The notes: a model not told the origin generated them from the letters alone. 20,000 bases of DNA from an uncultured virus (IMG/VR IMGVR_UViG_3300027708_002017) (IMGVR_UViG_3300027708_002017); one strand, 5' to 3'. Shown: positions 1-20,000, counted from the stretch's first letter. Numbers and translations: made by a program.

Positions 1-97
1 TTAAAACAGAATAAGTATCTGCAGGCTGGTTAAATCTTGTTGGCTTTGGAAAATCAAAAGGAAGATTTAGATATTTGTGATAAACGGTATCGGTCAT
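1..97 (-). CDS. 5' part of a hypothetical protein (MTDTVYHKYLNLPFDFPKPTRFNQPADTYSVL...), truncated by the window edge
   Basis: Open frame from ATG at 97 to the window start; ATAAATA late-promoter-like motif at 105-111. Confidence 0.5.
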   Translation of the reverse strand, partial: MTDTVYHKYLNLPFDFPKPTRFNQPADTYSVL

Positions 98-145
98 TGT
101 GGAATATTTATGTGGTTGATTACACATGTTGAATTTTCTTGAGCC

Positions 146-178
146 AAAAAAAAATCCACAAACAAAGTGTGGATTTTT
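146..178 (-). terminator. Intrinsic terminator after the tail-fibre-like gene
   Basis: AAAAATCCACA/TGTGGATTTTT inverted repeat followed by a T-run on the minus strand. Confidence 0.75.
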
Positions 179-195
179 CAGATATAAAAATTATT

Positions 196-1383
196 TTAAT
201 GCAAAGCTACCCAGTTGGATCCATCATATGCAACAACTTTATTAGTTACAGCCGGACTAGTTCCAGCAGACATCAACACCATCATGCCTTTTGCAGGAGT
301 AGGAATGGCTGTGGTACGTGCCGCATCGTTGGCATAAACTGCAAGTTGTGTATATTTACTAGCAACAAATGCGTTTGAAGTTACAACACCGTTAGATGTA
401 AGAATTAGTGCGTTTGCTGGATCTTGACCTGAATCAGTGGCAGCTGATAGAACAATTTGAGATTTAATATAATTGCCACCTGCAATCACTGCTGTTGGGT
501 CAACAACAAAACTAATAATACCTGCAACACCCGATGTTGAACTGTTGGTGTTGCCTCTTATTGCTATGCCGCCTAATTCGTCACCAGCTTGTACTGCTGT
601 TGGTGATACAAGTGTGCCTCTACTCAATGTTGTTGTAATATACCCGTATGAATTTATTCCGTCTACAACTCGACGAAGCTGTAAATCAGTTGTTAAATTT
701 ATTGATACCCCACCTGTCATAGCAATATAACCAGTGCCATTAATATTATAACCGTTTAATGGTAAGTTAGCGCCAAGGCCTTGTGTTGCTGAAATAGTTC
801 CGCTAGTACTAAAATTACCTCCTGTTACAATGCCACTAGCTGTAATATAACCGGTTGTGTTGATATTACCAGTTCCAGTAATATTAAAACCGTTCAGTGG
901 TAGATTAGCACCAAGGCCGGTATTAGCACGTATAGTAGTAGCAGTAATTGCTCCAGTGATGTTAATAGACCCTGTACCGTTAACTGCATAATTATTTAAA
1001 TTTAAATTTCCGCCTAATCCGCCTGCAAGATTAGCTGTGCCAGTGGTACTCAATGATCCAGTAATACTTATATTACCAGTGCCGCCAATATTGTTAGAAT
1101 TTAACGATAAATTGCCGCCCAATTGAGGATTTGTATCTTGTACAATTGCAGTAATGCCACCACCACCGCCACCACCGCCGCCTGTGGCTGTGATATACGG
1201 AATGCCATTTACGTCGGCCCAAGCTAGTCCTGTTCCTAAACGTATAAGAGGAACGCCTCCGGGTGTAACGCCGTCGCCGATGTATAATTTTTGTTTATCA
1301 ATGGTCCATACTGGCTCCCCTAAATCAAAAGCAGGCGATGCCGCTCTTTGAGCCTCTGTTCCTCGTCTTATGCGAAATGACAT
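196..1383 (-). CDS. Phage tail-fibre/structural protein with Mtd-N-like N-terminal domain, poly-Gly hinge and Gly/Asn-rich repeats
   Basis: N-terminal RRGT...GEPVWTID..KLYIGDG motif, poly-Gly run, four LG(G/A)NLxLNxxxIxGTGxI repeats, C-terminal YDGSNW. Confidence 0.75.
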   Translation of the reverse strand: MSFRIRRGTEAQRAASPAFDLGEPVWTIDKQKLYIGDGVTPGGVPLIRLGTGLAWADVNGIPYITATGGGGGGGGGITAIVQDTNPQLGGNLSLNSNNIGGTGNISITGSLSTTGTANLAGGLGGNLNLNNYAVNGTGSINITGAITATTIRANTGLGANLPLNGFNITGTGNINTTGYITASGIVTGGNFSTSGTISATQGLGANLPLNGYNINGTGYIAMTGGVSINLTTDLQLRRVVDGINSYGYITTTLSRGTLVSPTAVQAGDELGGIAIRGNTNSSTSGVAGIISFVVDPTAVIAGGNYIKSQIVLSAATDSGQDPANALILTSNGVVTSNAFVASKYTQLAVYANDAARTTAIPTPAKGMMVLMSAGTSPAVTNKVVAYDGSNWVALH

Positions 1384-1439
1384 GTACTATCTCCGGTATT
1401 CTATAGTATATTTATTCTCTACGCACAGAAGCTATAGTC

Positions 1440-1466
1440 AAAAAAATAGGGCCCGAAGGCCCTATT
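1440..1466 (-). terminator. Intrinsic terminator with cUUCGg loop
   Basis: AATAGGGCC-TTCG-GGCCCTATT followed by a T-run. Confidence 0.9.
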
Positions 1467-1481
1467 AAAGTGCTACTATTA

Positions 1482-2087
1482 TTACATAGTAGGACCGTTT
1501 CCGTTCTTAAAACCTACGCTACCACCCTCTGCTTCTATGTTCTTAATGACATCTTCAAACAAGATAGGTGCAAAATCGGGTGTTTGCTCTACGCAAACGC
1601 AATGGTAGCGAACATCGTTTTCATCGCTGTACAAGATTTCGCCTGTTCTAGCATCAACTCCACGAGCTTTTTTTACACGATTAGCGTGAGTGTGTCCATG
1701 AATGTTAGTACCAAAACGACCCATTGAATCTGAGTGTAACGGAATATGGCTAAGGATCATACCGTTCATAACGTGATAAGCTCTAAGTTCTCTAAAGTAC
1801 TGACGATATTCGTCGTCCCTAAAGATATCGTGATTGCCACGAATTAAAACCTTGTCGCCGTTAAGTCTGGATAAGATTTTTAACGCCTTACGATTGATGA
1901 CAACATCACCCAAATGGTAGACCTTGTCAGTGGGCTTTACCCGTTCGTTCCACGCCTTAACCATAGCTTCGTCCATTTCATCTGGATCAGTCCAGGGACG
2001 AAGTTTTGTAACACCATCGTTACGTGTGAAGCGACATACACCAGTGTGTCCAAAGTGCGTGTCGCTTACTAAGAATACACTTGGCAT
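1482..2087 (-). CDS. Calcineurin-like metallophosphoesterase
   Basis: Motifs SDTHFGH, HLGD, RGNHD, SHIP, IHGHTH. Confidence 0.9.
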   Translation of the reverse strand: MPSVFLVSDTHFGHTGVCRFTRNDGVTKLRPWTDPDEMDEAMVKAWNERVKPTDKVYHLGDVVINRKALKILSRLNGDKVLIRGNHDIFRDDEYRQYFRELRAYHVMNGMILSHIPLHSDSMGRFGTNIHGHTHANRVKKARGVDARTGEILYSDENDVRYHCVCVEQTPDFAPILFEDVIKNIEAEGGSVGFKNGNGPTM

Positions 2088-2102
2088 ATTCGCCTCCTTT
2101 CT

Positions 2103-2276
2103 TTAATAAGTTTCTTTGATAATGTTGTACTCTTCAGCTGGCCATTTGGCCTTAAATTCGTCAGTTTTCACATAGTCATTAAATGATTTAGCATCAAAAA
2201 ACACTTTGTGAAATTCAGTTTTAAATGCACCTTTTTTGGTTACAGTTAAGTAAACCGATTTTGCTTTGCCAGCCAT
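2103..2276 (-). CDS. Hypothetical protein (57 aa, MAGKAKSVYL...)
   Basis: Start moved to ATG 2276, which follows an AAGG SD and lies downstream of the promoter at 2304-2332. Confidence 0.7.
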   Translation of the reverse strand: MAGKAKSVYLTVTKKGAFKTEFHKVFFDAKSFNDYVKTDEFKAKWPAEEYNIIKETY

Positions 2277-2303
2277 TGAGTACCTTTCGTTGTTTAATAA
2301 TGT

Positions 2304-2332
2304 ATTATAACAGCTATTTAACAACTAGTCAA
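2304..2332 (-). promoter_or_regulatory. sigma70-type promoter
   Basis: TTGACT-17 bp-TATAAT. Confidence 0.8.
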
Positions 2333-2500
2333 TCAATGCACACTTTCTTTTGCATCTACTTCGCACTCAACTACCCAATTATCAAACTGGGTAAACTTGT
2401 TTACTTCCACACCTAAGCCAACTGCTTCGTTTACAAAATGCTGTAACAGCGCATTGTACAGTTCGTCGGGCATAGTGTCTTTATCAAACTTGATCTTCAT
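2333..2500 (-). CDS. Hypothetical protein (55 aa, MKIKFDKDTMPDELYNALLQHF...), not in the ORF track
   Basis: GGAG SD, ATGA overlap with the upstream ORF, fills the gap exactly. Confidence 0.7.
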   Translation of the reverse strand: MKIKFDKDTMPDELYNALLQHFVNEAVGLGVEVNKFTQFDNWVVECEVDAKESVH

Positions 2501-2775
2501 AGTTTCTCCAAGTCATGTTTCAAACGACGATGAAAACTGTCTTCACCATCATCACCACTTACTAACCAATCAATGCGCTGGGCATAGACGTGTGCTTGAC
2601 GCAGTAGCACAAGGGCTTTTTTAAACTCAGCAACAGTTTCTGGAGTAAAATGGCAACCTTTTCGATCGCCCCATTGATCCAGTTCTTCACTGTCGTTATC
2701 AATAATCAATTGTTCAACTTCGTCACCAATGTTGCCAATTTCCCATTGTTTATATTGAAAATGTCCGCCACTCAT
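2497..2775 (-). CDS. Hypothetical phage protein (MSGGHFQY...)
   Basis: ATGA overlap with the upstream ORF stop gives start 2775. Confidence 0.7.
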   Translation of the reverse strand: MSGGHFQYKQWEIGNIGDEVEQLIIDNDSEELDQWGDRKGCHFTPETVAEFKKALVLLRQAHVYAQRIDWLVSGDDGEDSFHRRLKHDLEKL

Positions 2776-3086
2776 GCTACTACCCAATTCATTTCGTCTT
2801 TGATTTCAATGCTTTCGGCGCCATCATACTCGTGTATACGAAAGGCTGTGCCTACTGGAACCCAATGCACAACAAGATCCGCAACTCCGCCGTCATACGC
2901 TTCTGGGAAACGCATGGTAACGTATGTTTTGGCTTCATCCATTTTGCCTTCATCTATGTAGGCGGCCAACACTGGATCAAAAATCAAGTCTTCACCATAG
3001 GTGTGATCCCATGTGCTCCAGCCTGCGCCGAATCCTGGGCTGACTAATACAGCCACTCGTCCATCACGTATTAATTTTTCCATCAT
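2772..3086 (-). CDS. Hypothetical phage protein (VAVLVSPGFGAGWSTW...EYDGAE)
   Basis: Motif pattern recalled from phage hypothetical proteins; start at 3086/3083 coupled to the upstream stop. Confidence 0.7.
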   Translation of the reverse strand: MMEKLIRDGRVAVLVSPGFGAGWSTWDHTYGEDLIFDPVLAAYIDEGKMDEAKTYVTMRFPEAYDGGVADLVVHWVPVGTAFRIHEYDGAESIEIKDEMNWVVA

Positions 3087-3310
3087 AATCTCTCTTTCTT
3101 TACACGGCCAATACGGCTTGCTTTGTTCCAATCATATGCCACACCATCAGGGCATACACCATTCTTGACACTGTCTACACCAAAACGTCCAACTACTTCA
3201 AAGTCATCACTTCGAATAGTTACAAACTGATCAATTGACTTTGCATGCGCCATTGCTGAATTCAAATCAGCAAACTCCGTTTCTACGTCATTAGCAATTA
3301 CTCTATACAT
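3083..3310 (-). CDS. Hypothetical phage protein
   Basis: ORF track; overlaps neighbours in operon fashion. Confidence 0.65.
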   Translation of the reverse strand: MYRVIANDVETEFADLNSAMAHAKSIDQFVTIRSDDFEVVGRFGVDSVKNGVCPDGVAYDWNKASRIGRVKKERL

Positions 3311-3846
3311 TCTTTCTTTCTTTTTCTATACGTTTCATTATTACAATAAGGCCAAATTGTGGGTATCACTGCTTCTTCTATTTCACTTATTTGTTCAGCA
3401 GTCAAATGTTCAAGATTCCAAACCAGCACAGGTAGGGTGTCTATTTCTACCAGGTGCTTTACTGGGAAACTTAGAACGCCGGGTCCTACTTTTCCTTTCT
3501 GGATTCGGATCCAGTGGGCTGGAATTGTTTTTACGTCTTCTAACAGGTATTTGCATACACCCTCCTTAAAACCTTCTGGAAACTGCCAACGCGGTTCCTT
3601 CTTTTCTTTCACAGGCCCATACAATGTAGCCAAATCTACATCCAATTTGGGACGATGTGTTTGATGGCGATTGATAACCGTGTTGGTTGCGGCCTTGCCA
3701 AAATAAAAATTCTTGTCAGGGTAGATGTAATACAAGCCTCGATGGTCGCCCACTTCTTGCCTGTTGATTGCACCTTCAGTTGTGCTGTAAGGCTCGACCC
3801 ATGCATAACCCAATTGCCCAAACACTTGACGAATTTGTGCTATCAC
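3298..3846 (-). CDS. Putative GIY-YIG-like endonuclease
   Basis: GLYYIY...FYFGKA...NRHQTH, with later E and C-terminal N resembling the GIY-YIG motif order. Confidence 0.5.
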   Translation of the reverse strand: MIAQIRQVFGQLGYAWVEPYSTTEGAINRQEVGDHRGLYYIYPDKNFYFGKAATNTVINRHQTHRPKLDVDLATLYGPVKEKKEPRWQFPEGFKEGVCKYLLEDVKTIPAHWIRIQKGKVGPGVLSFPVKHLVEIDTLPVLVWNLEHLTAEQISEIEEAVIPTIWPYCNNETYRKRKKECIE

Positions 3847-4034
3847 ATCAAACCTACCATTCTAAAATATTCATCGTGCGGCACATAGAAATCCGTTTTG
3901 GGATCCCAGTACTTGCCTTCTTTTGGATCGTAGTACAAGATACGTCCTGCAACTAAAAATGGACCTTCAAGTTTAGGCAACGGGCCGTAGCCTTGATACA
4001 AGTCTGCTGTTCTGCCTAAAATTTTAAATGCCAT
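3843..4034 (-). CDS. Hypothetical phage protein (LEGPF...LYYDPKEGKYWDP)
   Basis: AGGAG SD; first gene after the promoter at 4064-4092. Confidence 0.75.
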   Translation of the reverse strand: MAFKILGRTADLYQGYGPLPKLEGPFLVAGRILYYDPKEGKYWDPKTDFYVPHDEYFRMVGLM

Positions 4035-4063
4035 TATTCGCTCCTGTTTGTGTGTATGTATTA

Positions 4064-4092
4064 ATTATACTGTCTTTTGGCTAATACGTCAA
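4064..4092 (-). promoter_or_regulatory. sigma70-type promoter
   Basis: TTGACG-17 bp-TATAAT. Confidence 0.8.
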
Positions 4093-4487
4093 TCGATTGC
4101 CCTACGAAATATCAATTCTTGTTTACTAAACGCATCTATTTCCCAAGGTTGTTGCAAATACGCAACACTTCTTCCGTAGAATTTGCCCTTCCATTTTAAC
4201 CCTCTCGGAACAGGTTGTAATGTACCTTTGGCAAACTGTGCTACGTGAGCCAACTCGTGCGCCAGTGTTACACCTAGATCTACTCTATTGCGTTGCGGTT
4301 TAAGTACTACAAGAATAGTATCAATGCCCAACAATGGAACGGTTGTGCCATTGTCTTCTAACTCTTTGTCAATTTTTATGTGTAAAAGTTTTTTACTTTT
4401 GGTCAACTTCAATTGAGCCAGCATTGAGGGTAATAATGTTTCAATGTATCTTTTGGTGCTGGAGCCAGCTTCAATATAAAATTCCAT
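4089..4487 (-). CDS. HExxH zinc metallopeptidase-like protein
   Basis: LAHELAHVAQ and downstream PWEIDA. Confidence 0.75.
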   Translation of the reverse strand: MEFYIEAGSSTKRYIETLLPSMLAQLKLTKSKKLLHIKIDKELEDNGTTVPLLGIDTILVVLKPQRNRVDLGVTLAHELAHVAQFAKGTLQPVPRGLKWKGKFYGRSVAYLQQPWEIDAFSKQELIFRRAID

Positions 4488-4516
4488 ATCGCTCTCTGTT
4501 TTGTTGCTATGTGTAT

Positions 4517-4545
4517 ATTATAACATCAAAAAGAAACCCTGTCAA
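4517..4545 (-). promoter_or_regulatory. sigma70 consensus promoter
   Basis: TTGACA-17 bp-TATAAT. Confidence 0.9.
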
Positions 4546-4553
4546 GCAGGGTT
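4528..4553 (-). terminator. Terminator at the distal end of the tRNA array, overlapping the next -35 box
   Basis: AACCCTG-CTTGA-CAGGGTT followed by TCTTTTT, directly after tRNA-Cys. Confidence 0.7.
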
Positions 4554-4555
4554 AA

Positions 4556-4633
4556 TGGAGCAACGGGAGGGATTTGAACCCCCGGTTTTAGGGATTTGCA
4601 ATCCCTTGCATTGGACCTCTCTGCCACCGTTGC
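4556..4633 (-). tRNA. tRNA-Cys(GCA)
   Basis: Cloverleaf, loop TTGCAAA, U73, encoded CCA. Confidence 0.95.
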
Positions 4634-4637
4634 ATAA

Positions 4638-4713
4638 TGGTAGGACGTGACGGGTTCGAACCGCCGACATTCTGCGTGTAAGGCAGACGCTCTACCAACT
4701 GAGCTAACGTCCT
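4638..4713 (-). tRNA. tRNA-Val(TAC)
   Basis: Cloverleaf, loop CTTACAC, CCA. Confidence 0.95.
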
Positions 4714-4719
4714 AAGTTT

Positions 4720-4995
4720 TTATTTGTATTGTGCTCTGCGATCAATTGCACGATCTCGCGGAGTATCAAATTTGATTTTCTTGATATAGTCTACGCCACA
4801 CTCGCCTGATTGGAAATCAAGCAATGCACTAACATTACTGTGCAAGTGTTCAAATTTTTGACTATCTTTGTTCTGTCGACGAATTTCTCGACTACGTGCG
4901 GCCGCCATAATGACAAGATTAAATCTATTGCCACCGGACATTTCTACAATTTTGTCATTATCTAATTGGCCTACGCGGCTAGCTGTTTTAATCAT
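4720..4995 (-). CDS. rpoZ: RNA polymerase omega subunit homologue
   Basis: GNRFNLVIMAAARSREI resembles the omega core motif NRFxLVxxAAxRARQL; 91 aa; has its own promoter. Confidence 0.75.
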   Translation of the reverse strand: MIKTASRVGQLDNDKIVEMSGGNRFNLVIMAAARSREIRRQNKDSQKFEHLHSNVSALLDFQSGECGVDYIKKIKFDTPRDRAIDRRAQYK

Positions 4996-5014
4996 GTTCT
5001 ATCCTTAAAATTGT

Positions 5015-5043
5015 ATTATACTGTCTAGCTGACAGAATGTCAA
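5015..5043 (-). promoter_or_regulatory. sigma70 consensus promoter for the omega homologue and tRNA-Val/Cys
   Basis: TTGACA-17 bp-TATAAT. Confidence 0.9.
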
Positions 5044-5600
5044 CTATATTGCACGTCTGCAGCCAAAATAAATCTATAGTCTTCACTTTGGGCAATGCCT
5101 GGACGATGCCATAAATGACTAGGATAAATTAGCCATGTATAGTAGCTAGGGCGCACAAAAAACTTTTGATCACCTTCTGGTCCGTTTAAGGCAATCTCTG
5201 TCCCGCACGTATCCGAGTCTGCAACATCTTCAGGAATATGCAAATACATAATGCCACTGATGCCCTGTCCACCGTGTTTATCATGATGATGCCAGAGTGT
5301 ATCTCTATCCGGCTGAGTAGACTGTTTAGTCATAAAACTCCATGCCATCATGTTACTAACCCTTGCTTCATGTCCTAGATATAAGAATACACTGGTCAGG
5401 AATGTCATTCTATACTTTAACCAAATTGCCTCACTGCGTCCAAACAAATTTTCTTCTGTTTGGAATGGAGGGCTATTTTTAAAGTACTTGCCGCTTTCGA
5501 TTATACTTTTGATAATGCCTATAGCTGTGTCGTTTTCGGTAGCTGTGATCAAGCTACTGTAATCATACTTACGGCAAATTTCGTTTTGATCTATAATCAT
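5040..5600 (-). CDS. Putative 2OG-Fe(II) oxygenase
   Basis: WHHH...ISGIMYL...IYPSHLWH...R pattern. Confidence 0.7.
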   Translation of the reverse strand: MIIDQNEICRKYDYSSLITATENDTAIGIIKSIIESGKYFKNSPPFQTEENLFGRSEAIWLKYRMTFLTSVFLYLGHEARVSNMMAWSFMTKQSTQPDRDTLWHHHDKHGGQGISGIMYLHIPEDVADSDTCGTEIALNGPEGDQKFFVRPSYYTWLIYPSHLWHRPGIAQSEDYRFILAADVQYS

Positions 5601-6157
5601 ATATTAAATGCAAACACCTTGCGGACGTTATCATTGAGTTTTTGTGGAATCTCATGTTCTAACCAGGCATTCCACAACATTATCATACCTGTTTCTGCTT
5701 TCACTTCAAATTCATGTGATCTGTTATCGCCAAATACAGATGCGGCCCGGGGATCATGGAATACTATAGGCGGAACATCTTCACCTATATCTAAATACAC
5801 AATACCCGAGAATGTAGCATTAGAATGCATATGACGTTTCATATAAGCATACTGTTTCATCGAATGAAAAAATCCGTAAGGATTAAATTTAATTTCGTTG
5901 TAAGGTATGCCACATTCTTCTGCTAGTGCGGCCGCATGATTGTTCATAATATATGATAACACTTGCTGGACAACCAATTCAGAATTTACCGATTGATTAT
6001 GTCTGGAATTGTATGTCGTAGGAAAATTATCTACACCAAACAACGCTGTATCCGTGTCGGGCAAATACTTGTCGCAAACAAGCAACAATTCTTTTGCAAT
6101 ATCCAAATTTACACTTTTTACAATGCAAGTTGGAAAGACACGGTCTACAGTTATCAT
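5597..6157 (-). CDS. Putative 2OG-Fe(II) oxygenase (TIGR02466-like)
   Basis: HMH...FSGIVYL...FHDPR...WLEHE...RKVFAFN. Confidence 0.85.
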   Translation of the reverse strand: MITVDRVFPTCIVKSVNLDIAKELLLVCDKYLPDTDTALFGVDNFPTTYNSRHNQSVNSELVVQQVLSYIMNNHAAALAEECGIPYNEIKFNPYGFFHSMKQYAYMKRHMHSNATFSGIVYLDIGEDVPPIVFHDPRAASVFGDNRSHEFEVKAETGMIMLWNAWLEHEIPQKLNDNVRKVFAFNI

Positions 6158-6423
6158 GCAGTGCGCAAAATCAAATGATAGCCAAATTGTGTTTGCACTG
6201 GCTCACTTAATGCGCCGGGCTCTAATGCAAATGTTGCATCTTCGAATGGCTTGACCATTTGTCCGCGACCAAACGGACCTAAGTTCCCACCTTGACGACC
6301 GCTAGGGCATTTACTGACTTGACCGGCAATGGTGGCAAAATCTCCGCCGTTAAGAAGCTCATCATGAATCTTCGATGCTTGTTCTTGTGTTTCTACTAAA
6401 ATGTGACTTGCTGTTACTTGCAT
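6154..6423 (-). CDS. ppiC: Parvulin-type peptidyl-prolyl cis-trans isomerase
   Basis: ASHILV, SKCPSG..GGNLG.F..GQMVKPFE, PVQTQFGYHLI. Confidence 0.95.
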   Translation of the reverse strand: MQVTASHILVETQEQASKIHDELLNGGDFATIAGQVSKCPSGRQGGNLGPFGRGQMVKPFEDATFALEPGALSEPVQTQFGYHLILRTA

Positions 6424-6434
6424 GTTTTTTCCTT

Positions 6435-6947
6435 TTATAAAATAGTTTCTAATAATTTTCTAATTTCTAAATTTAGCAAAGGTAGATTATTAAATGTTGT
6501 ATTATTTTTACAAATCCAATTTGTTACTTTTACACCTTTAGCTAAGTTAAATTGTCCGCTTTTATGTACATAGTTGGCATTACATTCTGCCCACGTTAAC
6601 TGTGCGATAGCAAAATTTGCAGGGTTTGACTGTATACAAAGCAAATAATCAAACGAGTGCGCAAACGTTTGTTTGTTAGTATTCGCCAATGAAATTCTGC
6701 CAACTATGTCATCTCCTTTGAACATTTCAAAGGTCGATTTTAATTCATATTTTAACCCAGTTTGCTGATCAATGCTATCGTATCCTTCAGCGTCTACATA
6801 CTCTAATCTACCACCAGTGGCTTTTTCCAAAGCCAGGGCAATAACATCGCCTTTAAGGAATCGCAAATTCGGTTTATTAAATTGATTTCCTAATCTATCT
6901 AACATATCGACTACCGGTTGGTAGTCTACATTTACTAAAAAACTCAT
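6435..6947 (-). CDS. Hypothetical protein, possible PD-(D/E)xK nuclease fold
   Basis: GYDSID...KYELKS resembles the PD-(D/E)xK motif. Confidence 0.45.
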   Translation of the reverse strand: MSFLVNVDYQPVVDMLDRLGNQFNKPNLRFLKGDVIALALEKATGGRLEYVDAEGYDSIDQQTGLKYELKSTFEMFKGDDIVGRISLANTNKQTFAHSFDYLLCIQSNPANFAIAQLTWAECNANYVHKSGQFNLAKGVKVTNWICKNNTTFNNLPLLNLEIRKLLETIL

Positions 6948-6962
6948 AGGTTCCTTTAAAAT

Positions 6963-7039
6963 TGGTCGGAGTACAAGGATTCGAACCTTGGACCCCCTGG
7001 TCCCAAACCAGGTGCGCTACCAGACTGCGCTACACTCCG
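6963..7039 (-). tRNA. tRNA-Pro(TGG)
   Basis: Cloverleaf, loop TTTGGGA, CCA. Confidence 0.95.
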
Positions 7040-7045
7040 AAATAA

Positions 7046-7693
7046 TTACCAGCCGAAAGATACTCGGCTTGCCTGTGCATCACCTACGCCTAAATTGCCA
7101 GATATGCTGATTCTATAGTCATCCGAACTGTAAAACGGATGCACCGAATGATTGAGCAGTGCTGGAAACAATATCATTGTACCTTCATAGGTCTTGTCTG
7201 CTGGAATAGCCCAAGGATTAATACACCCTAATATATCAAGATATTGGAATGTAAAGTTTCCAGAACAATTCCTATCTTCTAATACATAGCTGGTAGCTTC
7301 TTTTTCTTCTTGTATTGTGTAGGGAATCTTAACCCAGAGCACATACGAAAAATTACCACTATGACTATGCAACGGATTAAATTCGCCTTTGCGTTGAAAA
7401 TTTACCCACGACTCGCCTGCTTTGTATTCTTCAAGAGGTCTAGTTTTATAACTAAATGCTTGTGCAAATCCGCCAATTAAATTTCTAGCCAGTTTTTCCA
7501 AAAGGTCGTGATTCTTAACCATTTGGTATTCGTGAGCCAATTGTCCCACCAAACTCTTTTGCATGGGAATAGCTTTTGTAAAATCTTCCTGGATTTCTGC
7601 AACTTCTGCTAGAATAGGTGCAAATTCTTCTTCTGTAAGTTTAGCACCCACAAATCCAAAATTTGGAAAACTACAATTATAATAATCTATCAT
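7046..7693 (-). CDS. Putative 2OG-Fe(II) oxygenase
   Basis: WVNFQ..GEFNPLHSH...FPALLNHSVHPF...RISISGN. Confidence 0.85.
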   Translation of the reverse strand: MIDYYNCSFPNFGFVGAKLTEEEFAPILAEVAEIQEDFTKAIPMQKSLVGQLAHEYQMVKNHDLLEKLARNLIGGFAQAFSYKTRPLEEYKAGESWVNFQRKGEFNPLHSHSGNFSYVLWVKIPYTIQEEKEATSYVLEDRNCSGNFTFQYLDILGCINPWAIPADKTYEGTMILFPALLNHSVHPFYSSDDYRISISGNLGVGDAQASRVSFGW

Positions 7694-7711
7694 GTGTATA
7701 CCTTTTTATAA

Positions 7712-7785
7712 TGGAGCGGGATAAGAGAATCGAACTCTTGACCGAAGATTGGAAATCTGCTGTTTTACCATTAAACTAATCCCGC
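7712..7785 (-). tRNA. tRNA-Gly(TCC)
   Basis: Cloverleaf, loop TTTCCAA, U73, CCA. Confidence 0.95.
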
Positions 7786-7893
7786 ACTTTATTAAAACAA
7801 ACTAAGGTGTATTAAGTATGCTAGCTATGCCGAGCAGTGACTGGGATACCAAACCTGATCTTTTTACGGATTCTAATTTGTTTTAATAAAGTG
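7785..7893 (-). ncRNA. Structured spacer RNA A, closed by a 17-bp perfect stem
   Basis: CACTTTATTAAAACAAA (7785-7801) / TTTGTTTTAATAAAGTG (7877-7893); no ORF. Confidence 0.6.
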
Positions 7894-8088
7894 TTTAGCT
7901 ACCCTCTCCCGAAGGCCCTAAACTGGGCGTAGTATCCGTACTGCATATTTCTATATGGACAGTTAATGCTCTGTCCTACGATTTTTTAAGTCTCCCGACA
8001 TGGGTCTGTAAGGCAAGATCGTAAGCGCCTGATGGATCTGGTAACCATCTACCCACTTTTAATTACCCTCAAAGTGTAACGGGGGAAC
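7891..8088 (-). ncRNA. Structured spacer RNA B (about 200 nt, possible pseudoknots)
   Basis: ORF-free; stems CACTTT/AAAGTG, TTAC/GTAA, TACGAT/ATCGTA, GGACAG/CTGTCC, GTTTAG/CTAAAC. Confidence 0.5.
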
Positions 8089-8164
8089 TGGTGCCCCTTG
8101 TCCGACTCGAACAGACCACCTACTGATTACAAATCAGTTGCTCTACCAGATGAGCTAAAGGGGC
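8089..8164 (-). tRNA. tRNA-Thr(TGT)
   Basis: Cloverleaf, loop TTTGTAA, CCA. Confidence 0.95.
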
Positions 8165-8174
8165 AAATAATTAA

Positions 8175-8387
8175 TTATGCTTCCGGTGCGGCCTCAGGTG
8201 CAACATATGGTGCATTACCACGAGCTGGTCCGCGATCGTTACGTGTAGGAGTTTTGATAACAACTTCACTACACAGCTGAGCATCAATCATCATGCGCTT
8301 GTATTGATTGCGTTGTTCTGTGTTAACAATACTGCACAACATACGTTTGGTTTGTTTGCTTAAATTAAATGTCTTACCTGGTTTCAT
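8175..8387 (-). CDS. Small basic hypothetical protein
   Basis: ORF fills the gap between tRNA-Ser and tRNA-Thr; purine-rich leader. Confidence 0.7.
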   Translation of the reverse strand: MKPGKTFNLSKQTKRMLCSIVNTEQRNQYKRMMIDAQLCSEVVIKTPTRNDRGPARGNAPYVAPEAAPEA

Positions 8388-8405
8388 ATTTTCTCTTTTT
8401 AAAAA

Positions 8406-8493
8406 TGGCGGAGTATGTAGGAATCGAACCTACTCACCCATTGCTGAATGACAGATTAGCAATCTGTTGCCTTAACCGGTCGGCCAATACTCC
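8406..8493 (-). tRNA. tRNA-Ser(GCT)
   Basis: Long variable arm, loop TTGCTAA, G73, CCA. Confidence 0.95.
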
Positions 8494-8523
8494 ATGTTTG
8501 GTATTTTACTTATATCATCTAAC

Positions 8524-8608
8524 TGGTGCGACTGCCCGGAATCGAACCGGGACGCTGTTAAGCGAGAGATTTTAAGTCTCTTGTGTCTACCTATTTCACC
8601 ACAGTCGC
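8524..8608 (-). tRNA. tRNA-Leu(TAA)
   Basis: Long variable arm, loop CTTAAAA, CCA. Confidence 0.95.
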
Positions 8609-8614
8609 GATATC

Positions 8615-8688
8615 TGGCGTACCCCCAGGGACTCGAACCCCGACGAACAGTTTTGGAGACTGTGATGCTGCCATTACATTAGGGATAC
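8615..8688 (-). tRNA. tRNA-Trp(CCA)
   Basis: Loop CTCCAAA, G73, CCA. Confidence 0.93.
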
Positions 8689-8693
8689 ATGAT

Positions 8694-8783
8694 TGGCGGA
8701 AACGGTGAGATTTGAACTCACGGTGCCTTTCGACACGACAGTTTTCAAGACTGTTGCAATAAACCGGACTCTGCCACATTTCC
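8694..8783 (-). tRNA. tRNA-Ser(TGA)
   Basis: Long variable arm, loop CTTGAAA, G73, CCA. Confidence 0.95.
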
Positions 8784-8856
8784 ATATAGAAACACACTAG
8801 CGGCAATGCCATCTTACTATCCCAGTATGTCGGGTGTTGGCTAATGTGTTTGTATA
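8784..8856 (-). ncRNA. Hairpin spacer RNA H1, exactly filling the Leu-Ser gap
   Basis: TATACAAACACATTAGC / GCTAGTGTGTTTCTATA closing stem; 3' arm identical to H2. Confidence 0.65.
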
Positions 8857-8939
8857 TGGTGCCCCAACCGAGACTCGAACTCGGACGCTTGCGCACTGGC
8901 TTCTAAGACCAGCGTGTCTACCAATTCCACCATCGGGGC
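8857..8939 (-). tRNA. tRNA-Leu(TAG)
   Basis: Long variable arm, loop CTTAGAA, CCA. Confidence 0.95.
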
Positions 8940-8953
8940 AAAACTTTTTATAA

Positions 8954-8986
8954 TTTTTAAAGAACAAATTTACTAATTGCTTAGTA
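8954..8986 (-). promoter_or_regulatory. rrn-like boxB-boxA antitermination leader
   Basis: TACTAA-GCAA-TTAGTA GNRA hairpin (8986-8971), then TGTTCTTTAAAAA (8966-8954), between the promoter and tRNA-Leu. Confidence 0.65.
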
Positions 8987-8993
8987 TGTGACT

Positions 8994-9022
8994 ATTATAT
9001 AACACATACGATACAATGTCAA
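8994..9022 (-). promoter_or_regulatory. sigma70 consensus promoter
   Basis: TTGACA-17 bp-TATAAT. Confidence 0.9.
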
Positions 9023-9041
9023 CAACTATTTAATATTATCT

Positions 9042-9116
9042 TGGCCGGTCCTGAGAGGATCGAACTCCCACCGTCGGTTTCGAAGACCGAAATGATATCC
9101 ATTTCACCAAGGACCG
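9042..9116 (-). tRNA. tRNA-Arg(TCG)
   Basis: Loop CTTCGAA, CCA. Confidence 0.92.
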
Positions 9117-9117
9117 A

Positions 9118-10311
9118 TTATGCTTTTAACTTTGTTAAATCTATTTTATAGCCTTTTAAATAGGCTGTCATCATGGACACATCTGTTGGATAATATCCAG
9201 TGATTGTACCAGTTGCTTCAACTTCAGCAAGCCATTTTTGCCATCTTGCAGATTTCTTTAAATGGTCAACTGAACGTATTTTTAATGCGTTCCAAAAAGG
9301 ACTGTCGATTTGATTATCACCGCAGTAGTTTAACGCCATCAAATTTTGTATGTCTTCCATAGCCTCGTTATTAAATTTATTGATAACATGATTCATTTCG
9401 TCTATAGATGCTTTATTTAAAACACCATCAATAAAACAATCGGACAACAATGCATAGTAATGCAATGGCATTGCCTGTTGCGGTTCATATAGATATAATC
9501 TGTTGCCCATGGATAAAATTCTTCCATCTATAGCACGAGCTTTTCTATAAGGCCGCCAGCTAAAATTTCTCAGTGTTGATGCATCTATGCCTTTGATTTT
9601 ACTAAAATCTTCTACGGCTTCTTTGTAGGAAGTAAACTCTTTGTTATAACAATACCCAAATGCTTTTCTTAATGTTAGAGGAACACCAAACATCCACCCA
9701 TTGTTGTGTACATACGCCGATGTATTATTTTCCTGATAGTCTTTAAAATCAGGATTCAATATCACAGAATTAACTGATTGAAATACATCTGTTACATAAG
9801 TGTCACTGTCTAATTCTTCTGCTTTTGGAGATCCTGAACAATCTACTACAAAATCAAATGTATAGCTGTCGGCTTTGCCTTTGACTAACACACTGTTCTC
9901 TTGATTCTCTACAGATATTACTTCATCAAATATTTCATGAAAATAGCTATATTTGTCAACGAGCTTTTTAAAAACATAATTACTCCACTTATCGCTGTTT
10001 AAATGTAAACCGGGAGTGTAGTAACGAATAGTAAAATCGTTGCCGTTGGCATCTGCCCAAAAATATTTTGTATAATATCTGAGTGTGCCGTCGTACTTTT
10101 CTAATTCTTCTAAAAAACCTACACCTAACACATCTCGCATGGTATCATGTACAAGTCCGCTAGTACTTTCTCCCACTTGTGCTGTGGGCTTTGTGGGATC
10201 ACTTAGACAATACAGTTCTATATCCGTGAACTTGCCGCGGGTTAGAGTTTGTATCATAATTAATATTGATATTGCACTGGCCGTGCCGGCTCCTATAATT
10301 CCTATTTTCAT
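9118..10311 (-). CDS. Tryptophan-halogenase-like flavoprotein
   Basis: N-terminal IIGAGTAS Rossmann motif, VGEST, DFVVDCSG, GWMFGVP (WxWxIP-like), GN..YLYEP. Confidence 0.8.
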   Translation of the reverse strand: MKIGIIGAGTASAISILIMIQTLTRGKFTDIELYCLSDPTKPTAQVGESTSGLVHDTMRDVLGVGFLEELEKYDGTLRYYTKYFWADANGNDFTIRYYTPGLHLNSDKWSNYVFKKLVDKYSYFHEIFDEVISVENQENSVLVKGKADSYTFDFVVDCSGSPKAEELDSDTYVTDVFQSVNSVILNPDFKDYQENNTSAYVHNNGWMFGVPLTLRKAFGYCYNKEFTSYKEAVEDFSKIKGIDASTLRNFSWRPYRKARAIDGRILSMGNRLYLYEPQQAMPLHYYALLSDCFIDGVLNKASIDEMNHVINKFNNEAMEDIQNLMALNYCGDNQIDSPFWNALKIRSVDHLKKSARWQKWLAEVEATGTITGYYPTDVSMMTAYLKGYKIDLTKLKA

Positions 10312-10898
10312 TTTATATACACCACTCGGTTTTTACTAGCTTTAACTAGTGATTCAATAGTTTCTTCTAATCTGTTTACATTAAAAGATATAGATCTTCT
10401 TTTTGTATTAGTTGTCTTAAGCGGAATACGATGTGGTGTTTCGGCTGGCCAAATCATCATCTTTCCAAGTTTGGATTCATACGGTGTAGCAACACCGTTG
10501 ATTCTAAATTCTATACGGGACTCTGGTTCTGTAAATTCATGATAGTAAACACCGGACAACATAGTAGGCTTATGATTGTGCCAAAGTGCCGCACTGCCTT
10601 CTTGCATGTCAGTTGCCCAACAGTCTACAATTTTAAAATTTGTATCGCCTAGATAATCTTCAACGTTTTTTGTAATAACACTTTTTAAAACATCAAGATT
10701 ATGGAGATCTATAATGTTAATCATCATGTCTCCATAACTAGTAGCCACACGCGGTGTGCCAATAGGTTTACCTTGTTTTATATCTTCGTCGTCGAATTGA
10801 TTAGAATAATGTAAAGGCAAATTATAAAAGTCACCTAGTTCTTTTTGTAAATCTTCAAAGTATTGTCCCGTGACTTGGTATTCTTTAATTTTACTCAT
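10308..10898 (-). CDS. Putative 2OG-Fe(II) oxygenase
   Basis: WHNH...LSGVYY...WPAETPH...RRSISFN. Confidence 0.85.
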   Translation of the reverse strand: MSKIKEYQVTGQYFEDLQKELGDFYNLPLHYSNQFDDEDIKQGKPIGTPRVATSYGDMMINIIDLHNLDVLKSVITKNVEDYLGDTNFKIVDCWATDMQEGSAALWHNHKPTMLSGVYYHEFTEPESRIEFRINGVATPYESKLGKMMIWPAETPHRIPLKTTNTKRRSISFNVNRLEETIESLVKASKNRVVYIK

Positions 10899-11637
10899 TG
10901 GGCATCCTTGGCTGACTTAATCTATACCACATTAGCCCGTCTACTAATTCGTTATATTGACTTGCATCTAAATTACAAAATTCAAATATGGGCTGTAAGA
11001 ATGCATTTTCATCGCCGTCTAAATAATCAGCGTATGATATGTGCAGTACATTATCTAATACATATTTCTTTTTGGCAGAAACAAATAAGATTTCTTCGTC
11101 GAGCCATTTAAAGAATTCAAGATTTTCTAAATTTAGATGTTGTATTCGATTGACACATTCATTGTAATCCTGCTTGTATTTTTCTACTAAGCCTGTCAGC
11201 AAACTAACATTACCACTGATTGATTTGTGTAGAACATTAAATCTGCATCGCTTTATTTGATCACTAGTAGTGTCTATACAAATAAATTTTGCAGTAGGAA
11301 ACGCTTCTATGAATATGTCAAGATTAGCACAATGTAATGATATTACTGTTGGCCTATAAAAGGGTATTATAAAATTTTGTAAGTGCTCTATTCGTTGCGC
11401 AGTGGTCCACGTTTCATAGTGTGTATCATCTACAATAGCTCTGCCGATATCACTAAACAAATGGTCTTTGTATACACCTTGTATATGACTAATATAAGTG
11501 TTGCCGTGTCCCGAACCTTTACTGTCTACAATAAGATTGACTTCAGGTGTTAGAGCTTTCTGTATCATACTGGCTAGAAAAGTTCCGCCTGCACCTAACG
11601 GATAGCATATAAAAATAATAGGGTGATCATTCATCAA
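10891..11637 (-). CDS. Hypothetical protein, sulfotransferase/P-loop-like
   Basis: N-terminal YPLGAGGTFLASMI loop; C-terminal ISYADY...IFEFCNL resembles sulfotransferase tails. Confidence 0.5.
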   Translation of the reverse strand: MMNDHPIIFICYPLGAGGTFLASMIQKALTPEVNLIVDSKGSGHGNTYISHIQGVYKDHLFSDIGRAIVDDTHYETWTTAQRIEHLQNFIIPFYRPTVISLHCANLDIFIEAFPTAKFICIDTTSDQIKRCRFNVLHKSISGNVSLLTGLVEKYKQDYNECVNRIQHLNLENLEFFKWLDEEILFVSAKKKYVLDNVLHISYADYLDGDENAFLQPIFEFCNLDASQYNELVDGLMWYRLSQPRMPNE

Positions 11638-11655
11638 CTATATATCTTATTTAAG

Positions 11656-11730
11656 TGGCCCGGCTAGCAGGAATCGAACCCACATTCTAGAGGTAGAAGC
11701 TCTATGTACTATCCATTGTACTATAGCCAG
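11656..11730 (-). tRNA. tRNA-Arg(TCT)
   Basis: Loop CTTCTAC, CCA. Confidence 0.92.
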
Positions 11731-11737
11731 ATAATCT

Positions 11738-11766
11738 ATTATATGTTATTTACTAGCATGTGTCAA
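11738..11766 (-). promoter_or_regulatory. sigma70 consensus promoter between tRNA-Leu and tRNA-Arg
   Basis: TTGACA-17 bp-TATAAT; predicted start at or next to the tRNA-Arg 5' end. Confidence 0.9.
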
Positions 11767-11767
11767 G

Positions 11768-11855
11768 TGGTGCCCTGGATGAGATTCGAACTCACAACTA
11801 GGTTTTTCCTTCTTCCTTTTGAGAGAAGTGCGTCTACCAATTTCGCCACCAGGGC
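11768..11855 (-). tRNA. tRNA-Leu(CAA)
   Basis: Long variable arm, loop CTCAAAA, CCA. Confidence 0.92.
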
Positions 11856-11857
11856 AA

Positions 11858-12439
11858 TTATTTCAATTCAAAATTACCTAGATTAAAACTCATACTAATA
11901 CGTTCAACGCTTGAATGAAACGGATGTACTGAATGATTTAAATCTGCTGGAAACAATAGTATGTCTCCGCTATTAGGTTTAATAGCATATTTTTGATCAT
12001 CGTGAGCAAATTCAATATGACCTGCAAGATTATCTTCAAAAATTTCTTCAGGAATGTCTATGTAAATCACAGCACTCATTTCGCCACCGTGTGCGTGAAA
12101 ATCTATATATTCGTTTTCTGTTTGAAAATTTATCCAAGCCACTGGCATATAAAAATTAACACTGGTATATTCACTTTGTTCCGCAGTATTAATATAATTT
12201 AGAATATGTGATCCTATACAATTAGTGAATATGCTAATTTGTTCGTTAGTAAATCCAACTTTCAAATGATTTTTTAGTGCGGATGTATTATCTGCCCATA
12301 AGTTTGCTCCAACATTTTCGTTATGTTGTCTAGTTTCTTCTGCTATATTTTTTAAAAATAACAAAAAATCTTTATCAATTGTGCTACTATACATAGTAGG
12401 ACCGTTATTTCCAAAATGCTTAGTTACTTTATAAGTCAT
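11858..12439 (-). CDS. Putative 2OG-Fe(II) oxygenase (start corrected to MTYKVTK)
   Basis: WINFQ...FHAH...FPADLNHSVHPF...RISMSFN; the longer start would overlap tRNA-Gly. Confidence 0.85.
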   Translation of the reverse strand: MTYKVTKHFGNNGPTMYSSTIDKDFLLFLKNIAEETRQHNENVGANLWADNTSALKNHLKVGFTNEQISIFTNCIGSHILNYINTAEQSEYTSVNFYMPVAWINFQTENEYIDFHAHGGEMSAVIYIDIPEEIFEDNLAGHIEFAHDDQKYAIKPNSGDILLFPADLNHSVHPFHSSVERISMSFNLGNFELK

Positions 12440-12455
12440 ATAATATCCAAATAAG

Positions 12456-12529
12456 TGGAGCGGGATAGGAGAATCGAACTCCTGACTAAACCTTGGCAAG
12501 GTTTCGTTTGACCATTAAACTAATCCCGC
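12456..12529 (-). tRNA. tRNA-Gly(GCC)
   Basis: Loop TTGCCAA, U73, CCA. Confidence 0.95.
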
Positions 12530-12536
12530 ATAAAGA

Positions 12537-12788
12537 TATTAATAGAAAGCACTAAAAGTTTTGGTCCTCGTCAAAGAAAACATGGCTACCCAGGTCTTAC
12601 AGTCCTGCTCTATTTGTCTAGCAAACATGGGGCACCTTTGCCGCGCTTAGAATCTCCCAGACTGTAAATCCTGATTCTTATCACTGCCGGCTTGCATACA
12701 GTTTATAACTGTCCTTTCTCCGCAACTTTCCGAGTTACAAATACTTGTTGTTTCCAAATGCGTGTATGCCTTGTGCTTTCTATTAATA
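12537..12788 (-). ncRNA. Large structured spacer RNA C (about 250 nt), closed by a 16-bp perfect stem
   Basis: TATTAATAGAAAGCAC / GTGCTTTCTATTAATA; internal stems GCATAC/GTATGC, ACAGT/ACTGT, TTACAGTC/GACTGTAA, AGAATC/GATTCT. Confidence 0.7.
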
Positions 12789-12801
12789 ACTTTATTTATA
12801 A

Positions 12802-12848
12802 AGTGTCAGATTGTTCTCCGCACAACCTGACAAAGCGGGGGTCTGTCT
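12802..12848 (-). ncRNA. Small pseudoknot-like element after tRNA-Phe
   Basis: CCGC/GCGG interleaved with TGTCAG(G)TTGT/ACAA(T)CTGACA. Confidence 0.4.
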
Positions 12849-12924
12849 TGGTACACCCTGTTGGAATCGAACCAACTTCAACGGCTCTTCAGACCGCCGC
12901 TATGACCACATCAGCTAAAGGTGC
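12849..12924 (-). tRNA. tRNA-Phe(GAA)
   Basis: Loop CTGAAGA, CCA. Confidence 0.92.
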
Positions 12925-12926
12925 AT

Positions 12927-13018
12927 TGGTACCAGCGGAGGGGATCGAACCCTCTCAAGAACGCTAATCTGGCGCTAAAAGGTGTATAAGACCTCTCTGA
13001 CTTCCAAGTCTCGCTGGC
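12927..13018 (-). tRNA. Atypical tRNA with TAT anticodon (nominally Ile), long variable arm and shortened D arm
   Basis: Acceptor GCCAGCG/CGCTGGT, D arm GACT-TGGA-AGTC, loop CTTATAC, variable arm AGCGC/GCGTT, T loop TTCGATC, ACCA. Confidence 0.8.
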
Positions 13019-13027
13019 AAAAAAAAT

Positions 13028-13103
13028 TGGGGTATCCTACCGGTATCGATCCGGTACTACCGCTTTCACAGAGCAGGGTGCAGGCCACTACACTAAGGAC
13101 ACC
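13028..13103 (-). tRNA. tRNA-His(GTG)
   Basis: G-1:C73 8-bp acceptor, loop CTGTGAA. Confidence 0.93.
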
Positions 13104-13108
13104 GTAGA

Positions 13109-13780
13109 TTAAAACTGTTTGATTTGATATTGACGTGACCTGACATAGTTTTGATATGCAGGATTTTGAAACTCTTGTTTCATTATATCTTCAAGACCTT
13201 CGATTAAAGGCTGGGGAATATTTAATAAGAAACTGTTTGTACTGTATCGCACACCAGTTTCGACTGGGTCTACTCCATGCACCCAAAAATAATCTGCTGG
13301 CCAAATCATTCCTTCGCCGGCAGATAGTTTAACACGATGTTCGCCGTTCCAAAATACAAAATCTCCGCCAGTATAATCATCATTCAAATTAAATGTAGCA
13401 CTGCCGTACACATGAGGACCATGATCCGTGTGTGGATGTATTTTGGCGCCAGGTTCATATTTTAACAGTCGATACATGTGACTGAACACCATACTGCGTC
13501 TAGCAAACACATGGAACATTTTAAATGTGTCCAAATAGTCCATGTACTCATTGATAAGAGTTTCATTGGCTTTGAAAACCAAATTCCACGCTTCGGTACC
13601 GTATACTAATTCGCCTCTTTTAAATGTGCTCTGTGTGTTGACACCGGTATTTGCATCTGGGCAATTTTCCAAAGTATCATTATTTTCTAATTTAGCGTAT
13701 TCTTCAATTAAAAATTGACATTCCTCTTTGCTGAACGCATTTTTTTTATGAAAAATTAATTGAGTTAAGTTTATAGTCAT
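13109..13780 (-). CDS. 2OG-Fe(II) oxygenase, prolyl-4-hydroxylase-like (start corrected to MTINLTQ)
   Basis: LLKY...HPHTD...LNDDYTGGDF...HGV.PV..G.RYS. Confidence 0.9.
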   Translation of the reverse strand: MTINLTQLIFHKKNAFSKEECQFLIEEYAKLENNDTLENCPDANTGVNTQSTFKRGELVYGTEAWNLVFKANETLINEYMDYLDTFKMFHVFARRSMVFSHMYRLLKYEPGAKIHPHTDHGPHVYGSATFNLNDDYTGGDFVFWNGEHRVKLSAGEGMIWPADYFWVHGVDPVETGVRYSTNSFLLNIPQPLIEGLEDIMKQEFQNPAYQNYVRSRQYQIKQF

Positions 13781-13802
13781 GCAACTATTTATTTTGCAGT
13801 TC

Positions 13803-13877
13803 TGGTACCGCCACAAGGAATCGAACCTCAATTACCAGTTCCGCAAACTAGTGTATTATCCATTATACGATAGCGAT
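13803..13877 (-). tRNA. tRNA-Arg(GCG)
   Basis: Loop TTGCGGA, CCA. Confidence 0.88.
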
Positions 13878-13882
13878 AAATT

Positions 13883-13958
13883 TGGCACCCCCTGATGGAC
13901 TCGAACCACCGCGTGTCGGAATCAAAATCCGATGCCTTACCAACTTGGCGAAGAGGGT
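13883..13958 (-). tRNA. tRNA-Gln(TTG)
   Basis: Loop TTTTGAT, G73, CCA. Confidence 0.92.
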
Positions 13959-13960
13959 AT

Positions 13961-14036
13961 TGGTGGTAATAGCTGGACTCGAACCAGCGATAGACTGCGT
14001 ATGAAGCAGTTGCATTAGCCACTATGCTATATTACC
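13961..14036 (-). tRNA. tRNA-CAT (elongator Met; Ile2 not excluded)
   Basis: Loop TTCATAC, fully paired acceptor, CCA. Confidence 0.88.
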
Positions 14037-14122
14037 ATATAGAAACACACTCGGACCGTTTTCATCAGCAGACGGTGGTCTTGCCTTATGTAAACTATGT
14101 CTACATCGAATATGTTTTTATA
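14037..14122 (-). ncRNA. Hairpin spacer RNA H2, exactly filling the Lys-Met gap
   Basis: TATAAAAACATATTCG / CGAGTGTGTTTCTATA closing stem; internal hairpins ATGTAGAC/GTTTACAT and ACCGT/ACGGT. Confidence 0.65.
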
Positions 14123-14197
14123 TGGTGCGGGCAGAGGGATTCGAACCCACGACCAATAGATTAAAAGTCTACTGCTCTACCACTGAGCTATACCCGC
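14123..14197 (-). tRNA. tRNA-Lys(TTT)
   Basis: Loop CTTTTAA, CCA. Confidence 0.95.
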
Positions 14198-14249
14198 GAT
14201 CATCTTGCCACTCTTGTCACTATTCATGACAGATCTCCTTTTAAAAATT

Positions 14250-14324
14250 TGGTACTCCGAACGAGTATCGATCTCGCTTCTTCGCCTTGAAAGGGCAACG
14301 TTCTAGCCACTAAACTACCGGAGT
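14250..14324 (-). tRNA. tRNA-Glu(TTC)
   Basis: Loop CTTTCAA, CCA. Confidence 0.9.
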
Positions 14325-14329
14325 GTATT

Positions 14330-14404
14330 TGGTAGCCAATGATGGGAACGATCCATCGACCCTCGCCTTATCAAGACGATGCTCTACCACTGAGCTAATT
14401 GGCT
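14330..14404 (-). tRNA. tRNA-Ile(GAT)
   Basis: Loop TTGATAA, variant T loop ATCGTTC, CCA. Confidence 0.92.
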
Positions 14405-14407
14405 GTT

Positions 14408-14483
14408 TGGTGGAGGATACAGGGATCGAACCTGCGACCTATTGCTTGCAAAGCAACCGCTCTCCCAACTGAGCTAATCCCCC
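14408..14483 (-). tRNA. tRNA-Ala(TGC)
   Basis: G3:U70, loop TTTGCAA, CCA. Confidence 0.95.
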
Positions 14484-14487
14484 AAAA

Positions 14488-14752
14488 TGCTCTGACGTCC
14501 CCCGGCGGTAATTATAGTGTATCAGAAATTTCGTCAAGTTGCCCCAACTAGTCTATTCATCACTTACACCTTCCACCCGCTTCCCGACAGGGACCGCTCT
14601 CGTGTTGCTAACGCCGGTTAGGTTGGACCGCACATACATCCATGTTCTATCATGGCCTCTGTGTGAAACTTTTACGTTTCAGAACCACCCGTAGTTGTCA
14701 CACTACTTCTCATCGTCTGGGTCAGACTATCCAGTGACGCTGGAACGTTCTT
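14488..14752 (-). ncRNA. Large structured RNA D (about 265 nt), possibly manA-like
   Basis: ORF-free and GC-rich; stems GTAGT/ACTAC, GAAAC/GTTTC, CCATG/CATGG, GTGTA/TACAC, and long-range TCTGAC/GTCAGA; resemblance to manA is from memory only. Confidence 0.6.
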
Positions 14753-14828
14753 TGGCTCCCCGAGGTGGGTTCGAACCACCGACCTGCGGATTAACAGTCC
14801 GTCGCTCTACCGACTGAGCTATCAGGGA
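14753..14828 (-). tRNA. tRNA-Asn(GTT)
   Basis: Loop CTGTTAA, G73, CCA. Confidence 0.95.
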
Positions 14829-14834
14829 ACAATT

Positions 14835-14908
14835 TGGTTGCGGGACCTAGAATCGCACTAGGAACTGTAGCTTATGAGACTACCGAGATACTATTTCTCT
14901 ATCCCGCG
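14835..14908 (-). tRNA. tRNA-fMet-like (CAT)
   Basis: C1:A72 mismatch, CGCGGG 5' end, loop CTCATAA; lacks the three G-C pairs in the anticodon stem. Confidence 0.85.
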
Positions 14909-14914
14909 ATAACC

Positions 14915-14990
14915 TGGTACACGGTACGGGAATCGAACCCGTCTTACTGACGTGAAAGGCCAGTGTCCTAAACCGATAGACGAACCGTGC
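14915..14990 (-). tRNA. tRNA-Glu(TTC), second divergent copy
   Basis: Loop CTTTCAC, CCA. Confidence 0.9.
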
Positions 14991-14999
14991 ATACTAACT

Positions 15000-15074
15000 T
15001 GGCGGCTCCAAGGGGAATCGAACCCCTATTAATGGCGTGACAAGCCACCGTACTAACCATTATACTATGAAGCC
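15000..15074 (-). tRNA. tRNA-Asp(GTC)
   Basis: Loop TTGTCAC, G73, CCA. Confidence 0.93.
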
Positions 15075-15081
15075 TAAAACT

Positions 15082-15166
15082 TGGTGGAGAAAGTAAGATT
15101 CGAACCTACTCACCCGAAGGAACAGATTTACAGTCTGCCGCGCCTCTCCCACTGCGCCGTTTCTCC
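15082..15166 (-). tRNA. tRNA-Tyr(GTA), first tRNA of the array
   Basis: Long variable arm, loop CTGTAAA, CCA. Confidence 0.95.
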
Positions 15167-15180
15167 ATGTCTTAATTATA

Positions 15181-15391
15181 ACACTCTCCCGCTATGCTGT
15201 CAACCGCTGTGCAGGCGGAGGTGGAGAGTGTGTATTAAAGCACTCTACATGGATGAACCCACTTGCCTTACGGCCTGAGAATGCTTTAATACGCTACGAT
15301 TTTTCGATCCAGAAGAGGAGTTTCATCCCGTAGGCCGCCCATTCGCCCATGTTTAGAGTGCAGGCTAGGATCTCGTTTCCTATACACACTT
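15181..15391 (-). ncRNA. Structured RNA region E between the attenuator and first tRNA, with alternative pairings
   Basis: GTATTAAAGCATTCT/AGAGTGCTTTAATAC and ACACTCTCC/GGAGAGTGT hairpins compete with AGTGTGTAT/ATACACACT and GCACTCTA/TAGAGTGC. Confidence 0.6.
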
Positions 15392-15403
15392 TTTCGAAAG
15401 TCT

Positions 15404-15441
15404 AAAAACAAAAAACCCCAGGGTTTTTAATCCTAGGGTCC
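15404..15441 (-). terminator. Attenuator terminator upstream of the tRNA array
   Basis: GGACCCTAGG-ATTAAAAAC-CCTGGGGTTT followed by TTTGTTTTT. Confidence 0.85.
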
Positions 15442-15490
15442 TTGGAGTTTGAATGTAAACTGTGTTTACAAAATGTCCTCCCGGACCCTG
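15435..15490 (-). promoter_or_regulatory. Antiterminator hairpin overlapping the end of the leader ORF
   Basis: AGGGTCC/GGACCCT plus GGAG/CTCC plus TGTAAAC/GTTTACA; sequesters the terminator 5' arm and contains the leader stop codon. Confidence 0.75.
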
Positions 15491-15612
15491 TGATTCTCTG
15501 GTGTACGATCATATGATAAACTTCCGCCATTAATCGATGACCAAGAACAGGCTATAATGCCTGCCTGCTTGGGCATTGTATTAAACAGCTGATGTCTAAA
15601 ATTTGATTGCAT
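15466..15612 (-). CDS. Putative attenuator leader peptide, 48 aa (MQSNFRHQLFNTMPKQAGIIACSWSSINGGSLSYDRTPENHRVREDIL)
   Basis: ATG after purine-rich AAGAAGAGATAAACGAGAAACAAA; between the promoters and terminator; all 20 amino acids; below the ORF-track cutoff. Confidence 0.7.
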   Translation of the reverse strand: MQSNFRHQLFNTMPKQAGIIACSWSSINGGSLSYDRTPENHRVREDIL

Positions 15613-15670
15613 TTTGTTTCTCGTTTATCTCTTCTTTAAAATTAGCTAGCATCTTTGCTAACTAGTCTCT

Positions 15671-15699
15671 ATTGTAGCACCTTGCTACCATGTTGTCAA
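15671..15699 (-). promoter_or_regulatory. sigma70 promoter P2 of the leader/tRNA operon
   Basis: TTGACA-17 bp-TACAAT. Confidence 0.85.
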
Positions 15700-15753
15700 C
15701 ACTTTTTAAAAAATATTTTGAAAATTTTTCTGGAGCACTAACAACATGTCTTT

Positions 15754-15782
15754 ATTGTATGTTTATTTAGTCTCTTTGTCAA
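15754..15782 (-). promoter_or_regulatory. sigma70 promoter P1 of the leader/tRNA operon
   Basis: TTGACA-17 bp-TACAAT. Confidence 0.85.
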
Positions 15783-15806
15783 CTACTTGATTGAAATGTT
15801 GTATTT

Positions 15807-16601
15807 TTACGACATCCCAAGATCTTTTCTGATTTTTGTAGCACTGATGTCGGTGATACTGCTGTCAAAAGTTTCTTGTTCAATTCGGTAGCCAACATCT
15901 CGACCATATGTTATGTTTACAATGTTAGGCACTATCTGTATAGTATACTGCCCTTGATACAACATGTCAAGATCTCTTTGAATAAATTTCTTAACTTTTT
16001 CAATTTCAAACGGATTGCTTCCTTGCCAGCCTTGACAATCGCGGATCATGATACACACTTGACCAGTCTTAGCAATGGCACGATCAAACAATGCTCTGTG
16101 GCCATCATGCCATGGCTGCCAACGACCCAGCATCTGCACTGTTTCCTTTTGCCAGTCAAACGTCGGACGTCTACGATTGTCAATGATATGTGCGGCAACA
16201 AACTCGCCCCACTTTTCTGAGTTTTGTTCAGTGATTCTAAAATCGTATTCTGCTGGTTCGACAAACATAGCGTTAGTATCCGCATAACGTCCTTCACGGA
16301 TTGTGTCTACCCAAATAGTCCAATCTGCTTTGAAGTTGTGGCGCATTTCTGCCAATGGCGCAACAAAGTCACAGATAACATAATCCATATCAGTCATGCT
16401 GTCAGCTAGTTCTCGCATACGCAGACTTTGACGAATACGACCAGATTCGCTAAAATCCCAGTCGTTATACCTTTTACGCACATCATCGGCATTAAGCCAT
16501 CCCACACGTTTCTTTTCAGCTTGCAAATGATTTACAATATGCTGTGCTAGATAAGTTTTGCCTGCGCCAGGCAAGCCCATTACTAATATTCGTTTTGTCA
16601 T
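15807..16601 (-). CDS. Adenylylsulfate-kinase-like domain fused to a HIGH-motif nucleotidyltransferase domain
   Basis: MGLPGAGKT P-loop, LNADDVR...DFS..GR; C-terminal GRWQPWHDGH and YGRDVGY...ISATKIR. Confidence 0.85.
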   Translation of the reverse strand: MTKRILVMGLPGAGKTYLAQHIVNHLQAEKKRVGWLNADDVRKRYNDWDFSESGRIRQSLRMRELADSMTDMDYVICDFVAPLAEMRHNFKADWTIWVDTIREGRYADTNAMFVEPAEYDFRITEQNSEKWGEFVAAHIIDNRRRPTFDWQKETVQMLGRWQPWHDGHRALFDRAIAKTGQVCIMIRDCQGWQGSNPFEIEKVKKFIQRDLDMLYQGQYTIQIVPNIVNITYGRDVGYRIEQETFDSSITDISATKIRKDLGMS

Positions 16602-16801
16602 TGTTTACCCCAAGTAATTTTGTTCCAAACTCTTTCATGCATCCAAAATAAAAATATCTTAGTCATTATCTCAGTAAAGGCAATGCCACTGGCCAGTAAT
16701 ACTTGTCCAGTGATTAGCCAGCTGATAAGAAATGTATCAACTGTGCCGGTTACCCGCCAGCTGACTGCTTTGGCTAGACTTCTTACTGAGGTATCTGTCA
16801 T
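16598..16801 (-). CDS. Small membrane protein, DUF2061-like
   Basis: RSLAKAVSWRVTGT...HERVWNKI.WG. Confidence 0.85.
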   Translation of the reverse strand: MTDTSVRSLAKAVSWRVTGTVDTFLISWLITGQVLLASGIAFTEIMTKIFLFWMHERVWNKITWGKQ

Positions 16802-16832
16802 AAAAATAGGGAACGTGATGTTCCCTATATTT
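16802..16832 (-). terminator. Terminator after rubredoxin
   Basis: ATAGGGAAC-ATCAC-GTTCCCTAT followed by TTTT. Confidence 0.75.
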
Positions 16833-16850
16833 ACTATCTTTAGATAGACC

Positions 16851-16985
16851 TTAGATTATTTCGTATTCGTCTTTGCCTACACCGCATTCTGGACAAGTAA
16901 AATCGGCGGGCAAATCTTCCCATTTACCTTCTGTAGCTTCATCGTGTTCGTGTCCGCAGACTACGCAAATATATACTTGATCCAT
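16851..16985 (-). CDS. Rubredoxin (44 aa), not in the ORF track
   Basis: MDQVYICVVCGHEHDEATEGKWEDLPADFTCPECGVGKDEYEII; two CxxCG knuckles; TAATG overlap with rubrerythrin. Confidence 0.92.
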   Translation of the reverse strand: MDQVYICVVCGHEHDEATEGKWEDLPADFTCPECGVGKDEYEII

Positions 16986-17431
16986 TATAGTGCCTCCAAA
17001 ACTTTCTTGTAAGCATCTGCATGGCGTTGCTCTACTTTTTGTAGTGCGGCAAAACGCTTTTCTGCTTTAGCTAATACTGCCTTGAACTGTTCAGCATGTT
17101 CAACTGATTCGTCGATTTGTTCTTGGAACTCTTGAACTGCTGTATGTCCTTCTTGCGCGGCTTGTTCTTTGAATGTAGGATACATTGTAGTGAACTCGTA
17201 AGTTTCACCTTCGATGGCTTTTTCTAAACATTCTTTAGTTGTTGGGTTGCCGATTAGCAATTCCAAGTGTCCCCAGGCGTGTTTGATTTCCTGATCTGCT
17301 GTGTGTTCGAAATGTTTTGCAACATCCTCGAAGCCCTCTTCGCGAGCAATCCGTGCGAAGTAACGATACTTGATGTGAGCCATAGACTCGCCAGCAAGTG
17401 CCGACTCCAAATTTTTCAATGTAATTGACAT
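16985..17431 (-). CDS. Rubrerythrin (ferritin-like domain; start corrected to MSITLKN)
   Basis: NLESALAGESMA..KY..FA..A..EG, QE..HA, GETYE...MYP; AGGAG SD. Confidence 0.92.
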   Translation of the reverse strand: MSITLKNLESALAGESMAHIKYRYFARIAREEGFEDVAKHFEHTADQEIKHAWGHLELLIGNPTTKECLEKAIEGETYEFTTMYPTFKEQAAQEGHTAVQEFQEQIDESVEHAEQFKAVLAKAEKRFAALQKVEQRHADAYKKVLEAL

Positions 17432-17455
17432 AGTGTCTCCTTGTGTGTTTGTACT

Positions 17456-17533
17456 ATTATATAGTCTATTAGAACTTAAGGTCAATAGTTTTTTCCAATA
17501 ATTATTTTAATAATGCTTATAGAAAAAATCAAT
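17456..17533 (-). promoter_or_regulatory. Rubrerythrin promoter with OxyR/LysR-like boxes
   Basis: TTGACC-18 bp-TATAAT; two ATAG-N7-CAAT boxes at 17485-17499 and 17519-17533. Confidence 0.45.
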
Positions 17534-18089
17534 AACTGTAGCCAAATTGTTCAATGTCTTTTTGGAATAAGTTTGCTATTATACTTTTACTAGTGTCAGT
17601 GTAATAGTCTTTGTAATGATAGTGTTGAGTAACCATTAAATTTGGCAATGGGTCTGTTGTTTCGAACATGTCTTGTATTTGTTTAAATTCAGTTGATAAA
17701 TTTTCATATTTCAAAATCAAAGATACGTCGTGAGTCCATTCAACTTGTGGAGTAGCAGGTGTAAACCACCAAGTGGGCGTTAGTTTAAAATTTTCTAAGT
17801 TTGTTATCCAACTGTCAAATAGTGGATACGGATCTTTGTTTTGATACATTTCATGTATATTTTTTAAAAAATGATAAAAACTAACTGACCTATCCCACGG
17901 ATTTCTAACAACCGCAAATGACCATGTAGGGTTAGTAGTCATCACTTGCAACTTAGGATGTTCGTACCATTCTGATGAATGACGTGTACCTCGGTGTGCT
18001 TTAAGCCATTCACCGATGCTGGATCCTGCTGATTTAGGCACATGAACAAATGTTATATTGGTGTCGCCTGATAAATGAATTGAGGGCAT
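17529..18089 (-). CDS. Sulfotransferase family 2 protein
   Basis: FVHVPKSAGSS (5'-PSB), VRNPWDRSVSFY (3'-PB), KYENL, D...FGY. Confidence 0.88.
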   Translation of the reverse strand: MPSIHLSGDTNITFVHVPKSAGSSIGEWLKAHRGTRHSSEWYEHPKLQVMTTNPTWSFAVVRNPWDRSVSFYHFLKNIHEMYQNKDPYPLFDSWITNLENFKLTPTWWFTPATPQVEWTHDVSLILKYENLSTEFKQIQDMFETTDPLPNLMVTQHYHYKDYYTDTSKSIIANLFQKDIEQFGYSY

Positions 18090-18102
18090 ACACTATATAA
18101 CT

Positions 18103-18128
18103 AAAAAAGGACCTGAAGGTCCTTTTTT
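18103..18128 (-). terminator. Bidirectional intrinsic terminator
   Basis: AAAAAAGGACC-TGAA-GGTCCTTTTTT. Confidence 0.88.
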
Positions 18129-18148
18129 ATAATTCCAAAAATCAGGAA

Positions 18149-18712
18149 TTAGAATGAACGTGTATAAAACACATTGTAACCATCTTGACGTGAATCACCT
18201 GTGATCTTGTCGAAACGGAAACCAACTGCATTCTCTTTGTTGATTGCGTATGCAACACCAACACGAACTGTTTGAGTTGTGTCATTGTTTACATTTGCGT
18301 TGTGCATTGCTGTGCGATAGCGATATCCCAACTGAGCAGTAAGACCTGTACTACCAATAGGAGCTTTGATTCCTGGCTCTACTGAATAGTATGTGAATTG
18401 ACCGCTAGTGCTATACTTTTCGCCTACTGCTACTTTAGTATAACCAAGAACTGGGCCATACAACGGAACAGTTGCAGTACCACCAGCTTCTAAACGTGTA
18501 CTAACTGCATTTGTGTTATCAGTTTGTGTAGACGATAGTTGTGTGTGAACACTGAATGTACTGTTGATTGACTCACTTAATGTGAAGTTAGTATTTTTTT
18601 GATCGTTGCCACCGTTTTTAGTGTCTAATTGAGCACCTTCGATTGTAACTGATCCGGCAAATACCATTCCGCTAAGTGTCAAGGCTACTAAGCCTGCTAA
18701 TAGTTTCTTCAT
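18149..18712 (-). CDS. Outer-membrane beta-barrel/porin-like protein
   Basis: Signal peptide ending VFA, alternating amphipathic beta strands, C-terminal YTRSF (Bam signal-like). Confidence 0.8.
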   Translation of the reverse strand: MKKLLAGLVALTLSGMVFAGSVTIEGAQLDTKNGGNDQKNTNFTLSESINSTFSVHTQLSSTQTDNTNAVSTRLEAGGTATVPLYGPVLGYTKVAVGEKYSTSGQFTYYSVEPGIKAPIGSTGLTAQLGYRYRTAMHNANVNNDTTQTVRVGVAYAINKENAVGFRFDKITGDSRQDGYNVFYTRSF

Positions 18713-18757
18713 GTTTTTCTTCCTTTTTTAAATGACAAAATGTTGCGTCATTGAACT

Positions 18758-18786
18758 AGTATATATGCCTAAACAAGACTAGTCAA
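18758..18786 (-). promoter_or_regulatory. sigma70-type promoter
   Basis: TTGACT-17 bp-TATACT. Confidence 0.7.
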
Positions 18787-18800
18787 GATTTATTTAGCTC

Positions 18801-18828
18801 AAAAAGAAACCCGCCGAAACGGGTTTCT
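18801..18828 (-). terminator. Terminator after tmRNA
   Basis: AGAAACCCG(T)-TTCG-(G)CGGGTTTCT followed by TTTT. Confidence 0.9.
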
Positions 18829-19136
18829 ACTATTTTGGGTGATAAGGTATAGCTACCTCACGAGGGCTGTTTCTTAGGCAGCGATTGCAAATTCTTCGTC
18901 ATTCATTGCTGAAATGTCGAAGTCTACTTGCACAAACTCGAATGTATTTGCGTTTGCATTTACGATTTTTGCTTGATTTACAGTCATCGCCTACTGTGTT
19001 GCCGTCTCTATTATCTCACCCTGTCGAAACCATGGCTCGCCCAACTAAGAATACTAATCCAATACACTTAGGTGGACGAGGCGGGAGTCGAACCCGCGTC
19101 CAGAATGCCTTCACTTTGAAGGGATTACAACAATTC
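18829..19136 (-). ncRNA. ssrA: Circularly permuted two-piece tmRNA
   Basis: Acceptor piece ending GGTTCGACTCCCGCCTCGTCCACC (3' end 19071) precedes the coding piece starting GGGCGAG...TTCGAC (5' end 19042); G3:U70; tag frame 18957-18874 ends FAIAA; outer ends approximate. Confidence 0.92.
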
Positions 19137-19144
19137 TTTAAAAA

Positions 19145-19210
19145 TTAACGCTTTTTGCGAGTAGCTCGCATTGCTCGTGCTTTGATTGATTTTACGCGAC
19201 CTTTTGTCAT
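19145..19210 (-). CDS. 21-aa highly basic peptide MTKGRVKSIKARAMRATRKKR
   Basis: AAGGAG SD; between the promoter at 19238-19266 and tmRNA. Confidence 0.65.
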   Translation of the reverse strand: MTKGRVKSIKARAMRATRKKR

Positions 19211-19237
19211 AGCTGACTCCTTAGTTGTTGAGTATGT

Positions 19238-19266
19238 ATTATACTGTCATATATTTAGCACCGCAA
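19238..19266 (-). promoter_or_regulatory. sigma70-type promoter for the peptide and tmRNA
   Basis: TTGCGG-17 bp-TATAAT. Confidence 0.6.
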
Positions 19267-19321
19267 CAATTTTGGCTAGAAAAAACTAAATACTAGTACA
19301 TTAAACACCGGGAGCGAATCG

Positions 19322-19912
19322 ATGGCATTAGTCGACTCAGTATTAAATTTAATTAACAAACAACCAAAAGATCCCAACGCACCAAAACCACCAGTTGGAT
19401 CACGTAGCGAACGTGAAGCAAAATTAAAAGACAAAGCAGGTATGGTAATTAGTGTATTTGCACTATTACTTGCTGTCAACAGCTGGTACGGTGGTACTCT
19501 AAGTAGCAAAACTTTAAACAACACAATTGCTTCAAACAATGTCTGGGCATTTTATCAAGCCAAAAGTATCAAACAAACGCTAGCTGAGCAAAGCCTTGAC
19601 GATGCTACCTATCGCAAAGACACAGAAAAAATGGCCAAACTACAGGCCAAAATTGACCGTTATGAAAGCGATCCAAAGACAGGTGAAGGCAAGAAGGAAC
19701 TATTTGAAAAAGCCCGTGCCTTAGAAGCTGAGCGTGACGAAGCCAAAAAGCGTAGCCCATGGATTGGCTATGCTAGTACAATGTATCAATTAAGCATTGT
19801 TGTGTTATCAGCAAGTATTCTTGCAGTTAGTATGGCAATGTTCTGGGGAAGTTTCTTTGTTGCTGGTTTAGGCTTATTGCTATCAGCACAAGGTGTATTT
19901 CTCTTTATCTAA
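19322..19912 (+). CDS. Membrane protein, DUF4337-like
   Basis: GGAG SD; TM helix, ASNNVWAFYQAKSIKQ motif, coiled coil, QLSIVVLSASIL and two C-terminal TM helices. Confidence 0.8.
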   Translation: MALVDSVLNLINKQPKDPNAPKPPVGSRSEREAKLKDKAGMVISVFALLLAVNSWYGGTLSSKTLNNTIASNNVWAFYQAKSIKQTLAEQSLDDATYRKDTEKMAKLQAKIDRYESDPKTGEGKKELFEKARALEAERDEAKKRSPWIGYASTMYQLSIVVLSASILAVSMAMFWGSFFVAGLGLLLSAQGVFLFI

Positions 19913-20000
19913 AGAACACCCTTAGGACCGGTACTAGTTACCGAAGGTGTAGGCGGCTGCTGCCTTGAGCCATGCGATTCGCTACCGTAAATCTCTAAAG

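Follow-up and report, generated by a model that had tools for sequence, protein, structure and literature searches.

The window analysed here, a stretch of 20,000 nt (IMG/VR IMGVR_UViG_3300027708_002017), is a piece of an uncultured jumbo phage of lakes and carries, ahead of its tRNA genes, a short unit that we consider fairly likely, judging from its own sequence and that of its relatives, to be a ribosome-mediated transcription attenuator; its leader ORF would put the entire decoding apparatus to the test. The sequencing runs in which the stretch occurs are mostly from freshwater or lake samples. The purpose of phage tRNA genes is debated, and to our knowledge hardly anything is known about how they are controlled.

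Table 1 Predicted features of the leader region and the tRNA array, in the order of transcription; positions are counted from the first nucleotide of the window
Feature	Position	Strand	Basis
Kinase-like gene, 264 aa	end at 15807	minus	APS_kinase, E = 3.4e-11
Promoter P1, TTGACA-17-TACAAT	15782-15754	minus	11/12 consensus matches
Promoter P2, TTGACA-17-TACAAT, with TG extension	15699-15671	minus	11/12 consensus matches
5'-terminal stem-loop of the P2 transcript	15664-15643	minus	minimum-energy fold
Leader ORF, 48 codons, all 20 amino acids	ATG 15612 to TAA 15468-15466	minus	
H0, long hairpin, from codon 1 to about codon 37	15611-15504	minus	RNAalifold, model R2
H1, three-tier antiterminator hairpin (predicted)	15489-15435	minus	fold and covariation
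T, intrinsic terminator (predicted)	15442-15404	minus	stem and U-tract
Element B, conserved structured RNA	15392-15210	minus	between T and the array's own promoter
Perfect sigma-70-type promoter, TTGACA-17-TATAAT, with TG extension	15203-15175	minus	12/12 consensus matches
tRNA array, 29 ARAGORN calls, ORFs interspersed	15166-4556	minus	

The original prediction, made from this DNA alone, had described two tandem promoters, a 48-codon ORF, an intrinsic terminator at 15441-15404 and, after it, the tRNA array. The promoters and the ORF were found as described, and the terminator has an 11-pair stem that begins at 15442. That the array follows was right as to the order, and the arrays of relatives are likewise headed by the unit; the prediction overlooked the 237-nt spacer between T and tRNA-Tyr (15166), which holds element B and a perfect promoter ending 8 nt upstream of tRNA-Tyr. 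No promoter was found between T and element B. Downstream in the window, four further promoters with 12/12 matches occur, three of them within the array. The array represents all 20 amino acids with 27 anticodons (ARAGORN); Rfam confirms 28 of the 29 tRNA calls, the call without a Rfam match being tRNA-Ile(tat) at 12927-13018. A tmRNA gene lies upstream of the array and fits the betaproteobacterial tmRNA model of Rfam. The stem sequence of the 5' stem-loop of the P2 transcript varies between relatives in the alignment. The 271-nt transcript as a whole is strongly structured, with a folding energy of -85.9 kcal/mol vs -52.6 +/- 4.4 kcal/mol for shuffled sequences (z = -7.5).

The unit occurs once in the 20-kb window, where model R1 has a single match. 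Neither the four ORF-free gaps nor the region following the 9022 promoter contained a second leader-like ORF, taken as one of at least 15 codons with a start codon, a terminator and high diversity of amino acids. Three ORFs of 91 aa, 70 aa and 215 aa that end just 5' of tRNA genes were considered and set aside; they resemble ordinary short genes. At the gathering score, Rfam matched tRNAs and the tmRNA over the window and nothing else, and at E up to 10 on positions 15100-15850 it gave 10 sub-threshold matches only, at chance level. Element B matched no Rfam family.

Relatives of the unit were collected from uncultured phages of about 345 kb in IMG/VR. A search with the T pattern returned at least 120 loci; among the matches listed, 119 loci had enough upstream sequence, and these gave 100 distinct sequences. 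A second pattern, on the codons for Asp-Arg-Thr-Pro-Glu in the leader, found 119 stretches, 33 with an identical T; the other 85 were mostly chance matches, and about 25 true homologues with variant terminators were recognized by eye. The exact 61-nt hairpin pattern gave 0 matches. Among cultured phages, blastn with 901 nt retrieved tRNA-Tyr look-alikes alone, in 42 records; the best of these, in Ralstonia phage RsoM2USA, was rejected, having neither array nor leader at that position. From a plain MAFFT alignment of 100 sequences, RNAalifold recovered T alone, and model-guided alignments were needed for the other structures.

Translation of the leader is indicated by its reading frame. The ORF was open in 100/100 distinct homologues, with 35-50 codons, the ATG standing in a single alignment column in 97 of them and the stop being TAA in 93 and TAG in seven; the remaining five frames held 1.3-4.3 stops on average. 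The distance from the ATG to the Asp codon took ten different lengths, from 81 to 120 nt, every one a multiple of three; such spacing was seen in 84 of the 89 leaders measured, and the other five were chance earlier matches to the motif. Taken over the sequences compared, these results support selection on the leader ORF for being read. Codon periodicity is absent (entropy 1.16, 1.07 and 1.15 at codon positions 1, 2 and 3), so that RNA structure appears to account for most of the sequence conservation, and frame and composition are what speaks for translation. Several residues occupy a single column (Trp in 99/100 leaders, Asp in 91, Arg in 90 and Pro in 83/95), and synonymous sites are nearly fixed as well (GAT 91, ACA 79, CCA 78), a fixation attributable to the pairing, in H0, between the Asp-Arg-Thr codons and the region of the start codon. 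From all this it looks as if the peptide itself were unimportant and the act of translation important. Two findings count against reading the unit as an attenuator: Shine-Dalgarno signals are weak and variable, one clade being nearly leaderless, and the start codon is partly paired within H0.

In the leader of the window, the original prediction had counted 35 distinct codons, among them AGA, AGG, CGT, CGG, ATA, TTA and CCC, and all 20 amino acids, and these counts were correct. Of 100 leaders, 87 encode the full set of 20 amino acids, ten encode 19 and three 18 (mean 19.84 distinct residues); among equal-length windows of proteins from these phages, 3.8% have the full set, and the mean is 17.1 distinct residues. 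When alignment columns were shuffled, 17.5 leaders in 100 were expected to have all 20; the maximum was 29, and 0/2000 shuffles reached 87. The excess persists when close relatives are removed: below 70% identity, 46 of 56 representatives have all 20 vs 8.6 expected; below 60%, 31 of 40 vs 5.5; and below 50%, 21 of 29 vs 3.5. Even a leader of 35 residues still contains all 20, and in the other frames all 20 occur in 0-4 leaders per 100. Of the leaders, 97 contain Cys, 83 of them just once, and its commonest column accounts for 13 leaders only; His, Tyr and Phe likewise shift among alignment columns. Such wandering is the pattern expected under selection for 'at least one of each, anywhere', and the comparison of leaders supports the view that the leader is kept by selection containing every amino acid. 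Runs of regulatory codons are absent, a departure from classical attenuators.

Under strict wobble rules, 26 of the 27 anticodons in the array of the window are matched by a codon of its leader, Val-UAC alone being missed; 20,000 draws of windows from phage genes covered 18.75 anticodons on average and 25 at most. Set against the anticodons of the window, 38% of real leaders cover at least 26, vs 2.6% after resampling of synonymous codons from phage usage. Leader codons were also compared with which individual tRNA genes are present across 36 arrays, with no clear tracking; of 21 Fisher tests the best had p = 0.005, and one trend was opposite. Some anticodons are poorly covered (TCG 9/29, CAA 8/26, CTT 2/18), and this counts against an attenuator.

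At the end of the conserved frame and beyond it lie the two structures whose mutual exclusion the original prediction had proposed. T consists of an 11-pair stem (15442-15432 / 15422-15412) with a 9-nt loop, followed by TTTTTTGTTTTT to 15404; a simple terminator scan with a loop limit of 8 misses it. In H1, the basal stem pairs AGGGTCC (15489-15483) with GGACCCT (15441-15435), and GGAG/CTCC and TGTAAAC/GTTTACA pair in its interior, as the original prediction had it; H1 is the minimum-energy fold. Its 5' arm is formed by the last leader codons, with the stop codon inside the apical stem. Because the 7-nt 3' arm of H1 is contained in the 5' arm of T, H1 and T cannot both form completely.

H1 was formed in 12 of 12 diverse homologues, and of 117 distinct sequences 112 have its basal stem in their minimum-energy fold. 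Inside that stem, the remaining part of H1 is more stable than shuffled sequences (mean z -2.96; 95/117 below -2). Alignments A6 (99 sequences on model R1) and A8 were fitted to their models, which biases them in favour of the structures; with this bias, H1 cells in A6 were paired in 93.3% vs 80.4% after shuffling and 26-55% when slid, and 14 of 19 pairs had changed on both sides (218 cells vs 66 shuffled). Of the T cells, 91.3% were paired in the same 99 sequences, 77 of which had been ascertained by the pattern that fixes T. In variant relatives, the basal stem GGGUUC/GAACCC replaces GGGUCC/GGACCC, and T is altered on both strands, e.g. CCCUAGAA/UUCUAGGG. The last base of the shared segment is paired in both structures, as G-C (51) or A-U (40) in H1 and as C-G (52), U-G (34) or U-A (9) in T.

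The stop codon falls within the upper portion of H1 throughout. An in-frame stop lies 24-34 nt upstream of the start of the T pattern in 84/89 relatives, and 20-24 nt past the start of the H1 5' arm in most of the 117 sequences; stops in other frames are spread from -89 to +44 around the start of the T pattern. The H1 5' arm itself is read in varying frames (51, 35 and 3 of 89), and since its codons are thus read differently, the arm is evidently conserved as RNA. In H0, at whose base the start codon's UG and the codons after it pair with the Asp-Arg-Thr codons, both partners have changed in 20 of 30 pairs; 88.7% of its cells were paired in the 73 sequences matched by model R2, vs 81.7% shuffled and 24-39% slid, 27/100 sources having no match to R2 at E <= 1e-5. 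H0 thus covaries; in the folds it is self-contained and does not pair with the H1 5' arm.

The balance between H1 and T was calculated with and without a ribosome. The inner stems of H1 can coexist with T, and the energy contrast is therefore that between H1 and 'inner stems plus T'; with the U-tract omitted, as when the choice between the two is made, the H1 state was lower in 114/117 sequences, by 3.2 kcal/mol on average. Free RNA folds of complete sequences with the U-tract contained H1 in 88/112. With a 30-nt footprint at the stop, T was present in 89/112, and with a footprint at the Asp codon H1 was present in 85/112. Some folds run opposite to the switch model: T formed in 19/112 sequences without a ribosome, and H1 was kept in 18/112 despite the footprint at the stop.

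Relatives place the unit at the head of their tRNA arrays. A tRNA on the same strand follows T after 170-1006 nt in 80 of 123 loci, and the other 43 have at most 495 nt downstream. Where at least 5 kb of sequence lies on either side of the unit (44 loci), the mean number of tRNAs is 27.2 downstream and 1.02 upstream, and 32 of these loci lack any upstream tRNA. These positions support the unit as the head of the arrays among the loci compared. The kinase upstream in the window was tried as a syntenic marker and abandoned: it has hundreds of relatives, at 76-86% identity, on IMG/VR contigs, several of which are about 342-346 kb long, and the element was within 4 kb in 2/80 kinase loci only. The element accompanies the tRNA array rather than the kinase. 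At least one strong promoter lies 190-420 nt upstream of T in 68 of 71 distinct loci, mostly two in tandem.

Between T and the first tRNA, 49/71 loci have no promoter-like site (at least 10/12 matches), and 22/71 have one. Since in the window a perfect promoter precedes tRNA-Tyr and four more lie downstream, the switch would not be the sole control of this array, which by its predicted promoters is at least partly independent of it. According to the model, what is strictly gated by the switch in this window is element B, plus extra readthrough into the array. The claim that an attenuator controls the array thus stands in part: frame, composition, covariation and mutual exclusion support it, and the array's own promoters take from it exclusive control. 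The readthrough region of many relatives contains a small Lys/Glu-rich ORF together with element B. Contigs over the leader and T occur in four lake metatranscriptome runs from four studies, and one contig leads from the ORF interior over T into element B; such contigs reveal neither ends, strand nor whether they derive from RNA or DNA.

The proposed mechanism may be outlined as follows. Host RNA polymerase would start at the tandem promoters P1 and P2, and a ribosome would load on the 48-codon leader, probably co-transcriptionally, before H0 closes over the start codon. A ribosome that keeps pace and reaches the stop would occupy the H1 5' arm and leave the shared GGACCCU free to pair with the 3' arm of T, so that T would form and transcription would stop at about 15404. 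If the ribosome were delayed at any upstream codon, or had never loaded, H1 would form first and hold the shared segment; T would not form, and the polymerase would continue into element B and the tRNA genes. Readthrough would thus be expected to change with the position of the ribosome, and this polarity, termination when the stop is reached and readthrough upon a stall, fits the geometry and the footprint folds. Slower decoding would probably result in more frequent readthrough past T. Because the leader includes all amino acids and, in this phage, has codons for 26/27 tRNA species, a shortage of any single charged tRNA would raise readthrough, and tRNA supply would feed back negatively on transcription into the array. 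The physiological signal may be depletion of tRNA, shut-off of the host or anticodon nucleases, and H0 may act in pausing or as a loading window. More tentatively, and with slightly less confidence than doubt, we see in the unit a homeostat for all tRNAs, whose 'pangram' leader would gauge decoding speed across the whole code, one slow codon opening the tRNA set.

Other readings account for part of the same evidence. The unit may be a self-contained small transcription unit for an abundant small RNA or a micro-protein, with T ending transcription regardless of the ribosome and the tRNAs expressed from their own promoters or by constant leakage through T. The perfect promoter after T in the window, the promoter-like sites in 22/71 relatives, the extreme RNA structure (z = -7.5), conservation at the nucleotide level without codon periodicity and the leader contigs in lake RNA libraries all agree with this. 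We nevertheless hold it to be unlikely, as it leaves unexplained why the upper part of H1 retains the stop although the frame of the H1 5' arm drifts, why the 3' arm of H1 is the 5' arm of T and covaries on the H1 side, and why all 20 amino acids are kept although residues such as Cys wander; nor does it explain the 49/71 relatives without a promoter between T and the first tRNA, or the constant position at the head of the array.

Two further explanations retain the switch and change its signal. H0 and H1 could sense temperature, a protein, a ligand or, in the manner of a T-box, uncharged tRNA, the ORF merely letting ribosomes open the structure; H0 and H1 are indeed conserved and covarying, synonymous sites are conserved like the others, and the start codon is partly sequestered by H0. 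This would give no reason for a frame-specific composition of all 20 amino acids or for the enriched cover of anticodons, and since families of riboswitches, T-boxes and thermometers were unmatched even at E up to 10, it seems to us quite improbable. Still more doubtful is an arrest by the nascent peptide, as known from TnaC and SecM, in which the conserved Trp and the Asp-Arg-Thr-Pro-Glu motif, acting from the exit tunnel, would stall the ribosome when a small molecule calls for it, the stall setting H1 or T. Its attraction lies in the one-column residues (Trp 99/100, Asp 91, Arg 90, Pro 83/95), yet the codons of the motif are fixed at synonymous positions too (GAT 91, ACA 79, CCA 78) and form the 3' arm of H0, so that RNA pairing explains their conservation; a stall at the motif would moreover favour H1 constitutively, and the presence of all 20 amino acids would have no explanation.

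If attenuation by the translating ribosome is indeed what the unit performs, it would extend this type of control from one amino acid to the whole decoding capacity, and from enzymes to RNA genes. Phage tRNAs are reportedly tied to escape from tRNA-cleaving defences (PMC10264068, PMC11555353, PMC12409363), and with a homeostat of the kind proposed the phage would itself be able to sense the decay of host tRNA or the action of tRNA-cleaving defence nucleases. The composition statistic, in which no amino acid is missing although positions wander, offers a simple computational signature by which other such sensors may be sought. Full-text searches of the literature, with results mostly at the level of titles and listings, found no account of leader-peptide attenuation of phage tRNA genes. 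The moraphage paper (PMC12619734) concerns a different lineage, and a search of PMC12482277 for the terms attenuator, leader, terminator and promoter gave none of them.

Three known systems invite comparison with the phage unit, each sharing a part of its design. T-box riboswitches, known from Firmicutes, are untranslated and directly bind one specific uncharged tRNA. Like them, the phage unit would sense tRNA supply and choose between antiterminator and terminator upstream of genes for the translation apparatus; unlike them, it has a conserved translated ORF, and it has no match to the T-box in Rfam. In the pyrBI attenuator of E. coli, UTP-dependent pausing serves as the signal, and the terminator hairpin is kept from forming by a ribosome close behind the polymerase. 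The phage leader would have the same read-out, the closeness of the ribosome to the polymerase rather than a single amino acid, with opposite polarity. The logic proposed for the phage unit is found in the enterobacterial leader-peptide attenuators trpL, hisL, thrL, leuL, ilvL and pheL, in which the position of the ribosome decides the fold. The Rfam leaders for Trp, His, Thr, Leu and related operons were unmatched in the window, and none appeared at E up to 10 on 15100-15850. As in the trp/his type, the promoter is directly followed by a short ORF, one strand is common to an antiterminator and an intrinsic terminator and, as the unit is read here, a stall would give readthrough and arrival at the stop termination. 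In contrast to that type, the phage leader shows no 1:2 anti-antiterminator in its folds, so that an untranslated leader should read through rather than super-attenuate, and the body of its ORF is itself a long conserved hairpin; it encodes every amino acid once or a few times instead of a run of regulatory codons, and the genes downstream of it are tRNA genes, not those of biosynthetic enzymes.

The region between the intrinsic terminator T and the promoter of the tRNA array itself is occupied by a conserved structured RNA, element B. In its predicted fold, a 15-pair stem is accompanied by one hairpin of GGAAACGAG type and by an apical hairpin resembling a T-loop; changes on both sides occur at 17 of the 34 predicted pairs (12 sequences), and no Rfam family was matched. 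Element B is carried 3' of T by 45 of the 74 relatives with sufficient flank. Since P1 and P2, the tandem promoters ahead of the leader ORF, are the only promoters upstream of element B in the window, its transcription there is dependent on readthrough of T. Many relatives also contain a Lys/Glu-rich small ORF (about 51 codons) that begins approximately 10–20 nt 3' of T and has a good ribosome-binding site; two copies of this ORF differ mainly at synonymous positions, and the window lacks it.

Five sigma-70 consensus promoters with a perfect 12/12 score are present in the window, all on the array strand, and the first four divide the array into several units. Three ORF-free stretches inside the array, none with a leader-like ORF, may represent additional unknown RNAs.

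Coordinates of features in the window and in two relatives (loci L011 and L045).
Feature	Position	Strand	Remarks
Perfect promoter	15203–15175	-	Before/inside array
Perfect promoter	11766–11738	-	Before/inside array
Perfect promoter	9022–8994	-	Before/inside array
Perfect promoter	5043–5015	-	Before/inside array
Perfect promoter	4545–4517	-	Directly beyond final tRNA gene of array
Element B	15210–15392	-	
ORF-free stretch (269–319 nt)	14484–14752	-	
ORF-free stretch (269–319 nt)	12530–12848	-	Fold z = -3.8
ORF-free stretch (269–319 nt)	7786–8088	-	11-nt motif shared with element B
Lys/Glu-rich small ORF	L011:5050–5220		
Lys/Glu-rich small ORF	L045:8130–8300		
tmRNA gene	18783–19184	-	ARAGORN; tmRNA model matches
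tRNA-Ile(tat)	12927–13018	-	ARAGORN; 92 nt
Mtd_N ORF	196–1383	-	395 aa; E = 8e-9

Of 36 related arrays, 21 likewise have a call with the anticodon tat (Ile); the Rfam tRNA model gave no match at the tRNA-Ile(tat) call of the window, which may contain an insertion or represent an unusual tRNA. The phage-borne tmRNA gene, for which a tag peptide was predicted by ARAGORN, matches betaproteobacterial and permuted tmRNA models, a hint of a betaproteobacterial host.

As for protein genes, the Mtd_N ORF, which has the N-terminal domain of a major tropism determinant (Mtd_N), may encode a receptor-binding protein of the type diversified by retroelements. Within 5040–13831 (-), tRNA genes are interspersed with six 2OG-Fe(II) oxygenase-like ORFs (one scoring under the Pfam cut-off); a tryptophan-halogenase-like ORF also lies between tRNA genes here, its closest phage relatives being those of cyanophages (24–33% identity).
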